Below the pieces are notes generated by a model. That model did not search any database and was not told the DNA's origin. It saw only the letters and a list, made by a program, of their open reading frames with translations. A stretch of 64,000 nt of DNA from an uncultured bacterium. GTDB lineage: Bacteria; Bacillota_I; Bacilli_A; RFN20; CAG-826. This document shows positions 1 through 64,000 of the stretch, one piece after another; positions within the stretch are counted from its first letter, which is position 1, and each line of letters opens with the position of its first letter. The position numbers were made by a program, and so were the translations under genes. The stretch lies in NCBI GenBank assembly GCA_949283025.1, contig CASDRB010000005.1, forward strand, positions 23,588 to 87,587, in the 5' to 3' direction.

Positions 1-381
1 AATATAATTAATAATATTTCTTCGTTTGAGTTAGCATATGCATCTAGAAATGCTCTCATGCTTGATTGGAAGGGCTCAAAAAAAGGTTTTGTTTGTTTTA
101 ATTTAACAAGTGGTATACGTTATGTAAAAATACTTGCGTCTCCGTTTTATTCGACAATTTACAATTACGATACTCAAAAAGAAGAATTCGTTTGCTTTGA
201 TAGTGGAATAGCTATCAATGATACAAATTATGTTAAATTAACATCCGAACCTCAAAAAGATAATCAAACTGCACCAATAATAAGCAGTGCCACATATGAT
301 TTAAAAAATCCAGTCAAAGAAATTACTCTTAAAACAGGATTATATGCATCATTAATTTATCAACTCATTTTATATGCATAG
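1..381 (+). CDS. hypothetical protein, C-terminal fragment (reading frame open to window start)
   Basis: ORF 58..381 is in frame with no stop back to nt 1 (..NIINNISSFELAYASRNALM-LDWKGS..). No recognisable motif. Confidence 0.35.
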   Translation, partial: NIINNISSFELAYASRNALMLDWKGSKKGFVCFNLTSGIRYVKILASPFYSTIYNYDTQKEEFVCFDSGIAINDTNYVKLTSEPQKDNQTAPIISSATYDLKNPVKEITLKTGLYASLIYQLILYA

Positions 382-432
382 ATGCATATTTTATTATTTA
401 ATTAATCTTGAAATTGTTTTAATATATACCAT

Positions 433-2643
433 ATGGAAGAAAATAATGGACTTATTTTTAATGGTGGCTATCCAATTCATAACTTTGAGGATTTAGAATC
501 TTTATATGATTCATATATATCTAATCAAAACGATCGCGATTCAATAAAAAAAGCTTATAAGTATATATTAAGAAAGCATGATGGGCAAATGCGTAAATCA
601 GGAGAGCCTTACTACCATCATCTTTTAGAAGTGGCTTACATTTTAGCATCTTTGCAATGCGGACCTGTAACAATAATTGCTGGTTTATTGCACGATGTAG
701 TAGAAGACACGAACACGCCATTAGAAGAAATAGAAAACGGGTGGGGGAAAGAGGTCGCTAAAATAGTTGATTCACTCACTAAAATTCAACGTTTGAAACT
801 ATCGAAAATTTCTAAAGAAGAATTTGAAGCCGAAGATCAACGAAAAATATTTTTAGGAATGGCTAGAGATGTTCGCGTCATCATCGTCAAATTAGCAGAT
901 AGGCTACATAACATGAGAACTCTTGATTCACTATCTAAAGATAGACAGATTGCCTTATCGCGTGAAACGCTGGATGTATTTGTTCCGATTGCACACCGTC
1001 TTGGTATTAATTTTATTAAAAGCGAATTAGAAGATCTATCATTAAAATATTTAGAACCAGAAAAATATAAAGAAGTTAAAAAATTGTTGTCTGTTAGAAG
1101 TAAAACATCTAAAAAATCTTTAGATGCTTTAACAAAGCGCATAGCTGATATTTTGTTTGAACACAATATTCCTTTCGATATTAAATCTAGAGTTAAATCA
1201 ATATATAGCATTTATGAAAAAATGTACCATAAAGGCAAAAAATTTGATGAAATTTATGATGTTTTAGCGCTTAGAATAATAACCAAAACTGAATTGCAAT
1301 GCTATGAAATTTTAGGTTTAATTCATCAAACATATCGACCTATTCCTGGCCGTTTTAAAGATTATATTGCGATGCCAAAACCCAATATGTATCAGTCATT
1401 GCATACATCTATTGTATCTGGAGATGGAAATATTTATGAGGTTCAAATCCGAACCGAAGATATGGATGAAGTTGCAGAAAGTGGTGTTGCCGCTCATTGG
1501 GCTTATAAGGAAGGGTCTTATAATTCGCAAAAAGAACAGCGAGAAATAGAAAATCAACTTCATTGGTTTAGAGACTTCGTATCCATATCAGGTCAAGAGG
1601 ATGGAGATGCTCAAGAATTCATGGATTCTTTGACGAATGATATATTCGGAGCTAATGTATATGTTTTTACACCAAAAGGAAAAGTAGTGGAATTGCCTAG
1701 AGACGCAACTCCATTAGATTTTGCATATCGAATTCACACCAAGGTTGGCGAAAATGCTGTAGGAGCCTTAATAAATAATTTGATGGTGCCTTTAAATACA
1801 AAATTAAAAACTGGCGATGTTGTCGAGATAAGAACAAGTAAAAACCCCCCTGGTCCAAATGAAAAATGGTTGGATTTTGTAGTTACAAATAATGCCAAAT
1901 CAAATATAAGAAAATATCTTATTAAGAAAAACGCGGCATTCATGAAGCAAGAAAATATTCAAAAAGGAAAACAAGCCTGCATCGATGCTTTTCGCGAACG
2001 AGGTGTTACTAGCGAAACGGAAGTAATCAATTATTGCAGCGACAAAAAAGTTTTGGATCATTTTAAATATCAAGATAGCGATTCTTTGTATTTGGGTATA
2101 GCTAATAAAGAAATTTCTCCAGGATTAATCACTGAATTTTTAGGTCTTAAAAAAGCTCAAAATTTTCCTAACATTCGTTTAAAAACCACAGCGATAGGAG
2201 ATTGTCCTGTATATTGTAAAGGAGTTGGAAAAATAGCCATTTCTTTGGCTTCGTGTTGCACACCGATACCTGGCGATTCAATCATTGGATACATTACACG
2301 CGGGAAAGGCATTACTGTTCATCGTACAAATTGTCCAAATATTGCAAAAGAAAAAGTTAGATTGGTTGAGGTTTATTGGCGCGATGATTTAGGAAACGAT
2401 ACATATCAAGTTGATATTGTTATCGAATCAAGTGATCGAGAATCGCTATTAACTGATATAATGGGTGTTTTTTCTACTCAAAAAGTTAATGTTACATCTT
2501 TGCATGCTAAATTTAATCCTAATACTATGCTTACTACAATTACAGCTTCTATTCATGTTAAAAATTTGGAAAAATTAAATTCCGTATTTAGCGCTATTTT
2601 AAACGTCAAAGGTGTAATTAATGTTTCTAGAACAATTCATTAG
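433..2643 (+). CDS. rel: bifunctional (p)ppGpp synthetase/hydrolase, RelA/SpoT (Rel) family
   Basis: 736 aa. HD hydrolase motifs (HHLLEVA..GLLHDVVEDT), synthetase region (RPIPGRFKDYIAMPKPNMYQSLHT), C-terminal TGS/ACT-like region. rel-hisS-aspS order as in Bacillus. Confidence 0.9.
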   Translation: MEENNGLIFNGGYPIHNFEDLESLYDSYISNQNDRDSIKKAYKYILRKHDGQMRKSGEPYYHHLLEVAYILASLQCGPVTIIAGLLHDVVEDTNTPLEEIENGWGKEVAKIVDSLTKIQRLKLSKISKEEFEAEDQRKIFLGMARDVRVIIVKLADRLHNMRTLDSLSKDRQIALSRETLDVFVPIAHRLGINFIKSELEDLSLKYLEPEKYKEVKKLLSVRSKTSKKSLDALTKRIADILFEHNIPFDIKSRVKSIYSIYEKMYHKGKKFDEIYDVLALRIITKTELQCYEILGLIHQTYRPIPGRFKDYIAMPKPNMYQSLHTSIVSGDGNIYEVQIRTEDMDEVAESGVAAHWAYKEGSYNSQKEQREIENQLHWFRDFVSISGQEDGDAQEFMDSLTNDIFGANVYVFTPKGKVVELPRDATPLDFAYRIHTKVGENAVGALINNLMVPLNTKLKTGDVVEIRTSKNPPGPNEKWLDFVVTNNAKSNIRKYLIKKNAAFMKQENIQKGKQACIDAFRERGVTSETEVINYCSDKKVLDHFKYQDSDSLYLGIANKEISPGLITEFLGLKKAQNFPNIRLKTTAIGDCPVYCKGVGKIAISLASCCTPIPGDSIIGYITRGKGITVHRTNCPNIAKEKVRLVEVYWRDDLGNDTYQVDIVIESSDRESLLTDIMGVFSTQKVNVTSLHAKFNPNTMLTTITASIHVKNLEKLNSVFSAILNVKGVINVSRTIH

Positions 2644-2707
2644 TTTTTGATTTATTATTAATTATTTTATATAATAACTCCGTAGATTAAAATCTAGGAG
2701 TTTTTAT

Positions 2708-4087
2708 ATGGATATACAAAACGTCAAAGGTACTCACGATGTGATATTAGATGAAGCGAATGCCTATGAATATATTGAAAATGTCATGAAAGCTATCGCT
2801 GAAAGTTATGCGTTTAAACAATTTAGAATTCCAGTTATTGAAAATAGCAATTTATTTCAACGTAGTGTTGGTGAAAGTTCTGACATAGTTAGAAAAGAAA
2901 TGTACACATTCAAGGATAAAGGTGAGCGCTTAATAACTTTACGGCCAGAATTTACAGCAGGTATTATTAGAAGTTTTGTAAACAATAAATTGTACGCAAC
3001 TAAAGATTTGCCAGTAAAGGCTTACTATGTTGGACCTGTATTTCGTTATGAAAGACCTCAATTAGGCCGATATCGTCAATTTAATCAATTCGGCATTGAA
3101 ACAATTGGAACTGATAATTTTTATCATGATGTCGAGGCAATTGTCTTGGGGTATTCGATTTTAAAATCATTAGGATTAGAAAATGTTAAAGTAAAAATAA
3201 ACACTCTTGGCGATTTGGAATCTAGGAAAAATTATAAAGAAGCTTTAAAAACTTTTTTTGAGCCTCATTTAAATAATATGTGCAGCGATTGTAAACAACG
3301 ATTCGCATTAAATCCGTTGCGAATTTTAGATTGTAAAGTTGAAGACGATAAAAAAATTATTGCTGACGCTCCAAAAATGACAAACTATTTATCAAGCGAA
3401 TCTAAAAATAGATTTAATAAAGTTATTACTTTATTAAAAGAAATTGGAGTTGATTTTGAAATAGATGATACATTGGTCCGCGGACTTGATTATTATTCAC
3501 AGACAGTTTTTGAATTTCATTACTCATCTTCAAAAGGTGTCGATTATGGTGCGATTGGCGCTGGTGGACATTACGATTCTCTTGTTAAAGAGATCGGCGG
3601 TCCGCAACTAGAAGGTGTTGGATTATCGTTTGGAATTGAAAGAGTTTATTCAGTAATGGCAGATGATGGTTTGACTGGCTTTGAAAGTGCTGGATTAGAT
3701 ATTTATGTAATGCCTATTGGTGAAGCTGAACAAGAAATTGGATTTTATTTAACTTCTAACTTGCGTCAATATGGGTTTAGTTGTGAAATTGACTTGAGTA
3801 ATTCCAAAATAGGAAGCATGCTTAAAAAGGCAAATCGTCTTCAAGCACATTTTGCTATCATCATCGGAGAAGAAGAAATTGATAGCAAAAAAGCGACTAT
3901 TAAAAATTTAAAAACTCAAGAGCAAGTAAAAATTGATTTTGATGATTTAATAAATTATTTTGATAAAGCATTTCAATTAAACGATGATCACCACGAATGT
4001 CATCATGACGATGAATGTTGTTGCCATAAAGAAAAAGATGTTGATGGACATCATTGCTGCAAACATCATAAAGGAGAAAATGAATAA
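2708..4087 (+). CDS. hisS: histidine--tRNA ligase with unusual His/Cys-rich C-terminal tail
   Basis: Class II aaRS motifs (GPVFRYERPQLGRYRQFNQFG, GGHYDSL..GVGLSFGIER). AGGAG SD 8 nt upstream. About 37 extra C-terminal residues HHECHHDDECCCHKEKDVDGHHCCKHHK. Confidence 0.9.
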   Translation: MDIQNVKGTHDVILDEANAYEYIENVMKAIAESYAFKQFRIPVIENSNLFQRSVGESSDIVRKEMYTFKDKGERLITLRPEFTAGIIRSFVNNKLYATKDLPVKAYYVGPVFRYERPQLGRYRQFNQFGIETIGTDNFYHDVEAIVLGYSILKSLGLENVKVKINTLGDLESRKNYKEALKTFFEPHLNNMCSDCKQRFALNPLRILDCKVEDDKKIIADAPKMTNYLSSESKNRFNKVITLLKEIGVDFEIDDTLVRGLDYYSQTVFEFHYSSSKGVDYGAIGAGGHYDSLVKEIGGPQLEGVGLSFGIERVYSVMADDGLTGFESAGLDIYVMPIGEAEQEIGFYLTSNLRQYGFSCEIDLSNSKIGSMLKKANRLQAHFAIIIGEEEIDSKKATIKNLKTQEQVKIDFDDLINYFDKAFQLNDDHHECHHDDECCCHKEKDVDGHHCCKHHKGENE

Positions 4088-5828
4088 TATGCAAAGAACA
4101 TGCTTTAATTGCGATTTAAATATAAAAAATGTTGGCGAGAAAGTTGTTTTATTAGGATGGGCCAGTAAAAGAAGAAATCTAGGACAATTGCTATTTATCG
4201 ATTTAAGAGATAGATCTGGGATTATTCAAGTAGTAGTAAAAGATGGAACTGAAATTCCTGATATCCGCAATGAATATGTTTTGCAAGTTTATGGCACAGT
4301 AGCCAAAAAAGATGTAGCAAACAAAAATTTAAAAACAGGAGAAATAGAAATAATTGCCGATAAGATAATTGTCGTCAATAAAGCTAAAAATCCGCCATTA
4401 ATTATCGATGATAAAACAGATGCATTAGAAGATACTCGCCTTAAATATCGTTATTTAGACTTAAGACGACCAGTAATGCAACATTATTTTGATATTAGAC
4501 ATCAAATAAAATTGACTGTCCATGATTATCTATCTAATTTGCATTTTATCGAAATAGAAACCCCTGTGTTGTGTGCTAGTTCTCCAGAAGGAGCCAAAGA
4601 ATATTTGGTTCCATCAAGAATTCATCATGGCAGTTTTTATGCATTGCCGCAAAGCCCACAAATGTTTAAACAATTATTGATGATTGGCGGATTTGAAAGA
4701 TATTATCAAATTGCCCGTTGTTTTAGAGATGAAGATTTAAGAGCTGATAGACAGCCAGATTTTACTCAAATTGACATCGAAACTTCATTTTTAGATCAAA
4801 ATCAATTTTTAAATATGATGGAAGGCCTTGTACAAAAAATATTTAAAAATACAATTGGCTACGATGTTAAATTGCCACTAAGACAGATGAAATATAAAGA
4901 CGCAATCGATAACTATGGTTCAGATAAACCTGATACTAGATTTGATATGATGCTTCATAATATTAAAAAGATGATGCAAAAATCGAGTTTTGAAGGATTT
5001 AAATCGGCCGAAGATATCCGTGGTATAAAAGTTGAAAATGTCGCTGATAAAACTTCGCGAAAAGTTATTGATTCCTTAAACTTAGAAGCAAAAAAATTCT
5101 CTTTAAATGGAGTCAGCGTATTAAAAGTCGATCAAAATGAATTGCAAGGATCTTTTGTTAAATTTATGGACCAGGATTTAATAAATGAATTAGTCGATGA
5201 ATTTAAGGCAAAAGATAATGATATTATCATTATTACAAGTGGTGCATACAATCGTGTCACATCATTTTTAGGAGCGATAAGAAATCAATATGCTAAACAA
5301 TTGAACTTAATTAAACCAAATACATATGATTTATTGTGGGTCGTCGATTTCCCAATGTTTGAAAAAAATGTTGAAGATCAAAAAATTGTGGCCACTCATC
5401 ATCCTTTCACTAGACCAAAAGATGAATCTATTCAATATTTAGATACTAATCCATTAAATGTACTAAGTTATGCTTATGATATTGTAATTAATGGCTATGA
5501 AGCTGGCGGTGGAACATTGCGTATTTATGACCAAGACATGCAACAAAAAATATTTGAAATTTTAGGTTTATCAGATGATGAAATCAAAGAAAAATTTGGA
5601 TATTTTATTGAAGCCTTAAAATATGGCACGCCTCCTCATGCAGGTATGGCTTTTGGACTTGATCGACTCGCTATGATATTGGGTGGAACCGACAATATTC
5701 GCGATGTGATAGCTTTTCCAAAAAATCTCGCTGGAGTTTGTCCTATGTCTGGCGCTCCGACTAAAGTTAGTCAATCACAATTAGATGAACTAGGGCTTAT
5801 CATCAAAGATTACAAAGAAACTAAATAA
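4080..5828 (+). CDS. aspS: aspartate--tRNA ligase
   Basis: N-terminal OB fold (VVLLGWASKRRNLGQLLFIDLRDRSG), class II motifs (FRDEDLRADRQPDFTQID, GGGTLRIYD, AGMAFGLDRL). Start moved to ATG 4080 (MNNMQRT), preceded by AAAGGAG and overlapping the hisS stop (ATGAATAA). The ORF-track start at 3984 is an in-frame extension through the hisS tail. Confidence 0.88.
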   Translation: MNNMQRTCFNCDLNIKNVGEKVVLLGWASKRRNLGQLLFIDLRDRSGIIQVVVKDGTEIPDIRNEYVLQVYGTVAKKDVANKNLKTGEIEIIADKIIVVNKAKNPPLIIDDKTDALEDTRLKYRYLDLRRPVMQHYFDIRHQIKLTVHDYLSNLHFIEIETPVLCASSPEGAKEYLVPSRIHHGSFYALPQSPQMFKQLLMIGGFERYYQIARCFRDEDLRADRQPDFTQIDIETSFLDQNQFLNMMEGLVQKIFKNTIGYDVKLPLRQMKYKDAIDNYGSDKPDTRFDMMLHNIKKMMQKSSFEGFKSAEDIRGIKVENVADKTSRKVIDSLNLEAKKFSLNGVSVLKVDQNELQGSFVKFMDQDLINELVDEFKAKDNDIIIITSGAYNRVTSFLGAIRNQYAKQLNLIKPNTYDLLWVVDFPMFEKNVEDQKIVATHHPFTRPKDESIQYLDTNPLNVLSYAYDIVINGYEAGGGTLRIYDQDMQQKIFEILGLSDDEIKEKFGYFIEALKYGTPPHAGMAFGLDRLAMILGGTDNIRDVIAFPKNLAGVCPMSGAPTKVSQSQLDELGLIIKDYKETK

Positions 5829-5859
5829 TTGCTAAAAATATACTAAAAGGAGTAAAATT

Positions 5860-7842
5860 ATGCAAAAAATCAGAGAAATCGACAAATTATCAGTGGCAGC
5901 AATACGCTCGCTATGTATCGATGGAATCAACAAAGCAAAATCGGGTCATCCTGGAATGGCATTAGGTTCTGCACCTATTCTTTATACTTTGTGGACAAGA
6001 CACTTAGTCAGCGATCCTACACATCCGGAATGGATTAATCGCGATCGTTTTGTTTTAAGTGCCGGTCATGCTAGCATGCTTTTATATGCTTTGTTGCATA
6101 TAGCTGGCTATGGACTATCTTTGGATGACATTAAATCATTTAGGCAATTAAATTCATTAACTCCTGGTCATCCTGAATTTGGTCATACAAAAGGCGTAGA
6201 TGCGACATCTGGTCCTTTGGGACAAGGTATTGCTCAAGCAGTTGGGATGGCAATGGCTGAACAGTCGATTCAAGCTCAATATGAAGATGGCCATAAAATA
6301 ATGGATCATTATACTTATGTATTATGTGGAGATGGATGCTTGGAGGAAGGTTTATCTCAAGAAGCCATTTCTTTGGCAGGCCATCAAAAATTGAATAAAT
6401 TAATATTGCTTTATGATTCAAACAAAGTAACTTTAGATGGTCCATTACCACTATCTTTTTCTGAATCTGTTAGTTTGCGTTTTCAATCAAGTGGTTGGAA
6501 TGTAATTCATGTTGAAGATGGAAATGACATAGACGCAATTGATTCAGCAATTAGTAAAGCCAAAAAATCAAAAGAAAAACCGACAATAATTATCGTAGAA
6601 ACCGTCATTGGTTATGGAAGCGCTAAACAAGGAACATCAAAAGTTCATGGATCTCCATTAGGAATTGAAGACGGAACTCATGCAAAAAAAGAAGTATATG
6701 GATATGATTACGATGACTTTTTTATTCCAGAAGAAGTTTATAAACATTTTGAAAAAACTTTTATAAATCGCGGTAAAGAAGCGTATGAGAAATATGTCCA
6801 TAATTTTGAAAATTATTCTAAAAAACATACAAAAGATGCGGTAAGATTCAAACTTTTAAGAAAAAACGATGTGTCTGAGTATTTGCCTAAAGTTTTCCCA
6901 GATTTTGAAAAAGGTAGCGCTGATTCGACTAGAAACTCTTCTGGTAAAGCACTAAACGCTTATATTTTATCAATTCCTAATATGATAGGTGGTTCTGCTG
7001 ATGTCGCCGGTTCGGTCATCACCAAAATTAATGGTGGAACAGATTTTACCCCCGAAAATAGAGCAGGGCACAATATCAATTGGGGGATTAGAGAATTTGC
7101 GATGGCTTGTGCTCAAAACGGAATGCTATTACATGGCGGTCTTAGACCATATATTGGCTGTTTTTTGGTCTTTTCTGATTACATGAAATCTGCAATTAGA
7201 ATGGCTGCATTATCTAATTTGCCTGGCATATTCTTATTCTCGCACGATAGTATCGCCGTCGGTGAAGATGGGCCAACTCATCAACCGATTGAACATTTAG
7301 CTATGCTTAGATCAATACCAAATCTTGTTGTCATACGTCCTTGCGATGAACGAGAAACGTTTGCAGCGTGGTATCAAGCTTTAGCTTCTATCAAGCATCC
7401 TACGGCTTTGATTTTATCTAGACAAAATTTGCCTTTATTAGATAATTCTAGTGCTGAAGGATTAAGCAAAGGTGCTTATATTGTTTCTAAAGAACAAAAA
7501 GAAGCGGTTTTAGACATTATTGCTACTGGAAGCGAAGTGTCATTAGCTGTTGATGTTCAAAAAGAGTTACTTAAAGATGGAATAGATGTTCGCATCATAT
7601 CGATGCCATCATGGGAATTATTTGAAAGACAAAGCAAAGAGTATAAATCTCAAATTCTTCATTTGCCATACGAACGACGAGTTTCAATTGAAATGCTTTC
7701 TACATTCGGCTGGGCAAAATATGCAAAATATAATATAGGCATTGATACATTTGGGGCAAGCGGGCCTGCTAAAGATATTATCAAACATTATCGCTTTACA
7801 TGTGAGGATATTGTTAAAAAAATCAAAAGTTTAATTTCTTGA
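5860..7842 (+). CDS. tkt: transketolase
   Basis: 660 aa. TPP-binding GHPG..GDGCLEEG motifs. AAAGGAG SD. Confidence 0.9.
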   Translation: MQKIREIDKLSVAAIRSLCIDGINKAKSGHPGMALGSAPILYTLWTRHLVSDPTHPEWINRDRFVLSAGHASMLLYALLHIAGYGLSLDDIKSFRQLNSLTPGHPEFGHTKGVDATSGPLGQGIAQAVGMAMAEQSIQAQYEDGHKIMDHYTYVLCGDGCLEEGLSQEAISLAGHQKLNKLILLYDSNKVTLDGPLPLSFSESVSLRFQSSGWNVIHVEDGNDIDAIDSAISKAKKSKEKPTIIIVETVIGYGSAKQGTSKVHGSPLGIEDGTHAKKEVYGYDYDDFFIPEEVYKHFEKTFINRGKEAYEKYVHNFENYSKKHTKDAVRFKLLRKNDVSEYLPKVFPDFEKGSADSTRNSSGKALNAYILSIPNMIGGSADVAGSVITKINGGTDFTPENRAGHNINWGIREFAMACAQNGMLLHGGLRPYIGCFLVFSDYMKSAIRMAALSNLPGIFLFSHDSIAVGEDGPTHQPIEHLAMLRSIPNLVVIRPCDERETFAAWYQALASIKHPTALILSRQNLPLLDNSSAEGLSKGAYIVSKEQKEAVLDIIATGSEVSLAVDVQKELLKDGIDVRIISMPSWELFERQSKEYKSQILHLPYERRVSIEMLSTFGWAKYAKYNIGIDTFGASGPAKDIIKHYRFTCEDIVKKIKSLIS

Positions 7843-7902
7843 TTTTGATTTTAACTTTACATGATATTCGATTATTAAATATAATAATCAAGAGGGTGTT
7901 TT

Positions 7903-8274
7903 ATGGCGGAATATGTTTTTATTGATAATTTAACAAAAAAAGGTAAAATCGGTATATCTTTTGTAGCATTGGAAAGTTTAGTATCTGATGTTATTTCTGA
8001 AATGCCTGGAATAACAAAAAGTTCCCGCTATTCAAAAAATAACTTTTTTAAGTTGTTTAGACCAGTAAAAGTCGATATCAAAAATGGCGTTGTTTATGTC
8101 AAGGTTGCTATTGAAGTTGATGAAAAAGTTGATGAAAAGACCGTTATTAAAAATTTAGAAGAAGAAATTCATACCGCTTTATATACCGCAACTGAACAAG
8201 TTCCACACGAAATTGATATCAAAGTCGAGCATAAAAAAGCGGAAAATGAAAAAAAGAAAAATAAGAAAATCTAA
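7903..8274 (+). CDS. Asp23/Gls24 (alkaline shock protein) family protein
   Basis: 123 aa, typical Asp23 N-terminus (ISFVALESLVSDVISEMPGI). Sits upstream of nusB as B. subtilis yqhY does. Confidence 0.75.
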   Translation: MAEYVFIDNLTKKGKIGISFVALESLVSDVISEMPGITKSSRYSKNNFFKLFRPVKVDIKNGVVYVKVAIEVDEKVDEKTVIKNLEEEIHTALYTATEQVPHEIDIKVEHKKAENEKKKNKKI

Positions 8275-8914
8275 AAAGACATTAACGTATGCAGAGGCGC
8301 ATAACCGCGCCTTTTTGGCATACAACAAAGCTTCTCGAGTAATAATATGGGCTGCTATTTTAAATGTAATTGGCTTGATGGTTGCAATTATTCAACAGGC
8401 AATGACAAAATTTGATGATTATTTTGTTTTTGCTTTAAATTCGTTGCTTGGTTCAACTGTCGTTAGCAGTGGATTTCAATTTTCATTATGCTACGGAATA
8501 AACTCATTTATTTTTAGATTATTAGAAATTCCATTTGCTAACAAATTGGGAGATCAAACGCTTAGTTATACGTCTTATATTATTATATTAGTTATTATTG
8601 CTATTTTAATTTCGGCTATTACAGTTTACGTTTCAGTTTTAGCCTCACAAGGAAAAAAAGCTGCTCTTTATGGAGAAATCATTTTTTATATACTGGACAC
8701 ATTCATGATAGTCGGTTGTTATATTATTGGCGAGGCGAGTGAAATTTTATGGATTTTAATCGGACTTCATGTCATTGTTTTATTTTTTCTTGGAATGGCT
8801 TTATTCCAGTATTATAAATTGTTTGAAATTGAAAAAAATTATAAAATAAAACCTAGTGAGAATAAGCATGCAACAAAAGGGAGTGATGATAATGAAACGC
8901 ATATCAAGAAATAA
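8246..8914 (+). CDS. integral membrane protein (4-5 TM helices), function unknown
   Basis: Hydrophobic segments throughout, basic N-terminus MKKRKIRKSKK. Start set at ATG 8246 rather than 8213 to limit overlap with the upstream gene. Confidence 0.55.
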   Translation: MKKRKIRKSKKTLTYAEAHNRAFLAYNKASRVIIWAAILNVIGLMVAIIQQAMTKFDDYFVFALNSLLGSTVVSSGFQFSLCYGINSFIFRLLEIPFANKLGDQTLSYTSYIIILVIIAILISAITVYVSVLASQGKKAALYGEIIFYILDTFMIVGCYIIGEASEILWILIGLHVIVLFFLGMALFQYYKLFEIEKNYKIKPSENKHATKGSDDNETHIKK

Positions 8915-9302
8915 GCAGCATAATGTTGCTATGAGCATCATTTATCAAATCTTATGCTTGCAAGATTTGAAAATTGATTACGACATTAAAGAATTAATTG
9001 CAAGTGCATTAGATGAACCTTTTGAAGATGTTGACATATATATAAAACAAGTTGTAGTTGGCGCAATTGCGCATCAACACGACATTATTGTTGCTTATAC
9101 TCCATTTTTAGTTAAATGGAAATTTGAAAGACTAGCAAAAGTTGAACAAGCCATATTGTTTTTAGCCTATTCCCATTACTATTTTGTAAAAGATGTCGAT
9201 AAGAAAGTAGTAATTTCTATCGCTGTGAATCAAGCAAAAGATTATTTAAATAAAGATGACTACAAATTTGTAAATGCAATATTGGAGAAAGTTATTAAAT
9301 GA
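8892..9302 (+). CDS. nusB: transcription antitermination factor NusB
   Basis: NusB-like helical protein (MKRISRNKQHNVAMSIIYQILCL..). AAGGGAG SD before ATG 8892. Conserved position before xseA. Confidence 0.75.
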   Translation: MKRISRNKQHNVAMSIIYQILCLQDLKIDYDIKELIASALDEPFEDVDIYIKQVVVGAIAHQHDIIVAYTPFLVKWKFERLAKVEQAILFLAYSHYYFVKDVDKKVVISIAVNQAKDYLNKDDYKFVNAILEKVIK

Positions 9303-10447
9303 TTGATGCTGATATTTCTATTTCTGTTTCCGATGTTAATGAATACATCAAAAAAACATTGGAAGAAGATGAAAATTTGCACTATTTATATGTGAAAGGT
9401 GAAATTTCTAATTATAAAGTCGCATCTAATGGAGCAGCTTATTTTTCTTTAAGCGACGATAAGTCAACTATATCGTGCGTCATTTTTTCTAATTATCGAC
9501 AAGCATTAAAATTTAATCCCGCAAATGGCGATGATGTAAAAGTTATTGCAAGTTTAAGCGTTTATGCACCAAGAGGAACATATTCGCTTAGAGTTTATAA
9601 TATCGAAAAAAAAGGATTAGGGGACGCCTTGGTCGAACTAGAAAAATTAAAAAAGAAACTAGCTAGTGAAGGGCTATTCGATGATTCAAAGAAAAAACCT
9701 ATAAATCAATATCCTAAAAAAATTGGAATTATTACTGCATTGAATTCTGCAGCATTAAAAGATTTGATTTTCAATATACAACGACGTTTTCCGATTGTCG
9801 ATATTTATATTTTTCCTTCATCAGTTCAAGGAGAGAGTGCTCCAAAAGAGTTACTAGAAGCTTATAAAGCATCTCAAGAATACGATTTAGACACTTTAAT
9901 AATTGGACGTGGAGGTGGATCAAGCGAAGACCTTTCTGCTTTTAATGATGAGACGTTGATAAGAGCATTAGCTTCAAGAAAATGTCCAATAATTTCAGCT
10001 GTAGGACACGAAATTGATATGACATTGATTGATTTAATCGCAGATAAAAGAGCATCTACTCCAACTGGTGCAGCCGAAATTGCTACTCCAAATCGCGATG
10101 ATATAGAAGAAAGATTGATTCAATCAGATTTAGATATCAAAGATGCAATCAAACAAAAATTAAAAAATTATGAAAATAACTTTATCTTTTTAAAAAATCA
10201 ACTTGAAAGAACTATGGACAGTTATTTAAACAATTTACAAAACACAATAAAGCAAAAAAGCAATCACCTAGACGACTTAAATCCAATGAAAATTTTAAGC
10301 AGGGGATATAGCATTACATTAAATGAAAACGGGAGTATAATTAAAAGTATAAAGCAAGTCAAAATTAATGAATCGATAGATATAAAATTGAGCGATGGCA
10401 CAATAAGAAGCCAAATAAACGAGGTGTTAAATAAAAATGAAAAATAA
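9299..10447 (+). CDS. xseA: exodeoxyribonuclease VII large subunit
   Basis: N-terminal OB fold followed by the catalytic region (GIITALNSAALKD, IIGRGGGSSEDL). ATGA overlap with nusB. Confidence 0.88.
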   Translation: MIDADISISVSDVNEYIKKTLEEDENLHYLYVKGEISNYKVASNGAAYFSLSDDKSTISCVIFSNYRQALKFNPANGDDVKVIASLSVYAPRGTYSLRVYNIEKKGLGDALVELEKLKKKLASEGLFDDSKKKPINQYPKKIGIITALNSAALKDLIFNIQRRFPIVDIYIFPSSVQGESAPKELLEAYKASQEYDLDTLIIGRGGGSSEDLSAFNDETLIRALASRKCPIISAVGHEIDMTLIDLIADKRASTPTGAAEIATPNRDDIEERLIQSDLDIKDAIKQKLKNYENNFIFLKNQLERTMDSYLNNLQNTIKQKSNHLDDLNPMKILSRGYSITLNENGSIIKSIKQVKINESIDIKLSDGTIRSQINEVLNKNEK

Positions 10448-10625
10448 GGAAATTGATTTTGAAAAATCACTTAAAAAACTTGATGAAATAATCGAAAAAA
10501 TTTCTTCTCAATCATCGACAATTGACGAAAGTTTAAAGATGTATGAAGAAGCAAAAAGCATCATTAACGAACTTCAAAATGCATTAGACGAGGTCAAAGG
10601 AAAAATAGAAACAGTGCTTAAATAG
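10437..10625 (+). CDS. xseB: exodeoxyribonuclease VII small subunit
   Basis: 62 aa coiled-coil protein (FEKSLKKLDEIIEKI..) directly after xseA with an overlap. Confidence 0.85.
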   Translation: MKNKEIDFEKSLKKLDEIIEKISSQSSTIDESLKMYEEAKSIINELQNALDEVKGKIETVLK

Positions 10626-10643
10626 CAATAAAAAGTTAAAAAA

Positions 10644-10659
10644 TAGTATTTATTTAGTA
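10644..10659 (+). repeat. intergenic TAGTA-N6-TAGTA motif copy D (TAGTATTTATTTAGTA), overlapping the dxs start codon
   Basis: See the motif-family finding. The second TAGTA ends in the A of the dxs ATG. Confidence 0.45.
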
Positions 10660-12509
10660 TGAAAGAAAAAAAGATTCAAATAGACATCAAACAAATTAAT
10701 GATCCTAATATAGTCAAAAGCATTCCGTATAAACAATTAGGTAATTTTAGCGATGAGATTAGGAGATATATTATTCAATCTGTTTCAAAAAATGGTGGGC
10801 ATCTTGCCTCCAATTTAGGGACTGTAGATGCAACTATTTCATTGTGTCGTTGCTTTGACTTTTCAAAAGATAAAATACTATTTGATGTCGGCCATCAATC
10901 ATACACTTATAAAATATTAACAGGTCGGTCATTAGATAATTTAAGACAAAAAAATGGTATTAGTGGTTTTCAAAAAATTAAAGAATCAACTTATGATGTT
11001 TTTGAAGCCGGACATTCATCTACTTCAATTAGCGCCGCTAATGGTATGGCAATTGCTAGAGATTTGAAAGATGAAGATTACAATATAATCGCCTTTATAG
11101 GTGATGCATCCATTGTTAGCGGGTTAGCCTTTGAAGGATTAAACAACGTTTCACAAGGGAATCATAAAATAATTATCATTTTAAATGATAATAACATGTC
11201 TATTTCTAGGCCGATAGGCGGCATGGGAAGATTTTTAAAACGAATTTCGCATAGCGCTGTTTATACAAGCGCAAAAGAAAAATATAAGCGTATTTTATTA
11301 AAAACAAGAATTGGTAACAAAATATATAATGCAAGTTTTCGCTTTAAAAATCGTATAAAACACTTTCTTGTTCCAGTCACCATTTTTGACAATATGGGAT
11401 TTAAATACATCGGACCAGTTTTCGGTCATGATTTTAAAGCGATGGATAAAGCTTTTTTAAAAGCAAAAAAACAAAAAAATTCTGTTGTTGTCCATTTAAG
11501 AACAATTAAAGGGAAGGGTTATAAATACTCTGAAAATGACAAAATCGGTGATTGGCACGGAGTAAAACCATTTGATATAAAAACAGGCTTATCCATTGAG
11601 CAAGATAAAACAGCTTCTTGGAGTAAAATTTATGCTGATATTGTGCATGATGCAATGTCTAAAAATCAAAATTTAGTGGTTATAAATCCCGCCATGGTTA
11701 ACGGGTCTTCGCTTCAAAATATATTTAAAGATTTTAAAAAACGTTGTTTCGATGTAGGTATTTCTGAAGAACATGCCTTTACAATGGCCAGCGGTGTATC
11801 ACTAAATGGTCTTCATCCAATTATTTCGATTTATTCAACGTTTTTGCAACGCGGATACGATGAGATGTTGCACGATGTCATTCGGATGAATTTAAATTGC
11901 ACAGTTTTAATCGATAGATCCGGATTATGTGGAAACGACGGAGATACGCATTTAGGAATTTTTGATGAAAGTTTAATATATAACTTGCCAGGAAATGTCA
12001 TAACAATGGCAAGTAATCCTAAACAAGCCAAAACATTATTTATTGAATCAATTAGTAGTAATCACGGACTTTTTGCTATTAGATATCCAAAAGAAAATAT
12101 TTTTATTGATGATAATGATAAGATTGCAAATTTTGCTGAATGGAACAAAATTTTAGATTATACTGGCGCCAAAAAATGTGTAGTCGGTGTCGGTCCAAAT
12201 ACAATTAGATTATGTAAACTAATTTCTGATAGTAATAAAAATGTTGATGTTTATGAGGCTGTGTATCAAAAACCTTATAATTTTGTCTATATCAATGAAT
12301 TAAAAAAATATTCCGAAATTATTGTTTATCAAAGTTATGCTACTAAACATGGTTTTGTTGATGATCTTACAATTAAACTTTATCAATCAAATTATAAAGG
12401 CAAACTTGTTTTAAAATATGTACCAGATCAATTTATCAACGAAGCCTCCATACAAGAACAATTAAAAGATTTAAAATTGTTGCCAGAAGATATTTTTGAG
12501 CTTTTATAA
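10659..12509 (+). CDS. dxs: 1-deoxy-D-xylulose-5-phosphate synthase
   Basis: 616 aa. TPP motif GDASIVSGLAFEGLNN, GGHLASNLG, Dxs-typical N-terminus. No SD visible upstream. Confidence 0.88.
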   Translation: MKEKKIQIDIKQINDPNIVKSIPYKQLGNFSDEIRRYIIQSVSKNGGHLASNLGTVDATISLCRCFDFSKDKILFDVGHQSYTYKILTGRSLDNLRQKNGISGFQKIKESTYDVFEAGHSSTSISAANGMAIARDLKDEDYNIIAFIGDASIVSGLAFEGLNNVSQGNHKIIIILNDNNMSISRPIGGMGRFLKRISHSAVYTSAKEKYKRILLKTRIGNKIYNASFRFKNRIKHFLVPVTIFDNMGFKYIGPVFGHDFKAMDKAFLKAKKQKNSVVVHLRTIKGKGYKYSENDKIGDWHGVKPFDIKTGLSIEQDKTASWSKIYADIVHDAMSKNQNLVVINPAMVNGSSLQNIFKDFKKRCFDVGISEEHAFTMASGVSLNGLHPIISIYSTFLQRGYDEMLHDVIRMNLNCTVLIDRSGLCGNDGDTHLGIFDESLIYNLPGNVITMASNPKQAKTLFIESISSNHGLFAIRYPKENIFIDDNDKIANFAEWNKILDYTGAKKCVVGVGPNTIRLCKLISDSNKNVDVYEAVYQKPYNFVYINELKKYSEIIVYQSYATKHGFVDDLTIKLYQSNYKGKLVLKYVPDQFINEASIQEQLKDLKLLPEDIFELL

Positions 12510-12556
12510 ATAAAAGATGTGTTGGTTAACATAATTTATTGTGCTAAAATATTAAT

Positions 12557-13744
12557 ATGAGCAAAATTATCGTTCATATTGATTTAAATTATTTCTTTGT
12601 AAGATGCGAGGAAATTAAAGATCCTACATTGCAAGGCCAACCTGTTGCTGTCGGTCATCAAGGTCGAGCCGGAATCGTTTCAACATGTTCTTATAAAGCG
12701 CGCGAATATGGTGTTAAATCTGGAATGCCGATGTTTCAAGCAATAGAAAAATGTCCTAATTTAATTATTAAACCTGTCGATTTTGATTTTTATGGCGTTT
12801 TATCGCGCGAATTTATTTTGTATGTTTTATCTTTTACAAAAAAAGTAGAAGTAGCATCAGTAGATGAATGCTATGCTGATTTTAGTGATGTTTTAAAAAA
12901 CGAAAAAGATCCAATTGGTTTTTTAAAAAAATTTCAAAAAGGATTGTTCGATAAAACAAAATTATATTGCTCAATTGGCGTATCGACTAATAAGTTTTTG
13001 GCAAAGATGGGATCTGATTATAAAAAGCCTAACGGGATCACTATTTTAAGGCAAAAAGATTTTAAAAAAATTATTTATCCTATCCAAATTGCTAATATGT
13101 ATGGGATTGGGAAAAAAACCGCTCCAAGACTTCAAAGTTATGGAATTAAAACAATAGGAGATTTGGCGGATAAAATTAATTCCGATGACAACGATATTAA
13201 AAATTTATTAGGTAAATTTTATTTTACAGTAAAAGATTGGGTTAATGGAAAAGGCGATGATGAAATAAAATATGATAGCGACGAAAGTGTAAAATCGATC
13301 GGAACCTCAACTACATTACCAAACGATAGTAATGACTACGAAGAATTTAGAAATGTTTTAAAAATGTTATCTTTTGATGTTTCTAGAAGAGCAAAAAAAG
13401 AAAATAAATTAGGAAAAACTATCACTTTAACTTTAAAAGATACAAATTTCATCAGTCAGACTAAAGCTTTGACTATCAAAAATCCAACAAATAACGGAAA
13501 CGATATTTTTAATTACGCCTTAGATATTTTAGAAAAATGTTATGATGGTCGATTAATGAGATTGCTTGGTGTTACTTTATCAAATCTTATAGATATTAAA
13601 GACATCGCAATCCAAATGACTTTTTTTGATTACAAAGATGCAGAAGAAGACTCTAAAACCAAATTATTGATTAATGATTTAAATCGAAGATTATCAAAGC
13701 CAATGTTAATTAGGGCTTCACAAATAAATAAAAAAGGAGAGTAA
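12557..13744 (+). CDS. dinB: DNA polymerase IV (Y-family)
   Basis: N-terminus IVHIDLNYFFVRCE and palm motifs (SVDECYADF). 395 aa. Confidence 0.85.
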   Translation: MSKIIVHIDLNYFFVRCEEIKDPTLQGQPVAVGHQGRAGIVSTCSYKAREYGVKSGMPMFQAIEKCPNLIIKPVDFDFYGVLSREFILYVLSFTKKVEVASVDECYADFSDVLKNEKDPIGFLKKFQKGLFDKTKLYCSIGVSTNKFLAKMGSDYKKPNGITILRQKDFKKIIYPIQIANMYGIGKKTAPRLQSYGIKTIGDLADKINSDDNDIKNLLGKFYFTVKDWVNGKGDDEIKYDSDESVKSIGTSTTLPNDSNDYEEFRNVLKMLSFDVSRRAKKENKLGKTITLTLKDTNFISQTKALTIKNPTNNGNDIFNYALDILEKCYDGRLMRLLGVTLSNLIDIKDIAIQMTFFDYKDAEEDSKTKLLINDLNRRLSKPMLIRASQINKKGE

Positions 13745-13746
13745 AT

Positions 13747-14637
13747 ATGGACATATTCCAAGCTCAAGATCTATATGCCAAGCATATCATCAGCGAAAAA
13801 GGTCTTTCAATTCAAACCGCAAAGAATTATATGGATGACATCACTCATTTTTTAAAAGATGTTCGCCAAATACAAACAACAGAAGAAATATCAAGCGATG
13901 ATTTGGAGTTGTTTTTAAAATATGAAATGCAGACTGGGAAATCTATTTCTACGAGCGTAAGGAGGCTTTCTTCTTTAAAAGGATTTTATTTATTTTTATT
14001 AAAGGAAGATATTATTCATATCCAAATTGAAGAAGTTATTACGCCAAAAAAACCTTTTCATCTTCCTGTTTGTCTTTCATTTGAGCAAATAGAATCGTTG
14101 TTAGATGCTCCTGATATGAAAAAGCCTGATGGAATACGCGATAAAGCAATGTTGGAAACTATGTATGCGTCAGGATTAAGAGTAAGCGAATTAATTATGT
14201 TAAAAAGAGCAAATGTCGATTTAAAACATCATCTAATAAATATTGCTGGAAAAGGATCTAAACAACGAATTGTTCCAATTGGTGAATTCGCGTGTGATTA
14301 TATAAAAAAATATATCGATGAGGTTAGATCATTGAATCCAAATAAAAAAAGCGAATACTTGTTTTTAAGTAAATACGGCGATTATTTATCTAGACAATAT
14401 TTCTTTAAACAAGTTAAAAAATATGCCTTAAAATCTGGAATTAAAGAAAATATCTCGCCTCATACTTTAAGACACTCATTTGCTACTCATCTATTAGAAA
14501 ATGGAGCTGATTTAAGAATCGTTCAAGAAATGTTAGGTCACACAAATATATCAACTACCCAAATATATACTCATTTATCTTCTAAACGAATCATTTCGGC
14601 TTATGATTCTTTTATGAAGAATGGCAATAATAAATAA
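13747..14637 (+). CDS. site-specific tyrosine recombinase, XerC/XerD family
   Basis: Catalytic R..HxxR..Y signature (LRHSFATHLLENGADLRIVQEMLGHTNISTTQIYTHL). AAAGGAG SD. Confidence 0.85.
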   Translation: MDIFQAQDLYAKHIISEKGLSIQTAKNYMDDITHFLKDVRQIQTTEEISSDDLELFLKYEMQTGKSISTSVRRLSSLKGFYLFLLKEDIIHIQIEEVITPKKPFHLPVCLSFEQIESLLDAPDMKKPDGIRDKAMLETMYASGLRVSELIMLKRANVDLKHHLINIAGKGSKQRIVPIGEFACDYIKKYIDEVRSLNPNKKSEYLFLSKYGDYLSRQYFFKQVKKYALKSGIKENISPHTLRHSFATHLLENGADLRIVQEMLGHTNISTTQIYTHLSSKRIISAYDSFMKNGNNK

Positions 14638-14718
14638 GCATATAAGTAGATTTTTTTAATATTTGGTATTATATTAAAATATTCGAAGGAGGTTTATGAT
14701 TTTAGTCAAAAAAAGAAT

Positions 14719-15918
14719 ATGAAAGAAAAATTTAAAAGAATATTTGTAATTGTGGCTGATAGTGTTGGAATTGGCGCCGAACCAGATGCTCATCTATATG
14801 GTGATGAAGGGTCTAACACAATTGTTCATACTGCTGAAAAATGCAATGGTTTAAATATACCAACCATGAATTCTCTTGGCATTGCCGATTTAGATAATAT
14901 TTTGGGAACGCATCAAGTTTTACACCCCAATTCTTTTGTATGCAAATCACAAGAGGCTAGTGTAGGCAAAGATACGATGACCGGACATTGGGAAATGATG
15001 GGCGTATTGACTACATCTCCATTTGTTACATTTACTGACACTGGTTTTCCAAAAGAATTGATTGATGAATTAGAAGAAAAAACTGGACATAAAGTGATTG
15101 GAAATTATGCAGCTAGTGGCACCGAGATTATTAAAGAATTAGGTGAGCAACAAATGAAAGAAAATAGTTTGATTGTTTATACATCGGCTGATAGCGTACT
15201 TCAAATTGCTGCCTCTGAAGAAGTAACCGGACTTCAAGAACTATATCGTTGTTGCGAAATAGCTCGAGAAATATGCATGAAGCCAGAATACAAGGTTGGA
15301 AGAATTATTGCTAGACCATATGTTGGAAAAACTAAAGAGACATTCAAAAGAACTGCTAATCGTCATGACTTGGCACTTAAACCTCCGCATAAAACTGTAA
15401 TGAATATCATGCAAGAAAATAACTACATGGTTAGTTGCGTTGGCAAAATTGGTGATATTTTTGATGGTTATGGTGTTGTAAAAACTCAAAAAACAATTTC
15501 AAACGACAACGGAATGGATATAACGATTAATGAGGCTATAGATTCAAGTTTCAAAACCGGTATGTGCTTTGTTAATTTGGTTGAATTTGATTCTGAATAT
15601 GGACATCGTCGCAATCCGATTGGATATGGAAAAGCTTTAGAAGAATTTGATATTAAACTTAATCAATTAATTAAAGTGCTTCGCGATGATGATTTGTTGA
15701 TTGTGACCGCTGATCATGGCAACGATCCTACTTGGCATGGAACCGATCATACACGCGAAAAAATTCCACTCTTGATTTATTCTAAATCAATAAAAAACGG
15801 AAAATTAATTCCTGAACGTTTATCATTTGCTGATATCGGAGCGACGATATTAAAAAACTTCAGCATTGATAAGCCGGATTATTTAATTGGGAAGCCAATA
15901 GACGAATTATTTAATTAA
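14719..15918 (+). CDS. deoB: phosphopentomutase
   Basis: 399 aa. Alkaline-phosphatase-like metal site (IVADSVGIG, TADHGND). Confidence 0.88.
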   Translation: MKEKFKRIFVIVADSVGIGAEPDAHLYGDEGSNTIVHTAEKCNGLNIPTMNSLGIADLDNILGTHQVLHPNSFVCKSQEASVGKDTMTGHWEMMGVLTTSPFVTFTDTGFPKELIDELEEKTGHKVIGNYAASGTEIIKELGEQQMKENSLIVYTSADSVLQIAASEEVTGLQELYRCCEIAREICMKPEYKVGRIIARPYVGKTKETFKRTANRHDLALKPPHKTVMNIMQENNYMVSCVGKIGDIFDGYGVVKTQKTISNDNGMDITINEAIDSSFKTGMCFVNLVEFDSEYGHRRNPIGYGKALEEFDIKLNQLIKVLRDDDLLIVTADHGNDPTWHGTDHTREKIPLLIYSKSIKNGKLIPERLSFADIGATILKNFSIDKPDYLIGKPIDELFN

Positions 15919-15937
15919 ATATAAAACGGAGTGACAA

Positions 15938-16900
15938 ATGAAAACAAAATTATTTTTACCTTTAACTTTATTTAGCATCATTTTATCTGGATGCGACAAA
16001 TCAAATTCAAATATTGAAAATTATATGAAGGTCATCTCGCCAGCTGGTGCTCCGGCTATTGCTTTTTATGATCAGGCGCTGAGCAACACATTCGAGACAA
16101 ATTCGACAACATCAAATGTTTTAGCACAACTGTCAAATGATGATTATGGAATGGTGGTATTTGATTTTTATAATGGGTTAAAATCAATTAAAAAGAATAA
16201 CTCTCCGTATAAACTAGCAAAAATAATCACTGGTGGGAATTTATATTTAGTTGGTATTGACACTGATAAAGAACCAACAAAAGATAGCAAAATTGTTTCA
16301 TTTGGGGAAAATTTAATTCCAGATTTGGCATTTAAACATATATATGGTGAAGAAATTGCTAACGCCACTAAATATGTTAATGCGGTAAGTGACGCTGGAG
16401 CTGTTTTAGCAAGCGGAATGCACGAAGGCGAAAAGGTCGACTATGTCGTAGTTGCTCAACCTGTTTTGTTTAGCGTCATGAATAATCAAAATGCTCCAAC
16501 ATATGGAAAATTAAATGTAATTTCATGCTTTAAGGATGAATGGAAAGAAAAAACTGGTCAAGACGCTATTCCGCAAGCTGGCGTTTTTGTTAATTATGAT
16601 TATTATGTTAACCATAAAAATTATTTTGAAGAACAATTTGCGCTTTTAGATGAACGTATAGAAACCGCAATTGATGATCCACTAACTGTTAAGACTACTA
16701 TGGACGAACAACTTCCAAACTTAGATGATCAAGCGGCCTTTTTTGGTTTTAATTCTAATGTTGCGTACAATGTACAATCAAATAAAGACACTCCAAATGG
16801 TTTTGCTTTAGTAAGACCAGATGAAACAGTTGATATAAATGCTTTTTTTACTGTGTTAGGAGTAGAAGAAGATTATTCTGATTATATTTTAACTAAATAA
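15938..16900 (+). CDS. ABC transporter substrate-binding lipoprotein (NitT/TauT/NMT1-like)
   Basis: Lipobox LSGC after the signal peptide. About 320 aa periplasmic-binding-protein-like. Adjacent to the permease gene. Confidence 0.6.
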   Translation: MKTKLFLPLTLFSIILSGCDKSNSNIENYMKVISPAGAPAIAFYDQALSNTFETNSTTSNVLAQLSNDDYGMVVFDFYNGLKSIKKNNSPYKLAKIITGGNLYLVGIDTDKEPTKDSKIVSFGENLIPDLAFKHIYGEEIANATKYVNAVSDAGAVLASGMHEGEKVDYVVVAQPVLFSVMNNQNAPTYGKLNVISCFKDEWKEKTGQDAIPQAGVFVNYDYYVNHKNYFEEQFALLDERIETAIDDPLTVKTTMDEQLPNLDDQAAFFGFNSNVAYNVQSNKDTPNGFALVRPDETVDINAFFTVLGVEEDYSDYILTK

Positions 16901-16908
16901 TTGATTTT

Positions 16909-17685
16909 ATGAAAAAGCAAACACTACATGATTTAACAAATAATAAATGGTATAAATTCATTTTATTGTTGGTTGGAATTTCATTAGTGTTTTTAATTTG
17001 GTATATAATTTCCATTGCAATTTCTAATCCATTATTTCCAGGACCGCAAGTGGTTATCCCTGTTTTTTTCAAAAAAACATTAGTATTATCAACATATGAA
17101 GCCATATTTTATACATTATTAAGGCTTATTTTATCGTTTTCGATTAGTTTTGTTATTGCTTTTATTTTTGGCATTTTGGGCGGTCTATTTAAAACTATTA
17201 ATCTTATTTTAAAACCAATTGTCACTGTTTTAAGAACGATACCGACAGCAGCTTTAATTTTAATCTTAATAGTTTTGCTAAAGCCGACTAATGCGCTAAT
17301 AATTATTGTCTTTCTTATTATGTTTCCAATTTTATATGATGCAATCGCGACAGGTTTAATAAATGTTGATGAAAATATTAAAAAAGCTTTAAGAATAGAT
17401 TCTGGTTTACATAATCCAAAAGCTATTTTTAAAGTTATGCTACCTTGTTCGTTCCCGTATATTTTATTAGGAATTGTCCAAACGATCGGACTTGGCATGA
17501 AAGTTTCTTTGATGGCAGAAATTTTAGTCGGAAATAATTCTATTCCCGGACTCGGGATTTTGATTAAAATGTCTTATCAATATGCTTATATGGATGAAGT
17601 ATTTGCTTATTCGATATTTGCTATTATATTAATCGGCATCATTGATATAATACTTTCAACCGCAAAAAAGAAAATAAATAATTAA
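16909..17685 (+). CDS. ABC transporter permease (binding-protein-dependent transport inner-membrane component)
   Basis: 6 TM helices. EAA-like loop (ALRIDSGLHNPKAIFKVMLPCSFPYIL). Confidence 0.75.
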   Translation: MKKQTLHDLTNNKWYKFILLLVGISLVFLIWYIISIAISNPLFPGPQVVIPVFFKKTLVLSTYEAIFYTLLRLILSFSISFVIAFIFGILGGLFKTINLILKPIVTVLRTIPTAALILILIVLLKPTNALIIIVFLIMFPILYDAIATGLINVDENIKKALRIDSGLHNPKAIFKVMLPCSFPYILLGIVQTIGLGMKVSLMAEILVGNNSIPGLGILIKMSYQYAYMDEVFAYSIFAIILIGIIDIILSTAKKKINN

Positions 17686-17734
17686 AATAGAAATTTGAAA
17701 AGAAACTCTCCTATAAATAGTAGGAGGTTTTTTA

Positions 17735-18273
17735 TGGAAAATAATCAAATGAAATTTAAAACAGAACAAATTTATCAATCGATGATATCGCTGCAAGAAA
17801 AAAATGAAGTAATTAAAAAAATGGCTAATCAAGCTGAATGGATGAAAAGACAATTAGAATATATGATCTATTCATTAAGTCACAAAGTAAAATACAACTT
17901 AAGAAAAGGTGATATATTAGAAATTGATTGGGGCGTTAACGTTAATGCTGAATTTTCAAACAGACATTATGGTGTAGTTTTGCTTGATTCGAATGAAAAT
18001 AATCCATTAGTATTAGTTTGTCCATTAAAAAGTAATCATAAAGGAGCGCATCCAAAATCAGATTTAGATCTTGGAATAATTGAAGGACTAAAACACGGCA
18101 CGACAACATTAGCGGTTATAAATCAAATAAGAATGATTGATAAAATGAGAATTTATGTTCGCAAAATCATCAACGGAAAAGAATGCGAAAACGATAATTT
18201 AACGATGCCAAAAATTTATATTGATAAGATTATTAACTCATATAAATTATTGGTTGAGGGGAGATTATCATAA
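17735..18273 (+). CDS. MazF/PemK/Kid-fold protein (putative endoribonuclease toxin) with about 55-aa N-terminal helical extension
   Basis: RKGDILEIDWG..VVLLDS..LVLVCPLKS..INQIRMIDKMRI matches Kid/MazF (ERGEIWLVSL..VPVTS..DQPRTIDMKAR). AGGAGG SD before ATG 17735. Confidence 0.7.
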
Positions 18274-18277
18274 ATAT

Positions 18278-18298
18278 ATTAGTAGTTTTCTAGTAGTT
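18278..18298 (+). repeat. intergenic TAGTA-N6-TAGTA motif copy A (ATTAGTAGTTTTCTAGTAGTT)
   Basis: Starts 4 nt after the stop codon. See the motif-family finding. Confidence 0.5.
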
Positions 18299-18463
18299 AT
18301 TTATATAATATTTTTATGTGGATAAACTATAAAATTATTTAATAACAAGATTTTAATTTTATATATTAAACACAAAATATATTAGTTTCAATCAATATTT
18401 TTTATATTTTAGTTAACATAATAGACATTATGCGAAGTTTATATTTTTTATTATTTACAAATA

Positions 18464-19567
18464 TTAATCCAAATAAAATTTAAAACATTCCAAAGTTAGT
18501 TTATTAGCTATATCTTTTCCATTTAAAATTAAAAAGGCTCTATTCTCTTTTAGCACAAATTTAAAACCTTCGTCTAAATTATTCATCAGTGAGCAAATCA
18601 TTTCTTTAGAATCATATCCTCTTAACGGATCAACTTTATCTGCGGCATAAACTGCTTTACCAATCGAACTCATGTTCGCTTTCCCTGTCGCATGGAATCT
18701 TATTGCATCTAATATACTTTCATCATTGATATTAAAATCATGTTGTGCGATATAGGCAGAATAAAATTGATGATATAGTTTTTTATCTATTGGCATGTAT
18801 TTGGAATATTTATTTTCGATATCGCTGATAATACTTTTTGGTATGTTTTTTCCTATATCGTGCAGCAATCCAGCAATGTAATATTTATTTGATTGACCAA
18901 TTTTATTCTGACTCGCTATTTTTTTTGCTAACATAGCAACAGATTTACTATGGTTAAATCTTTTTTCATCAATATATGTTTTTACTTTTTCTAAAAAATA
19001 TAAATTGTGATCGTTAATATATTCTAAAACGCTATCACAGACATCAATGTCTTGCAAATTTCTAATTTCATTCGATGATGCATCCACCATTTTTACATCT
19101 TTTAATGTTTCGAAATGATATTTATTAAAATTTTCCAAATTAAAATGACAATTAGGACGAGGATAATGAAGCAATCTAATTGAAGATGCAATTTCTTCAG
19201 CATTTTTCCACAAGTGAAATTTATCTAATTGATCTGTACCTAATAAAAAGTATAAGTCAATATTTTCTTTTTCATATTTATTTAAAAAATATCTTACTGA
19301 CAAATATGTATAATCAGGACCAATTTGCTTTAATTCAAAATCATCAACGAATAGGTTAACATAATCTTTAATAGCAAGTTTAATCATTTCAATTTTGTCG
19401 CAAGGATTAGAAGATCCAATTTTCCAAACACTTTCTTTATTAGGTAAAAAAATGATACAGCAAACATTTGGACCACCTAAAACACGTTGAGTTTCCAGTG
19501 CCATATTGATATGTCCATTATGGATAGGATCAAACGATCCACCAAAAATAACTATTCTTTTTTTCAT
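18464..19567 (-). CDS. nadD: fused nicotinate-nucleotide adenylyltransferase (NadD) / HD-domain YqeK protein
   Basis: N-terminal GGSFDPIHNGH nucleotidyltransferase motif. C-terminal HD domain (LLHDIGK). Both sit in one 367-aa ORF. Confidence 0.8.
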   Translation of the reverse strand: MKKRIVIFGGSFDPIHNGHINMALETQRVLGGPNVCCIIFLPNKESVWKIGSSNPCDKIEMIKLAIKDYVNLFVDDFELKQIGPDYTYLSVRYFLNKYEKENIDLYFLLGTDQLDKFHLWKNAEEIASSIRLLHYPRPNCHFNLENFNKYHFETLKDVKMVDASSNEIRNLQDIDVCDSVLEYINDHNLYFLEKVKTYIDEKRFNHSKSVAMLAKKIASQNKIGQSNKYYIAGLLHDIGKNIPKSIISDIENKYSKYMPIDKKLYHQFYSAYIAQHDFNINDESILDAIRFHATGKANMSSIGKAVYAADKVDPLRGYDSKEMICSLMNNLDEGFKFVLKENRAFLILNGKDIANKLTLECFKFYLD

Positions 19568-19854
19568 AGAATATGTTTAATTCCTGGTTTTTTGCTTTTA
19601 CGGTAAAAAGTTATTACTCTGCCAACAATTTGTACTATTTCACAATTGATATTACTAGATATATCAAAAGCAATTTCATTAATCTCTTTGTCAGCGTTTT
19701 TTAAAACACTGACTTTAATTAATTCATGTGCTTCTAAAGCTTTATCAAGCAAAATTAAATTATTATTTGTTAAGCCGTTTTTTCCAACTTGATATTTGCT
19801 TTCAATTGTATTAGCGTGCGATTTCAATTTTTGCTTATCGATTGTGGTTAACAT
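19564..19854 (-). CDS. yhbY: YhbY/CRS1-family RNA-binding protein
   Basis: 96 aa. CRM-domain signature (KSHANTIESKYQVGKNGLT..VKVSVLKNA). Conserved yqeH-yhbY-nadD order. Confidence 0.8.
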   Translation of the reverse strand: MLTTIDKQKLKSHANTIESKYQVGKNGLTNNNLILLDKALEAHELIKVSVLKNADKEINEIAFDISSNINCEIVQIVGRVITFYRKSKKPGIKHIL

Positions 19855-19856
19855 AA

Positions 19857-20990
19857 TTATACTCTAGATTTGCCTTCCATTAAATGTGCGTTTCTAGGCA
19901 ACATCACATAAATTTTTTGTCCTTTTGGTTTAAAACTAATCCAGCCCAATCCTTTAATACCTATTTCATGTTTATTATCATCAACATCTAAATCGTATTG
20001 ATATAAATCAAAATTTTCGAAAGTCTGTAAACGATCTGAAACAGGACGTAATTCTCTTTTTATTAAATTAGTTTTGATAAACATTTCTAACTTTGATTCG
20101 GATACTTTTTTTAGTTCTATTTGATTAGAAAAATAAGCCTGAATCTCGAAATTATTGTTGGATTTATTTGTGAATGCCGCTAGGCCGCCAACAATTAATG
20201 ATTCATCCTTGCCTAATTTAAATTTTCTAGGTTTAAATGGCTCTTTTGGAATTATATATTTATTCGCCAATTGCTTTTCAACAATGCCTAAAACTGAATC
20301 GTTTAAATTGAATCCTGGCAATTCATATAGATTGCTTGAATTGTCTAGTGGAATTGACAAAATTCTAAGATTGGTTCCCGGATATGTAATTCGTTGAATT
20401 GTGCGTCTAGTCTTATTTTCATAATTCATTAACAATTTATTGATAATTGTTGTCTTTCCACATATTTCCGAACCAATCATATAAACATCGCGCTTATTTC
20501 TTAATTCTTCCATTGAGGCTTTTAATTGATCTATTTTATAACCTTTTGACGCTGAAACAACAATCACATCTTTGGGAGTAATGCCAGAAACTTTAAATCT
20601 TTCCATCACGAAATCTTTAATTGTTTCTTCTTTAACTTTTTCAGGCAATAAATCTCTTTTATTAGCGATAACTAAAACATTTATTTTCTTTAATTTCTTG
20701 ATTAATTCATTTTTAATAACACCATTAAATGCAGTTAAATCGATGACATAAATAACTAATGCATCTGAAGCTACAGCATCTTCCAAGATATGGAAAACAG
20801 ATTCGTTGATTCCTGATACGAGCATTGAAGCATTAATCATTTTTTCTTCATAACATTTTTCGCAATACAAAATGCGATCGCCATGGTATTTAAAAACGTC
20901 TTCACGAATGTATCCGTCTTTGTTCGGGTTGTCACATTGAAGAACTTTTCCGCAACGATTACATCTTAACACTCTTGATAAATTTGCCAT
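19857..20990 (-). CDS. yqeH: ribosome biogenesis GTPase YqeH (circularly permuted GTPase)
   Basis: N-terminal Zn ribbon CNRCGK..CEKC. Permuted G motifs (NKRDLL..GSEICGKTT). Confidence 0.85.
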   Translation of the reverse strand: MANLSRVLRCNRCGKVLQCDNPNKDGYIREDVFKYHGDRILYCEKCYEEKMINASMLVSGINESVFHILEDAVASDALVIYVIDLTAFNGVIKNELIKKLKKINVLVIANKRDLLPEKVKEETIKDFVMERFKVSGITPKDVIVVSASKGYKIDQLKASMEELRNKRDVYMIGSEICGKTTIINKLLMNYENKTRRTIQRITYPGTNLRILSIPLDNSSNLYELPGFNLNDSVLGIVEKQLANKYIIPKEPFKPRKFKLGKDESLIVGGLAAFTNKSNNNFEIQAYFSNQIELKKVSESKLEMFIKTNLIKRELRPVSDRLQTFENFDLYQYDLDVDDNKHEIGIKGLGWISFKPKGQKIYVMLPRNAHLMEGKSRV

Positions 20991-20991
20991 A

Positions 20992-21528
20992 TTAATCCTC
21001 CCATTCTTTAATAAGGTTTTTATTTTTCATTTTAGCCAATAACGGTTTTTCAAATTTTCTTTTAAATCTTGTGTATGGCTGATCGATTTTAGTTAATGGA
21101 TCAACTAATATCGTCATTACTTTAGCACGATTCCCCGCCATGACATCAGTGTAAATTTGATCGCCAATGACCACCACTTGATTTTTATCATACCCTTTTT
21201 CTTTTATCAATTTTTTTATTTTCCAGCCAAATGGCTTTAACATTAGGTGTCTATTTTCAATTTTGAGATGGCGCGCATATATATCAACGCGATCTTTAAA
21301 ATTATTAGAAATAATAATTATTTCTAAACCATTCTTTTTGAATTCTTCAATTTTATTTATTACTTTATCGCTAGGAATAGGTTGACGATAATGATCTAAA
21401 GTGTTATCTAAATCGGTTAAAATCAGTTTTATTCCTTTTTTTATTAGCGATGAAGATTTTAAATCAAATATTGAATGAGCATGATATGTTGGAATTTTAA
21501 TCTTTCGCAATGTTAAGTTCCTCAGCAT
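20992..21528 (-). CDS. yqeG: HAD-superfamily phosphatase YqeG
   Basis: LTDLDNTL motif I and GDQIYTD motif IV. 178 aa. Confidence 0.8.
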   Translation of the reverse strand: MLRNLTLRKIKIPTYHAHSIFDLKSSSLIKKGIKLILTDLDNTLDHYRQPIPSDKVINKIEEFKKNGLEIIIISNNFKDRVDIYARHLKIENRHLMLKPFGWKIKKLIKEKGYDKNQVVVIGDQIYTDVMAGNRAKVMTILVDPLTKIDQPYTRFKRKFEKPLLAKMKNKNLIKEWED

Positions 21529-21573
21529 TATACAAAATTATTATATAATTTAATTATATTTTTTAAAATATCT

Positions 21574-24186
21574 TTAATCTAAATCATCTAGTAAAGAAAT
21601 TTGCTCAATATTAGACGATCTTTCTTCTTTTTCATTATTTGGATCGTTTTCTTCTTGCAATAATGAAGAAGCATCAACTTTTTTTACAATCGGTTGAGAA
21701 ACAATAGATTCATCTACGAGCTCTACTCCTTTTGTAAAAACAAATTTCACCCTTGATTTAGTAAGCATAGCATCAATATTCTTTTTTGCGTATCTATCAA
21801 TATCAGTTAAATGGAAATCATCAATTGTATAATCGATTGGTTCCATTGCATTGTTATATATTACAATATCCATTTTTTCATCTGAAATTGTTGCTTTGTC
21901 AACATAAACCAATTTATGGATATCACTTTTAAAACATCTAAATGCTGTTTGGATTTTGCCTAAGCGCGGCGTTAAAATTCCTTTTGATGTATCAAAAATC
22001 CGCAAACAAGATTTGTCAGTGATTAAAATAATCTTGCTTCGTTCGTTTTCTTGCGAAATAATTAGACCAACTGCTTTTTGGCCACCTTTTAAAGACATTG
22101 ATTTAACACCACTTGCTTTTGTGGATAATGGAATTAGTTCGTTTTCGTTAAACATGGAGAAAAAACCACCATCAGAAAAAACCATTAAATTAGCATTGCC
22201 GGTCGATATTTTTGCAGAAATTAATTCATCACCGTTAGATAATCGCATGCATCGTGTTGGCCTTGACCTAACGGAAGTTTCAAATTCGCTTAAAGGTGTT
22301 CTTTTAATTTGGCCATTTTTAGATAACAAAATTACATACAAGTCATCTCTTAATTTGGAGGCAACAATAACTGAAATAATTTTTTCACTATTATTCATCG
22401 TGATTAATGAATTAATATGAATTCCTTTATCTCTCCACTTGGTATCTTCGAGTTTATAAACAGGAACATATAAATAATTTCCCATATTTGTAAAACAAAT
22501 CAAAAAGTCAGTTGTCCAAGCCGAATCAATAGCAATCAATACATCTCCTTGCTTGACTTCAGGATAAGTCATTTTTTCAACTGTTGAAGTGTATGATTTG
22601 ACTGATGATCTTTTAAAATAGCCATCACGTGTGACAGAAAAATATACTTTATCCTTGCTTATTAAAAATCTTTTATCGATTGGTTTATCATCTATTTTAT
22701 CTTCAAAGGTAGTCTTTCTATCATCACCGTATTTTTTACTGATATTTTTTAAATCCTTGATTATGACGCGATCTAATTTGTTGCGGTCAGACAATATTTC
22801 ATTCAATTCCGATATGTTTTTTTCTAAATCAGTTTTTTCATCAATTAATATTTGTGAATCGGTGTGACTTAATTTATATAATGGCATCATTACGATTGCT
22901 TCTGCTTGTTCATTGCTGAAATTATAAGCTGCCATTAAATTTATTTTAGAATCTGCCTTATCTTTTGATTTTCTTATAATTTCGACAACATCATTTATAT
23001 TTAAGGAAGCGATTAATAATCCTTCTACAATGTGTAATCGAGCCTGATATTTTTTTAAATCAAAAGTGCATCTTCTAGTCACTACATCAACCTGATGAGC
23101 AATGTAAGAATCAATAAAATCAAGTAAAGACAATGTTTTTGGTCTTCCATTGACTATCGCCACCATATTAGCAGTATACGACATCTTTAAATTTGTTTTA
23201 TTTAACAAATAAGATAAAATTAGTTCGCTTGGAGCGTTCTTTTTTATATCAATAACAATTCTAATGCCGGCGGCATCACTTTCATCTCTAACTTCCAATA
23301 TTCCATCAATTGACTTACCGTGAGCAATTTTATCAATTTGATGGACTAAAACATTTTTGGCTAAATGAAAAGGAATTTCAGTGATAACAATTTGCTTAAT
23401 ATTACCAGAATCAATAATTTGACATCTGCTAGCTATTTCTATTCTACCTTTTCCTGTTAAATAAATAGATTTTAAGCCTTCTCCTTTATAAACAATCCCG
23501 CCAGTAGGAAAATCTGGTCCTTGAACTATTTCCATCAAATCTTCTATAGTCGATGTCTTATGCGTCAAACGGTACACAATTGCTTCAACTACTTCTTTTA
23601 AATTATGAGGCGGAATTTCAGTGGCAACACCAACAGCAATTCCATTTGAACCATTACATAATAAGTTTGGAAAGCGCGATGGTAATACAATAGGTTCAAA
23701 ATCAGTATCGTCAAAAGTTAATTGCATATCGACGGTTTTCTTATCAATGTCTTTTAACATCTCGTTAGACAATTCAGCAAGGCGTGATTCGGTATATCGA
23801 TAAGCGGCAGGAGCGTCCCCATCAATACTACCATTATTCCCCTGAAAATCTACTAATGGGTATCTAACTTTCCAATCTTGGCTCATTCTTGCTAATGCTT
23901 CGTAAATTGAAGAATCGCCGTGCGGATGATATTTTCCCATAACCGCACCAACGGTATGAGCACACTTTCGTGTTGGCTTATTTCGAGTATTTCCATCCAT
24001 ATACATGGAAAATAAAATTCTTCTTTGAACTGGTTTAAGTCCATCTCTTACATCTGGAATAGCACGATCTTGTATAACTTGTTTTGCATAGACAGCATAA
24101 CGTCCAGCCATTATTTCTTCTAATGGCTCAATAGAGATATTTTCGATGATAGGTTCTTCAATAATAATTGGTTTTTTCTTAGCCAT
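21574..24186 (-). CDS. parC: DNA topoisomerase IV subunit A (type IIA topoisomerase A subunit)
   Basis: QRRILFSMY..KYHPHGDSSIYEALARMSQDW..RYTESRL, active-site Tyr region. Called ParC rather than GyrA because it follows parE and sits next to plsY/yneF, as in B. subtilis. Confidence 0.75.
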   Translation of the reverse strand: MAKKKPIIIEEPIIENISIEPLEEIMAGRYAVYAKQVIQDRAIPDVRDGLKPVQRRILFSMYMDGNTRNKPTRKCAHTVGAVMGKYHPHGDSSIYEALARMSQDWKVRYPLVDFQGNNGSIDGDAPAAYRYTESRLAELSNEMLKDIDKKTVDMQLTFDDTDFEPIVLPSRFPNLLCNGSNGIAVGVATEIPPHNLKEVVEAIVYRLTHKTSTIEDLMEIVQGPDFPTGGIVYKGEGLKSIYLTGKGRIEIASRCQIIDSGNIKQIVITEIPFHLAKNVLVHQIDKIAHGKSIDGILEVRDESDAAGIRIVIDIKKNAPSELILSYLLNKTNLKMSYTANMVAIVNGRPKTLSLLDFIDSYIAHQVDVVTRRCTFDLKKYQARLHIVEGLLIASLNINDVVEIIRKSKDKADSKINLMAAYNFSNEQAEAIVMMPLYKLSHTDSQILIDEKTDLEKNISELNEILSDRNKLDRVIIKDLKNISKKYGDDRKTTFEDKIDDKPIDKRFLISKDKVYFSVTRDGYFKRSSVKSYTSTVEKMTYPEVKQGDVLIAIDSAWTTDFLICFTNMGNYLYVPVYKLEDTKWRDKGIHINSLITMNNSEKIISVIVASKLRDDLYVILLSKNGQIKRTPLSEFETSVRSRPTRCMRLSNGDELISAKISTGNANLMVFSDGGFFSMFNENELIPLSTKASGVKSMSLKGGQKAVGLIISQENERSKIILITDKSCLRIFDTSKGILTPRLGKIQTAFRCFKSDIHKLVYVDKATISDEKMDIVIYNNAMEPIDYTIDDFHLTDIDRYAKKNIDAMLTKSRVKFVFTKGVELVDESIVSQPIVKKVDASSLLQEENDPNNEKEERSSNIEQISLLDDLD

Positions 24187-24187
24187 T

Positions 24188-26131
24188 TTATTTTACCTCA
24201 TTAATAAATGCGTCAAATTTACCAAAATCGACGTTTTCCTCTATCCATTTTCTTCGGACGGAACTATCTTTTCCCATCAAAATTCCTACCTGTTTTTCAA
24301 CGAAAAGCGCATCTTCAATGCTAACTTTTATTAACTGTCGAGTTTTAATATTCATCGTTGTTGATTTCAATTGCTCTGCATTCATTTCGCCCAAGCCTTT
24401 ATATCTATTAATTTTATAGCCTGGACCAATAATTTTTTTGCTTTTTTCTAAATCTTTGTCGGTCCAAGCATACTGTTCAATTATTTTTCCTGATTTATCT
24501 TCTTTATAAACGCGATATAACGGCGGAACAGCAATATAAATGTGGCCATTTAAAATCAAAGGTCTCATATAATTATAGAAAAAAGTTAATAGCAATGTTT
24601 GAATATGAGCGCCATCATCGTCTGCGTCAGTCATAATAATAATTTTTCCATACTTGATATCTTCGATATCAAATGATTGGCCAAAACCAGCTCCAATCGT
24701 ATTAATTAATGTTGAAAATTCCGTGTTGTCTAAAACTTTTTCCGTGGAAGCAGAATCGGTATTTAAAGGTTTACCACGTAGTGGTAAAATTGCTTGATGT
24801 ATTCTATCTCTTCCCTTTTTAGCTGAACCACCAGCAGAATCACCTTCAACTATGAAAAGCTCATTTTTAGCATATTCTTTGCTTTGTGCAGGTGTCAACT
24901 TATCGCTAAGTAACACTTCTTGCCTAGTTTTTTTTGTAGACCTAGCCTCCTCTTTTGCTTTTCTGGCAGCTTGTCTTGCGTTATATGAATCGATACATTT
25001 TTGAATAATCGACAATGCAATTTCTTTGTTTTCGACTAAATAATAAGAGAATTTTTCATAGACAAAATTAGAAACAGATGATACAGCTTCTGGAGTACCC
25101 AATTTTCCTTTTGTTTGGCCTTCAAACTCTAAAATATCTTCTGGTATTTTTAAAGATATAATTGTTGTCAATCCTTCTCTTATGTCGGATCCTTCTAATT
25201 TTTTTCCTTTTGAAATATTGTTTTTTTCAATAAAATCATTGACCGCTCTGGTTATTCCTGTTCTAAAGCCTGTCTCATGAGTTCCACCATCTCTTGTTCT
25301 AACATTGTTGACATAGGAAAAAATCGTTTCATTGTAGTCAGCAGCACAATATTGCATTGCTATTTCAATAGTTATTTTTCCGACAATATCATAAAAATAA
25401 ATTATGTCAGTAATCGGTTTTTTGTTTTGATTTACTACAGCTATATACTCTTTTAAACCTTCTTCATAATAAAATTCTTGAGTTAAGTTAGAACGTTTAT
25501 CTTCGAGGACGAATCTTACTTTTTTCATTAAAAAAGCCGATTCTTGAAGATGATTATATAAAGTATCCCATTTAAAATCAGTTGTTGAAAAAATGCTGGC
25601 ATCCGGCTTAAAAGTTACTGTAGTTCCAGTTTTATTTGTCGTCCCTATAAATTCTAATGGCGTTTCAATTTTTCCACCGTTATGAAAACGCATATGGGCA
25701 ATTTTGCCTTCGTTATAAACAGTCACATCAAGCCATTCACTCAAAGCATTGGTTACTGAAGCGCCGACGCCATGTAATCCAGCAGCGCTTTTATAGACAG
25801 CATTATTAAATTTTCCGCCAGCATGCAATTCAGTATAAACGAGTTCCAAAGCAGATTTTTTTGTTTGCGATTGAATTCCGGTTGGAATTCCGCGTCCTTC
25901 GTCTTTAACAGTTATCGATCCGTCTTTATTGATAGTAACTGTTATTTTATTTCCATAACCAGATAAAGCTTCGTCAATAGCATTGTCAACAATTTCCCAT
26001 ACTAAATGATGCAAGCCCATCGAATTAGTTGAACCGATATACATGCCTGGTCTTTTTCTTACACCTTCAAGACCTTTTAACACTTCAATATCGTCAGCGG
26101 TATAGTGATTTTTTTTAATTGTCTCTGCCAT
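24188..26131 (-). CDS. parE: DNA topoisomerase IV subunit B (type IIA topoisomerase B subunit)
   Basis: GHKL ATPase (LHHLVWEIVDNAIDE), Toprim (EGDSAGGSA), PLRGK motif. 647 aa. Confidence 0.75.
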   Translation of the reverse strand: MAETIKKNHYTADDIEVLKGLEGVRKRPGMYIGSTNSMGLHHLVWEIVDNAIDEALSGYGNKITVTINKDGSITVKDEGRGIPTGIQSQTKKSALELVYTELHAGGKFNNAVYKSAAGLHGVGASVTNALSEWLDVTVYNEGKIAHMRFHNGGKIETPLEFIGTTNKTGTTVTFKPDASIFSTTDFKWDTLYNHLQESAFLMKKVRFVLEDKRSNLTQEFYYEEGLKEYIAVVNQNKKPITDIIYFYDIVGKITIEIAMQYCAADYNETIFSYVNNVRTRDGGTHETGFRTGITRAVNDFIEKNNISKGKKLEGSDIREGLTTIISLKIPEDILEFEGQTKGKLGTPEAVSSVSNFVYEKFSYYLVENKEIALSIIQKCIDSYNARQAARKAKEEARSTKKTRQEVLLSDKLTPAQSKEYAKNELFIVEGDSAGGSAKKGRDRIHQAILPLRGKPLNTDSASTEKVLDNTEFSTLINTIGAGFGQSFDIEDIKYGKIIIMTDADDDGAHIQTLLLTFFYNYMRPLILNGHIYIAVPPLYRVYKEDKSGKIIEQYAWTDKDLEKSKKIIGPGYKINRYKGLGEMNAEQLKSTTMNIKTRQLIKVSIEDALFVEKQVGILMGKDSSVRRKWIEENVDFGKFDAFINEVK

Positions 26132-26223
26132 ATTTAATAACTTCCATTGAATATTATAAACTTAATTTATTTAAAAATATAATTAAATTTAGTAGAATTA
26201 TTTATGTATATAAGGGGTTAAAA

Positions 26224-26958
26224 ATGGATATTATAGTATATAATATATTGGCGGCATTTTGTTGCTTCATTGTTGGATATTTATTTGGATCATTTCCAAG
26301 CGGAGTTGTTGTTGGAAGGAGTTTTTTTAAACAAGATCCACGAGATTTAGGCTCTAAAAATTCTGGAGGAACTAACGCTTCAAGGCTTTGGGGATTCAAA
26401 TTTGGAATAATCGTTTATATTTTAGACTTTATCAAAGTTGCAGTACCACTATGGGGTGTGTGGGCAATATTAACTTTCGTAAATTTTGGTAGTCAGCCAC
26501 TAATCCCTCAAACAATTTTAATGATTAAGCGAGAAACATCAAACTACATAGTTCAATGGCCTGTTTATTGGTTGGTTATTTTAGGTGCGGTTATCGGACA
26601 TTGCTATCCAGCATTTGCTAAATTTAAAGGTGGTAAAGCTGCTGCTGTAACATTTTCAAGTGCAGTTTTTTCAAGTTGGTTTGTTGGGATTGTTTCAGTA
26701 GCAACTTTTTTCACAACTTTAAAAATTAAAAAATACATTTCTCTGTCTTCGATGCTTGGTTCTATTGCTGCGGCAATCAGCGCTTGGTTAACATGTATTC
26801 CAACTTTTAATTTATATTGTATGTATGGCTACACATTATGTCCTGGTTGGGTATTTGGATTAGTCATGAGTCTATCTTCAATCGTTTTAATTATCAGGCA
26901 TTCTTCAAACATTAAAAGAATAATTAATGGTGACGAAAGAAAGATTAAATGGATGTAA
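26224..26958 (+). CDS. plsY: glycerol-3-phosphate acyltransferase PlsY
   Basis: FGSFPSG..GSKNSGGTNASR motifs, polytopic membrane protein. AAGGGG SD before ATG 26224. The ORF-track start at 26119 is an extension overlapping the parE start. Confidence 0.85.
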   Translation: MDIIVYNILAAFCCFIVGYLFGSFPSGVVVGRSFFKQDPRDLGSKNSGGTNASRLWGFKFGIIVYILDFIKVAVPLWGVWAILTFVNFGSQPLIPQTILMIKRETSNYIVQWPVYWLVILGAVIGHCYPAFAKFKGGKAAAVTFSSAVFSSWFVGIVSVATFFTTLKIKKYISLSSMLGSIAAAISAWLTCIPTFNLYCMYGYTLCPGWVFGLVMSLSSIVLIIRHSSNIKRIINGDERKIKWM

Positions 26959-26959
26959 T

Positions 26960-26989
26960 ATTAGTATTTATCTAGTAGTTTTTTAGTAT
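26960..26989 (+). repeat. intergenic TAGTA-repeat motif copy B (ATTAGTATTTATCTAGTAGTTTTTTAGTAT; three TAGTA units)
   Basis: Starts 2 nt after the plsY stop. Shares the exact 17-mer TAGTAGTTTTTTAGTAT with copy C. Confidence 0.5.
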
Positions 26990-27104
26990 AAATTGCAATT
27001 GTGTAAAACTTTTCCACAATGAAATGATTTTAAAAATTAACTTGTTCTATTCTATGTTTTATATTGACTAAATTTCATTTTTTAAGCCATCGTTAAATTT
27101 AGCA

Positions 27105-27160
27105 ATTAAAAAACCACCCCTACTTGCCATAAAGTGTTTTTCGGAGTGGTTTTTTATTAT
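27105..27160. terminator. bidirectional intrinsic terminator between convergent plsY and yneF
   Basis: AACCACCCC..GGAGTGGTT stem (9 bp, one mismatch) flanked by an A-run on one side and a T-run on the other. Confidence 0.5.
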
Positions 27161-27375
27161 TTTTGTGAATTCACATTCCTCATAATTTCACGGATTTGTT
27201 TCTCGCTACAAGGTCTTCCCATTGAAGCAAACATTGCCCGAATCATCTTTTCATTGATAGGTGGATTTTCTTTAATCTGTTTCATAAACCACCATCTTGC
27301 TATAAAAAATGCAGCGACACCACCGACGATTAATCCGCCGATTCCGGAAACTATTGCAACCCAACTTGCTACCAT
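27157..27375 (-). CDS. yneF: UPF0154/YneF-family small membrane protein
   Basis: 72 aa. TM helix followed by KENPPINEKMIRAMFASMGRP, matching B. subtilis YneF. The overlapping plus-strand ORF 27134..27394 was rejected. Confidence 0.8.
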   Translation of the reverse strand: MVASWVAIVSGIGGLIVGGVAAFFIARWWFMKQIKENPPINEKMIRAMFASMGRPCSEKQIREIMRNVNSQK

Positions 27376-27390
27376 TTTTAAATCCTCTTA

Positions 27391-27948
27391 TTAAGCTCTT
27401 CCGTCATATTCGCCAGTGTCGGTACGAACTAATACGATTTCGCCTTCTTCGATAAACATTGGAACTTTTGTTTTAAAGCCAGTTTCTAATGTAACTTCTT
27501 TCATGGCTTTATTGATTGTGTCGCCTCTTGTTGCTGGATCGCATTCAGTAACTTTTAATGCTACCTTAGCAGGCATATTAACACCAAGAATTTCTGATCC
27601 ATAAGAAACAACTTCAACAATCTCATCACCTTTTAAAAATTGTTTTTCCCAATCTAAACGAGTTTTTGAAATTTCAATTTGGTCAAAAGTGGACTGATCC
27701 ATAAAAACAAGATTTTCGCCATCATCGTAAAGATATTGCATTTGTTTTTTATCAAGGCGAATTGTTTCAATTCCGTATCCGCTATTTCTTGCTATTTCAG
27801 TTACGGCACCTGTTCTTAGATTTTTGATTTTTACTTTTGCGACCATTTTGCGCATCGCTGTTTTATTTAATAAAATGTCTAATACTTTGTAAATATTTCC
27901 ATCTTCTTCGAAATAATTACCTGGTCTTAATTCTGTAACGTTAATCAT
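27391..27948 (-). CDS. efp: translation elongation factor P
   Basis: 185 aa. KPGKG-region equivalent (VELRPGNYFEEDG..), three OB domains. Confidence 0.88.
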   Translation of the reverse strand: MINVTELRPGNYFEEDGNIYKVLDILLNKTAMRKMVAKVKIKNLRTGAVTEIARNSGYGIETIRLDKKQMQYLYDDGENLVFMDQSTFDQIEISKTRLDWEKQFLKGDEIVEVVSYGSEILGVNMPAKVALKVTECDPATRGDTINKAMKEVTLETGFKTKVPMFIEEGEIVLVRTDTGEYDGRA

Positions 27949-28024
27949 ATGTTCTCCTTTCGATTACTTAATAATCATATATAAAAAAGTGTTACATTAC
28001 AATGTAAAAGATTAATTGATTATT

Positions 28025-30133
28025 TTATTCATCTAGTGATGAAATTAATGTGTCTACCGATGCGTCTGATGGCATTCTTAAATCTCCGCGCGGAGAAATA
28101 GAAACTGAACCAACTTTTATTCCATCTGGAAGGCAAGACCTTTTAAATTGATTGGCATAAAAACGTTTCAAAAATATTTTCAACCATTTTTTTATGTCTT
28201 CCGAAGAATATTTTCCTTGATAAGCATATTCTGCTAAATATGCAATTTTTTTTGGTTCAAAATTGCATCTTAAAAAATAATAAATAAAGAAGTCAATTAG
28301 CTCATATGGTCCTATTTTTTCTTCTGTTTTTTGTTGAATTTGACCATTTATTGTTGGCAATAATTCTGGCGAAATAGGCGTATCGATTATATCTTTTAAT
28401 ACATTGCTTGCTTCTGGATGATCTAATGCATATGTATTCACTAATTCAATTACTAATGTTTTTGGAATTGAAGCATTGACGCCATACATTGACATATGAT
28501 CACCGCAATATGTTGTCCATCCTAAACACAATTCGCTCAAATCGCCAGTTCCAACCATTATTCCATTGACATCATTGGCAAAATCCATCAACACTTGCGT
28601 TCTTTCTCGCGCTTGAGAGTTTTCATATGTTGTATTTTTATTTTCTATATCATGACCAATATCTAAAAAATGTTGTTTTGTTGCTTGAGAAATATTTATT
28701 TCTTTAAAACTAACTCCTAAAATTTTTGCTAAAAGCAAAGCATTGTCATGTGTTCTTTGACTAGTTCCAAAGCACGGCAATGTTATTGCATAAACCTTTT
28801 TTAAATCAAATCTTAAAATAGCAAATGCTTCTTTAGCGACTAATAATGCTAATGTTGAATCTAATCCACCGCTTAATCCGACAACCAAACTATCTGCATG
28901 TGCAGATTGAACTCTTTTAACTAAACTCATCGCTTGCATAGTTAAAATTTTTCGATATCGTTTTAAAGCTTCGTCACAATTAGAAATTAGAAATGGGTTT
29001 TGTGAAACGTGGACAGTCAATTTATCAAATGATAAATCGATTGAAAATCCAATACGCTTATAATTGTCATGGTGATTCTCAAATGTCGACATTCTTTTTC
29101 GATCATTAATTACTCGAGGAATATCTAATTCGGTATAAATAAATTCATTTTTAAACAATTGTGATTCTTTTAAAATTCGTCCGTTTCTTGAAATGATATT
29201 ATGAGATGAAAAAACTACATCAGTTGTCGATTCTCCGTTTCCAGCTGAACAATATACATAACCGCAACAAAGACGCGCGGAAGTCATGTTTACTAAATTA
29301 CGACGATAATCGTCTTTACTGACTAGTTCGTTTGACGCCGATAAATTGACAATGACAGATGCGCCATTTAATGCTGCTAAAGTTGATGGTGGATTCGGAA
29401 CCCATAAATCTTCACATATCTCAACTCCAATTACAAATTCAACAAAGTTTTCACATTGGAAAAGCATTTTGGTTCCAAAAGGATATAAATTATTATTTAT
29501 AGCTATATATCCACTTTCATTTAATCCAGATGTAAATTGCCTACTTTCATAAAATTCATTATAGTTAGCGATGTATGATTTTGGAACAACTCCTAAAATC
29601 TCTCCTTTACAAATCGCAATTGCACAATTATAAAGTGAATTATCTTTAATTAAAGGTGCGCCAATAAAAAATAATATTTCTTTATTTTTTGAATATTTTT
29701 TCAATTCATCAATGCCATCCATGGTCTTTTTTAAAATAGCGCTTTGCAAAAACAAATCACGACATGTGTAACCAGTTAATGTTAATTCTGGAAAAACAAG
29801 AACTCGAACTTGTTTATCGATAGCAAGATCAATATATTTTTTGATGCTGTCAACATTCTTTTTTACATCGCTAATAGATGTTTGAATGGTTGCGCAACCG
29901 ACTCTTACAAATCCAAATTGATGGCTTTGTTTTTTTATATTAAATATATCTTTATTAGATATGTCAGTTGGTTGGTGACAAAACGATGATAATTTGCTAT
30001 AGCATTTATCTGACATAACTACCAAATCAGAGTAGCCGTTGCGCGTAATAAAAATAGGTTCATCGTCACGATGACACTCTTTTGAAATAGCATTAGTATT
30101 TCTTAAATCTTTTATAGGTTTAATTTTTGGCAT
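28025..30133 (-). CDS. nadE: glutamine-dependent NAD+ synthetase with N-terminal Phd/YefM antitoxin-like domain
   Basis: CN-hydrolase domain (VLVFPELTLTGY) plus NAD-synthase PP-loop (VVGLSGGLDSTL). Residues 1-50 resemble YefM (EPIFITRNGYSDLVVMSDKCYSKL vs [24 protein letters not shown]). Confidence 0.85.
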   Translation of the reverse strand: MPKIKPIKDLRNTNAISKECHRDDEPIFITRNGYSDLVVMSDKCYSKLSSFCHQPTDISNKDIFNIKKQSHQFGFVRVGCATIQTSISDVKKNVDSIKKYIDLAIDKQVRVLVFPELTLTGYTCRDLFLQSAILKKTMDGIDELKKYSKNKEILFFIGAPLIKDNSLYNCAIAICKGEILGVVPKSYIANYNEFYESRQFTSGLNESGYIAINNNLYPFGTKMLFQCENFVEFVIGVEICEDLWVPNPPSTLAALNGASVIVNLSASNELVSKDDYRRNLVNMTSARLCCGYVYCSAGNGESTTDVVFSSHNIISRNGRILKESQLFKNEFIYTELDIPRVINDRKRMSTFENHHDNYKRIGFSIDLSFDKLTVHVSQNPFLISNCDEALKRYRKILTMQAMSLVKRVQSAHADSLVVGLSGGLDSTLALLVAKEAFAILRFDLKKVYAITLPCFGTSQRTHDNALLLAKILGVSFKEINISQATKQHFLDIGHDIENKNTTYENSQARERTQVLMDFANDVNGIMVGTGDLSELCLGWTTYCGDHMSMYGVNASIPKTLVIELVNTYALDHPEASNVLKDIIDTPISPELLPTINGQIQQKTEEKIGPYELIDFFIYYFLRCNFEPKKIAYLAEYAYQGKYSSEDIKKWLKIFLKRFYANQFKRSCLPDGIKVGSVSISPRGDLRMPSDASVDTLISSLDE

Positions 30134-30159
30134 AATATAACCCTCTATACATTTTTATA

Positions 30160-30171
30160 GCATAATTATGC
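30160..30171. promoter_or_regulatory. perfect 12-bp palindrome GCATAATTATGC in the nadE promoter region
   Basis: Lies 27-38 nt upstream of the nadE start codon. Candidate operator. Confidence 0.4.
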
Positions 30172-30186
30172 CACCAATTGTTGCAT

Positions 30187-30801
30187 TTATAAATATAATT
30201 TATTTTTTAAAGTGGTATTTGGACCATGGCCAGGATAGACAATTGTTTCTTCAGGTAAGGAAAATATTTTTTCCAAAGAAGATTTTATTAATCTAAAATT
30301 TGACGTGGGTAAATCATATCGCCCTATTGAACCATCAAATAAACTATCCCCTGTAAACAAACATTTAGATTCTTTTAAATAGAAAACAACGCTACCTTGA
30401 GTGTGATAAGGCGTATGAATGACTTTTATTGGTTCTTCAAGTAAGTTGATAATATCGTTATCAGCAATAATTTTAATATTTTTTACATCAACATTTATTT
30501 CTTCGCCAATTAGAAAACTGCCGTTCAATGATGAGTTACTTAATAATTTTACATCATCGTTAAAAATATAAACCGGCACGTTAAAATCGTTTAGCATTTT
30601 GTTTAATCCAGCGATATGATCAAAGTGAGCATGAGTTAGCAATATTGCTTTAAAATTCAAATTATTATTTTTTATGTAATCGACAATATTTTTATCATAA
30701 TAGCCACAATCTATTAAAACTGCATTGCGCGATTGATCTATTAATAAATAAGAATTAGCTGAAAAAACATCGAAATATTCATTTTTTTTGATTTTAATCA
30801 T
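30187..30801 (-). CDS. metallo-beta-lactamase-fold hydrolase
   Basis: HAHFDH metal-binding motif, 204 aa, glyoxalase II / YqgX-like. Confidence 0.75.
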   Translation of the reverse strand: MIKIKKNEYFDVFSANSYLLIDQSRNAVLIDCGYYDKNIVDYIKNNNLNFKAILLTHAHFDHIAGLNKMLNDFNVPVYIFNDDVKLLSNSSLNGSFLIGEEINVDVKNIKIIADNDIINLLEEPIKVIHTPYHTQGSVVFYLKESKCLFTGDSLFDGSIGRYDLPTSNFRLIKSSLEKIFSLPEETIVYPGHGPNTTLKNKLYL

Positions 30802-30834
30802 ATTTATTTCTTTAATAAAAAAATAGGAATAACC

Positions 30835-30999
30835 CTATTTCTTTTCTTTGTGAACAGTAACTTTATTGCAACGCGGGCAATATTTATTTTTTTCAATTCT
30901 TTCTGGATGTTTTTTCTTATTAGTGGAAGTAATATATGTTTCTTCGCCACAAACTGTGCATTTTAGAATAACTGATTCACGACCTTTGCCTTTTGCCAT
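30835..30999 (-). CDS. rpmG: 50S ribosomal protein L33
   Basis: Absent from the ORF track (54 aa). My translation: MAKGKGRESVILKCTVCGEETYITSTNKKKHPERIEKNKYCPRCNKVTVHKEKK. CxxC..CxxC zinc ribbon, AAGGAGA SD, AT-rich hairpin plus T-run after the stop. Confidence 0.85.
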   Translation of the reverse strand: MAKGKGRESVILKCTVCGEETYITSTNKKKHPERIEKNKYCPRCNKVTVHKEKK

Positions 31000-31093
31000 A
31001 AATTAACGTCTCCTTAATTAGCAATTTGCATTTTATCATAGATAATTAATAATTCATAGACTTTTTTAAAGAATTATCATAATATGGGTTTTA

Positions 31094-32152
31094 ATGAATA
31101 AAATAACAAGAAATCACACTAGACAATTTAAAATTAAAGATACTCTCATTGGCGGACAAAATAAAGTATTAATCCAATCAATGTGTAACATCAAAACTTC
31201 TAATTATATCGAAGTAGCTATGCAAATAAATAAATGCGCTATGCTTGGTGCCGATTTAATGAGAGTTTCAATAATGGATATGGAAGATGCTAAAGCAATT
31301 TTAAAAATTAAAAAGTTAATTTCTATTCCAATTGTTGGCGACATACATTTTGATTATAAACTTGCTATAGAGGCAATAAATAATGGAATCGATGCTATAA
31401 GAATTAATCCTGGAAACATAGGAAGTGAAGATAAAATTAAATTAGTTATAGACAAAGCAAAAGAATATAATATTCCAATTAGAGTAGGTGTTAATTCTGG
31501 ATCGCTTGATAAAGAAATTCATGACTATTCGCATTTGTATAGTGCAAAAGAGATGATTAAATCAGCACAAAAACATGTGTCGATATTAGAAAAATTTGGT
31601 TTTTATAATATTGTCATTTCTTTAAAAGGAAGTGATGTTTTAGAAACAATTGAATCTTATCGACTAGCTAGTAAAACTTTCCCGTATCCACTCCATTTAG
31701 GAATCACAGAGGCCGGAACTAAAGAAATATCATTAATAAGAAGCACTGCTGGTTTAGCTCCTTTGCTATTAGAAGGGATTGGAGATACAATTCGTATCTC
31801 TATTTCTGGTAATCCAGAAGATGAAATAATAGCAGCTAAAAGATTATTGCACGATATCAGATTGTATCCTAATTATCCGACAATTGTGTCTTGCCCAACA
31901 TGTGGAAGAACACAAGTTGATGTCACAGAATTATCAAACAAAGTTTTATCTTATTTAGAAACAATTAAAAAGCCAATCCATGTTGCTGTTATGGGATGTG
32001 CAGTAAATGGACCAGGAGAAGCAAAAAATGCTGATATTGGCATCGCGGGCGGCTGTCATGAATATTTAATATTTAAAAAAGGTCAAATAATAAAAAAAGT
32101 CAAAGAAGAAGATGCTTTTGATGAATTAAAAAAAGAAATAGATAATTTATAA
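31094..32152 (+). CDS. ispG: 4-hydroxy-3-methylbut-2-enyl diphosphate synthase (flavodoxin)
   Basis: 352 aa. TIM-barrel region, then C-terminal CPTCGR..GCAVNGPGE FeS motif. Confidence 0.88.
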   Translation: MNKITRNHTRQFKIKDTLIGGQNKVLIQSMCNIKTSNYIEVAMQINKCAMLGADLMRVSIMDMEDAKAILKIKKLISIPIVGDIHFDYKLAIEAINNGIDAIRINPGNIGSEDKIKLVIDKAKEYNIPIRVGVNSGSLDKEIHDYSHLYSAKEMIKSAQKHVSILEKFGFYNIVISLKGSDVLETIESYRLASKTFPYPLHLGITEAGTKEISLIRSTAGLAPLLLEGIGDTIRISISGNPEDEIIAAKRLLHDIRLYPNYPTIVSCPTCGRTQVDVTELSNKVLSYLETIKKPIHVAVMGCAVNGPGEAKNADIGIAGGCHEYLIFKKGQIIKKVKEEDAFDELKKEIDNL

Positions 32153-33034
32153 TCTATTTCTCCAATCATCTTCATAAATCTCATTTCTAAACATTTCAAT
32201 TTCTTTTTTATATGGAGCCTTGCCATCAACATATGGGGTTTCTAATATTTTAGGGACCGATTTTAATTTAGGATGATTGACAATCGCATTTAAAGCTTTA
32301 AATCCGATTTCGCCATATCCAATGTTTTCGTGACGATCTTTATGAGCACTTCTTGGATTTTTTGAATCATTGACATGAACAACCAAAATGCGGTTAATCC
32401 CTATAATTTTATCAAATTCATCAAGTAAATCATCAAAGTTAAAAACATCATAACCAGAATCATTCATGTGGCAAGTATCAATGCAAACGCCCAATCTATC
32501 ATTGTGCCTGCAAGATGCAATGATTTGTTGAATTTCTTCAAAAACACTACCTATTTCTGTTCCTTTTCCCGCCATCGTCTCCAAAGCTATTTTGACCTTA
32601 CAATCAGGTATTTGATCATAAATATCATCTATTGCTTTAGATATTAATTTAATTCCGTAATCGCTTCCTTTTCCAATGTGTGCGCCAGGATGAAAAACCA
32701 ATATTTGCGATCCAAATGCTTCGGTTCTTATTAACTCCGATTTTAAAAATTCCTTTGCTTTTTGCAATTTATCATAATCAGAATCATTTGCTAAATTTAA
32801 CACATATGGCGCATGGACAATAATTTTTTGTTCATCTATACCACTATTTTTGATTAATTGGCGCCCTTCAGCAATTTTTAATTCATTTAATGGCTTGCGA
32901 ATTGAATTTTGAGGTGCGCCTGTATAAAACATAAATGTTGTTGCGCCGTATGATAAAGCTTCTTCAACGCTTCCCAAATAATAATTTGGGGCGCTCATTC
33001 CTACATGTGAACCAATAATTAAATCTTTTGACAT
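32147..33034 (-). CDS. nfo: endonuclease IV (AP endonuclease family 2)
   Basis: HAPYVLNLAN, HMNDSGYD, xylose-isomerase-like TIM barrel. 295 aa. Confidence 0.85.
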   Translation of the reverse strand: MSKDLIIGSHVGMSAPNYYLGSVEEALSYGATTFMFYTGAPQNSIRKPLNELKIAEGRQLIKNSGIDEQKIIVHAPYVLNLANDSDYDKLQKAKEFLKSELIRTEAFGSQILVFHPGAHIGKGSDYGIKLISKAIDDIYDQIPDCKVKIALETMAGKGTEIGSVFEEIQQIIASCRHNDRLGVCIDTCHMNDSGYDVFNFDDLLDEFDKIIGINRILVVHVNDSKNPRSAHKDRHENIGYGEIGFKALNAIVNHPKLKSVPKILETPYVDGKAPYKKEIEMFRNEIYEDDWRNRL

Positions 33035-33036
33035 AA

Positions 33037-34383
33037 TTATTCTCCTTTATTTAGTTTCATTAACTGTTTTTTAATATTTTCTTTAATTTTTTGACGTCTG
33101 AATGTTTTTTTAACTTTTTCAGCCGCCAATCTTACTTTTTTCTTATAATTTGGCTTAATTTTTTTGGTTTTCACTTTGCTCGTTGCAATCTTGATTTCTT
33201 TATCTAATTTTTTTTGTTCTTCTGTTTTTGGCCTTTTTTTACTTTTTATAGCCTTGCTTGTTATATCAAAGACATGATTTTTTAATGTCATCCAAGAAAA
33301 ACACACACCTAATTTTTCTAATTTTTCAATTTGTTGGATATCATCGACATTATAAAATGAGTAACATTCACCTGTTTTATTTAATCTTCCAGTTCTGCCA
33401 GCACGATGAAAATAAAATTCGATATTATTTGGAATATCGTAATTTAAAACGCATGTCACATCTTGCAAATCAATGCCTCGGGATGCCATGTCAGAGCAAA
33501 CCACCACCGGAAAATGATTCTCGCGTATCAATTTCATCATATTTTTGCGTTCTCTAGTTTGCAAATCACCATGTATTATTCCTACTTTAATATTTTTTTC
33601 GTTTAAAAAATTATAAAGTGCAATAACATCGCTTTTTTTAGAACAAAATATTAAAATAAAATACGGATTAAAATGCTTGATAAAATCATATGTGGCCTCG
33701 TTTAAAGGTACATGTTTACGATCAATAGCAATGTGTTTAATTGTATGTGAAGCGTTACCATTGCCGATTTTGATTATTTCTTCATCGGTAATATATCGTT
33801 TTAAATCACATTCTAGTTTTTTAGGATAAGTAGCCGAAAAAACCATAATATGGGCATCGTTTTTTAAATCTTTAATCATTTCATGTATATCTTGGAAGTA
33901 TCCCATATCCATCATCATATCAGCCTCATCCAATACAATAGTATCGATGTCACCCAATTTAACCAGATTTTGAATTTTTAATACATCGTGCAAACGCCCT
34001 GGAGTACCAATTAATATATGAGGTTGATTATTAGCTAATGATTCATCTTTTTTGCGATCTTTTCCGCCGATCAATAGCCTAATTTCTAAATTAGGAATAT
34101 ATTTAACAAATTCATTAGCGAAATCAAACGTTTGTTTTGCTAATTCACGAGTTGGTGAAATTATCAATACTTGAACACTTTTTTTATTAATACTTAAATT
34201 ATTAATAACAGGAATTAAAAAACTATGTGTTTTTCCAGTTCCTGTCGCTGATTGAACTAATAAGTTTTTTCTTTTTAAAGCCAAAGGAATGACTTTTTCT
34301 TGAACAATTGTGCAATCGATGTAATTCATATCAGCAAGTGCATTAATTAAATGTGTTTTAATATTAAAAGATTTAAATTTCAT
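33037..34383 (-). CDS. DEAD-box ATP-dependent RNA helicase
   Basis: Q motif, GTGKT, DEAD (VLDEADMMMDMGY), SAT, HRAGRTGR. Basic C-terminal tail. Start moved to MKFKSF (GGTGA SD). Confidence 0.85.
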   Translation of the reverse strand: MKFKSFNIKTHLINALADMNYIDCTIVQEKVIPLALKRKNLLVQSATGTGKTHSFLIPVINNLSINKKSVQVLIISPTRELAKQTFDFANEFVKYIPNLEIRLLIGGKDRKKDESLANNQPHILIGTPGRLHDVLKIQNLVKLGDIDTIVLDEADMMMDMGYFQDIHEMIKDLKNDAHIMVFSATYPKKLECDLKRYITDEEIIKIGNGNASHTIKHIAIDRKHVPLNEATYDFIKHFNPYFILIFCSKKSDVIALYNFLNEKNIKVGIIHGDLQTRERKNMMKLIRENHFPVVVCSDMASRGIDLQDVTCVLNYDIPNNIEFYFHRAGRTGRLNKTGECYSFYNVDDIQQIEKLEKLGVCFSWMTLKNHVFDITSKAIKSKKRPKTEEQKKLDKEIKIATSKVKTKKIKPNYKKKVRLAAEKVKKTFRRQKIKENIKKQLMKLNKGE

Positions 34384-34452
34384 AGTTATCACCTTAAACA
34401 TTATAATCGATAAAATTATATTTTATAAATGAAATTATGATACAATGTTAAT

Positions 34453-35328
34453 ATGCAGATTGATATACTTAGTCCTAACGGATATTGTTATGGTGTAAAA
34501 CGGGCAATAAATTTAGCGTTGGATATCAAAAAAGAAAATCCCAACAAAAAAGTTTATGTCTTAGGGATGTTGGTTCACAATAACTATGTATGTGATTTTT
34601 TACTAAAAAATCAAATTTTCACTATCGATGTGCCTCCCAATAAATATAAAGAAGTTTTATTAAAATTAAAATCTGATGATATAGTTATTTTTACCGCCCA
34701 TGGTCATGACATCGAATTAGATCAAATAATTAAAGATAAAAAAATTCAATCATATGACGCTATCTGTCCTATGGTTAAACATAATAACGACTTAATTAAA
34801 AACGCACTGGAAAAAGGAAAAAAAGTAATATACATAGGACAAAAAAATCATCCAGAAGCCATAGGCGCTTTAAGCATGAGTAACGATATTATTTTTATGA
34901 CTAATAAATTACTAGATTTATCCTATTACGATAAGAAACTTAATTATTTTGTAATAAATCAAACAACTCTAAATATCGAGGAATTAAAAGGCATTCATAA
35001 GGATTTAAAATCAATTTTTCCCAATATAGAAATTGCTGACGAGATATGTGCCGCAACAAGATTAAGACAACAGACTATCTTACAATTAACAGGGTATGAT
35101 GTTTTACTAGTAGTCGGTTCATTAAAAAGTAGCAATACAAATAAATTATACGATATTGCAACAAATAAATTGCTTGATATATCAACATTTCGAATTGAAT
35201 CTTTAAAAGATATTCCTTTTAATAAATTGAACAAACAACAAAAAATTGCAATAACCGGCGGAACTTCAACTCCAAGCAAATTACTGCAATTAATTAAAGA
35301 AGAAATAACAAATTATTTTATTAAATAA
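34453..35328 (+). CDS. ispH: 4-hydroxy-3-methylbut-2-enyl diphosphate reductase
   Basis: 291 aa. LytB fold with Cys ligands (SPNGYCYGV, CPMV, ICAAT). Confidence 0.85.
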   Translation: MQIDILSPNGYCYGVKRAINLALDIKKENPNKKVYVLGMLVHNNYVCDFLLKNQIFTIDVPPNKYKEVLLKLKSDDIVIFTAHGHDIELDQIIKDKKIQSYDAICPMVKHNNDLIKNALEKGKKVIYIGQKNHPEAIGALSMSNDIIFMTNKLLDLSYYDKKLNYFVINQTTLNIEELKGIHKDLKSIFPNIEIADEICAATRLRQQTILQLTGYDVLLVVGSLKSSNTNKLYDIATNKLLDISTFRIESLKDIPFNKLNKQQKIAITGGTSTPSKLLQLIKEEITNYFIK

Positions 35329-36091
35329 CTTCTGGTAATTTTTCATGATCAATGCAAATTACACTTAAATTAAAATCAATATCTAATAATATTTTTTTCA
35401 TAGTAGGCATGAATATTTTTTCAATTTCATGAGGCATATCTAAATAATTGTAATGTGAAGTTAAAATATCTCGTCTGACATGATGCGGAGCATCTCCTGA
35501 AATAAAAATATCAGCGCCGCTATCTTTTGCTATTTTCCAGCTTCTTGAGCCCCCGCCGCCGATGATTGCGATTTTTTTAATTAATTTATCATTGCCTTTG
35601 ATTAAAAGGCTGTAATCAACTAAAAATGCTCTTTTTGCCAATTTTGCAAATTCATAAATATTCATTTCTTCACCTAAATATCCGATTCTCATCATTTGAT
35701 CTTCTTCAGGCGCGTATACATTGTGGCAGCCTAAAGCTTTAATCAAAGCATCGTTCATGCCATCAACTCCCTCATCAAAGTTGGTGTGAAAACTATAAAC
35801 TGGCACATTTAATTTTTCTAACTCGTCAACAAGCATTTGTTTTTTTTCGTCATTTTTTAAAACTTGTTTTTTAGATCCATAAATAAAAGGATGGTGAGTA
35901 AAAATAATATCTGGCTGATATTGTTTAACATATGGTAAAACTTCTTCGTCTAAATCTAAACATACAAGAATTTTAGAAATATTGATTGGTAAATTTCCAA
36001 CCATCAGTCCTACATAATCATGGTGTTTTTTTGCAATTTTTTTTGGAAATTTTTTTGCTAATTTAATCAAAAGGGATTTAGTGGCAATCAT
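35321..36091 (-). CDS. Nif3-family dinuclear metal center protein (YqfO-like)
   Basis: 256 aa. HHP..GDAPHH metal motifs. Conserved trmK-nif3 pairing. Confidence 0.8.
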   Translation of the reverse strand: MIATKSLLIKLAKKFPKKIAKKHHDYVGLMVGNLPINISKILVCLDLDEEVLPYVKQYQPDIIFTHHPFIYGSKKQVLKNDEKKQMLVDELEKLNVPVYSFHTNFDEGVDGMNDALIKALGCHNVYAPEEDQMMRIGYLGEEMNIYEFAKLAKRAFLVDYSLLIKGNDKLIKKIAIIGGGGSRSWKIAKDSGADIFISGDAPHHVRRDILTSHYNYLDMPHEIEKIFMPTMKKILLDIDFNLSVICIDHEKLPEVI

Positions 36092-36777
36092 AATATGTTT
36101 TTTATCCTTTCAATTCTTTTTTTAATTATCGTTTGTCTATTTAAATCTAGATTAGGTATATGTAAAATGTTTCCTAATTGCTCTAATTCGTCTTGATATT
36201 TTTTTGTAAAGGCATCTGATTTAAATCTCATTAATATTGGTCCAAATTCATATTCTTCCTCAGTCAAATTGATAACATGATTGCTTTTTTTAAATTTGAT
36301 GATTTCATAATATGTTTTTTTCTCGTAAATTATTTTTTCGTCTTCAATGCAAAAACCAAAATTCACAATTTCTTTTCTTACATATGGAATATCATTATGA
36401 GAGTCGACAATAATTGTTGAAACATCATTTAAATAATCGACATTCTTTTTTAATATTTCGATAATCAGATGTCCGCCCATTCCTGCAATAATAATCGTGT
36501 CGACATGATATTGTTTTAAACACTGTATTCCATCACCTAACAACGCAAGAATATTATTATTTATGTTATTTTTTTTAATTTCTTGGCACAAACGATTATA
36601 TGGTCCTAACTTATTTTCAACAGCATATCCAAAGGATATTTTGTTATTATTTGCAAGTGCAATTATTAATTTGCCATGGTCAGCTCCAACATCAATTGCT
36701 GTTCCAAAAGGAACCATATCGTATATCGTCTTTAAGCGTTTCGACAATATAATTTTAGTTGCTTTCTCCATAATCAC
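36088..36777 (-). CDS. trmK: tRNA (adenine22-N1)-methyltransferase TrmK
   Basis: SAM-MTase motif [10 protein letters not shown]. Conserved position between sigA and nif3. Confidence 0.75.
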
Positions 36778-38008
36778 CTAATTTTTTTGCTCTAATTGGA
36801 TGTCGCAATTTTCTAATAGCTTTAGCTTCAATTTGTCTAATTCTTTCTCTGGTAACTCCAAATTCTTTTCCGACTTCCTCGAGTGTTCTTGGACGATTAT
36901 CATCAAGACCATATCTTAAACGTATCACTCTTTCTTCACGATCGTTTAAATCTTTTAAAATAGTGTATAGTTCCTCTTTTAATAATTGTTTTGTTGTAAA
37001 ATCAGACGGAGATTCAGATTCTTTATCTTCGATAAAATCACCTAAATGTGAATCGTCTTCTTCTCCTATTGGAGTTTCTAAAGAAACAGGATCCATGGCG
37101 ATTCTTTGAATTTCACGAATGCGTTTTGGAGGAAAAGCTCCATCCATTGCTTCGGATATTTCTTCGGCAGTTGGTTCTCTTCCTAAATCTTGTACCAATT
37201 GGCGTTGAATTCTTGTCATTTTATTAATGGTTTCGACCATGTGAACAGGAATTCTAATTGTTCTAGCTTGATCGGCAATAGCTCTTGTAATAGCTTGACG
37301 TATCCACCATGTAGCATATGTTGAAAATTTATATCCTTTTGTGTAATCAAATTTATCAACCGCTTTCATTAATCCCAAATTGCCTTCTTGAATTAAATCA
37401 AGGAATTGCATGCCACGGCCAACATAATGCTTAGCAATATTGACCACTAAACGCAAATTAGCATTTATAAGTCTAGTTTTAGCTTCTTCATCATTTTCTA
37501 AAATCCTTTGGGCAAGAATAGGTTCTTCTTCGGGCTTTAACAACTCGTATTTTCCGATTTCTTTTAAGTACATTTTGACAGAATCATTTACTCTTACATC
37601 ACCCGCCAAAATAGAATCAAGGTGATCGACGCTTTCAATTTCTTCGTCTTCATCGCTCAATTCATCAGAAACTAAAAAATCATCTTCATCATCGTTTTCG
37701 CTGGCTTGAGAAAAATCGACATCAGCATCACTAATTTCCTCTTCTTCCTCTTCCTCAGTAGCAACACCTTGTGAATGAAAAAAATCAATTAACTCCTCGA
37801 AACTATCATCGTCTAATGAATAATTTCTAAATGCATCAAATATTTCACTTTGATCAATAAAATTGTCGTTTTCTTTTGCGCGTTGTAAAAGTTTGTCCCT
37901 TACTTCCTCAAAAGTAGGTATGTCACCTAAATCGATGTCTAAAGCATCATCATCGACCACCATTTTTTTCATTTTCTTTTTTGCTTCTGTTGTCTTAGTT
38001 TTTGCCAT
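36755..38008 (-). CDS. sigA: RNA polymerase primary sigma factor
   Basis: Acidic region 1.1, region 2 ([22 protein letters not shown]), region 4 HTH. dnaG-sigA operon order. Confidence 0.92.
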
Positions 38009-38012
38009 ATAA

Positions 38013-39806
38013 CTATTGCCTTCCTTTCTTTTTCAGCATTCTTTTATTCCAGTCAGTCAAAATACGAGCTTTTTCTTTTTCGGTTTTGTCAGCAAGCATT
38101 TGATCCAACATTGTCTTTTGATAAAGTTTTTCTTTTTCGTCGTTTATGACGGCTAAAATATTATCTAAATAATTTTCATCTATGCAATCTGGATGATTTT
38201 TTTCAAAGGACAAATCAATTATTTCATTAATTAAAGAATCGCTTTGAGGATCTTGTCTAGATTCTATAGAAGAAATAATATGCGAAGCATCAACCGACTT
38301 CATCGTCTTATAATAATCCAATATATAATCAGCTATGCGTCGATACAATTCGTCGTAAAACGACTCAACTTTTTGCTCGTAAAATTCAATCGCTTTTGGA
38401 TTTTTCAACATATAAAATAGTATTTCTCGCTCCGCTAATTCAAAACGTTTAATTGCTTTTCTTTCCGGATGAAAACTTCTAATTGCTTCTTCTGGATTTT
38501 CAAATTTAGTGTTTCTTGCTTGGATGACCAATTGCCTAATTGATTCAACATCAAATTTTGTAACTCTAGCTATTTTTCTAAGATAATCATCAAACTCCAA
38601 CCTTGTCTTGACGTTAAGTAAAATTGGCAAAAATCGTTTAATCAATTTTTTCTTATCATCAATAGAAACTAAGGCCTTGGTGTTTTCATAATATGAGATA
38701 ATAAAATCGGCAGGAGAAAATAAATTATTTAAATAATTTTTTAATTTTTCAGGACCTTCTTGCGTTAAGATTTCATCTGGATCTTTATTTGAACCTTGGT
38801 TGTTGACAATTTGATATGAAATGCCGCTATTATTCATAATATCTATTATTTTCATTTCTGCCATTTGCCCGGCAGCATCGCCATCTAAACAAAAGCGGAC
38901 CTCAACCCCCAAAGATCTAAGCATTGCCAAATGTTGTTTGGTAAAAGCTGTCCCCATTAAAGCAACGGCTGAAGTGATGCCTATTTTTTCTAAAGCAAAC
39001 ACATCCATAAAACCCTCTAATACATAAACATAGCCATCTTTTTTTGCTGTCTCTTTAGCATGGTGAAAATTATATAAAATGTTTGATTTATGAAACAATA
39101 ATGTTTCTGGCGAATTAATATATTTAGCACTAGACTCATTGTTCAAAGCTCTAGCACTAAAACCAACTACTTGTCCATTTGCGTCGCAAATCGGAAAAAT
39201 TACGCGACCAGCATTAACATCGCTATATGTAGTTTTATTAGCACTAATTATTCCAATTAATTCCATCGATTTTAACGAATTGCCTTTTGCTTCTAAATAT
39301 TTGCATGTTTTTTGCCCGTCTTTAAAAGAATAACCTAACAAAAACTTTTTTCTTATATCAGAATTTAATTGGCGCTTATCAAAATAATTTAATCCTTCTT
39401 CTCCTTCTTCAGTGGACAAAGCATATTGATAATATATTGTTAAATCATTGATGCATTTTTCTAAAGCGGCTATTTGAGGATTCTTTTCAACTTTCACTAC
39501 TTTTGTTTCTAATCTAGGGTCGTGATACCCACATAAATCAGCAACTTTTTTCATCGCTTCAAAAAACGATATGCGCTCATACATCTCCACAAATTTTATG
39601 GCGTTGCCGCCACTGCCACAAACAAAACATTTAAAAATTTGTTTTTCTTTAGATATTTGCATTGAAGGATTTTTATCGTCATGAAAAGGACAAAGAGCAA
39701 CATAACTTCGCCCTTTTCGTTTAACATCTATGTATCGAGAAATAATATCTACAATATCACAATGCTTTAAAACATCACTAATTAAATCTTGATTAAAAGC
39801 CATCAA
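38013..39806 (-). CDS. dnaG: DNA primase
   Basis: N-terminal Zn finger [15 protein letters not shown]. Toprim (EGFMDV, DGDAAG). Confidence 0.9.
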
Positions 39807-39812
39807 AATCTC

Positions 39813-41189
39813 CTAGAAAAATACTTTTACAGTGAAATAATTCACTAAATCTACGATAGGCAATCTTATTTGTTGCATTGTGTCTCTATCGCGAATTGTC
39901 ACTTGATTATCTTGCAATGAATCAAAATCAACCGTCAGACAATATGGTGTTCCAATAGCATCCTGGCGTCTATATCTTTTGCCAATTGATCCTGTATCAT
40001 CATAGGTCACCGAAAAATATTTCCTTAAAATCATTTCAACTTCATGAGCTTTTTCTTCAAGCTTTTTGCTTAATGGCAAAACAGCAATTTTATATGCTGA
40101 AATTGCTGGATGTAAATGCATGACAACACGCGTGTCGCCACCATCCAATACTTCTTCATCATATGCATCGCATAAACACATTAAAACAAGACGATCAAGG
40201 CCAACAGATGGCTCAATACAATAAGGAATATATTTTTCGTTTGTGGACGAATCAAAATATTCTAACGATTCACCGCTAAATTCACTATGGCGCTTTAAAT
40301 CATAGTCTGTGCGATCAGCTATTCCCCATACTTCTCCCCAACCAAATGGAAAATTGTATTCAATGTCGGTAGTAGCTTTGCTATAAAAAGCTAATTCTTC
40401 TGGTTCATGATCGCGATAACGTAAATTCTCTTCTTTAATTCCCAAAGAATAAATAAAATTCAAGCAATATTTTTTCCAATATGCAAACCATTCTAAATCT
40501 GTTCCAGGTTGACAGAAAAATTCCATTTCCATCTGCGAAAACTCACGCGTTCTGAAAGTAAACTGCCCTGGCGTAATTTCGTTTCTAAAAGATTTGCCCA
40601 CATTGCAAATACCAATTGGCAATTTGCGTCTTGTCGATCGCATTACATTTTTAAAATTAACAAAAACACCTTGGGCGGTTTCTGGTCTCATATACACTAC
40701 ATTTGATGATTCTTCAGTCACGCCAACATGAGTTTTAAACATCATATTAAATTGTCTTATATCGGTGAAATCTTTTTTTCCACAAACAGGACATTTAACA
40801 TCGTGAGTCTTAATGAAATTATTCATTTGATCAAAATTCATGCCGTTAACATCAATATCTGGAAATTGGGATTCAATTAATTCATCGGCACGATGTCTTG
40901 ATTTGCACGATTTGCAGTCAATCAATGGATCGTTAAATGTAGAAACATGGCCTGTTGCGACCCAGACTTTAGGATTCATCAAAATAGCTGCATCAAGGCC
41001 AACGTTTGTCGGTGATTCTTGAACAAATTTTTTCCACCACATTTTTTGAATGTTTTTAATTATTTCAGATCCTAGGGGACCATAATCCCATGTATTAGAA
41101 AGACCGCCATAAATTTCGCTTCCTGGAAACATAAATCCAGAGACAATTAAATGGTTAGTTATTTTATCAAATGCAAATTTATTATTCAT
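39813..41189 (-). CDS. glyQS: glycine--tRNA ligase (dimeric class II type)
   Basis: 458 aa. Class II motifs ([28 protein letters not shown]). Only about 90 nt of leader and no T-box. Confidence 0.88.
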
Positions 41190-41279
41190 ATTTTCCTCCC
41201 GCTTTTTACAAAGCGCACTTTAAAATTATGACCTTTATTGTTGAGGTCTTGTCAACCTATTATAAGTGTTGTATTTTTA

Positions 41280-41996
41280 TTAATCTACAAATAATTCATA
41301 ATTTCGTATTTTTATGCCAAAATTGTCTTCAATAAAGACAATGAGTCGTTTTAAAATTTTCAAAAATGAAGTTTTATCAACGTTTATAATGCAAACATTA
41401 TTTGGATCATTTTTAAAAATATTTCGAATAATTAACAATTCTTGTGAATTGAATGGCCTTTCCATAGAATTTGTCAGGCAGTTTTTGCAAACAAACCCAC
41501 CATCATTAAAAGAAAATGTCACTATGTCTTTTTTTGTCTCACAAAAAACGCATTCGTCTATAGTAAAATCATATCCAGAATTTTTTAAAATGTGGCCGAT
41601 AATATTGAGCAAAGCAAAATAATCACCACCGGTATTATTTTTTATTTTTTTTAATGTCGACACTATGGCATTATATTCTATAATTTTTTCTTGATCTGAT
41701 AAACATTTATTAATCAACTCATTTAGCAGCATAACGCTAGCAAGCGAATTTAAACTTCCAAATAATTCCATTGGTGAAAAAATAATAGATGATGCTTTTA
41801 AAATTAAATAATTTGATTTGCTGTTATCACTTAATTCAATATCAGCTATTGTCATTGGATTATTTAAACTGGCGTTTTTGCTTTTGGCTGACAAAATACC
41901 TTTTGCTAAAATTGAAAAAACACCACTATTATTAAACCCGTTTATGATGGCATCTTTTTCTTTATAAGGCGTGATATGAGTAATTAATAATTCCAT
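41280..41996 (-). CDS. recO: DNA repair protein RecO
   Basis: 238 aa. C-terminal Zn motif CVFC..CKNC. Conserved era-recO order. Confidence 0.75.
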   Translation of the reverse strand: MELLITHITPYKEKDAIINGFNNSGVFSILAKGILSAKSKNASLNNPMTIADIELSDNSKSNYLILKASSIIFSPMELFGSLNSLASVMLLNELINKCLSDQEKIIEYNAIVSTLKKIKNNTGGDYFALLNIIGHILKNSGYDFTIDECVFCETKKDIVTFSFNDGGFVCKNCLTNSMERPFNSQELLIIRNIFKNDPNNVCIINVDKTSFLKILKRLIVFIEDNFGIKIRNYELFVD

Positions 41997-42002
41997 TGGT
42001 TC

Positions 42003-42887
42003 TTAATTGTTTTGTTTGAGATAGCCAAACGACTTTAATAACGAGTTTTTATTTCTCCAGTCAGATTCGACTTTCACATATAAATTCAAAATAACATGAG
42101 CATTTTCAATTTTTTCTATATCTTTTCTCGCCAGAGTTCCAATTTTTTTAATCATTTGACCATTTTTCCCAATTACAATTCCTTTTTGAGATGGTTTTTC
42201 GACGATGATGGATGCATGTATTTCAATTTGCTTTTTTTGTTCTTTATAAGAATCTATTTCAACAGCAAGACAATGCGGAACTTCTTTATCTAACAAAAGC
42301 AATGTTTTTTCTCGAATAATTTCTTTTGCCTGAAATCTCATGTCACGATCGGACAATTGGTCATCAGGATAATACAATGGTCCTTCTGGCAAGACATCAA
42401 TTATTTGATTTAATAACTCATCTATATTAAATTTTTCGATAGCGACAGTTTCGATAATTTTAGCTTGAGGATAAATTTCCTTATATTTAGTTTTTAACTT
42501 ATCAATTTTGATAACATCAGTTGTGTCAATTTTGTTAAAAACCAAAAAAAGCGGAACAGAAACATCAATATGTTCAATCACAAATTCATCGCCGCTGCCA
42601 AAAATTTGTCCACTATCTATAACCAATATTACAGCGTCAACATCTTTAGAAGCAGAATATGCCATTGCGTTCATTTCTTGACCTAATCTTTGAAAAGGTT
42701 TATGAATTCCTGGCGTATCGACAAAAATGATTTGGACGTCATCAGTAGTATATATTCCTTTAATATTGTTTCTTGTCGTCTGACTTTTATCGGTTACGAT
42801 TGATATTTTTGTTCCTAATATCGCATTAATTAATGTCGACTTCCCTACATTTGGTCGACCTATTACCGCTACAAATCCTGATTTCAT
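42003..42887 (-). CDS. era: GTPase Era
   Basis: G1 GRPNVGKST, G3 DTPG, G4 NKID, C-terminal KH domain. Confidence 0.9.
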   Translation of the reverse strand: MKSGFVAVIGRPNVGKSTLINAILGTKISIVTDKSQTTRNNIKGIYTTDDVQIIFVDTPGIHKPFQRLGQEMNAMAYSASKDVDAVILVIDSGQIFGSGDEFVIEHIDVSVPLFLVFNKIDTTDVIKIDKLKTKYKEIYPQAKIIETVAIEKFNIDELLNQIIDVLPEGPLYYPDDQLSDRDMRFQAKEIIREKTLLLLDKEVPHCLAVEIDSYKEQKKQIEIHASIIVEKPSQKGIVIGKNGQMIKKIGTLARKDIEKIENAHVILNLYVKVESDWRNKNSLLKSFGYLKQNN

Positions 42888-42890
42888 AAA

Positions 42891-43292
42891 TTATTTCAAA
42901 TCATCCTTGTTAAAAGCAAACGGGAGAAGTTGATCAACGCTAACTTCTTTTATATCTCCATTGTCATTGGCCATAATAATTAGCGCATCTTTAGGCATCA
43001 ATTCAGAAATGACTTGTCGGCATGCACCACAAGGCGAACACGGGGTTGGAGAATTTGCAATTAAAGCCAAACAAACAAAATCATCCTTAGTTTTGCCATG
43101 AAGCATTGCATTGAAAATAGCATTTCGTTCCGCGCACATGCACAATGGATATGAGGCATTTTCAATGTTTGCACCTAAAAATTCACTGCCATCTTTACAT
43201 AACAAAACAGCACCTACAGCAAATTTTGAATAAGGTGAATAAGATAATTCCCTAGCTTGTTTTGCTTTTTTAATCAATTGAATACGATCCAT
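42891..43292 (-). CDS. cdd: cytidine deaminase
   Basis: CAERNAI and PCGACRQ zinc-binding motifs. 133 aa. Confidence 0.88.
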   Translation of the reverse strand: MDRIQLIKKAKQARELSYSPYSKFAVGAVLLCKDGSEFLGANIENASYPLCMCAERNAIFNAMLHGKTKDDFVCLALIANSPTPCSPCGACRQVISELMPKDALIIMANDNGDIKEVSVDQLLPFAFNKDDLK

Positions 43293-43752
43293 AATTACTC
43301 CTTTTTACCAATGATAAAATCGTTTCTTGCAAAGGAAACATAATCTCTTCTTGCTCTTTGCTCATATGATCATAGCCAAATAGATGCAATAAACCATGCA
43401 CAAAAAGAAACGATATTTCTCGCTCAAAAGAATGATTATATTCTTGAGCTTGCGTCATTGCTTTTTCATATGAAATATAAATTTCCCCAAGAACGACATT
43501 ACCTTTACGATGCAAAACTTGGTCAAAATCATTGCACCCATCTAAAAACGCGAAAGATATAACATCTGTTTCTTTATCGATATGTCGATATTGATTATTG
43601 ATTTTTTGAATAAATTCATTGTCAACAATCGTTATTGAAACAATCGGATTTGCTTTGATTTTTAAATATTTGATACTAGTTTTTAAAATCTCAGCAAATA
43701 AACCCTCGTATTTTTCGTATTCTTTTTTAAAAGAAGTAAAATCCAGTTCCAT
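43270..43752 (-). CDS. ybeY: rRNA maturation endoribonuclease YbeY
   Basis: HGLLHLFGYDH metal-binding motif. 160 aa. Confidence 0.88.
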   Translation of the reverse strand: MELDFTSFKKEYEKYEGLFAEILKTSIKYLKIKANPIVSITIVDNEFIQKINNQYRHIDKETDVISFAFLDGCNDFDQVLHRKGNVVLGEIYISYEKAMTQAQEYNHSFEREISFLFVHGLLHLFGYDHMSKEQEEIMFPLQETILSLVKRSNYGSYSID

Positions 43753-43777
43753 TCTCGGGATTTAATTTTAACATATG

Positions 43778-44986
43778 TTAATCCAAAAAGTTAGGTTTTT
43801 TTAATTTTACTAAATTAATTATCATGCATCGCAAAGACTTTAACTCATTTGTTTTTTCTAAAAAAGAAAATAAAGCGACCAAACTATTTTCTAAATAATA
43901 AAATGAGATAGTGTATAACAATAAATTTATGAAATTCACATTTTCAAATGCATATGTTGTAAAAAAGGCTAAACAAAAAGCAATTAATATCACAACCGCT
44001 TTTTTAAAGATAAATATTCTTCCATATTCATAAGCTTTGTCGTTAGCGTTTATTAAATCTTGAACTTTATCTTTAAAAATTGCTTTTTTATTAGAAATTT
44101 CATTTTCGCTATTAGCAATCCTATGCTTAATTTTTTTCATTAATGACGAAAATAACAAAACATCAAAACATGCAACAATTATCAAAACTATTACATTAAC
44201 AAAATTAAAGCTTGAATTTAAAATAACAACAACAATTAAAAATAGACTTAAAATTGACGAATAACATACATCAGAAATATGCGTCACTTCTTTATGTTTA
44301 AAAGTAGCAAACAAAGAGGTAAACTGATTAAAATTATCATCTATTCTTTCTATATTTTGCAATATATCTTCATCCATTTTTTTCATTGTTTTTAACATTG
44401 TTATGCGATAAAAAATTTCTGATATAAAAGCGATTAAAAGCATTCCTACAGAAATAAAAATTTTTTGTTTATTATCTATATAAAAAACGCCTAAAATTCC
44501 ACTAATTAATGATAAAACACGCAAAATTATCGGTATAAGTTGTTTTTTTATGTCAAGTTTATATGGTTTCGTTTTTTCAATTTCTAATGGTTCAAAATTA
44601 TCAACTTTTAAAATATTGCCATCCCACAAATTACAAAATTTTTTAAAAGTAATTTGATAGTTTCCTTTTTCTGGATCTTGAATATATACCGTTCCAAATT
44701 TAATCTTTTTAACAATGACTAAATGTTTTCCTTGATTTACTGATAAAGACGCCAGCAACCATTTATTTTTCTCATTTTTAATTTCTTGTTTTTGTTGGTA
44801 GTGATAACCATTTAATGTTGCCCCGTATTTTTTTGCAATCAATATTAAATCTTGAAACGAATAATTGCCATGTTTTAAATTTTGCTTTATGTATAAAAAC
44901 GATTCGTCTTTATATAATTGAGCAATAACCATTTTCAAACAAGCAAATCCACAATCATCATTTTGTAATTGATATATAAAATACAT
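43778..44986 (-). CDS. peptidase C39 domain fused to an ABC-exporter-like transmembrane domain, no ATPase domain
   Basis: QNDDCGFACLKM (Cys), HLVIV (His) and DPEKG (Asp) triad, then about 6 TM helices with ABC-TMD-like spacing. AAGGAG SD before MYFIYQ. No NBD in the gene or either neighbour. Confidence 0.65.
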   Translation of the reverse strand: MYFIYQLQNDDCGFACLKMVIAQLYKDESFLYIKQNLKHGNYSFQDLILIAKKYGATLNGYHYQQKQEIKNEKNKWLLASLSVNQGKHLVIVKKIKFGTVYIQDPEKGNYQITFKKFCNLWDGNILKVDNFEPLEIEKTKPYKLDIKKQLIPIILRVLSLISGILGVFYIDNKQKIFISVGMLLIAFISEIFYRITMLKTMKKMDEDILQNIERIDDNFNQFTSLFATFKHKEVTHISDVCYSSILSLFLIVVVILNSSFNFVNVIVLIIVACFDVLLFSSLMKKIKHRIANSENEISNKKAIFKDKVQDLINANDKAYEYGRIFIFKKAVVILIAFCLAFFTTYAFENVNFINLLLYTISFYYLENSLVALFSFLEKTNELKSLRCMIINLVKLKKPNFLD

Positions 44987-45071
44987 AAATTTCTCCTTTA
45001 TATTAATAGGGAGAAATTGCTTTAAAATTCTAAAAAAGCCTAACATTAATTGTTAGGCAAATATAATGAAT

Positions 45072-46202
45072 CTATTTCTTTTTCGATTTGTTAGAACCAC
45101 TTTTAGTTCTAAATTCTTTTAATTGTTTGAGAAGTTCTTTTTCTTCTTTTTTCAATGAGGTGAGAACTTCAATTTTAACATTGACATATTGATCGCCTGG
45201 TTTTTGGGTTTTTAAGTCTTTAACTCCATACCCGCGCATCCTTAGTGTTGTATTTGGCTGCGTTCCGCTTGGGATAGATAATGTTTTAGTGCCGTATACG
45301 GTAGGAACTTCAATATCAATTCCTAAAGCGGCATCAACCATCGATAATGGTAAATCAATATATATATCATTTCCTTTTCTTGTGAAAACGTTGTGCGGTT
45401 TAACAACAATTTCTATATATAAATCTCCATTGGGCCCACCGTTTCTTCCCCTTTCGCCCTTTTGATTAACACGAATCTGTTGACCATTGTTGATTCCAGC
45501 AGGTATATGGATTTTTAAATCAGTTTTAGTTTTTACATAGCCCTTGCCACCACAGTTAGAACATGGATTAGTGACAATTTTTCCGCGTCCGCCACAAGTC
45601 GGACAGACTTCCTGAGATTCGACTACACCAAACAACGATCTTTTTTGTGTTCTAATATAGCCCCTTCCTCCGCATTGCGTACATGTTTTGATATCATTTG
45701 GAGTTTTTGCACCGGTTCCGCCACAAGTCGGACACGGGGCATCATAAGTGTAAGGAATACTGACATCTTTGCCAGATATTGTATCCATGAAATCGACACT
45801 TAAACGCATGATAACATCGCTTCCGCGTGTCGGGCCATTATTAGCGCTTCTTCTAGCTGATCCTCCACCAAAAAACGATGAAAAAATATCGCCTAAATCT
45901 ATTCCTTCGTCTCCGAATGGATTTCCTCCGCCAAAACCACCACCAAATGGGTTTCCTTGACCAGGATTTGCACCAGCTTGATCAAATGCGGCATGTCCAA
46001 ATCGATCATACGCAGCACGTTTTTGATCGTCATATAAGATATCATAAGCTTCTTGAACTTCCTTAAAGCTTTTCTCGTTTCCTGTTTCTTTATTGTCGGG
46101 ATGATATTTTTTAGCGAGCTTTCGATAAGCAGATTTAATTTCGTCTTTTGAGGCCGACTTACTAAGACCTAATATTTCATAATAATCTCGTTTATTAGCC
46201 AT
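45072..46202 (-). CDS. dnaJ: molecular chaperone DnaJ
   Basis: J domain (HPD), G/F region, four CxxCxGxG repeats. Confidence 0.92.
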
Positions 46203-46222
46203 AGTTGTCTTCTCCTTTCATT

Positions 46223-46251
46223 AAAACCGAAAGGGGCTTTTGCCCCTTTGG
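46223..46251 (-). terminator. dnaK-dnaJ intercistronic hairpin (partial terminator/attenuator)
   Basis: CCAAAGGGGC-AAAA-GCCCCTTTCGG stem-loop followed by TTTT on the minus strand. Confidence 0.55.
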
Positions 46252-46262
46252 TCATTTTTTTA

Positions 46263-48089
<1,827 letters not shown>

Positions 48090-48099
48090 CTAAATTTTA

Positions 48100-48708
48100 T
48101 TATGCTTCTGTATATTCAGAAGCTTCTTTTGAATTTTTATCAGTTTCTTCCTCAACTTTTATTGTTTTTTTAGAAACTATGACATTTGCATGTCTAATGA
48201 TGCGATCGTGGAGTTTAATTCCGATGCAATATACTTGCATCACTTTGTTTTCTTCTTGATCATCGACTTCCACGGTGTCGATTGCATTCATAGTGGAAGC
48301 GTCAAATTTGTCTCCTATTTTTGGACGAATTTCACTGACTCCTTCACTTTGAATGGCAGAAATCATGTTTTTATATATATATTCAAATCCAGTAAGATAA
48401 TTTATTAATGCTGGATCAGTGGGCTTATTTTGCAAAGCCATGTTGAAGCTATCAATAACAGGCAGGAGTTTTTCAATGAACCCTTCACCGCGATATCTCA
48501 GCGCTTGACGATAATCTTTTTCTAAAGATTTTCTTAAATTTTCAGTATCAGCATAAACTCGGTAAAATTCATTTTTCCATTTGGCGGCTTCTTCTTTTAA
48601 GGAAGCGATTTCTTCATCTTTTTTTGCTAATTTTTCTTTGAATGCTTTTTTACTTATAATAGGCGTCGCCTCATTATTTTCTTGTTCTACTTTCTTTTCT
48701 TCATCCAT
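48100..48708 (-). CDS. grpE: nucleotide exchange factor GrpE
   Basis: 202 aa. Coiled-coil N-terminus and GrpE C-terminal domain. Sits between hrcA and dnaK. Confidence 0.88.
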   Translation of the reverse strand: MDEEKKVEQENNEATPIISKKAFKEKLAKKDEEIASLKEEAAKWKNEFYRVYADTENLRKSLEKDYRQALRYRGEGFIEKLLPVIDSFNMALQNKPTDPALINYLTGFEYIYKNMISAIQSEGVSEIRPKIGDKFDASTMNAIDTVEVDDQEENKVMQVYCIGIKLHDRIIRHANVIVSKKTIKVEEETDKNSKEASEYTEA

Positions 48709-49743
48709 TTATTCGCTCTCCTTTTTAAAACGTTCATTAATTTGTGCAATAATGAATTCCAGTGCACTGACCACTGTATCGTAATCCATTCGTTTTGGAC
48801 CAACCAAAGCAATGGTTCCTTCCGGCATATCTCCTATCTTTAATTTTGTAGTGACTATCGAGATATCAGAATTGGCTTTGTCATTTGAAGCACCAATATG
48901 AATGGTTATGTTTCCTTCTTGATAGTCGCTTTCCGAATTCAATGCGGATTTTTTTAATTCGTGTGGCGATTCTAATAATTTAATTACTTTTTTTAAATTT
49001 TCGGCATCGCTAGCAAATTCAGGTTGTTCAAACAATTCATTTTTACCATATAATGACAAACGATCACTAGCAAATTTAACAAACGCCTCAATCATCGCTT
49101 TATATACAACATCATGATTGACGATATAATCATTTAAAACCGGCCTTAATGCTTCGGTTTTTTCAATCAAGTCGCATATTGGCGTACCAACCAAACGATC
49201 ATTAAATAATTGCAAACATTGCTTTAAATCATTAACCGTCGTTTCATCTTGGATAACAAACGTCTTGTTTTGCACAAATCCTTGATTAGTGACAAAAATG
49301 ACGCTGACGCTAGTAGGCGATAAAGGAATGCATTGAATTGATGCTAAACGCTCTTCATTGATATTTGGCCCTAATACAACAGAAGCCAAAGAAGTCATAT
49401 GAGATAAAATTTGGCAAGATGACTTGACGATTTCATCAATAGATTTAGTTTTCTCATCTAAAATTTGATTAACCAATGCTTTAAATGAATCATCAATATC
49501 TTTATCGCGCAAATACTCGCAATAAAATCGATAACCTTCAGAAGATGGGACTCTGCCGCTAGAAGAATGTGTTTTTTCTAAAAAACCAAGTTGTTCCAAA
49601 GCATTCATCTCATTTCGAATCGTGGCAGATGAATATTTTAAATGATATTCATCGATTAAAGTTTGAGATCCGACAGGCTGAGCCGTCTTGACAAAGTGTT
49701 CGACAATTAATTTGAGAATTTGGTCGCGTCTATTCAAAGTCAT
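48709..49743 (-). CDS. hrcA: heat-inducible transcription repressor HrcA
   Basis: N-terminal wHTH (RRDQILKLIVEHFVKTAQPVGSQTL). Start set at ATG 49743; the ORF-track start is a GTG inside CIRCE. Confidence 0.85.
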   Translation of the reverse strand: MTLNRRDQILKLIVEHFVKTAQPVGSQTLIDEYHLKYSSATIRNEMNALEQLGFLEKTHSSSGRVPSSEGYRFYCEYLRDKDIDDSFKALVNQILDEKTKSIDEIVKSSCQILSHMTSLASVVLGPNINEERLASIQCIPLSPTSVSVIFVTNQGFVQNKTFVIQDETTVNDLKQCLQLFNDRLVGTPICDLIEKTEALRPVLNDYIVNHDVVYKAMIEAFVKFASDRLSLYGKNELFEQPEFASDAENLKKVIKLLESPHELKKSALNSESDYQEGNITIHIGASNDKANSDISIVTTKLKIGDMPEGTIALVGPKRMDYDTVVSALEFIIAQINERFKKESE

Positions 49744-49754
49744 TTTCGGTCTTT

Positions 49755-49781
49755 CTGGCACTCACCTTTCCTGAGTGCTAA
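49755..49781. promoter_or_regulatory. CIRCE operator 1 (CTGGCACTC-N9-GAGTGCTAA)
   Basis: 7/9 + 9/9 match to TTAGCACTC-N9-GAGTGCTAA, 12 nt upstream of the hrcA ATG. Confidence 0.8.
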
Positions 49782-49800
49782 CTATATTATATGCATAAAA

Positions 49801-49827
49801 ATAGCACTGTCAACATAAAAGTGCTAA
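49801..49827. promoter_or_regulatory. CIRCE operator 2 (ATAGCACTG-N9-AAGTGCTAA)
   Basis: 7/9 + 8/9 match to the CIRCE consensus, 20 nt upstream of CIRCE 1. Confidence 0.7.
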
Positions 49828-49845
49828 TTTTGTTTAAAATCATTG

Positions 49846-50982
49846 CTATAATCTTGAATAATCGGTTTGATACTTATCAATTTTTAACAAAAGATCTATT
49901 ACAATAGTATCTAAAATCATCATTCCCTCATAAGTTAAATAAACACGATTATTATCTTTTTTCATTAATCCTTTATTTATGTATTTAAAAAATATGTCAC
50001 CACAAACTTGATTTAAATCAAAATTAAATTTATTTGTAAATTCTTTCAAGTCTATTCCTAAATCAGTTCTTAAATTTAACATTATGTAATATTCGATATC
50101 ATCATTAAGATTTATTTTTTCCTTTTCTTTAATAAAATTGAATTGAAGATATTCATTGATACTTTTAGTGTTTTGATACCTAAATCCATCAATATAGCCT
50201 GAGGCTCCTAATCCAATTCCATAATACTCTTTATCGCGCCAATAAATTAAATTATGTTTTGAAAAATAACTAGGCATTGAAAAATTAGATATTTCATAAT
50301 GAATAAAGCCTTTTGAAAGCAAAAAGTTATGCACATAATCATATTGTTGACGACACATATCTTGGCTTGGTTCTTTTATTTTATTGTTATAAAATAATGT
50401 ATGGGGAGAAATTGTGAGTGAATAAGTAGAAATATGTTGAATGTTTAATTTAATCAAATTGTCTAAATCCTTTTTTAACGATTCTAAGTTAGTATTTGGT
50501 AGCCCTAAAATTAAATCGACGTTAATATTGTCAAAGCCTAACTTTTGGCTTTCTTTAACAACGCGAACAACATCGTCAAAATTATGATGACGATTTAAAG
50601 ATAATAAAATTTTGTCATCGCTTGATTCAACTCCAATCGATAGCCGATTCACACCATATTGTTTCAACAATCGCAGTTTTTCTATATTAAGTGTTTCTAC
50701 ATTAGTTTCAAATGTATATTCCATTCCCTTTTTATAATATGGGAACAAGATTTTTAATAAAAAAAGAAGCTGATTTAAATCTAAACTTGTCGGCGTGCCG
50801 CCACCGACATATATAGTTTCAACTTCTTCAATTTGATAAAAGTCCAATTCTTTTTTTAGCACTTGCAAATATTGGCTAGCTAAATTAGAAAAATATTGCA
50901 TTTTGCAAAAATCGCAATATGCGCAAATATGTTGACAAAAGGGAATATGGATGTATAAACCTCGATGATTATTTTTCTTCAT
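49846..50982 (-). CDS. hemW: radical SAM heme chaperone HemW (HemN-like, oxygen-independent coproporphyrinogen oxidase family)
   Basis: CQHICAYCDFC radical-SAM motif. lepA-hemW-hrcA neighbourhood as in Bacillus. Confidence 0.85.
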   Translation of the reverse strand: MKKNNHRGLYIHIPFCQHICAYCDFCKMQYFSNLASQYLQVLKKELDFYQIEEVETIYVGGGTPTSLDLNQLLFLLKILFPYYKKGMEYTFETNVETLNIEKLRLLKQYGVNRLSIGVESSDDKILLSLNRHHNFDDVVRVVKESQKLGFDNINVDLILGLPNTNLESLKKDLDNLIKLNIQHISTYSLTISPHTLFYNNKIKEPSQDMCRQQYDYVHNFLLSKGFIHYEISNFSMPSYFSKHNLIYWRDKEYYGIGLGASGYIDGFRYQNTKSINEYLQFNFIKEKEKINLNDDIEYYIMLNLRTDLGIDLKEFTNKFNFDLNQVCGDIFFKYINKGLMKKDNNRVYLTYEGMMILDTIVIDLLLKIDKYQTDYSRL

Positions 50983-51217
50983 CTTCTGGTGATTTGTATT
51001 CGCTGATATCCTTAGCTATTTTTTCATCATCGACCGGTTCTAAAACACGATCTAATTCTTCTTTTAAAGCTTGATTTTCATCAATTTTTGGTTTGTCTTT
51101 TAATTTTGGATGAGTTAGACGATATATAATAAACGTTATTAAAGCGATAACGGCAGCTATGCCGATAATAATAAGCAATATAATTCCAGAATTTTCTAAA
51201 AGATTGGCTAATAACAT
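50969..51217 (-). CDS. small single-pass membrane protein with acidic C-terminus
   Basis: 82 aa. One TM helix (IILLIIIGIAAVIALITFII), then a charged tail. Tightly packed between the Fic-fold gene and hemW. Confidence 0.45.
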   Translation of the reverse strand: MLLANLLENSGIILLIIIGIAAVIALITFIIYRLTHPKLKDKPKIDENQALKEELDRVLEPVDDEKIAKDISEYKSPEDEEK

Positions 51218-51228
51218 ATTCTGTTCCT

Positions 51229-52713
51229 CTACTTTCTTTTTATGGGCGTATATACTTTTTTATTTTTTACCATCTCTTGACGATAATACCCCAAACGTGC
51301 CAATGTGTCCATAGAAGTTCTTGCAGTTTCATAAGCGCTGCCAACTTCTTTTTTAAATTGTTGAATTGTATAACGCTTCCCCATCGTGCAATGTCTAGCG
51401 TAAAAATACGCTTGACTTCTTGTTAATTCTGGGTCGCTTTCTAAAAGATGCTCTTCTAATCTTGCTGCTTCTTTTTCATCTAAAACCGGTGGCAAGGATG
51501 AAATAGCTAAGCCGCTGTATTCCTTATCTAATTCAATTTTTTGTTCTTCTTGAGGTTGAATTTTTATTGATTCTTTTTCGTTATTAACATTTTCTTGTTT
51601 AATTATTTTTTCTTGTTTTAAATCGCATTCATCAATTTCTTTAACAGAATCTAATTTTTCATTTTCATGATAATATGGCGATTTTTTTGCCTCTTGTTTG
51701 GCTTCAAAATAATATTCTTCCTTTAATGAAATAGCTTGTAAATTATTCATGCGGCTAATTTCTTTTTCAATACATTCATTAAAAAGATGAATAAATAATT
51801 TTAACATATAAGTTAAATCATTAGTTTTTTGCACTTCGATACAAACTTTTTCGACTCTTTCTTTTAAATCAGACAAAAGTCTTTCTAAATTTAAAGTAAA
51901 AGCTACGTCACCAACTTCGCTTTTTGCAATGACGGCCTTTGTTAATAATAACGCCAATTCTTCATTGTAAGCAAAAAATGGTTTGACATAATTAAAATAA
52001 TAAAACACTGCACAAGCTTTTATTGTTACACCACATTGTGATTCATTAATGAATTTTATTAATAAATTCATCATAGGAACAATAGCGTATACTGGTGCAG
52101 ATTCATAAATTCGATCGATAATAAATCGATTTCCTGGATTGTCAAAATTTGTATCTCTATATAATTGCGTCAATTCTGTATCATTAGAGATAATAGAATA
52201 TAGATTTGCTAAATAATCTTCATCAATAATATCCCCCATATGGGTTTTAACATAATCTAAACCATCTAAATAGCAGGATAAAATGTTGAGTTGTTCATCA
52301 TCAACTTTAATTTTTTTTGCAATTAGCATTCTTAAATATTTTTCATCGACATCTAAATTGTTTTTTTTAGCAACGCTACTTAAACACTCAATTAAAGCAG
52401 TCTGCACATAAATATTCTTATCATTGGTATCGACACTTAAATCATTATATTTTTTTATTAAATTTACTAATTTGATTTCAACATTATTTATTTCTTCAGA
52501 AATTGTAGGAGAAAGACAATAAGATAAAAATGTGGTTCGATCAACTGCACTCAAATTTAAGTTATGAGCAAATTCAGATCGATATTTCAAAATATTTTTC
52601 CAAAAGCTATCAATTAAAGGCGTTTTTAATTCATGTGCCACTTCAGCTTTTGTGGCGTATGTGTTTTCTGTAAAACGAATTGCAATATTAGTATTATTAT
52701 AGGCCATAAACAT
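51229..52713 (-). CDS. Fic-fold protein with degenerate active-site motif and C-terminal wHTH (function unknown)
   Basis: GNRFIIDRIYESAPVYAIVPMMNLLIKFIN..IKACAVFYYFNYVKPFFAYNEELALLL follows the Fic core pattern, but KPFFAYNEE replaces HPFxDGNGR. The C-terminus looks like a Fic-type wHTH (YETARTSMDTLARLGYY). Confidence 0.5.
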   Translation of the reverse strand: MFMAYNNTNIAIRFTENTYATKAEVAHELKTPLIDSFWKNILKYRSEFAHNLNLSAVDRTTFLSYCLSPTISEEINNVEIKLVNLIKKYNDLSVDTNDKNIYVQTALIECLSSVAKKNNLDVDEKYLRMLIAKKIKVDDEQLNILSCYLDGLDYVKTHMGDIIDEDYLANLYSIISNDTELTQLYRDTNFDNPGNRFIIDRIYESAPVYAIVPMMNLLIKFINESQCGVTIKACAVFYYFNYVKPFFAYNEELALLLTKAVIAKSEVGDVAFTLNLERLLSDLKERVEKVCIEVQKTNDLTYMLKLFIHLFNECIEKEISRMNNLQAISLKEEYYFEAKQEAKKSPYYHENEKLDSVKEIDECDLKQEKIIKQENVNNEKESIKIQPQEEQKIELDKEYSGLAISSLPPVLDEKEAARLEEHLLESDPELTRSQAYFYARHCTMGKRYTIQQFKKEVGSAYETARTSMDTLARLGYYRQEMVKNKKVYTPIKRK

Positions 52714-52761
52714 TTCTCCTTTCTTTTATTATATAAAAAGAAATTAGTGATGACAATTAAA

Positions 52762-52782
52762 ATACTAAAAAACTACTAATTT
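52762..52782 (-). repeat. intergenic TAGTA-N7-TAGTA motif copy C (minus-strand reading ATTAGTAGTTTTTTAGTAT)
   Basis: Lies between the lepA stop and the -35 of the downstream gene. Identical 17-mer to copy B. Confidence 0.5.
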
Positions 52783-52795
52783 TATTCAAATCAAA

Positions 52796-52826
52796 AAAAT
52801 AAACAAGTATAATTCTTGCTTATTTT
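52796..52826 (-). terminator. weak AT-rich hairpin at the lepA stop codon
   Basis: AAAATAAACAAG..CTTGCTTATTTT stem (11 bp, one mismatch), T-rich sequence downstream. Confidence 0.3.
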
Positions 52827-54633
52827 AATTATCGTCTATAGCCAAAATGCTCATAAACGCTTCTTGTGGCACTTCCACAGAACCAATTTTTTTCATTCGT
52901 TTTTTACCTTCTTTTTGCTTTTCAAGAAGCTTCTTTTTTCTAGTGATATCCCCACCATAACATTTTGCTAAAACATCTTTTCTAACAGCCTTAATATCTA
53001 CTCTTGCTATTATTTTTCCACCAATAGCGGCTTGAACAGGAACTTCAAATTGTTGTCTAGGAATTATATTTTTTAAATTTCTAATAATCGCTAATCCTCG
53101 ATTGTATGCGCTTGGTTTAAAAACAATCGATGTTAAGGCATCAATAATTTGACCATTTAATAAAATATCAAGTTTCGCTAGATTAGATATTTTATAATCA
53201 GACATTTCATAGTCAAGCGATGCGTATCCTTTTGTACACGATTTTAATTTGTCAAAAAAATTAAAAATTATCTCGCTTAAAGGTATTTCGTATGTCAAAG
53301 TCATTCTCGTATCATCAAAATATTCCATATCAAGATAAATGCCGCGCTTTTCTTGACACAATTCCATGATTGGACCAACATATTCTTTTGGCGACATTAT
53401 CAACGCTTTAACATATGGTTCTTCAATAGAAGAAACTGTCGTCATATCAGGCAATTTTGAAGGATTATCCAAATAGATGACATTCCCATTTGTCAAATTA
53501 ATTTTATAAATGACGCTCGGCGCTGTTAATACTAGATTTAAATCGTATTCTCTTTCAAGACGTTCTTGAACTACATCCATATGAAGCAATCCTAAAAAAC
53601 CACATCTAAAGCCAAATCCTAGGGCTTGTGATGTTTCAGCAACGAATTGCAGCGAGGAATCATTTAATGACAATTTTTCTAATGCATCTTTTAAATTTAA
53701 ATAATCATCGCTATCAACAGGATATAAACCGCAATATACCATCGGATTAATTTTTCGATATCCAGGAAGCGGACAATTAGTTTGTCGTTCTAACAATGTC
53801 ACAGTTTCTCCAGGGCGAACATCTTTAATATCTTTAATTTGGGCACATATATATCCAACTTGACCTACTTTTAAATTCTTTAATTTAAGTTCTTTTGGCG
53901 TTCTTATTCCTACCTCTGTAACTAGATATTCTTTTTTAGCAGCCATCAAAAAAATTTTATCGCCAACGTTGACTTCACCATCAAAAACTCTCACTAATAT
54001 GACGACCCCTCGATATGAATCGTAATAACTATCGAATATCAAAGCCTTAAAAGGCTTATTTTCATCTCCTATAGGCGATGGAATATCAGAAACAATTTTT
54101 TCCAAAACATCGTGAATATTTAATCCTGTTTTAGCACTTACTAAACAAGCGTCGCTGGCTGGTATTCCAATTCGATTTTCGATTTCTTGCTTTGCTAAAT
54201 CAATTTGGGCACTTGGTAAATCTATTTTATTAATGACAGGAATAATAGCTAAATCATTATCAATAGCTAAATAAACATTAGCTAACGTTTGAGCTTCTAC
54301 ACCTTGTGAGGCATCTACAACGAGCAATGCACCTTCACAAGCCGCCAATGATCTAGATACTTCATATGAAAAGTCAACATGCCCAGGAGTATCAATTAAA
54401 TTAAATATATAATCTTCTCCATCATCCGCATGATATTTTAAAGTCACAGCATTTAATTTTATGGTAATGCCCCTTTCCCTTTCAAGATCCATCGAATCAA
54501 GAAGTTGCTCTTTCATCTCTCGTTCTTGAATTGCTCCTGTTTGTTCTAAAATGCGATCTGCTAAGGTTGATTTACCATGATCGATATGAGCAATGATTGA
54601 AAAATTACGAATTTTGTTTTTATTAAATTCCAT
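52825..54633 (-). CDS. lepA: elongation factor 4 (LepA)
   Basis: G1 [18 protein letters not shown]. 602 aa. Confidence 0.93.
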
Positions 54634-54648
54634 GTGTAATAATATATA

Positions 54649-57000
54649 TTATTTTTTAAAAAAGTGCGATACTAATTTATCAATATCGTCGCAGTTAAAT
54701 ACAATCTTATAATTTTTCCATTCTTCTTTAAACAAATCTTGATATTTATTTAAAGTATAACGTTCATCAATCAACAATACTGCCCCGCGATCGTTTTCAC
54801 TTCTAATCACTCGACCGACAGCTTGCATTACTTTATTCATGCCAGGATTAACATAGGCATAATCTTTTCCTGGCAAATTTAAATTATCATATCTTGCGGC
54901 AATTTGATCTGAAACAAAATTGATTTTTGGCATCCCGACACCGATAATAACCGCTCCAATTAAACGATCAGAAACTAAATCTACACCTTCAGAAAAAGCT
55001 CCGCCTATCACAGCTAATCCAACCATTGTTTTTTTAGGTTCGTAAACAAAGTTATTTAAAAATTCTTCTTTTTTAACATCATCCATCTCTTTTTCTTGTT
55101 TGATTATTAAATATTCATCGCTTTGCAATAAAAAACTAAGATTTTCTAAATACTCATAAGATGGTGAAAAGACCAAATAATTCCCGATTTTATGAGAGAC
55201 AAAGGCTTTAATATATTCAGCAACTTGTTGATATGTATTTTTCCTATTAGCATATTTAATAGAAATTTTGGGCGCAATTAATAACAATAAATTATCGCTT
55301 GGAAAAGGTGAAGCAAGACTTAAATACGGCTCTTGCCTTTCTCCGCCAAGCAAATCGGCAAAATATTCAAAAGGCGATAGCGTAGCAGAAAAAAAGATGC
55401 TAGAATGAACTCTATTAGTAACTGATTTTAAAAATTTTGAGGCATCAAGACAAACCAAATTTATAGTTAAATCATTCTTCTTATCAGTTTTGTGGATATA
55501 TAAAATAAAGCACTCAGAATAATAATCAAATATTTTTAAAAATTTATTTACATCTAAGAAAAAATCATTCAATTCCGCACTTATTAATTCATGATGAGAT
55601 TTGCTCATATCTTGATATGCATTATAAAAACTTGATAATATCGTGTAAGTCTTTGGTAACAAATCATTTAAAATGGTATAACCATTTTTATATGTTCCGT
55701 CGTATTCTTTAAACATTTTGTTCAACTTTGTGAATGTTCTTTTGATGGGCTTATAATCAACCTTTGTTAAAGATTTTTTGGCTTTTTTAAAATTATAAAA
55801 TGAGATGTTGGATGAATACATTTCTTTTGAACGTTCAATTAAGTTATGAGCCTCATCAATCAATAAGTAATAATTAGATGCATCTTCATCAAAATATCGC
55901 TTCATGTAAACTAACGGGTCAAATACATAGTTGTAGTCGCATATGATGATATCGCAATATAAAGACAAATCTAATTCTAATTCAAATGGGCAAATATTAT
56001 TTTTTAAAGCGATATCAACAATAGTTTGAAAATCAAAATCAGTTTTGCTTAACAAAGATTCTTTTAGCACATCTTGAATTTTATTGTAATATCCAATAGC
56101 AAATGGACATTCATCAGGATTGCAACCCTTGCCTTGATTAAAGCAAATTTTGTCTTTAGCGGTAATTAAAATCTCATTAATTTTTAACCCATGTTTTTTT
56201 AAAATTAAAATAGCTTGATAAGCTGATTCTTTTCCAGAGTTTTTAGCTGTCAAATAAAATATGCGACCATCCTTATTTTTTTCTAATAATTTAATATTAG
56301 GAAACAATGTTGACATCGTCTTACCAATTCCGGTTGGAGCTTGAACAAACAATCTTCCACCTTTTTTACCAACTAAGTATGTATATTTTGCTAATTTTTT
56401 TTGACCTAAACGATAATTTATAAATGGGAATGTCAAAGTTTTAATTGAATTATTTCTTTCGTTTTGCTTTCTTAATAAAATTGCATAAAAATTCGTATAT
56501 GACTCAAATAATGAATAGACGTATTTTTTCACATCATTATATGTGACTCGGTATTGATCAACTAACTTGTCTTTATGTCCTTGGCGAAAATATGTTAAGC
56601 GAATTGACATTTCTTGAATTTTTCGCTCATCCATAAACATTAACGCATAGCATTTGGCCTGACCTAAATGCCACGATTTATTTTCGCTTGCGAATATACT
56701 TAATTCGGCAACCGTCGTTTTTATTTCATCTAATGTATATGTACCATCGTCATTGATAATTATTCCATCAGCGCGTCCTTGCAAAGTTATTTCATAATTA
56801 TCATATAAATATGTTTTTAACAAAGGATATTCGCTTAAATAATTATCACCTTGTCGGCTTTGATAATAACTATGTATTTTACTACCTTCACTCATCGATG
56901 TACGATTAAAAATGCGATTATCAATGTCGCCTTTTCGCAATAAAAAATCAACCAATTGGTGAACTGATAAGTTTAATTGAATATGCTCTTTTTCACTCAT
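54649..57000 (-). CDS. DinG/XPD-family FeS helicase with N-terminal PD-(D/E)xK (RecB/Cas4-like) nuclease domain
   Basis: N-terminus: GRADGII..LDEIKTT..QAKCYALMF (motifs II, III, QhxxY). Helicase: APTGIGKT, DEAHN, 4-Cys cluster (CFNQGKGCNPDECPF..C), QAVGRVIRSENDRG. Confidence 0.75.
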   Translation of the reverse strand: MSEKEHIQLNLSVHQLVDFLLRKGDIDNRIFNRTSMSEGSKIHSYYQSRQGDNYLSEYPLLKTYLYDNYEITLQGRADGIIINDDGTYTLDEIKTTVAELSIFASENKSWHLGQAKCYALMFMDERKIQEMSIRLTYFRQGHKDKLVDQYRVTYNDVKKYVYSLFESYTNFYAILLRKQNERNNSIKTLTFPFINYRLGQKKLAKYTYLVGKKGGRLFVQAPTGIGKTMSTLFPNIKLLEKNKDGRIFYLTAKNSGKESAYQAILILKKHGLKINEILITAKDKICFNQGKGCNPDECPFAIGYYNKIQDVLKESLLSKTDFDFQTIVDIALKNNICPFELELDLSLYCDIIICDYNYVFDPLVYMKRYFDEDASNYYLLIDEAHNLIERSKEMYSSNISFYNFKKAKKSLTKVDYKPIKRTFTKLNKMFKEYDGTYKNGYTILNDLLPKTYTILSSFYNAYQDMSKSHHELISAELNDFFLDVNKFLKIFDYYSECFILYIHKTDKKNDLTINLVCLDASKFLKSVTNRVHSSIFFSATLSPFEYFADLLGGERQEPYLSLASPFPSDNLLLLIAPKISIKYANRKNTYQQVAEYIKAFVSHKIGNYLVFSPSYEYLENLSFLLQSDEYLIIKQEKEMDDVKKEEFLNNFVYEPKKTMVGLAVIGGAFSEGVDLVSDRLIGAVIIGVGMPKINFVSDQIAARYDNLNLPGKDYAYVNPGMNKVMQAVGRVIRSENDRGAVLLIDERYTLNKYQDLFKEEWKNYKIVFNCDDIDKLVSHFFKK

Positions 57001-57004
57001 AAAC

Positions 57005-57943
57005 CTAATTTAAAACAATATTTTCTAAATTGTGAAAACCATTTAAAAACGATGATGCATCCATCATTTTTTTGCCTTCCAAATGAACTTCTAACAATTT
57101 AATTTGTCCATCCTTTAATTGAACAATCAAATCTTTTTTTCTTGCTTTAATAATTTGTCCAATAGATCCTTGAATCAAGTTTGAATAATAACACGCTTTT
57201 AAAATTTTAAATTTTAAATTATTTAAATAAACATATCCCCCGGGTTCATATGATAAGCCTTTAATCCAACCCAAAAATTCATAACATGGTAGATTCAAAT
57301 CTAATTTTTCTTGGTCAGGCTTAATCAAATTTGCAAAAGTTACTTTATTTTCGTCTTGCTTTACGCCAACTAATTCACCATTTAAATATTTTGGAAGAGC
57401 CTCTAAAATCAATTCTTCAGCGGCTTGACCCATTTTTTTAAATAATGTAGTTGCATTATCGTCATCATCAATATTCACAACTTTTTTTGCATACATTTCT
57501 CCGGCATCCATTTCTTTTACCATCTTCATCAAAGTCATTCCGGTTCGTTTTTTATTTTGGATTAAAGCATATTGAATTGGCGCAGCGCCTCTTAATTCTG
57601 GCAATAATGAACCATGCAAGTTAATGCAGCCAAGTTTTGGTATATCTAAAAATGATTGAGGAACAATTTTCCCATACGCACATGTGATAATGACATCTGG
57701 ATTTAATTGTTGAACTTGTTGTAAGCAATCTTTCATTTTCAAAGGTTGCAAACACAATATATTATGTTTTAAAGCTAACAATTTAGTTGGAGGCGGTGTC
57801 ATAATTGCTTTTCTGCCTATCGGTTTATCAGCTTGGCAAATCAAAGCGATAACTTGATAACCTTCCTGTATTAAACCTTCTAATACATTTTTTGCAATCT
57901 CGGGTGTTCCCATAAAAATTATGCGCGCATCTTTTTTATCCAT
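57005..57943 (-). CDS. fmt: methionyl-tRNA formyltransferase
   Basis: RIIFMGTPEIA N-terminus, HGSLLPELRGAAPIQ. Start moved to MDKKDAR (TGAGGT SD). Confidence 0.88.
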   Translation of the reverse strand: MDKKDARIIFMGTPEIAKNVLEGLIQEGYQVIALICQADKPIGRKAIMTPPPTKLLALKHNILCLQPLKMKDCLQQVQQLNPDVIITCAYGKIVPQSFLDIPKLGCINLHGSLLPELRGAAPIQYALIQNKKRTGMTLMKMVKEMDAGEMYAKKVVNIDDDDNATTLFKKMGQAAEELILEALPKYLNGELVGVKQDENKVTFANLIKPDQEKLDLNLPCYEFLGWIKGLSYEPGGYVYLNNLKFKILKACYYSNLIQGSIGQIIKARKKDLIVQLKDGQIKLLEVHLEGKKMMDASSFLNGFHNLENIVLN

Positions 57944-58046
57944 TATTAAAACCTCAATATTATTATAATATACTACCAATCAATTTTATCTAAAACATTA
58001 ATGTTTAATGCAAAATTCAAAAAAAGAAATATTATTTAAATTTTTG

Positions 58047-58076
58047 TTGATATATTTTTTATTTTGGTCATATAAT
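58047..58076 (+). promoter_or_regulatory. putative sigma-A promoter of the lipoprotein gene (TTGATA-N18-TATAAT)
   Basis: Read by eye. Lies 35 nt upstream of the AGGAGGG SD. Confidence 0.4.
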
Positions 58077-58111
58077 CATTTCATAAATATCCATCATATA
58101 GGAGGGAAGAT

Positions 58112-59860
58112 ATGAAAATGAAATTTTTGCCAATCGTCGGTATTGGCACTTTGGTGTTTTCATTATTAGCTAGTTGCTCTACTAATAATGCTACATCGCA
58201 CTCATCAGATGGCGGAACAAATACATCAACATCTCATCCGCAACCAACATTTGAACAAAAAATTCTCGATCAATTGCAAGGAGAATTAGCAACATCTGGG
58301 ACAACGCATTGTTTAGATCAAGTTGAATCTTGGGGATATGTTATTTTAGACAAAAGCTTACAAGAGCAAGCCTATGTTAACGATGAAAAAACTTATGCCT
58401 ATCAACGAGAATTAGAAAGCGGAGTCTCGATTTGGGACGCAATATATCTAAAAGATGATGAAGGATATATGTACCAATCTTACTTGACAACCATGAATAC
58501 TGTTGAAAATGTTTATATGACATATTCATCAGATAATTCAAAAATAAAGTTCGATGAATTAGCTATCAATCCTTTCAACTTGTTAAATGCATCCAATTTA
58601 ATAGTTGACGATGTCCATAAAACTATTTCAATATCGTGCGATAATGAAATATTTGAATTGGCACTATCGTGGTTAATTTGTGGTTATGAATTTGATGTCG
58701 CTAGCACTACATTATCTTACGATGAAAAAGGTAATGTTACTAGATTAGAGGTTGTTTCCGAAGTTATGCAATTAGAAGAATGGGGGCCAGGAGAATACGA
58801 AACCATTCAATATGATTATGCAGGAAACTTTGTGACTGCCGAAGAATTAAATTTGCCTAGCATTCCACAAGTTATGCCCCATAAAAAAGAACACGATGCA
58901 CTGAATGAAATGTTTGAAAAATTGCAACAAAATAATTATTATTTTGAATATTCTTTAACTCCATTTGGAACTGGTGATTGGACTGGTGATTATTATGGTA
59001 CCGTTACTCCAACTGGAATGGATTTAAATTATGGAGAAAAGCATCGCGGTTGGGTTGAAACAGATGATGGATTAGTCCCTTACACACGAGCAGAAAACAA
59101 CGGAAAATATGTGATGCAATATGAAAACGATCCATATCAAGGCACATCTTTAGAAGAACAATTTTTGCCTTCGTTTGATACATATGCAGCTGAAGTTTTC
59201 ACTTATGAAGGAGATGGCGTTTATCGTTTAACCGGCAATTCTGGACTTTATGTAGCTGATTCATTAAAAGAAATTATGGTCGATTCGATGATTGAAACAA
59301 TATATCCTTCAATTAGCGACGGACAATTGACATTTACATTAAATGATAATACATTAACTATTAAATATCGTTCGTATTTGTATCAATTTGATTATGAAGC
59401 AATTATTTCAAAAATTGGAACAGCTACTTTCCCTTATAATCAAAGCGAAGCTTTACCTTTTGTGGCACCAAGTTCATGGAATGAATTAGATCCAGATTTC
59501 TTTGAATTTATATTTATGGTTGACCCTGATGTTCCAGAAAATATCGCTGATATTATGCCTTATTTTTGGCCTATTCATGGTTGGACTATTGTCGGCATGT
59601 CTTGGGCAAGTGATGTCTATGGTCCATGCGTCTATGTTGGTTGGGAGGGCATCAGTCAAGCTGAAGCGGATAAATTTGTCGAAACGTTTGAAAAGACATT
59701 TACTGAACTTGGCTATATAGAAGGCGAATACGATGAGACTTTAGAATTACAATATTGGCGCAACGAAACAACCGGAGAAGTAGTTAGTTATTCAGTATAT
59801 TACGATGAAAATAGCAAATCTGCTTACGCGGAATATGGTTACTACTACACCGCCAATTAA
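58112..59860 (+). CDS. large secreted lipoprotein, function unknown
   Basis: Signal peptide plus lipobox LLASC. 582 aa, rich in Y/W/D/E. Visibly higher G+C than the surrounding sequence. Confidence 0.7.
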   Translation: MKMKFLPIVGIGTLVFSLLASCSTNNATSHSSDGGTNTSTSHPQPTFEQKILDQLQGELATSGTTHCLDQVESWGYVILDKSLQEQAYVNDEKTYAYQRELESGVSIWDAIYLKDDEGYMYQSYLTTMNTVENVYMTYSSDNSKIKFDELAINPFNLLNASNLIVDDVHKTISISCDNEIFELALSWLICGYEFDVASTTLSYDEKGNVTRLEVVSEVMQLEEWGPGEYETIQYDYAGNFVTAEELNLPSIPQVMPHKKEHDALNEMFEKLQQNNYYFEYSLTPFGTGDWTGDYYGTVTPTGMDLNYGEKHRGWVETDDGLVPYTRAENNGKYVMQYENDPYQGTSLEEQFLPSFDTYAAEVFTYEGDGVYRLTGNSGLYVADSLKEIMVDSMIETIYPSISDGQLTFTLNDNTLTIKYRSYLYQFDYEAIISKIGTATFPYNQSEALPFVAPSSWNELDPDFFEFIFMVDPDVPENIADIMPYFWPIHGWTIVGMSWASDVYGPCVYVGWEGISQAEADKFVETFEKTFTELGYIEGEYDETLELQYWRNETTGEVVSYSVYYDENSKSAYAEYGYYYTAN

Positions 59861-59979
59861 CAAAATAGTTAATAAAATAAAAAACCGATAGATTTGTATC
59901 AGACCAATTAAGGATTTTTTATCTAATGTCTAAACACTTATAAGGCTAGAACTTTTTTACTAAGATATTGCATAATTTC

Positions 59980-61209
59980 TTAAGATAAAAATAAATCATT
60001 TTTATGAGTCAAAAAATCAATAATATTTAAATGCGTAATTCCATTTCTAGACATATCAATTGTATCAAGGCTTAAAACATATTTAGGGGATGCATCTTTA
60101 ATCGGTGAAAAGGCGTCGAATTCTCTTGCTATTGTTTCCTCGCTTTCCATTACATATGCAACTTGAATAAAGCACTTTTTACCATTCTTAATTACAACAA
60201 AATCAACTTCTCCTTTATATGTTTTACCAACATATACTTCATATCCTCTAGATAGCAATTCAACACATATTAAGTTTTCTAAAAATCTTCCACGATCATA
60301 ATTGTTCGAGTTGGAATTTATTATTCTCATTCCATTATCAATAGCGTAATATTTTGGATTAGATTTAAGAATTTGTTTTCCAGAAATATTGTATCGATAT
60401 ATAGGTTTTATCAAAAATGATTTTTCCATCCTATCAAGATAGTTATATATTGATTTTATTGAACAGTACTCTGCCCCACCATTATTAGATTTTAAATAAT
60501 TATATATTGATTCTGGATTAAACTCATTTCCAGCGTTTAGTAAAACATACGATGCTATTTTGTTGAATTTTATCTTTTCTATTTCTGCATCTCTTGAAAA
60601 TATATCTTTTTCACAAATATTGTTATACAATTCATTTAAATAAGATTTGACATCATCTTTCGATTCTAAATTAAATCTAAAAGGATAGCCGCCTAACTCT
60701 AAAAAGTCAGCAAAGTCATTAATTAATTGATTCCCTAATTCTTTTTTATATTGTTCGCTTTCTTCAAAGCAAAAAGGATAGATACTAAATTCAATTATCC
60801 TTCCCGTAAGTAATGTAGATATTTCAGATGATAACATTTTGGAATTTGAACCAGTAATAAATATAGAGCAATCAAAAGACACTCTAAAAGAATTTATAGC
60901 TTTTTCAAATCCTGATACATGTTGAATTTCATCAAAAAAAAGATATTGTTTGTTTGTTCCTTTGTGTTCTTTTACATATGTATTTAGTTTCTTATAATCA
61001 GATATTTCTTCGAAATCCAAATTTTCGAAGTTTATGTAGAGTATATCTTGTTCATCGACTCCTTTTTCCTTAAGTTCATTAATAATTAACTCTAGCACTT
61101 TTGATTTACCAGCTCTTCTAGAACCTACTAAAACTTTAATAATATCCAAATCATAAAAAGGACGTATTTTTTCTAAACATCTTTCTCTTTTAAGTAACAT
61201 TGCAATCAC
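59980..61209 (-). CDS. AAA+ ATPase of the DUF4143/COG1373 type
   Basis: Walker A (GSRRAGKSKVL), Walker B (LFFDEIQH), characteristic C-terminal domain. 409 aa. Confidence 0.7.
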   Translation of the reverse strand: MIAMLLKRERCLEKIRPFYDLDIIKVLVGSRRAGKSKVLELIINELKEKGVDEQDILYINFENLDFEEISDYKKLNTYVKEHKGTNKQYLFFDEIQHVSGFEKAINSFRVSFDCSIFITGSNSKMLSSEISTLLTGRIIEFSIYPFCFEESEQYKKELGNQLINDFADFLELGGYPFRFNLESKDDVKSYLNELYNNICEKDIFSRDAEIEKIKFNKIASYVLLNAGNEFNPESIYNYLKSNNGGAEYCSIKSIYNYLDRMEKSFLIKPIYRYNISGKQILKSNPKYYAIDNGMRIINSNSNNYDRGRFLENLICVELLSRGYEVYVGKTYKGEVDFVVIKNGKKCFIQVAYVMESEETIAREFDAFSPIKDASPKYVLSLDTIDMSRNGITHLNIIDFLTHKNDLFLS

Positions 61210-61448
61210 CTCGTTTGTATTATATCAATAACTTTCAAAAATAACAAATATTTTTAATTTTTGTAAAATAAGCACATTGTTGAATCTATTATATTTATTT
61301 ATCCCTAACGGGCTTGATACTTCTCTATCGGTTTTATTTCTGCTTAAAATCGTTGCTAAATATTTAATATATTATCCGATTTGTTTTGCTAAATTTTTTA
61401 ATACTCAAGGCCAATTTATATTCTATATAAACAATAATTATTTTTATA

Positions 61449-61477
61449 TTGATAAAGACTTATTTTTTTGATATGAT
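61449..61477 (+). promoter_or_regulatory. putative rpsT promoter (TTGATA-N17-TGaTATGAT, extended -10)
   Basis: Read by eye. Lies 33 nt upstream of the rpsT ATG. Confidence 0.5.
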
Positions 61478-61509
61478 ACTAAACGTTAAACAATAAAAGG
61501 AAAAAGACT

Positions 61510-61773
61510 ATGGCTAATATTAAATCTCAAATCAAAAGAATTGAAACAAATGAAAAAGCTCGTCAACGCAACGCGGCAGTCAAAAGTTCAGTTCGCACCG
61601 CTATTAAAAAAGTAAGAAAAGCTGTCGAAGCTAAAGATTTAGCTAATGCTACTGAATTATTAAATAAAGCCTATACTTTAATCGATAAATCAGTAACAAA
61701 AGGTGTGTATACAAAAAATACTGCGGCTCGTAAAAAAGCAGAAATTGCTCGTTTGGTTGATTCAATCAAATAA
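61510..61773 (+). CDS. rpsT: 30S ribosomal protein S20
   Basis: 87 aa. MANIKSQIKR..RQRNAAVKS, typical S20. Convergent with holA as in B. subtilis. Confidence 0.92.
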   Translation: MANIKSQIKRIETNEKARQRNAAVKSSVRTAIKKVRKAVEAKDLANATELLNKAYTLIDKSVTKGVYTKNTAARKKAEIARLVDSIK

Positions 61774-61776
61774 AAA

Positions 61777-62775
61777 TTATTTTATTTGAAAATTAATTAA
61801 AAACAATTCAAATCCAATAAAGCGGTCAATTTGGCCGCTTTTAATTTGATAATCCAAATTATAAAGGCAATCTAAAGTTTCTAACAAATCGTCTAATGTC
61901 ATCATATACATATATTTTTTTAATATGCGAACACGAACTTCTTTTATTTTTAATTTATCTGCTATTTCTTGACTTGTTAAACTTGACTTATGCAAAAAAG
62001 CAATTTGCCATAAAAGCCTAAATTGATTTCCTAACATTGATATTAATGTGACAGGTTCTACACCATCAACAAGCAAATTTTTAAAAATTTTGATTGCTTC
62101 ATCATTTTTTTTATTCATTAAATGATTAAAAATTTCAAAAGCGTTTTCATCCAATGGTTTGCTAACTAAACGACATACATCATCATAAGTAATATGGCTG
62201 TCATATAATGATAATTTATTAGCTTCATTTAAAAATATATTTAAATCTCCATTTATTCTATTAGCTAATTCAACAATGGCATCGTTATCAATTTTTATGT
62301 GCAGCGTTTCATTAAAATATTTATAAATATAAGTATTCCAATCATTTTTTCCAACGCTTAATAACTGAAAAATTTTCCCTTTTTCTGCAATTAATTTGTA
62401 TAGATCTGATTTTTCATCTACACTTTCGTCATTTAATGTTAAAACCAAATCACAATTTTCATTAGGCTGTTTTAAAAAAGATATTAAAGACGCAAAATCT
62501 TGCTTATCGTCATTTTTGTTTTTACCTTTTATTTTTTTCAAAAAATAACAATCTTCAGCAACAATCAACTTATGCTCATATCCTAATGGCATGTAAGAGG
62601 CTTCTAATATCACGTCTTGAATCAAAGCATAATTCATGTCAAATTTAACAAAATTCATAGCGTCAACAAAATCTAAACGTTCTTTAACAATTTTGTTCAA
62701 TCGATTTTTTATCATTACACTTTGTTGGCCATAAATTAAATAAATCATATATTTATTATATAAAATTATAATCAA
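61777..62775 (-). CDS. holA: DNA polymerase III delta subunit
   Basis: N-terminus (M)IYLIYGQQ resembles HolA (VYCLYGKETYL). Conserved position next to rpsT. The true start may be ATG 62748, because a terminator hairpin overlaps 62775. Confidence 0.65.
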   Translation of the reverse strand: MIIILYNKYMIYLIYGQQSVMIKNRLNKIVKERLDFVDAMNFVKFDMNYALIQDVILEASYMPLGYEHKLIVAEDCYFLKKIKGKNKNDDKQDFASLISFLKQPNENCDLVLTLNDESVDEKSDLYKLIAEKGKIFQLLSVGKNDWNTYIYKYFNETLHIKIDNDAIVELANRINGDLNIFLNEANKLSLYDSHITYDDVCRLVSKPLDENAFEIFNHLMNKKNDEAIKIFKNLLVDGVEPVTLISMLGNQFRLLWQIAFLHKSSLTSQEIADKLKIKEVRVRILKKYMYMMTLDDLLETLDCLYNLDYQIKSGQIDRFIGFELFLINFQIK

Positions 62776-62797
62776 AATAAAAAGCCCACATGGGCTT
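62771..62797 (-). terminator. intrinsic terminator after the hydrogenase-like gene
   Basis: AAGCCC-ACAT-GGGCTT hairpin directly after the stop at 62800, followed by TTTATTTT on the minus strand. Confidence 0.5.
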
Positions 62798-62799
62798 AT

Positions 62800-64000
62800 T
62801 TATTTATTAATATTAGTAACACTAATCGCATCTAAAATTGTCTTTTCTAAAGCTTGCTTTCCGTATTTATCAACTTCAGCAGCGTTTGTAACACCATGCG
62901 TGATATTGCCAGCACCACCGATGCAACCACCTACACAAGCCATTCCTTCAATGAAATTAGATGGTAATAAGTCTTTTCCTTTTTTCATTAAAGCTACTTT
63001 GCAAGCTTCGATGCCATTGCACACTTCTGGTTTGACTTCAAATTCAATATTTTGTTCTTTTAATGATTGTTTCACCGCTTCGCTCAATCCGCCAGACCTA
63101 GCAAAAATTCGACCATAATAAGATGCATTATCCAATACATCTTCTTCTAAGGTGGTTAAATCAATATCTTTCGAATCAATTAAGGCTTGCAATTCTTCAA
63201 AAGTCATAACTGTGTCAACTATGCCTTTTAATTTATCCTTTTTAAATTCCATTTTTTTTGCAGTGCAAGGACCGATAAAGACAACTTTAGAAGTTGGGTC
63301 GGTTTCTTTGATGTATTTTGCTATTGCTCCCATCGGAGATAAATTATGAGAAATATGTTGCTTTAAATTTGGAAATTTCTTTTCGATATAATCAACAAAA
63401 GCAGGACAGCAGGAAGAAGTTAAAAAGCCTTTTTGTGCCAATTCTTTTGCTTCTTCATATGCGACCATATCGGCACCTAAAGCTACTTCAATAACACTAT
63501 AAAATCCAAGTTGCTTTAAACCAGCAATAACTTGCCCTAATTTCGCGTAGCGAAATTGACTAGATATAGATGGAGCGACAACAGCATAAACTTTATATTT
63601 AGTGTTATTTTGTGATTTTAAAATAAAATCGATGACATTGGTAATATAAGATTTATCCATAATTGCGCCAAATGGACACTGATAAGAACAAGCACCGCAT
63701 GAAATACATTCGTCGTTATTTATTTGAGCATGTTTATCCTCACTCATTGATATAGCTTTGATTTTACAAGATGCTTCGCACGGACGCTTATAAGAAATGA
63801 TAGCATTATAAAAACATGCTTTAGCGCACATCCCACATTCTACACACTTGTTTTTATTAATAACGGCGCGATGATTATCATCAAAGCTAATTGCATTTAA
63901 ACGGCAGGCTTCTTCACAACGATGGGCCAAACAACCTCGACATGCATCGGTAACATGATATCCACCAGTTGGGCAATCATCGCAAGCTATATCGATAACT
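62800..64000 (-). CDS. [FeFe]-hydrogenase H-cluster-domain protein with N-terminal 4Fe-4S ferredoxin-like clusters (5' end outside window)
   Basis: H-cluster motifs L1 TSSCCPAF, L2 GPCTAKKME, L3 MACVGGCIGGAG, and multiple CxxCxxCxxxCP ferredoxin motifs. The frame stays open to nt 64000; the ORF-track M is a TTG. Confidence 0.75.
   Translation of the reverse strand, partial: VIDIACDDCPTGGYHVTDACRGCLAHRCEEACRLNAISFDDNHRAVINKNKCVECGMCAKACFYNAIISYKRPCEASCKIKAISMSEDKHAQINNDECISCGACSYQCPFGAIMDKSYITNVIDFILKSQNNTKYKVYAVVAPSISSQFRYAKLGQVIAGLKQLGFYSVIEVALGADMVAYEEAKELAQKGFLTSSCCPAFVDYIEKKFPNLKQHISHNLSPMGAIAKYIKETDPTSKVVFIGPCTAKKMEFKKDKLKGIVDTVMTFEELQALIDSKDIDLTTLEEDVLDNASYYGRIFARSGGLSEAVKQSLKEQNIEFEVKPEVCNGIEACKVALMKKGKDLLPSNFIEGMACVGGCIGGAGNITHGVTNAAEVDKYGKQALEKTILDAISVTNINK

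What the first reader, a model, noticed from the sequence alone, without database searches (positions are those of the whole stretch)
17735..18273. Solitary MazF/PemK/Kid-fold protein with an N-terminal extension and no antitoxin gene
The C-terminal 120 aa match the Kid/MazF ribonuclease fold closely, including the signature NQIRMIDKMRI (compare DQPRTIDMKAR in Kid). There is no MazE/PemI/Kis-type ORF upstream; only 49 nt separate the gene from the ABC permease. None is downstream either. Instead the protein carries about 55 extra N-terminal residues predicted to be helical (MENNQMKFKTEQIYQSMISLQEKNEVIKKMANQAEWMKRQLEYMIYSL). This could be a cis-fused antitoxin, an autoinhibitory domain, or a repurposed non-toxic RNase. 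The long non-coding region downstream is an alternative place for an RNA antitoxin.
Basis: partly seen in the sequence, partly recalled or inferred. Interest (0 to 1): 0.5.

Follow-up and report, generated by a model that had tools for sequence, protein, structure and literature searches.

The report
Solitary long-form MazF gene beside dif
This is a real MazF/PemK-type RNA-cutting "toxin" gene with a built-in N-terminal helix and no antitoxin gene. It is not a mobile addiction module: it is a conserved single-copy gene that sits right next to the chromosome's dimer-resolution site (dif) in a whole lineage of uncultured gut bacteria.

Summary
Residues 58-144 pass Pfam PemK_toxin (30.2 bits against a cutoff of 23.1). 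The AlphaFold2 model matches solved MazF structures. Residues 20-49 form a confident helix. No antitoxin ORF flanks the gene here or in 58 related species.

Three things are new:
- The gene is single-copy, strictly syntenic, and more conserved (median 54.5% identity) than its housekeeping neighbours nadD-yqeK, yhbY, yqeH and yqeG (39-48%). It is vertically inherited, not mobile.
- The "long non-coding region" is the replication terminus. It holds a dif site (18411-18438) at the GC-skew switch, plus generic intergenic motifs. It has no conserved RNA structure, so an RNA antitoxin is not supported.
- The N-terminal extension is not unique. "Long-form" solitary PemK proteins with the same aromatic-x6-aromatic helix motif occur on plasmids, prophages and integrative elements, and also lack MazE-type neighbours.

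Best reading: a probably active, domesticated long-form MazF RNase whose N-terminal helix replaces a separate antitoxin. That cis-control step is inferred, not shown. Rivals are a trans partner encoded elsewhere, or a narrow-specificity housekeeping RNase. Interest is moderate.

The parts
17707..17727 (+). Hairpin TCTCCTA-N7-TAGGAGG followed by T6 and the ATG. Its 3' arm is the Shine-Dalgarno sequence. It looks like a terminator for the permease gene and sequesters the ribosome-binding site (RBS) of the MazF-like gene.
   Evidence: Terminator-like hit. The fold of the -45..+3 region is -14.2 kcal/mol, second most stable of 51 genes in the window (mean -4.2, sd 3.6). Comparable CCTCC...GGAGG hairpins occur in many relatives, with flanking bases co-varying. 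The SD is fully paired in 19/55 loci against 7/51 control genes. The feature is frequent but not universal.
17734..18273 (+). Coding sequence (CDS) of the long-form PemK/MazF-family protein, 179 aa.
17734..17904 (+). N-terminal extension (aa 1-57). Residues 1-19 are variable and low-confidence. Residues 20-49 (nt 17791-17880) form an amphipathic helix. The conserved motif is Q-L-E-W-I-K-R-Q-L-E-Y (aa 33-43), with W36 and Y43 invariant and R39 present in 115/116 sequences.
   Evidence: AF2. Alignments A2 and A4. The motif is retained as aromatic-x6-aromatic in plasmid and phage homologues.
17905..18165 (+). PemK/MazF beta-barrel domain (aa 58-144). Invariant residues are E73, R77, H78, P97, K99, [S/T]100, Q131, D136, K137 and R139.
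   Evidence: Pfam. hhalign to B. subtilis MazF places H78 at Arg25 and K99 at Thr48.
18211..18255 (+). C-terminal helix (aa 160-174), corresponding to the C-terminal helix of MazF.
18280..18296 (+). TAGTAG-N5-TAGTAG direct repeats (11-nt period), 7 nt after the stop codon. This is a generic gene-end/intergenic motif of the lineage, not specific to this gene.
   Evidence: Conserved at this position in 40/40 aligned loci. Also found at window 26962-26989 and 52762-52778, 4 hits against 0.05 expected. There are 103 sites in 642 kb: 101 are intergenic, and 99 follow a co-oriented gene, at a median of 21 nt after that gene's stop codon.
18317..18325 (+). TGTGGATAA (DnaA-box-like) motif. It is conserved at this position between the repeats and dif. 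Its function is unknown.
   Evidence: Nearly invariant TGTGGA-AA columns in A3. The window-wide count is not significant, 5 against 2.0 expected.
18411..18438 (-). Chromosome dimer resolution site dif. The minus strand reads ACTTCGCATAA-TGTCTA-TTATGTTAACT (XerC arm - centre - XerD arm).
   Evidence: Matches E. coli dif at 23/28 and B. subtilis dif at 22/28; both reference sequences are verified in PMC3025954. It is unique in the window. The arms are invariant and the central hexamer is variable (21 variants) in relatives. It sits at the GC-skew sign change (+0.12 to -0.12) and at the point where genes converge. An inserted element begins directly at its edge in L003.

Best explanation
The gene encodes a genuine member of the PemK/MazF endoribonuclease family. 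It belongs to a 'long-form' subfamily defined by a 50-75-residue N-terminal extension whose core is an amphipathic helix with two conserved aromatic residues (W36 and Y43 here). Elsewhere, members of this subfamily sit alone, without a MazE-type antitoxin gene, on plasmids, prophages and integrative elements.

In this lineage of uncultured low-GC gut and rumen Bacilli, one copy has become a fixed, vertically inherited, single-copy chromosomal gene. It is the last gene of one replichore and ends about 140 nt from the dif site at the replication terminus.

Mechanism, by level of support:
- Shown: the fold, the family membership, the solitary state, the synteny and the strong purifying selection.
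- Inferred from invariant residues at the positions of the MazF catalytic pair (R77/H78 at Arg25; K99 with S/T100 at Thr48) and of the base-recognition motif (N130-Q131-I-R): the protein is still an active, sequence-specific single-strand RNA endonuclease that acts as a dimer.
- Inferred only from comparative evidence: the N-terminal helix packs its conserved W-R-Y face onto the barrel or across the dimer and gates the RNA groove. One polypeptide then carries both toxin and control element, as in EzeT, and needs no antitoxin gene. An SD-sequestering hairpin further limits its translation.

The downstream non-coding region is terminus DNA (dif plus generic motifs), not part of the toxin system.

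The confidence of 0.5 is for the whole statement: about 0.9 for the descriptive part and about 0.35-0.4 for cis-control by the helix.
For: Family and fold:
- Pfam PemK_toxin is above the gathering score.
- The AF2 model matches solved MazFs by Foldseek, with TMt about 0.7.
- hhalign to B. subtilis MazF gives E=6e-6.

Active-site conservation:
- E73, R77, H78, P97, K99, Q131, D136, K137 and R139 are invariant in 116 sequences, and position 100 is only S or T.
- Arg25 and Thr48 are the catalytic pair in Bacillus MazF, and Lys-for-Arg and Ser-for-Thr variants are active in M. tuberculosis MazFs (PMC7354611).

Solitary and vertical:
- 58 GTDB species assemblies each carry one locus.
- Gene order is xerD-deoB-(+/- binding protein and permease)-gene -> <- nadD/yqeK-yhbY-yqeH-yqeG in essentially all of them.
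- Upstream gaps are mostly 40-220 nt, too short for a MazE. There is no conserved small ORF.
- Median identity is 54.5%, against 39-48% for nadD-yqeK, yhbY, yqeH and yqeG.

N-terminal helix:
- pLDDT is 86-93 over aa 21-60.
- W36 and Y43 are invariant.
- A search of 1.84 billion representatives with the extension alone finds only this fused family and fragments of it.
- The aromatic-x6-aromatic motif and the extension recur in homologues from a Bacillus plasmid, an Acinetobacter plasmid, a Fusobacterium plasmid and chromosomal elements, staphylococcal prophages and a streptococcal satellite. None has a MazE/PemI/RHH/AbrB neighbour.

Precedent for a cis antitoxin: EzeT (PMC4803016).

RBS hairpin.

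dif and terminus.
Against: - No residue-level view of where the helix docks was available. The prediction was monomer-only and no coordinates were returned.
- The extension shows no homology to MazE/EndoAI, to any Pfam family or to any PDB sequence.
- The extension is mildly basic (median net charge +2), unlike the acidic RNA-mimicking tails of many MazE-type antitoxins.
- The canonical catalytic Arg and Thr are both replaced at the aligned columns (H78, K99), so activity is not guaranteed.
- One Fusobacterium plasmid homologue has a 111-aa ORF with a weak helix-turn-helix (HTH) match 4 nt upstream. It could be a partner.
- Two of the 58 loci carry a nonsense or frameshift lesion. This could be a sequencing error or a sign the gene is dispensable.
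- The RBS hairpin is seen in only about a third of loci by a strict criterion.
- All relatives are metagenome-assembled genomes (MAGs); no expression or phenotype data exist.
Confidence: 0.5

Rival explanations
1. Housekeeping RNase with no need for neutralisation. The protein is a narrow-specificity or low-activity endoribonuclease that has been recruited for routine RNA processing or decay in a reduced genome. The N-terminal helix serves dimerisation, substrate selection or partner binding rather than inhibition.
For: Conservation is core-gene-like, synteny is strict and the gene is single-copy. The active site is remodelled and invariant, with R77-H78-K99-S/T100 in place of the canonical Arg/Thr pair. 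The helix is not acidic.
Against: The same architecture is carried by plasmids, prophage lysogeny modules and integrative elements. That is where toxins and defence genes live, not housekeeping enzymes. The RBS-sequestering hairpin suggests expression must be kept low.
Confidence: 0.25
2. Orphan toxin with an unlinked antitoxin. The protein is neutralised in trans by a protein encoded elsewhere, as MazF-mx of Myxococcus is by the transcription factor MrpC.
For: There is a precedent for a solitary mazF neutralised by an unlinked regulator (PMC4803016; PMC2701414). Only 64 kb of this genome could be inspected.
Against: The N-terminal extension would then be unexplained. Distant homologues on small plasmids (8-16 kb) and in prophages also lack a recognisable partner, so the module must be self-sufficient when it moves.
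Confidence: 0.15
3. Type III-like system. An RNA made from the downstream non-coding region, for example the UAGUAG repeats directly after the stop codon, binds and neutralises the MazF-fold protein, as ToxI does for ToxN.
For: TAGTAG-N5-TAGTAG repeats lie 7 nt after the stop codon and are conserved at that place in all aligned relatives. From my own knowledge, ToxN has a Kid/MazF-like fold.
Against: The repeats are generic. There are 103 sites in 642 kb, almost all just after the stop codon of unrelated genes such as parC and the gene before dxs. There is no Rfam hit. RNAalifold predicts zero consensus pairs over 40 sequences. The rest of the gap is dif and DNA-level motifs. Plasmid and phage homologues were not seen with such repeats.
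Confidence: 0.03
4. Not an RNase at all. This is a degenerate MazF/CcdB-fold protein co-opted for a DNA- or terminus-related role, such as an accessory factor for dif/Xer/FtsK/topoisomerase IV or for replication termination. That would explain its invariant position next to dif.
For: The gene ends a median of 146 nt from dif in 54/56 loci. xerD and parC are close by. Conserved DNA motifs (TGTGGAWAA and others) lie between the gene and dif. From my own knowledge, Tus and RTP genes sit next to their Ter sites. MazF can bind single-stranded DNA (PDB 5cr2).
Against: The whole region is syntenic, so adjacency may be inherited gene order and nothing more. Sequence affinity is to the RNase branch: the IDK-R, N-Q-I-R and E73 motifs are shared with B. 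subtilis MazF, not with CcdB. Homologues on mobile elements have no dif context. E. coli also has a toxin gene (hipA) 76 bp from dif, with no known functional link.
Confidence: 0.07

Closest known systems
B. subtilis MazF/EndoA (YdcE) and S. aureus MazF (type II mazEF, PF02452)
   Same: Same fold (Foldseek TMt about 0.7) and same Pfam family. Shared motifs are G-D/E near the start of strand 1, the loop glutamate (E73 = Glu20), and N/E-Q-I-R-x-I-D-K-x-R. From my own knowledge, EndoA is also a chromosomal, vertically conserved gene in Bacilli.
   Different: Only 17-19% identity. There is an extra 57-residue N-terminal extension with a conserved helix. There is no mazE gene upstream. His78 (with Arg77) stands at the catalytic Arg25 column, and Lys99 (with Ser/Thr100) at the Thr48 column.
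'Long-form' solitary PemK/MazF proteins of mobile elements (PHROG phrog_1412, labelled 'antitoxin mazE-like'). Examples are Staphylococcus phages StB27/77/P954 orf2, Streptococcus satellite Javan378, and plasmids of Bacillus weihaiensis, Acinetobacter lwoffii and Fusobacterium.
   Same: N-terminal extension of 50-75 aa before the PemK domain. Aromatic-x6-aromatic motif in the helix, His at the Arg25 column in most, and P-L-x-S at the Thr48 region. No MazE-type neighbour. The phrog_1412 profile aligns to aa 3-105 at E=1.4e-17. Long PemK-like phage proteins also match the model structurally.
   Different: Those are on plasmids, prophage lysogeny modules and integrative elements, and are patchily distributed. 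This one is a fixed chromosomal gene with strict synteny across a lineage. Identity is only 22-34%. Phage versions carry a large helical insertion. Lys99 and Arg77 are specific to the chromosomal clade. None of them appears to have been studied experimentally: the papers found only list them by annotation.
EzeT of E. coli (zeta toxin with a cis-acting N-terminal antitoxin domain) and other fused toxin-antitoxins such as CapRel
   Same: A single polypeptide with no antitoxin gene. An N-terminal segment of about 80 aa precedes the toxin domain. This is the proposed logic of intramolecular neutralisation (PMC4803016).
   Different: A different toxin fold (UNAG kinase or toxSAS, against the MazF RNase). 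For EzeT the cis inhibition was shown by delta-N83 toxicity and trans rescue. Here it is only inferred.
MazF-mx of Myxococcus xanthus (solitary mazF)
   Same: A chromosomal mazF without an adjacent mazE, integrated into host physiology (PMC4803016; PMC2701414).
   Different: From my own knowledge, MazF-mx is of canonical length and is neutralised in trans by MrpC. No N-terminal extension is reported for it.
hipBA next to dif in E. coli K-12
   Same: A toxin gene whose 3' end lies within about 100 nt of the chromosomal dif site. dif is 76 bp downstream of the hipA stop codon. Here the distance is 137 nt.
   Different: HipA is a kinase with an adjacent antitoxin, hipB. No functional link to dif is known, and the parallel may be coincidence.

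Membership tests
PemK/MazF/Kid toxin family (PF02452) | Sequence match to the family profile above the curated threshold | tested here: met
   30.2 bits against gathering score 23.1, aa 58-144. All 116 relatives checked carry the same precomputed domain, with two exceptions.
PemK/MazF/Kid toxin family (PF02452) | SH3-like beta-barrel fold with a C-terminal helix | tested here: met
   AF2 model pLDDT 84.6. 52 PDB chains match with E<=1e-3; the 50 listed are MazF, MoxT, YdcE, a B. cereus mRNA interferase and Kid.
PemK/MazF/Kid toxin family (PF02452) | Catalytic Arg (Arg25 in B. subtilis, Arg29 in E. coli) in the strand1-strand2 loop | tested here: inconclusive
   hhalign and MAFFT both put invariant His78 at the Arg25 column, with invariant Arg77 one residue before it. 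Most long-form homologues have His there, and the Acinetobacter one has Arg. A basic or general-acid residue is present, but it is not the canonical one.
PemK/MazF/Kid toxin family (PF02452) | Catalytic Thr/Ser (Thr48 in B. subtilis, Thr52 in E. coli) | tested here: inconclusive
   Invariant Lys99 occupies the aligned column. The next residue is always Ser or Thr (T 65, S 51 of 116). Long-form homologues read P-L-[S/G/T]-S.
PemK/MazF/Kid toxin family (PF02452) | Sequence-specific endoribonuclease activity and growth inhibition | not testable with these tools
   Needs expression and in vitro cleavage assays.
Type II mazEF/pemIK toxin-antitoxin operon | Adjacent, co-transcribed antitoxin gene (MazE/PemI/Kis; AbrB or RHH fold) | tested here: not met
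   48-nt upstream gap and 190-nt downstream gap with no ORF. In 55 relatives most upstream gaps are 40-220 nt. There is no conserved small ORF family.
Type II mazEF/pemIK toxin-antitoxin operon | Mobile, patchy, multi-copy distribution typical of toxin-antitoxin loci | tested here: not met
   One locus in each of 58 assemblies, always in the same gene order.
Fused (cis) toxin-antitoxin, EzeT/CapRel type | Extra domain in the same polypeptide, and absence of a separate antitoxin gene | tested here: met
Fused (cis) toxin-antitoxin, EzeT/CapRel type | The extra domain neutralises the toxin domain (delta-N is toxic, with trans rescue) | not testable with these tools
   Only indirect support: the extension is found only when fused, and it goes together with lack of an antitoxin gene in distant homologues.
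Fused (cis) toxin-antitoxin, EzeT/CapRel type | The extra domain is homologous to the cognate free antitoxin | tested here: not met
   hhalign of the extension profile against B. subtilis EndoAI gives probability 0.15% (the antitoxin sequence was verified against PDB 4me7). No Pfam or PDB hit.
Type III toxin-antitoxin (ToxIN-like) | Tandem repeat array encoding a structured antitoxin RNA next to the toxin gene | tested here: not met
   The only repeats are 11-nt-period TAGTAG units, which are generic gene-end motifs. No consensus RNA structure. No Rfam family.
Chromosomal dif site (XerC/XerD target) | 28-bp site with two 11-bp arms around a 6-bp centre that matches known dif sites | tested here: met
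   ACTTCGCATAA-TGTCTA-TTATGTTAACT matches E. coli dif at 23/28 and B. subtilis dif at 22/28.
Chromosomal dif site (XerC/XerD target) | Single copy, at the GC-skew switch and the point where genes converge | tested here: met
   Unique in 64 kb. The skew flips at about 18 kb. Convergent genes are shown. xerD lies 4 kb away.
Chromosomal dif site (XerC/XerD target) | Recombination by Xer recombinases | not testable with these tools
   Indirect support: a filamentous-phage-like element is inserted exactly at the edge of the site in one strain.

The most novel reading that the evidence does not exclude
The protein is a lineage-specific housekeeping endoribonuclease, derived from a mobile single-chain toxin, with a dedicated cellular task. 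One candidate task is cutting or binding the lineage's own UAGUAG-N5-UAGUAG gene-end repeats, and so defining mRNA 3' ends or operon processing sites. Another is a function tied to the terminus/dif region beside which it is invariably encoded. Either would be a domesticated MazF with a defined physiological substrate and a built-in regulator.
Probability: 0.07. Interest if true: 0.8.

Novelty: new variant of a known kind. Interest (0 to 1): 0.45.

Why it matters
MazF toxins are the textbook two-gene toxin-antitoxin RNases. A widespread long-form that carries its own N-terminal control helix and needs no antitoxin gene would extend the 'fused toxin-antitoxin' principle to the MazF family. So far that principle has been shown only for other toxin folds, such as EzeT and CapRel.

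This chromosomal clade also gives an unusually clean case of a toxin-type gene that became a conserved core gene. It is more constrained than essential neighbours and holds a fixed place beside dif. That makes it useful for asking what chromosomal toxins are for.

Practically, the work reassigns the 'empty' downstream region as the replication terminus with its dif site. That is a useful landmark for these uncultured genomes. It also exposes an unexplained gene-end repeat motif.

Tried and rejected
- Rfam scan of 17000-19000 at E<=10: only a chance snoRNA hit.
- RNAalifold on 40 downstream gaps: zero consensus pairs. A structured RNA antitoxin is therefore rejected.
- Six-frame ORF clustering of the downstream gaps: only rsfS in some species, plus pseudo-ORFs that are translations of dif. 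A hidden antitoxin ORF is rejected.
- Remote homology of the N-terminal extension: PDB profile search gave noise only. hhalign against EndoAI gave nothing. Pfam scan of 44 extensions gave scattered coiled-coil noise. A profile search of 1.84 billion representatives found only the same fused family and truncated fragments.
- PADLOC on this protein and on seven homologues: no hit.
- NCBIfam: only a far sub-threshold MazF hit.
- phmmer against PDB with the full protein: nothing.
- Foldseek against afdb50: library unavailable.
- I first read TGTGGATAA together with the TAGTAG repeats as possible origin-like elements (DnaA box plus DnaA-trios). I rejected this because the GC skew marks the terminus, not the origin, and because the repeats are generic.
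- I considered an Acinetobacter-style 'dif module' flanked by two dif-like sites. Only one site is present per locus.
- I considered the TAGTAG repeats as a promoter for a small RNA. At dxs they abut the start codon directly, which does not fit.
- Literature searches for N-extended, solitary or fused MazF found no study of this subfamily.
Full report
**1. The observation**

The ORF is real, but it starts at 17734, not 17735. Translating from 17735 gives 23 stops, and translating from 17734 gives a clean 179-aa product ending at 18273. A strong AGGAGG lies at 17722-17727.

Pfam PemK_toxin matches residues 58-144 at 30.2 bits, above the curated 23.1. NCBIfam gives only a far sub-threshold MazF hit. 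PADLOC gives nothing, and a sequence search of the PDB gives nothing.

An AlphaFold2 model was built on 116 homologues. It has mean pLDDT 84.6 and pTM 0.77, with a long helix at residues 20-49, a beta-barrel, and a C-terminal helix at 160-174. Foldseek against the PDB returns S. aureus, B. subtilis, B. anthracis, M. tuberculosis and E. coli MazF, and Kid, with target-normalised TM-score of about 0.7.

So the fold claim is right. 'Matches closely' is too strong, however. hhalign to B. subtilis MazF gives 19% identity, probability 85% and E=6e-6, and hhalign to E. coli MazF is not significant.

The upstream gap to the permease is 48 nt. The downstream gap to the convergent nadD-yqeK gene is 190 nt. 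Neither holds a credible ORF.

**2. Relatives and context**

A search of 5.8 billion proteins found 168 homologues. All 120 listed are 159-228 aa, so the extension is a family trait. Where they have names, they are called 'PemK/MazF family toxin' from Bacilli or Erysipelotrichaceae MAGs.

A scan of one genome per GTDB species found 58 loci in 58 different assemblies. All are uncultured gut or rumen Bacilli, labelled Bacilli bacterium, Erysipelotrichaceae, Coprobacillus sp. CAG:826 or 'Mollicutes'. From memory this corresponds to GTDB order RFN20; I did not test that.

Gene order is essentially invariant: (dxs-dinB-)xerD-deoB-[optional regulator, lipoprotein, permease]-MazF-like gene, then, convergent, (rsfS-)nadD/yqeK-yhbY-yqeH-yqeG-parC.

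Upstream gaps are mostly 40-220 nt, too short for an antitoxin gene. No conserved small ORF exists in the downstream gaps.

Against the window's proteins, the MazF-like protein has a median identity of 54.5%. The comparison values are 42% for nadD-yqeK, 48% for yhbY, 41% for yqeH, 39% for yqeG, 57% for xerD and 71% for deoB.

This is the signature of a vertically inherited gene under strong purifying selection, not of a mobile addiction module. Two loci carry a nonsense codon or a frameshift. These could be errors or real losses.

**3. The downstream 'long non-coding region'**

The gaps after the stop codon are conserved at the DNA level across species whose proteins are only about 50% identical (1409 blastn pairs). 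The alignment of 40 gaps shows discrete blocks:

- (i) Two to four TAGTAG units with an 11-nt period, right after the stop codon.
- (ii) ATGTGGAWAAS, which resembles a DnaA box.
- (iii) About 90 variable nt containing a weak GA-N5-ATC motif.
- (iv) An invariant GTTAACATAA-N6-TTATGCGAAGT.

The reverse complement of block (iv) is ACTTCGCATAA-TGTCTA-TTATGTTAACT. It matches E. coli dif (GGTGCGCATAA-TGTATA-TTATGTTAAAT) at 23/28 positions and B. subtilis dif at 22/28. Both reference sequences were checked in PMC3025954.

Other evidence agrees that this is dif:

- The site is unique in the window.
- Its arms are invariant, while the central hexamer has 21 variants among relatives.
- GC skew flips from +0.12 to -0.12 at about 18 kb, where the genes converge.
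- In one strain (L003) a filamentous-phage-like element (Rep_OBD protein, P-loop morphogenesis-like protein, small membrane proteins) is inserted exactly at the edge of the site.

The region is therefore the replication terminus with its dif site. The MazF-like gene is the last gene of its replichore, ending a median of 146 nt from dif in 54 of 56 loci.

There is no Rfam hit and no consensus RNA structure (zero pairs).

The TAGTAG repeats are not specific to this gene. The window has 4 hits (1 mismatch allowed) at three intergenic sites against 0.05 expected. Over 642 kb of related sequence there are 103 sites, of which 101 are intergenic although 91% of the sequence is coding. Of those intergenic sites, 99 follow a co-oriented gene, at a median of 21 nt after its stop codon, whatever comes next. 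Examples are after parC and directly before the dxs start codon.

They are an unexplained, lineage-wide gene-end motif.

**4. The N-terminal extension**

Within the family the first 30 or so residues vary. Residues 33-46 carry the motif Q-L-E-W-I-K-R-Q-L-E-Y, with W36 and Y43 invariant and R39 present in 115 of 116 sequences. The spacing puts W36, R39/Q40 and Y43 on one face of the helix, next to a hydrophobic stripe (read directly from the sequence). The model is confident here, with pLDDT 86-93.

A profile of the extension alone, searched against 1.84 billion representatives, found 15 proteins. All are this fused family or truncated fragments of it. It has no match in Pfam, in PDB sequences, or to B. 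subtilis MazE/EndoA-I (hhalign probability 0.15%; the antitoxin sequence was verified). Its net charge is slightly positive, unlike acidic MazE tails.

The architecture, however, is older than this clade:

- PHROG phrog_1412 (labelled 'antitoxin mazE-like', probably a misnomer) aligns to residues 3-105 at E=1.4e-17.
- tblastn finds homologues of 172-257 aa on plasmids of Bacillus weihaiensis, Acinetobacter lwoffii and Fusobacterium, in the lysogeny modules of staphylococcal prophages (StB27, 77, P954, 23MRA), and in a streptococcal satellite.
- In all of them the PemK domain starts at residue 50-75.
- They keep an aromatic-x6-aromatic pair in the helix.
- None has a MazE/PemI/RHH/AbrB neighbour. 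The one possible exception is a 111-aa weak-HTH ORF in Fusobacterium.
- A profile of the plasmid forms finds 410 proteins of 115-302 aa, nearly all 160 aa or longer, in mobile-element contexts such as TopB-resolvase-zeta toxin, or next to an integrase.
- Long PemK-like phage proteins also match the model structurally.

I found no experimental study of this subfamily. Papers only list such genes by annotation.

**5. Active site**

Both MAFFT and hhalign place invariant His78 (preceded by invariant Arg77) at the column of the catalytic Arg25 of Bacillus MazF. They place invariant Lys99 (followed by an obligatory Ser or Thr) at the column of Thr48. Glu73 (= Glu20), Asn130-Gln131 (= Glu78-Gln79) and the I-D-K-x-R motif are kept.

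PMC7354611 documents Arg25 and Thr48 as the catalytic pair, and reports that Lys-for-Arg and Ser-for-Thr variants are functional in mycobacterial MazFs.

Most long-form homologues have His at the Arg column and P-L-[S/G/T]-S at the Thr region. Strict invariance of polar residues at these places argues for a working, if remodelled, catalytic centre. This is an inference.

**6. Expression signal**

Immediately before the start codon lies the hairpin TCTCCTA-N7-TAGGAGG followed by T6 (17707-17727). Its 3' arm is the Shine-Dalgarno sequence.

The -45..+3 region folds at -14.2 kcal/mol, second most stable of 51 genes in the window. Similar CCTCC...GGAGG hairpins, with co-varying flanks, recur in many relatives. 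By a strict criterion the SD is fully paired in 19 of 55 loci, against 7 of 51 control genes.

This fits a terminator that also limits translation of the next gene. It is suggestive of tight expression, but it is not universal.

**7. Most likely mechanism**

Shown:
- It is a PemK/MazF-fold protein of a long-form subfamily.
- It is solitary, single-copy and syntenic, under strong constraint, and adjacent to dif.

Inferred:
- It is an active dimeric single-strand RNA endonuclease.
- The N-terminal helix is the element that makes a separate antitoxin unnecessary, most simply by packing its conserved aromatic face onto the barrel or across the dimer and gating the RNA groove, as the N-terminal domain of EzeT quenches its toxin domain (PMC4803016).
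- The ancestor was a self-contained toxin or defence gene on a mobile element. It may have arrived at dif on an integrating element of the kind still seen there in L003.
- It was then retained for a host function.

I put about 0.9 on the descriptive part and about 0.35-0.4 on cis-inhibition specifically.

Rivals:
- A housekeeping RNase whose helix serves dimerisation or specificity: 0.25.
- An unlinked trans antitoxin, as for MazF-mx/MrpC: 0.15.
- A terminus or DNA role: 0.07.
- An RNA antitoxin: 0.03.

**8. Comparison and novelty**

It passes membership of PF02452 by score and fold. It fails the definition of a type II mazEF operon, since it has no antitoxin gene and is not mobile. It is a candidate for, but not a shown member of, the fused toxin-antitoxin class.

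A toxin gene sitting hard against dif has a parallel in E. coli K-12, where dif lies 76 bp downstream of hipA. No functional meaning is known there, and here the adjacency may simply be frozen gene order.

I rate it a new variant of a known kind, of moderate interest. The architecture is widespread but unstudied. This clade adds a clear case of domestication and a fixed terminus location.

**Caveats**

- All relatives are MAGs.
- The structure prediction was monomer-only, and coordinates could not be inspected.
- No activity or expression data exist.

Noticed in passing
window 18280-18296 (+), 26962-26989 (+), 52762-52778 (-), 10644 (+); related loci e.g. L009 9080-9133 (-), L065 516-545 (+): TAGTAG-N5-TAGTAG(-N5-TAGTA) repeats with an 11-nt period form a lineage-wide intergenic motif. 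There are 103 sites in 642 kb: 101 are intergenic, and 99 lie a median of 21 nt after the stop codon of a co-oriented gene. Some abut the next start codon (dxs) with no Shine-Dalgarno sequence in between. Three repeats put TAG in all three frames. Function is unknown: gene-end signal, processing site or protein-binding iteron are all possible.
   Followed up: partly
L003 4662-8525 (ena:ERZ27261510 k99_80043), compared with L001: A strain-specific insertion of more than 3.8 kb starts exactly at the XerC-arm edge of dif. It encodes a Rep_OBD protein, a 286-aa P-loop protein and several small membrane proteins. It looks like a filamentous-phage-like element integrated at dif (an IMEX) in a Gram-positive gut bacterium. 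L057 also has 5.2 kb inserted between dif and nadD.
   Followed up: partly
window 18317-18325; alignment A3 columns about 101-112: A DnaA-box-like motif (A)TGTGGA(A/T)AA(C/G) is conserved at a fixed place between the gene and dif in about 40 species. Extra copies lie on both sides of dif in some of them. A weaker GA-N5-ATC motif lies about 25 nt before dif. These could be terminus-related protein-binding sites.
   Followed up: no
window 15938-17685; loci L009, L028-L034 and others: The 'ABC' cassette upstream consists only of a lipoprotein (substrate-binding-like) and a permease, with no ATPase gene next to it. The cassette, in some species with a cNMP-binding regulator, is present in about half of the related species and absent in the rest, where deoB directly precedes the MazF-like gene.
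   Followed up: no
window 18464-19567 (-): nadD (nicotinate-nucleotide adenylyltransferase) and yqeK (HD hydrolase) are fused into one 367-aa protein. The fusion is conserved across the related loci. rsfS follows it in some species but not in this window.
   Followed up: no
L061 5914-6054; L072 5986-6540: Two of the 58 species representatives carry a disrupted copy of the MazF-like gene: an in-frame stop at the codon for residue 47, and a frameshift after residue 97. These are either assembly errors or evidence that the gene can be lost.
   Followed up: partly
window 2663-2710 (upstream of ORF 2708-4087): This is the only other gene in the window with a comparably stable hairpin that sequesters the ribosome-binding site: AACTCCGTAGATTAAAATCTAGGAGTT-TTTAT-ATG, -15.6 kcal/mol.
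   Followed up: no
L075 (E. coli K-12 NC_000913.3 1590750-1590777): In E. coli K-12 the chromosomal dif site lies 76 bp downstream of the stop codon of the toxin gene hipA. This parallels the toxin-next-to-dif arrangement seen here.
   Followed up: yes
PHROG phrog_1412; Staphylococcus phage StB27 orf2 (L079 2423-3166): The phage family annotated 'antitoxin mazE-like' actually contains a PemK_toxin domain preceded by an N-terminal helix, and in staphylococcal phages it is split by a long helical insertion. The label looks wrong.
   Followed up: partly

Follow-up and report, generated by a model that had tools for sequence, protein, structure and literature searches.

An NAD+ Synthetase with a Phd/YefM Antitoxin-Type Head and a Conserved Two-Part Promoter Element: Probable Capture of the 5' End of a Toxin-Antitoxin Module

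Introduction

In true toxin-antitoxin (TA) modules, the toxin bridges antitoxin dimers, resulting in tight operator binding. The heads of Phd/YefM antitoxins are obligate dimerisation domains. DNA-binding domains are also carried by the “trigger enzymes”, in which a metabolic enzyme with an N-terminal domain of this kind controls its own pathway or gene. NadR combines an HTH domain with NMN adenylyltransferase/ribosylnicotinamide kinase, NrtR combines Nudix and winged helix domains, PutA joins a ribbon-helix-helix to proline dehydrogenase, and BirA is likewise an enzyme-repressor fusion. NadR and NrtR are precedents inside NAD metabolism, and the DNA-binding fold of PutA is also found in antitoxins. 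We know of no report of the Phd/YefM fold on an enzyme.

In the operators of YefM-YoeB (E. coli, S. aureus) and Phd-Doc (phage P1), two antitoxin dimers occupy two adjacent palindromic sites over the promoter, and base recognition involves an Arg at the beta1-alpha1 junction (PMC7544224). In S. aureus YefM bound to DNA, the two dimers lie in adjacent major grooves, with Arg10 and Gln11 reading bases and the beta2-beta3 wing touching the minor groove (PMC7544224). The type-1 NAD+ synthetase NadE of M. tuberculosis is octameric (PMC6946656, PMC7196632).

Here, a nadE gene in a 64-kb stretch of DNA (“the window”, coordinates counted from its first letter) was analyzed. Its product resembles the NadR/PutA/BirA type in joining an enzyme to a predicted DNA-binding domain, with a conserved putative site in its own promoter, which is an analogy and not homology. 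It differs from NadR, NrtR, PutA, and BirA in that the domain has the Phd/YefM fold, apparently co-opted with operator and promoter from a TA module, and in that self-regulation only is indicated, with neither a regulon nor a known ligand switch.

Results and Discussion

Architecture of the Fused NadE

The features of the locus are collected in Table 1. The head, residues 1-50, had been likened in the initial annotation to the N-terminal half of YefM, and the likeness is borne out by profile, model, and structure comparison. PF02604 (PhdYeFM_antitox) matches residues 3-47 with E = 6e-5 to 1e-4. This match is significant, although its score of 19-23 bits does not reach the Pfam gathering score of 29.8 bits and is thus sub-threshold, because the C-terminal third of the 74-position profile is missing from the window head. 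The same profile is found at E ≤ 0.01 in 56 of 61 orthologous heads (best 7e-8), several fused orthologues bear a precomputed PF02604 match, and a stand-alone relative (L005) clears the gathering score with 35.5 bits. The AF2 model of the head (pLDDT 88) consists of a strand at 3-6, helices at 7-11 and 13-23, strands at 27-31 and 34-39, and a helix at 42-52, which is the beta-alpha-beta-beta-alpha order of the Phd/YefM dimerisation and DNA-binding fold. When this model was compared with the PDB by Foldseek, the top 50 matches were without exception structures of type II antitoxins, almost all from the YefM/Phd family, with TM-scores of 0.49-0.77. A profile search of the PDB with the head (E ≤ 1) gave six matches, five of them Phd/YefM-type antitoxins and one a weak, unrelated aminotransferase.

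Table 1. Features of the nadE locus in the 64-kb window.
Feature	Position	Strand	Description	Basis
nadE fusion gene	28025..30133	(-)	702 codons + TAA stop; Phd/YefM-like head, linker, glutaminase domain, NAD synthetase domain	ORF list, translation
Phd/YefM-fold N-terminal domain, codons 1-50	29984..30133	(-)	presumed dimerisation and DNA-binding head	PF02604, AF2, Foldseek
Flexible linker, codons 51-72	29918..29983	(-)	non-conserved; in place of the antitoxin's toxin-binding tail	column identity 0.21
Glutaminase domain, nitrilase-type, codons 73-350	29084..29917	(-)	catalytic E116, K185, C240	Pfam CN_hydrolase
NAD synthetase (ATP pyrophosphatase) domain, codons 385-702	28028..28981	(-)	SGGLDS P-loop at 421-426	Pfam NAD_synthase
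Putative operator half 1	30161..30170	(-)	10-bp palindrome CATAATTATG, core of the 12-mer; last two bases are the TG of the extended -10	
Putative operator half 2	30150..30159	(-)	TATAAAAATG, degenerate TATAATTATG (2 mismatches), in 11-bp register with half 1; -10 hexamer TATAAA at 30154-30159	
Shine-Dalgarno-like AGAGGG	30141..30146	(-)	7 nt before ATG	read from sequence

The remainder of the 702-aa ORF, as first described, is a normal two-domain NAD synthetase from about residue 72. NCBIfam NF002730 (NAD(+) synthase) matches residues 68-700 at 784 bits (cutoff 473), spanning model positions 5-670 of 677, while Pfam CN_hydrolase and NAD_synthase match residues 81-344 (E = 8e-23) and 402-620 (E = 9e-31), respectively. 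The catalytic residues are intact: in the alignment, the glutaminase residues E116 and K185 and the P-loop S421-G-G-L-D-S426 are invariant, and 69 of 70 sequences have C240. The nearest solved structure to the catalytic body is M. tuberculosis NadE (3DLA, E = 1e-130), which aligns end to end with residues 70-700, the Glu-Lys-Cys triad and the SGGxDS loop being intact in the fusion. Judged by sequence, residues from approximately 70 to 702 are an intact glutamine-dependent NAD+ synthetase of the M. tuberculosis type (type-1). The ~70-residue head plus linker is what M. tuberculosis NadE and the unfused homologues of ~636 aa lack. By its similarity to octameric M. tuberculosis NadE (PMC6946656), the fused enzyme is presumed to be an octamer. 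The AF2 model of the full-length fusion has a pLDDT of 90, falling below 50 at linker residues 53-59, and the linker is probably disordered according to this model. The genes adjoining nadE encode an MBL-fold hydrolase and EF-P.

Relatives of the Head and Loss of the Toxin Module

The genome scan for relatives of the head was performed with an alignment of eight heads. The closest relatives are stand-alone antitoxins of ~87 aa in Clostridia, Negativicutes, and Bacilli. These Firmicutes antitoxins (PF02604) have the same fold as the NadE head, with 57-72% identity over residues 1-50, and are paired with toxins of the ParE/RelE superfamily (PF05016): a ParE-like frame follows the antitoxin gene in 64 of 77 stand-alone loci, and the three such frames tested all match PF05016. 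The nearest kin are therefore antitoxins with ParE-like toxins rather than those of YefM-YoeB or Phd-Doc. The folds of the latter match the head with TM-scores of 0.7-0.77, but only ~20-28% of residues are identical, the toxin partner belongs to a different family from that of the head's closest relatives, and the operator has a GTAC core, whereas that of nadE has CATAATTATG, with sites in 11-bp register. A search of a plasmid database returned only four distant matches (42-53% identity), of which one carries the annotation Phd/YefM family antitoxin.

Residues common to fused and stand-alone heads are I4, P6, I7, L10, R11, T13, P26, I29, T30, K31, N32, G33, Y34, V38, S41, and Y45. Two conserved stretches can be recognized among them, L10-R11-x-T13, which falls where beta1 meets alpha1, and T30-K31-N32-G33-Y34, which belongs to the beta2-beta3 hairpin, so that the Arg and the hairpin are shared by the NadE head and the Firmicutes Phd-ParE antitoxins. 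On alignment, these stretches are the same regions that contact DNA in S. aureus YefM (PMC7544224), the register of R11 with Arg10 being taken from profile coordinates.

Unlike these antitoxins, the NadE head has lost the toxin-binding tail and the toxin gene and is covalently joined to an essential enzyme of 630 aa. The C-terminal toxin-neutralising segment is absent, as had been pointed out for the corresponding part of YefM; after residue ~50 there is the non-conserved linker, 12-40 aa long across 60 fused orthologues, and then the NadE domains. The earlier statement that no toxin-like ORF lies nearby extends to the whole window, where neither a ParE/RelE-like frame nor a second Phd-like frame was found, and 12 orthologous loci likewise contained no ParE-like frame and no stand-alone paralogue.

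These observations bear on the proposal that the head serves mainly to link NadE to resident or incoming Phd-ParE modules, through heterodimers or operator competition, thereby coupling NAD synthesis to TA state or acting in anti-addiction. Stand-alone modules whose operator is practically the same and whose head is ~65% identical are indeed widespread and include L012 and L063 from metagenome genomes of Bacilli and Erysipelotrichaceae. However, neither the window nor the 12 orthologous loci hold a stand-alone paralogue or ParE, the feature that is conserved is the operator at nadE itself, and the tail is gone, so that direct protection by the NadE head is impossible. Such a role is considered very unlikely. 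It is also quite unlikely that the head is fully compatible with the Phd-ParE modules of gut Firmicutes (same operator, ~65% identical dimer interface) and wires an essential NAD enzyme into the TA regulatory network. If that were so, nadE could come under repression by the antitoxins of mobile TA modules, or these antitoxins could enter mixed dimers with NadE; abundant NadE could in turn shut down the promoters of incoming TA modules; and NAD supply would be coupled to the state of TA modules and mobile elements, or a new anti-addiction device would have arisen.

Distribution and Conservation of the Fusion

Orthologues in related genomes carry the same extension, which was a point raised at the outset: 107 of the best 120 homologue clusters are ~700 aa long with the same N-terminal part. 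Identity in these 120 clusters ranges from 49% to 99%, with only six above 62%. The fused clusters (>100) come from metagenome genomes of Bacilli and Erysipelotrichaceae, and the arrangement is constant across unrelated genomic contexts. Column identity is 0.62 in the N-domain, 0.60 in the glutaminase, and 0.71 in the synthetase, compared with 0.21 in the linker. In a NJ tree of the catalytic part, the unfused proteins fall in one cluster, with deep nodes unresolved. No conserved internal Met precedes the catalytic domain in the N-terminal sequences compared. By these sequence comparisons the fusion is real, ancient, widespread, and under purifying selection, and for that reason the suggestion of a TA locus that decayed in place is unsupported.

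The fusion is not an artefact, since it is common to more than 100 protein clusters. A sequencing or frameshift error that misjoined a small antitoxin ORF and nadE, or a recently decayed and functionless TA locus, might be invoked from the sub-threshold Pfam score of the window head and otherwise from prior plausibility. Against this, more than 100 independent clusters, drawn from many assemblies, show an unbroken reading frame, the head is conserved like the catalytic domains, and the same arrangement recurs in unrelated surroundings. This explanation is accordingly regarded as exceedingly improbable.

The search for other fusions of the head covered the best 150 of 2,625 representative matches. 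No other enzyme with this head appeared among the longer ones inspected, which were NadE or NadE fragments, a repeat-protein false positive (P0121), and antitoxin variants; four full-length NadE proteins are among the best 150. Neither the architecture nor the operator was found described in the literature on fusions of NadE or NAD synthetase with antitoxins, on the operator string, or in the NADS family survey (PMC3376133). The initial claim that the architecture is undescribed thus stands for the literature covered, but the protein is not unique, since it is present in more than 100 public clusters, which are named only “NAD(+) synthase”.

The Two-Part Element in the nadE Promoter

The gap upstream of nadE comprises 53 nt (30134-30186), and the perfect 12-nt palindrome GCATAATTATGC is located within it at 30160-30171, 27-38 nt upstream of the ATG, exactly as annotated. 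Within the window alone this palindrome has no significance, as 39 perfect 12-nt palindromes were counted compared with 41.4 +/- 5.7 in dinucleotide shuffles. Its significance therefore comes only from conservation across loci. That conservation, read from sequence, identifies as the functional unit not the 12-mer but a 21-bp element in two parts, CATAATTATG-C-TATAATTATG, whose first half is the 12-mer palindrome and whose second half harbours the -10 box. In the window it spans 30150-30170, over TGnTATAAA, and its conservation extends to 90 loci. The window copy starts 37 nt before the ATG and has two mismatches to the consensus CATAATTATGCTATAATTATG. A purine-rich box equivalent to AGAGGG is also present in related loci.

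In 54 of the 89 related loci, the exact 10-mer CATAATTATG occurs no more than 80 nt before the start codon; allowing one mismatch raises this to 82 of 89. There are 56 exact upstream copies and a single one elsewhere in 611 kb. In the window, the copy at nadE is the sole exact one; a regulon check located six copies with one mismatch elsewhere, none obviously promoter-linked. The full 21-mer is found upstream of 13 of 13 NadE fusions with 1-6 mismatches (some fused orthologues having 5-6) and with differing neighbour genes; in 10 loci it lies 34-38 nt before the ATG and in the other 3 it lies 23-26 nt before it. It also precedes 77 stand-alone antitoxin genes, with a median of one mismatch, and there it lies over the -10 box at the same distance to the start codon as in nadE. 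By comparison, ~1,700 random windows of 93 nt taken from these loci gave best matches with at least 6 mismatches, with a mode of ~10. Two unfused nadE loci, used as a negative control, lacked the element, their best matches having 9-10 mismatches. Head and operator are therefore tightly associated throughout the family.

Other regulatory signals were sought. A consensus promoter scan of the window yielded 18 promoter-like sites compared with 23 expected, and the TGnTATAAA promoter was not picked. The entire window was also compared with Rfam, in case a riboswitch or leader RNA precedes nadE, with zero matches. A terminator-like hairpin in the head-coding region (30060-30074) was not conserved in seven orthologues and is attributed to chance.

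Part of the conservation of the element could be due to promoter function, given the -10 box inside half 2. This leads to an alternative in which the head is an oligomerisation or protein-interaction module without DNA binding, stabilising NadE assemblies or recruiting a partner, while the conserved element is a strong promoter that came along. The position of the -10 box, the obligate dimerisation by Phd/YefM heads, and the weak DNA binding often seen for free antitoxins without toxin (PMC7544224) are all compatible with it. Nevertheless, the best-conserved part of the element is half 1, CATAATTATG, which lies in the spacer and is palindromic. A sigma-A promoter needs no specific spacer sequence. 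Moreover, fused heads retain the beta1-alpha1 Arg and the beta2-beta3 hairpin in addition to the hydrophobic core, and unfused type-1 NadE assembles without such a domain (PMC6946656, PMC7196632). A head that does not bind DNA is thus thought unlikely.

Proposed Origin and Mechanism

Of the readings offered at first, an acquired antitoxin-derived domain that autoregulates nadE is the best supported, the 21-mer being present at all 13 fusions and at 77 antitoxin genes and absent at the two unfused nadE. On the sequence comparisons above, it is likely that the promoter, operator, and DNA-binding head of a Phd-ParE module were captured and that NadE now represses its own gene. The 5' end of nadE, from the promoter and two-part operator through the ribosome-binding site to codon ~50, would derive from the Phd/YefM antitoxin gene of a Phd-ParE type II module, and would have been fused in frame, via the flexible linker, to a complete type-1 NAD+ synthetase.

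Repression may then proceed in four steps. The N-terminal heads of two subunits would pair as a usual Phd/YefM dimer. Two such dimers would subsequently fill the two neighbouring 10-bp halves of CATAATTATG-C-TATAATTATG, which overlap the TGnTATAAT -10 element. We infer both homodimerisation and sequence-specific operator binding from the co-occurrence of head and operator and from the conserved putative contact residues. RNA polymerase would thereby be blocked, such that NadE represses its own gene in negative autoregulation of the NadE level. Finally, the NadE body, presumed octameric, would supply multivalency without toxin. In comparison with Phd-ParE modules, multivalency would come from the enzyme oligomer and not from the toxin, and conditional cooperativity cannot apply. 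Bridging by the octamer, like any ligand control of the repression, is hypothetical.

Significance

To our knowledge, this would be the first known case of a core metabolic enzyme co-opting the repressor head of a TA module together with its operator and promoter. If the proposed capture is true, it would show that housekeeping genes can receive ready-made autoregulatory cassettes from TA modules. It also suggests that a Phd/YefM head may bind its operator tightly in a toxin-independent manner, with an enzyme oligomer as the scaffold, which bears on the evolution of conditional cooperativity. Furthermore, comparative genomics here defines the predicted operator for a Phd-ParE family that is very common among Firmicutes. 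For NAD homeostasis, the fused NadE would represent, after NadR and NrtR, a third type of enzyme-linked regulator, found in a large clade of gut and rumen Bacilli that has received little study.

Enzyme body and N-terminal head of NadE

The initial annotation had described the nadE product as a two-domain glutamine-dependent NAD synthetase from about residue 72, preceded by a Phd/YefM-like N-terminus, and both parts of this description stand. Residues 68-700 match NF002730, the NCBIfam equivalog for NAD(+) synthase, with 784 bits against a cutoff of 473, and both Pfam domains are present (see the table). The closest solved structure for the body (residues 70-700, E=1e-130) is M. tuberculosis NadE (3DLA), a member of the “type 1” glutamine-dependent NAD+ synthetases, which are octameric (PMC6946656, PMC7196632). 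In a 70-sequence alignment, the glutaminase residues E116 and K185 show no variation, nor does the SGGLDS loop, and C240 is found in 69 sequences. Since the NF002730 match and these catalytic residues are retained, the enzyme part looks fully functional, its sequence being that of a bona fide type-1 NadE.

Residues 3-47 of the head match Pfam PhdYeFM_antitox (PF02604) with E ~1e-4 and 22-23 bits, which falls under the 29.8-bit gathering threshold because the last third of the profile is missing. Of 61 orthologous N-domains, 56 match this family too, and essentially no other. A head profile searched against the PDB retrieved five Phd/YefM-type antitoxins (Rv2865, YefM, Phd and pneumococcal antitoxins), the sixth match being a weak, unrelated aminotransferase (E=0.74). 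The AlphaFold model of the head (pLDDT 88) displays the order beta1-alpha1-beta2-beta3-alpha2, and when it was compared with the PDB by Foldseek, every one of the best 50 matches was a type II antitoxin structure, almost always from the YefM/Phd family (TM up to 0.77, rmsd ~2 Å). From the agreement of orthologue matches, profile matches and predicted fold, assignment of the head to the Phd/YefM domain superfamily is secure. The full-length model (pLDDT 90) shows the head as a globule of its own, connected to the body through a segment in which pLDDT drops below 50 at residues 53-59.

Features of the nadE region and of related genomic loci (L numbers) compared with the window
Feature	Sequence	Position	Strand	Remark
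nadE fusion ORF, 702 aa	window	28025-30133	minus	ORF translation
CN_hydrolase	NadE fusion	residues 81-344		Pfam
NAD_synthase	NadE fusion	residues 402-620		Pfam
Hairpin, TCATCGTGACGATGA then T-run	window	30060-30074	both	terminator-like; head codons ~20-28
21-bp element, window copy	window	30150-30170		2 mismatches, both in second half (TATAAAAATG)
12-nt palindrome GCATAATTATGC	window	30160-30171		in 53-nt gap upstream of nadE
MBL-fold hydrolase gene, 204 aa	window	30187-30801	minus	directly upstream of nadE
efp	window			downstream of nadE
NUDIX hydrolase gene	L085	5114-5653		starts 2 nt past nadE-fusion stop
SIR2-family gene	L090	5066-5800		convergent with fused nadE
Phosphatase-NUDIX fusion gene	L087	974-2053		close to fused nadE
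Phosphatase-NUDIX fusion gene	L088	60-1148		close to fused nadE
130-143-aa antitoxin variant	L010	4001-4408		
Truncated ParE-like ORF, 58 aa	L002	4398-4574		in stand-alone antitoxin locus

Spread and conservation of the fusion

Proteins of ~700 aa with a head of identical type occur in 107 of the best 120 homologue clusters, at 49-99% identity to the query and above 62% in just six. Named fused homologues come from “Bacilli bacterium”, Coprobacillus and Erysipelotrichaceae metagenome genomes; unfused homologues of ~636 aa, without the head, include named Konateibacter and Galacturonibacter proteins. In public records the fused proteins are named just “NAD(+) synthase”, some with a precomputed PF02604 match. 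The mean column identity among 60 fused sequences reaches 0.62 over the head, 0.60 over the glutaminase and 0.71 over the synthetase, and is 0.21 over the linker of 12-40 residues. An assembly or frameshift artefact, in which a stop or frameshift would split a small ORF from nadE, is excluded by these clusters and by domain conservation, and a recently decayed TA locus (decay in place had been among the readings proposed) by a head conserved like the catalytic domains; artefact and decay are both effectively refuted. Judged on these alignments, the fusion is real, old and selected.

A 21-bp element shared by fused and stand-alone genes

The palindrome reported in the 53-nt gap is located exactly as claimed. 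On its own it is not evidence, because the window holds 39 perfect 12-nt palindromes compared with 41.4±5.7 in dinucleotide shuffles. The first clue to a wider element came from read-through translations 5' of many related genes, which spell “...HNYAII...” (CATAATTATGCTATAAT). An exact copy of the 10-bp palindrome CATAATTATG is found within the 80 nt that precede the start codon in 54 of 89 related loci, a number that rises to 82 when one mismatch is allowed; one copy occurs elsewhere in 611 kb of these loci, and the nadE copy is the single exact one in the 64 kb of the window. Anchored alignment yields a 21-bp two-part element, CATAATTATG-C-TATAATTATG, composed of two copies in an 11-bp register, the first sitting in the promoter spacer and the second holding a TGnTATAAT extended -10 box. 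Each of the 13 NadE-fusion loci (the window, L001, L016 and L081-L090), several of which have entirely different neighbouring genes, carries it with 1-6 mismatches, and 77 stand-alone antitoxin loci carry it with a median of 1 mismatch, whereas ~1,700 random 93-nt windows of related loci were never better than 6 mismatches (mode ~10). Upstream of two unfused nadE genes, the best match had just 9-10 mismatches.

The distance from element start to ATG is 34-38 nt in ten NadE-fusion loci and 23-26 nt in three without a Shine-Dalgarno sequence (L086, L087 and L088). In these three the element ends 2-5 nt from the start codon, and ~7-10 nt separate the embedded -10 box from the ATG, a spacing suggestive of leaderless nadE mRNAs in this subclade.

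Stand-alone relatives and origin of the head

When every GTDB species was scanned through a single genome, 564 encoded relatives of the head were confirmed, and the best 80 were kept. These comprise 2 NadE fusions and, for the remainder, mostly ~87-aa ORFs from Lachnospiraceae, Oscillospiraceae, Sporomusa, Desulfosporosinus, Clostridium, Halanaerobium, Bacilli and others. The NadE head and the first 45-58 residues of these ORFs share 57-72% identity. One representative, at 35.5 bits, scored above the Pfam PhdYeFM gathering score. The overlapping downstream ORF in three tested stand-alone loci encodes a ParE_toxin/RelE-StbE family protein, and a ParE-like frame lies 3' of the antitoxin in 64 of 77. 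No such frame was found in the window, in line with the earlier remark that no YoeB/Txe/Doc-like toxin is nearby, or in 12 NadE-fusion loci. Since tail and toxin are both absent, the fusion protein, unlike its relatives in TA pairs, is not a TA antitoxin. The two kinds of gene have head, promoter, operator and ribosome-binding-site spacing in common, which points to capture of an antitoxin gene's entire 5' cassette as one unit.

When the head profile was run exhaustively against 1.8 billion representative proteins, 2,625 relatives reached E<=1e-3. The longer proteins inspected in the best 150 of these proved to be NadE or pieces of it, apart from one repeat-protein false positive, so that NadE is, by sequence match, the sole enzyme partner of the head seen among them. 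The false positive, the 488-aa library protein P0121, was the top-scoring match; it is built from ~80-aa repeats in tandem (“VESVRFTGDNIGLSNDVDILTLTSDGTTGDVALRG...”), six stretches of which were matched, and none of its Pfam matches contains a stretch that is significant individually, so that it was rejected as a compositional or repeat artefact and no relative.

A 130-143-aa antitoxin variant was observed in Oscillospiraceae/Clostridia MAGs (L010, L011, L015, L017, L041, L054 and L071) and in library protein P0131. Head and operator-like element are as in stand-alone antitoxins, and the tail is swapped for a ~80-aa C-terminal region (“...MCFLTEQ.P.WA.MLADVLAQNHIPF...”) for which no Pfam or NCBIfam match was found. 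No ParE-like frame follows it, and the variant may have another toxin partner or be another domesticated form. In some stand-alone loci (L042 downstream of 4264; L021), ORF listing revealed no intact ParE ORF, and ParE-like sequence was still found by frame-based search; in L002 the ORF is truncated. All three retain antitoxin and operator-like element and look like natural cases in which the toxin was lost and the antitoxin stayed, possibly an intermediate step towards domestication.

Genomic neighbourhood

Gene order around nadE is kept in close relatives: DEAD helicase, AP endonuclease 2, ispG (opposite strand), rpmG (not called in locus L083), MBL hydrolase, nadE, efp, PlsY-type (G3P_acyltransf) and gyrB-like. 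The syntenic MBL-fold hydrolase has orthologues with precomputed Pfam matches to Lactamase_B and also Anti-Pycsar_Apyc1 (PF23023). The stretch between its gene and nadE revealed no terminator-like site, so read-through into nadE is possible. The hairpin within the head codons is probably due to chance, as it is not conserved in 7 orthologues. The whole window (31% GC) gave no Rfam match at gathering threshold, whether tRNA, rRNA or riboswitch. In some genomes fused nadE has NAD-related neighbours, namely the NUDIX, SIR2-family and phosphatase-NUDIX genes of the table, and in L086-L088 a RimK-like ATP-grasp gene is divergent from it.

Proposed autoregulation of nadE

In the S. aureus YefM-YoeB-DNA complex, two YefM dimers occupy adjacent major grooves of a two-part palindrome overlapping the promoter; helix 1 opens with Arg10/Gln11, which read bases, the beta2-beta3 loop touches the minor groove, and the toxin bridges both dimers (PMC7544224). 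Residues at least 80% conserved in fused and stand-alone heads alike are I4, P6, I7, L10, R11, T13, P26, I29, T30, K31, N32, G33, Y34, V38, S41 and Y45, which take in the entire beta2-beta3 hairpin as well as an Arg that never varies at the beta1-alpha1 junction. By analogy with that structure, and from these conserved residues, we infer that NadE heads would dimerise and bind both operator halves, occluding the -10 box and repressing nadE. The presumed octameric body, with its flexible tethers, would present several head dimers together, and the enzyme oligomer could thereby give the avidity normally supplied by the toxin. It is unlikely that the head is purely an oligomerisation or interaction module and the 21-bp element a mere promoter, which would account neither for the palindromic half in the spacer being conserved best nor for the retention of putative DNA-contact residues. 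A role in cross-talk or anti-addiction with resident Phd-ParE modules, which share the operator, is quite improbable. For repression by the heads themselves, homeostatic negative autoregulation of NadE abundance would be the simplest outcome, and ligand control is conceivable.

No published description of the NadE-Phd/YefM architecture or of the 21-bp operator was found by full-text searches of the literature, among them the NAD synthetase family survey. NadR, NrtR, PutA and BirA are enzyme-repressor fusions and represent the nearest functional analogues, by analogy and not homology. The NadE-head fusion is conserved, well defined and easily tested, with a head whose DNA binding is putative.

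Follow-up and report, generated by a model that had tools for sequence, protein, structure and literature searches.

A catalytically degenerate Fic protein with a C-terminal winged helix at the lepA–hemW junction of uncultured Bacilli, its membrane-protein neighbour and a candidate operator

FicL, a Fic-fold protein encoded between lepA and hemW in the 64-kb stretch of DNA analysed here (the window), has lost the catalytic residues of the Fic motif and carries a C-terminal winged helix; by fold it is a member of the SoFic/CccR/CbFic2 class of Fic proteins. We put at about even the chances that it serves as a non-catalytic transcription factor of the SoFic/CccR type, which would control the operon formed by its own gene, the gene of a small membrane protein and hemW, with its input coming from the membrane partner and the degenerate Fic domain. 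The first-pass annotation of the locus had offered three functions for such a scaffold (a regulator, a pseudo-enzyme adaptor or a divergent enzyme), of which the regulator is favoured by the winged helix, by the dedicated promoter with its conserved repeat array and by what is known of SoFic and CccR, which bind their own promoters.

Results

The FicL reading frame (51229..52713, minus strand; 494 aa from the first ATG in the ORF list) lies in a run of genes that are all read on the minus strand, in the order DinG-like helicase (54649..57000), lepA (52825..54633), FicL, an 82-aa ORF (50969..51217), hemW (49846..50982), hrcA, grpE and dnaK. Both lepA and hemW, the latter of the radical-SAM/HemN_C heme chaperone family, were assigned through Pfam. 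A second ATG at 52707, which gives a protein of 492 aa and moves the residue numbers by 2, is likely to be the true start, as judged from the gene callers on identical metagenome contigs and from the family consensus (MA.N.LAIRF...). The small ORF begins 11 nt past the FicL stop and its end overlaps the hemW start by 14 nt, the arrangement that had been described at first pass. The hrcA gene has a perfect promoter of its own together with a CIRCE inverted repeat, which leaves FicL, the small ORF and hemW as a separate unit.

The family is large. More than 317 full-length homologues were found, and when all of 1.84 billion representatives were searched with the profile, 286 clusters (50% identity, E<=1e-30) emerged, the best 150 of which were nearly all full-length family members, with a few fragments. 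In a scan of one genome per GTDB species, a FicL relative was present in 477 genomes; the 80 of these that were looked at were all metagenome-assembled genomes (MAGs) of uncultured Bacilli from rumen, gut, digesters and similar sources, among them Coprobacillus sp. CAG:826 and Candidatus Onthovivens in the NCBI lineage. The MAGs that bear FicL belong, we assume, to the GTDB order RFN20. By tblastn, lepA lies directly upstream of FicL in 82 of 85 loci and hemW directly downstream in 83 of 85, the loci without a flanking lepA or hemW match being truncated contigs. The hrcA–dnaK genes stand apart from the FicL locus in some cases (e.g. L005).

Across the full length of the protein, dozens of residues are invariant at 35–75% identity, and no pseudogenisation of FicL was seen in the family. 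Throughout the lineage, then, the FicL/small-protein pair is fixed and passed on vertically rather than being a local insertion, and its initial description as 'inserted' in the lepA–hemW gap was misleading, since the pair is conserved in at least 477 species-level genomes. The source annotations of the homologues read 'hypothetical protein' or, rarely, 'Fic family protein', and our literature search found no paper on the FicL family.

Assignment to the Fic fold rests on the family rather than on the single sequence. Over residues 163–259, the window protein alone scored 17.8 bits with the Pfam Fic domain (E=0.0061), short of the cut-off of 24, and PF02661 was matched by 42 of the 49 members of the family alignment. 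When compared with Fic proteins in the PDB, the family profile matched 4rgl (E=3.8e-11) and 8cil (E=1.5e-6), with [K/R]PF...N[D/E]E aligned onto HPFxDGNGR. The AF2 model built from the family alignment has a pLDDT of 84 and is confident except at residues 352–407; it shows the all-alpha core of PF02661, and the FICD-BiP structures 7b7z and 6zmd are among its fold matches. The PADLOC SoFic model PDLC03963 likewise matches FicL (E=4.9e-6). Profile search and structure prediction, two of the checks suggested at first pass, both confirmed a Fic fold, contrary to the refuting outcome named there, the lack of a Fic match by either route.

The Fic/Fido core spans about residues 139–345 (51679..52299, minus strand). 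Within it, the segment equivalent to the flap (residues 185–207, 52093..52161, minus strand), which reads YR...NPxNRV(L/I)IDRxY(T/S)SAP from the column counts, is among the best-kept stretches of the protein (Y185, R186, N195, I199, D200, Y203 and P207), and the AF2 model is of low confidence at residues 191–200 with no clear hairpin at the flap position. Conservation of the flap region and of many groove residues would be expected if the core still docked a peptide or ligand.

Ahead of the core lies a conserved N-terminal segment of helix-helix-hairpin topology (residues 8–72, 52498..52692, minus strand; IRFTExxYATKxEV...W...YR), in which R13, F14, E16, Y19, W38, Y44 and R45 are among the invariant residues. 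This segment is confidently modelled only within the whole protein. Taken alone, it matched nothing significantly among PDB profiles (E>=0.22), its AF2 model had a pLDDT of 67 and Foldseek returned no significant match, the best being MarR-like at E=1.7. It probably folds only against the Fic core.

The core is followed by an acidic, E/K-rich linker (residues 346–407, 51493..51678, minus strand) with a net charge of -7 in the window protein and a pLDDT below 50 at residues 352–407, indicating disorder. Gaps in the alignment show that the linker varies widely across the family in both length and composition, from E/K-rich to P/V/Q-rich. The C-terminal domain (residues 408–494, 51232..51492, minus strand) consists of an acidic helix and then a basic winged helix-turn-helix with an invariant YETAR..M helix, and it has the C-terminal winged helix-turn-helix of the SoFic-like class (IPR048770). 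A low-complexity linker leading to a C-terminal winged helix, as first read from the sequence, is borne out both by profile and by fold. No significant sequence-profile match was found between this domain and solved winged helix-turn-helix proteins.

The catalytic motif HxFx(D/E)GNGRxxR is absent from FicL. In its place, at residues 244–255 (51949..51984, minus strand), the window protein reads KPFFAYNEELAL, exactly as the first-pass annotation had it, and column counts together with the alignment onto HPFxDGNGR identify this stretch as a degenerate Fic motif with the family form [K/R]-P-F-x-x-[Y/F/H]-[N/S]-[D/E]-E-[I/M]-A-[L/I/V]. In the 49-member alignment the column of the catalytic His holds Lys in 30 members, Arg in 18 and Leu in 1, and at the anion hole D/E stands for the Gly and E for the Arg, which bears out the claimed loss of the His and of the Gly-Asn-Gly-Arg anion hole. 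The companion claim, that Pro, Phe and Asn are kept, holds for P245 and F246, which are invariant, but only in part for the Asn, which is found in 34 of 49 members, with Ser in 14. A wider motif scan, in which about 194 of 261 collected sequences were scored, found Lys or Arg at the His position in 172 and His in one, and in that lone His-bearing member NDE still replaces GNGR.

Because two acidic residues fill the phosphate site, the motif argues strongly against nucleotide binding. We regard FicL with high confidence as a pseudo-enzyme, and the column patterns point to a lineage-wide state rather than to local decay or insertion. A candidate relic of the class II inhibitory helix, R128-S-L-I-x132-G133, is probable from an equivalence drawn by eye; the Gly is present in 38 of 49 members and the position of the inhibitory Glu is occupied by Q, N, D, H or S.

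In its altered form the motif has been kept across the family ([K/R]PF...[N/S][D/E]E), likewise K259 and E277, as might be expected of an enzyme with altered chemistry (hydrolysis, de-modification or another donor) that works through the motif Lys/Arg and the acidic residues. To our knowledge, however, all known Fic/Doc chemistries, deAMPylation included, use the His and the anion-hole loop. The His is missing in all sampled members of the FicL family but one, and the glycine-rich anion hole has given way to two acidic residues that would repel nucleotide. Fic scaffolds do allow several chemistries, e.g. the Doc kinase and AnkX phosphocholination (PMC4454073), and Glu-dependent deAMPylation is known in FICD and SoFic (bioRxiv 10.64898/2026.07.09.737422). 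We consider an altered enzyme very improbable, and among the three functions first proposed a divergent enzyme comes last in likelihood, given the two acidic residues that stand in place of the phosphate-binding loop.

The small ORF encodes a protein with a short N-terminus, a single transmembrane helix at about residues 11–33 and a cytoplasmic tail with the conserved motif EELDRVLxPV(D/E)DE..AK..xYK. Its counterparts beside FicL share a common design, in which a short N-terminus and one transmembrane helix are followed by a basic juxtamembrane segment and an acidic tail. When the longest ORF was taken from each FicL–hemW gap, an ORF of 70–97 aa was found in all 83 gap loci with the possible exception of L053, where the longest ORF is of 174 aa and the usual small ORF lies ahead of it at 7513–7731. 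The small ORF usually overlaps or abuts hemW, and a profile search added at least 180 further proteins of 70–93 aa among the matches listed. Co-occurrence of the pair in relatives, proposed at first pass as a check, is thus seen in essentially every related locus, and the single-pass membrane protein overlapping hemW is as first described.

Comparison of the window small protein with TIGR04561 ('membra_charge') gave 18 bits, below the curated cut-off of 30; sub-threshold matches were obtained for 12 of 25 small-protein members (best E=2.3e-5). No other family resemblance of the small protein was found. The matches indicate a similar architecture and, possibly, a distant relationship.

A small neighbouring partner is common among Fic toxins, and FicL with its small protein could be read as a functionless remnant of a Fic toxin–antitoxin or SoFic-type anti-phage module; SoFic is counted as a defence gene, with the PADLOC match noted above, and the comparable inactive SoFic-like MMSYN1_0805 of JCVI-syn3.0 has been discussed in such a context (PMC13621843). 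Against a remnant stand the full-length conservation with its dozens of invariant residues in 477 species-level genomes, the fixed position in the core genome rather than in an island and the absence of pseudogenisation. Moreover, the (S/T)xxxE(G/N) inhibitory motif of class I FicTA partners (VbhT/VbhA type) does not occur in the window small protein, which crosses the membrane once. The chance of a functionless remnant is close to negligible. As identifications, neither of the two modules stood: the SoFic anti-phage defence gene (PDLC03963) is matched by the model, but the motif is dead and the core position fixed in 82–83 of 85 loci, and a toxin–antitoxin system was rejected, the partner being a membrane protein that lacks the inhibitory motif.

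The spacer between lepA and FicL contains a compact set of signals, all on the minus strand. At the lepA stop, an A/U-rich 12-bp hairpin with a U-run (52796..52826; -9.3 kcal/mol, z = -3.3) resembles a terminator and separates lepA from an array of TTAGTA(G)-N5-TTAGTA direct repeats in an 11-bp register (52761..52781; PWM score 26.8), which we treat as a candidate operator. The core of the array, TTAGTAGTTTTTTAGTA at 52763–52779, is the sole exact TTAGTA-N4-6-TTAGTA match in the 64 kb. A sigma-70-like promoter, TTGTCA-17 nt-TATAAT (52728..52756; 11/12 matches), starts 6 nt past the array and is followed by an AGGAG ribosome-binding site between promoter and FicL start.

This layout recurs in the family. 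In the lepA–FicL spacers of about 75 loci (64 sites aligned), the array usually consists of three T(T/A)AGTA units in an 11-bp register that end a few bases before the -35, and a -10 equivalent to the TATAAT of the window is conserved across loci. With one mismatch at most allowed in the two core units, 79 of 85 loci have the array 40–80 bp ahead of the FicL start codon. Both strands of 950 kb gave 18 further matches, no more than chance would yield by a back-of-envelope estimate of about 36. Five loci (L049, L076, L078, L081 and L084) have an insertion of 0.6–1.2 kb between lepA and FicL. In these the array keeps its place beside FicL, and an ordinary hairpin terminator follows lepA; the inserted genes of L078 and L084 are divergent from FicL. 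As the array stays with FicL past these insertions, it is part of the FicL promoter rather than of the lepA 3' end. From these signals, FicL, the small protein and hemW appear to form an operon with a dedicated promoter.

The 11-bp register is 2 mod 3, and three TTAGTA units consequently place TAG in every frame of one strand and TAA in every frame of the opposite strand. This pattern of stop codons is probably incidental, since the whole hexamer and a T-rich spacer are conserved.

Further copies of the array were sought with a PWM built from 48 sites outside the window. Three sites in the window score at least 20 bits (52761, 26970 and 18277) and five at least 16 bits, compared with means of 0.0 and 0.05, respectively, in 300 Markov simulations. 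The extra copies occur in both orientations, some of them between convergent genes, where no gene obviously lies downstream; they are found just past the stops of PemK-like and plsY-like ORFs and in a 31-bp gap between co-directional genes. In other loci, copies of either orientation sit between dnaK and dnaJ or a short way ahead of other genes. Scanned against Rfam, the window had no match anywhere along its length, so the extra copies do not lie beside a known RNA gene. The factor that binds the array probably has several targets, and the extra copies may fit a more global factor or a different role of the element. An exact 17-mer scan of metagenome contigs listed 120 matches, two of them with FicL and the rest on unrelated AT-rich contigs, and was uninformative about further targets.

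The winged helix of FicL is the leading candidate for binding the array. This choice is drawn in part by analogy, because both CccR and SoFic, the nearest relatives that have been characterised, bind their own promoters: CccR represses its promoter via the C-terminal HTH independently of AMPylation (PMC9755527), and SoFic binds the 100-bp stretch that precedes its start codon (bioRxiv 10.64898/2026.07.09.737422). It is also made because protein and array co-occur in essentially every locus, because the recognition helix and the TTAGTA repeat are near-invariant in a family that elsewhere shares 35–50% identity, and because the long flexible linker would allow two or three winged helices to sit head-to-tail along the same face of the DNA, however the Fic cores are arranged in their assembly. 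Being nearly invariant on both sides, recognition helix and repeat leave a test of their co-variation powerless.

Three observations point away from FicL as the binder. The palindromes of CccR are recognised by a dimer (PMC9755527) and the FicL array is a direct repeat; the C-terminal domain has no significant sequence match to characterised regulators; and copies of the array extend beyond the FicL promoter.

Were some other factor to bind the array, FicL might act as a non-catalytic adaptor whose flap and groove clamp the product of a nearby gene, for which LepA/EF4 or EF-Tu as translational GTPases, DnaK or HemW are candidates, with the winged helix serving dimerisation or localisation instead of the recognition of a DNA sequence. 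The strong conservation of the flap-equivalent segment would fit such a role, as would the constant position of FicL between lepA and the hemW/hrcA-grpE-dnaK cluster, and there are precedents: SoFic clamps the switch I loop of EF-Tu under its flap (bioRxiv 10.64898/2026.07.09.737422), FICD docks the Hsp70 BiP (7b7z and 6zmd, among the fold matches) and in AvrB and BepC the Fic scaffold acts by binding rather than by catalysis (PMC7842960). The link to LepA or DnaK, however, comes from gene neighbourhood; hrcA-grpE-dnaK has its own promoter and CIRCE operator, and hrcA–dnaK is non-adjacent in loci such as L005. Moreover, an adaptor leaves unexplained both the invariant, highly basic winged helix and an array fixed at the promoter, and we consider it unlikely.

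Discussion

In the regulator that we favour, the basic winged helix, carried on its long acidic linker, would bind the TTAGTA array upstream of the FicL -35, and so control the unit of FicL, the small membrane protein and hemW, along with what are probably a small number of other sites in the genome. The N-terminal part and the Fic core would have lost nucleotide binding and transfer, and the core would have become an input module through the conserved flap and groove. The most likely partner of this module would be the single-pass membrane protein translated along with FicL, whose conserved acidic tail is on the cytoplasmic side; binding of the tail would either tether FicL to the membrane or release it. 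We infer the binding of the array by FicL, the sign of the regulation and the contact between FicL and the small protein from the features of the locus and from the related proteins.

Among possible partners, the small membrane protein would be the strongest on circumstantial grounds, and it is favoured because it is always present, immediately downstream and usually translationally coupled into hemW, and because it carries a conserved acidic cytoplasmic helix. For a regulator, being held at or let go from the membrane would be a simple means of gating. The gene neighbourhood and the targets of Fic relatives suggest a translational GTPase, an Hsp70 or HemW as other candidates.

A broader proposal, and a decidedly unlikely one, is that FicL, its membrane partner and the TTAGTA arrays make up a lineage-specific signalling system, in which a dead Fic domain would recognise a protein or ligand, be held at the membrane by the acidic tail of the small protein and be released on a signal, the winged helix on its flexible tether then occupying the arrays scattered over the genome. 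Candidate inputs would be the state of a LepA/EF-Tu-type GTPase, chaperone load or heme status. If true, this would be a new one-component, membrane-gated global regulator derived from an enzyme fossil, and it might explain inactive SoFic-like genes, e.g. MMSYN1_0805, in minimal Mollicutes.

Fic proteins have been studied almost wholly as enzymes, and FicL is a SoFic-type protein that has in all likelihood given up catalysis and yet is under strong selection, at a single fixed locus, in hundreds of uncultured Bacilli of gut and rumen. Together with its candidate operator and partner, it offers a natural test of the non-enzymatic half of SoFic/CccR-type proteins, as well as a candidate regulator for the poorly understood hemW.

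Comparison with known systems places FicL closest to Fic proteins that end in a winged helix. SoFic (Shewanella oneidensis SO_4266; PDB 3eqx/3zcn) has an intact HPFxDGNGR motif and the inhibitory Glu73, and it AMPylates and de-AMPylates EF-Tu. In FicL, by contrast, His and anion hole are gone, as apparently is the inhibitory Glu; a disordered linker of 60–150 aa leads up to the winged helix, and a membrane protein is encoded next door without fail. CccR (Yersinia pseudotuberculosis; related structure 7cb8) is an active, FtsZ-AMPylating T6SS effector, whereas FicL is predicted to be inactive and belongs to the chromosomal core, with a direct repeat as candidate operator in place of the palindromes of CccR. 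Coxiella burnetii Fic2 (PDB 8cil) also differs from FicL, being an active (de)AMPylase that is DNA-induced and an effector of an intracellular pathogen. AvrB and BepC, the non-catalytic uses of the scaffold, are secreted effectors that act on eukaryotic host proteins and have no DNA-binding domain, and BepC, unlike FicL, retains a near-canonical motif.

A further likeness by description is MMSYN1_0805 (391 aa), an inactive protein of unknown function with SoFic/CccR-like Fic and HTH domains in which the catalytic His is replaced by Ser (PMC13621843). Its host, Mycoplasma mycoides/JCVI-syn3.0, belongs to a related low-GC, wall-less branch of the Bacilli. MMSYN1_0805 differs from FicL in lying upstream of rpoB (PMC6755753) rather than between lepA and hemW, and no membrane partner has been reported for it; FicL offers something to compare with this inactive Fic-HTH gene, whose retention in the minimal cell JCVI-syn3.0 has no explanation so far. 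Against these systems, what is new in FicL is a large, strongly conserved Fic clade, in all likelihood inactive throughout, that is fixed at the lepA–hemW junction, with an obligatory single-pass membrane partner, an inserted flexible linker and a sharply conserved direct-repeat array at its promoter.

Features of the FicL promoter region

The ORF of the Fic-like protein FicL as listed (51229-52713, minus strand) begins at the first ATG (52713; MFMAYNN...). The second ATG (52707), which gives a protein of 492 aa starting MAYNN..., is favoured as the probable start by the family consensus, the spacing to the ribosome-binding site and external gene calls.

In the TTAGTA-N5 direct-repeat array upstream of the FicL promoter (52761-52781, minus strand), as in the related loci, the register is 11 bp, that is, 2 modulo 3, so that three TTAGTA units place TAG in all three frames of one strand. 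The complement, TACTAA, in the same register places TAA in all three frames of the other, making the array a six-frame stop array, a property that is probably incidental.

Further copies of the array in the window

A position weight matrix (PWM) scan of the window located additional arrays at 18277-18297 (plus strand), 26959-26990 (plus) and 5817-5848 (minus), together with weaker copies at 10641-10661 (plus) and 34897-34917 (minus). The copies away from the FicL promoter are significant, with PWM scores of 16.6-21.7 against approximately 0.05 matches of 16 or more expected from Markov simulations. Two of the extra copies lie in convergent intergenic regions, directly 3' of stop codons, and downstream of these two neither an Rfam match nor an obvious ORF was found in the window.

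One of these copies lies directly 3' of a 192-aa ORF (17695-18273, plus strand) whose toxin domain is PemK/MazF-like (PF02452, E=6.3e-7) and is preceded by an N-terminal extension of about 70 residues.

Conservation and transcription of the locus

A few relatives (loci L049, L076, L078, L081 and L084) carry insertions of 0.6-1.2 kb between lepA and FicL (at about 5090-5990 in L078 and L084). One example contains two small, divergent ORFs resembling a toxin-antitoxin pair, and another a zinc-ribbon membrane protein. In these relatives the terminator of lepA is a classical GC-containing hairpin, and the repeat array still adjoins FicL.

Precomputed matches to PF27867, a very recent Pfam family, were present in two homologues (P0353 and P0356) of the small membrane protein encoded between FicL and hemW; a Pfam scan of the window protein itself gave no match to this family.

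On the other side of hemW, hrcA has its own, perfect promoter (TTGACA-16-TATAAT), with a CIRCE-type inverted repeat, TAGCACTCAGGAAAGGTGAGTGCCA, directly after it (promoter and repeat together at 49756-49813, minus strand), and transcription of the heat-shock genes is thus separate from that of FicL-small-hemW. In at least one relative (locus L005, 8874-13479) the genes after hemW are not hrcA-grpE-dnaK but an unrelated, convergent set (Cthe_2159, DUF4956, VTC and a histidine kinase). Unlike the lepA-FicL-small-hemW block, which is universal, linkage of FicL to the heat-shock operon therefore does not hold in every case.
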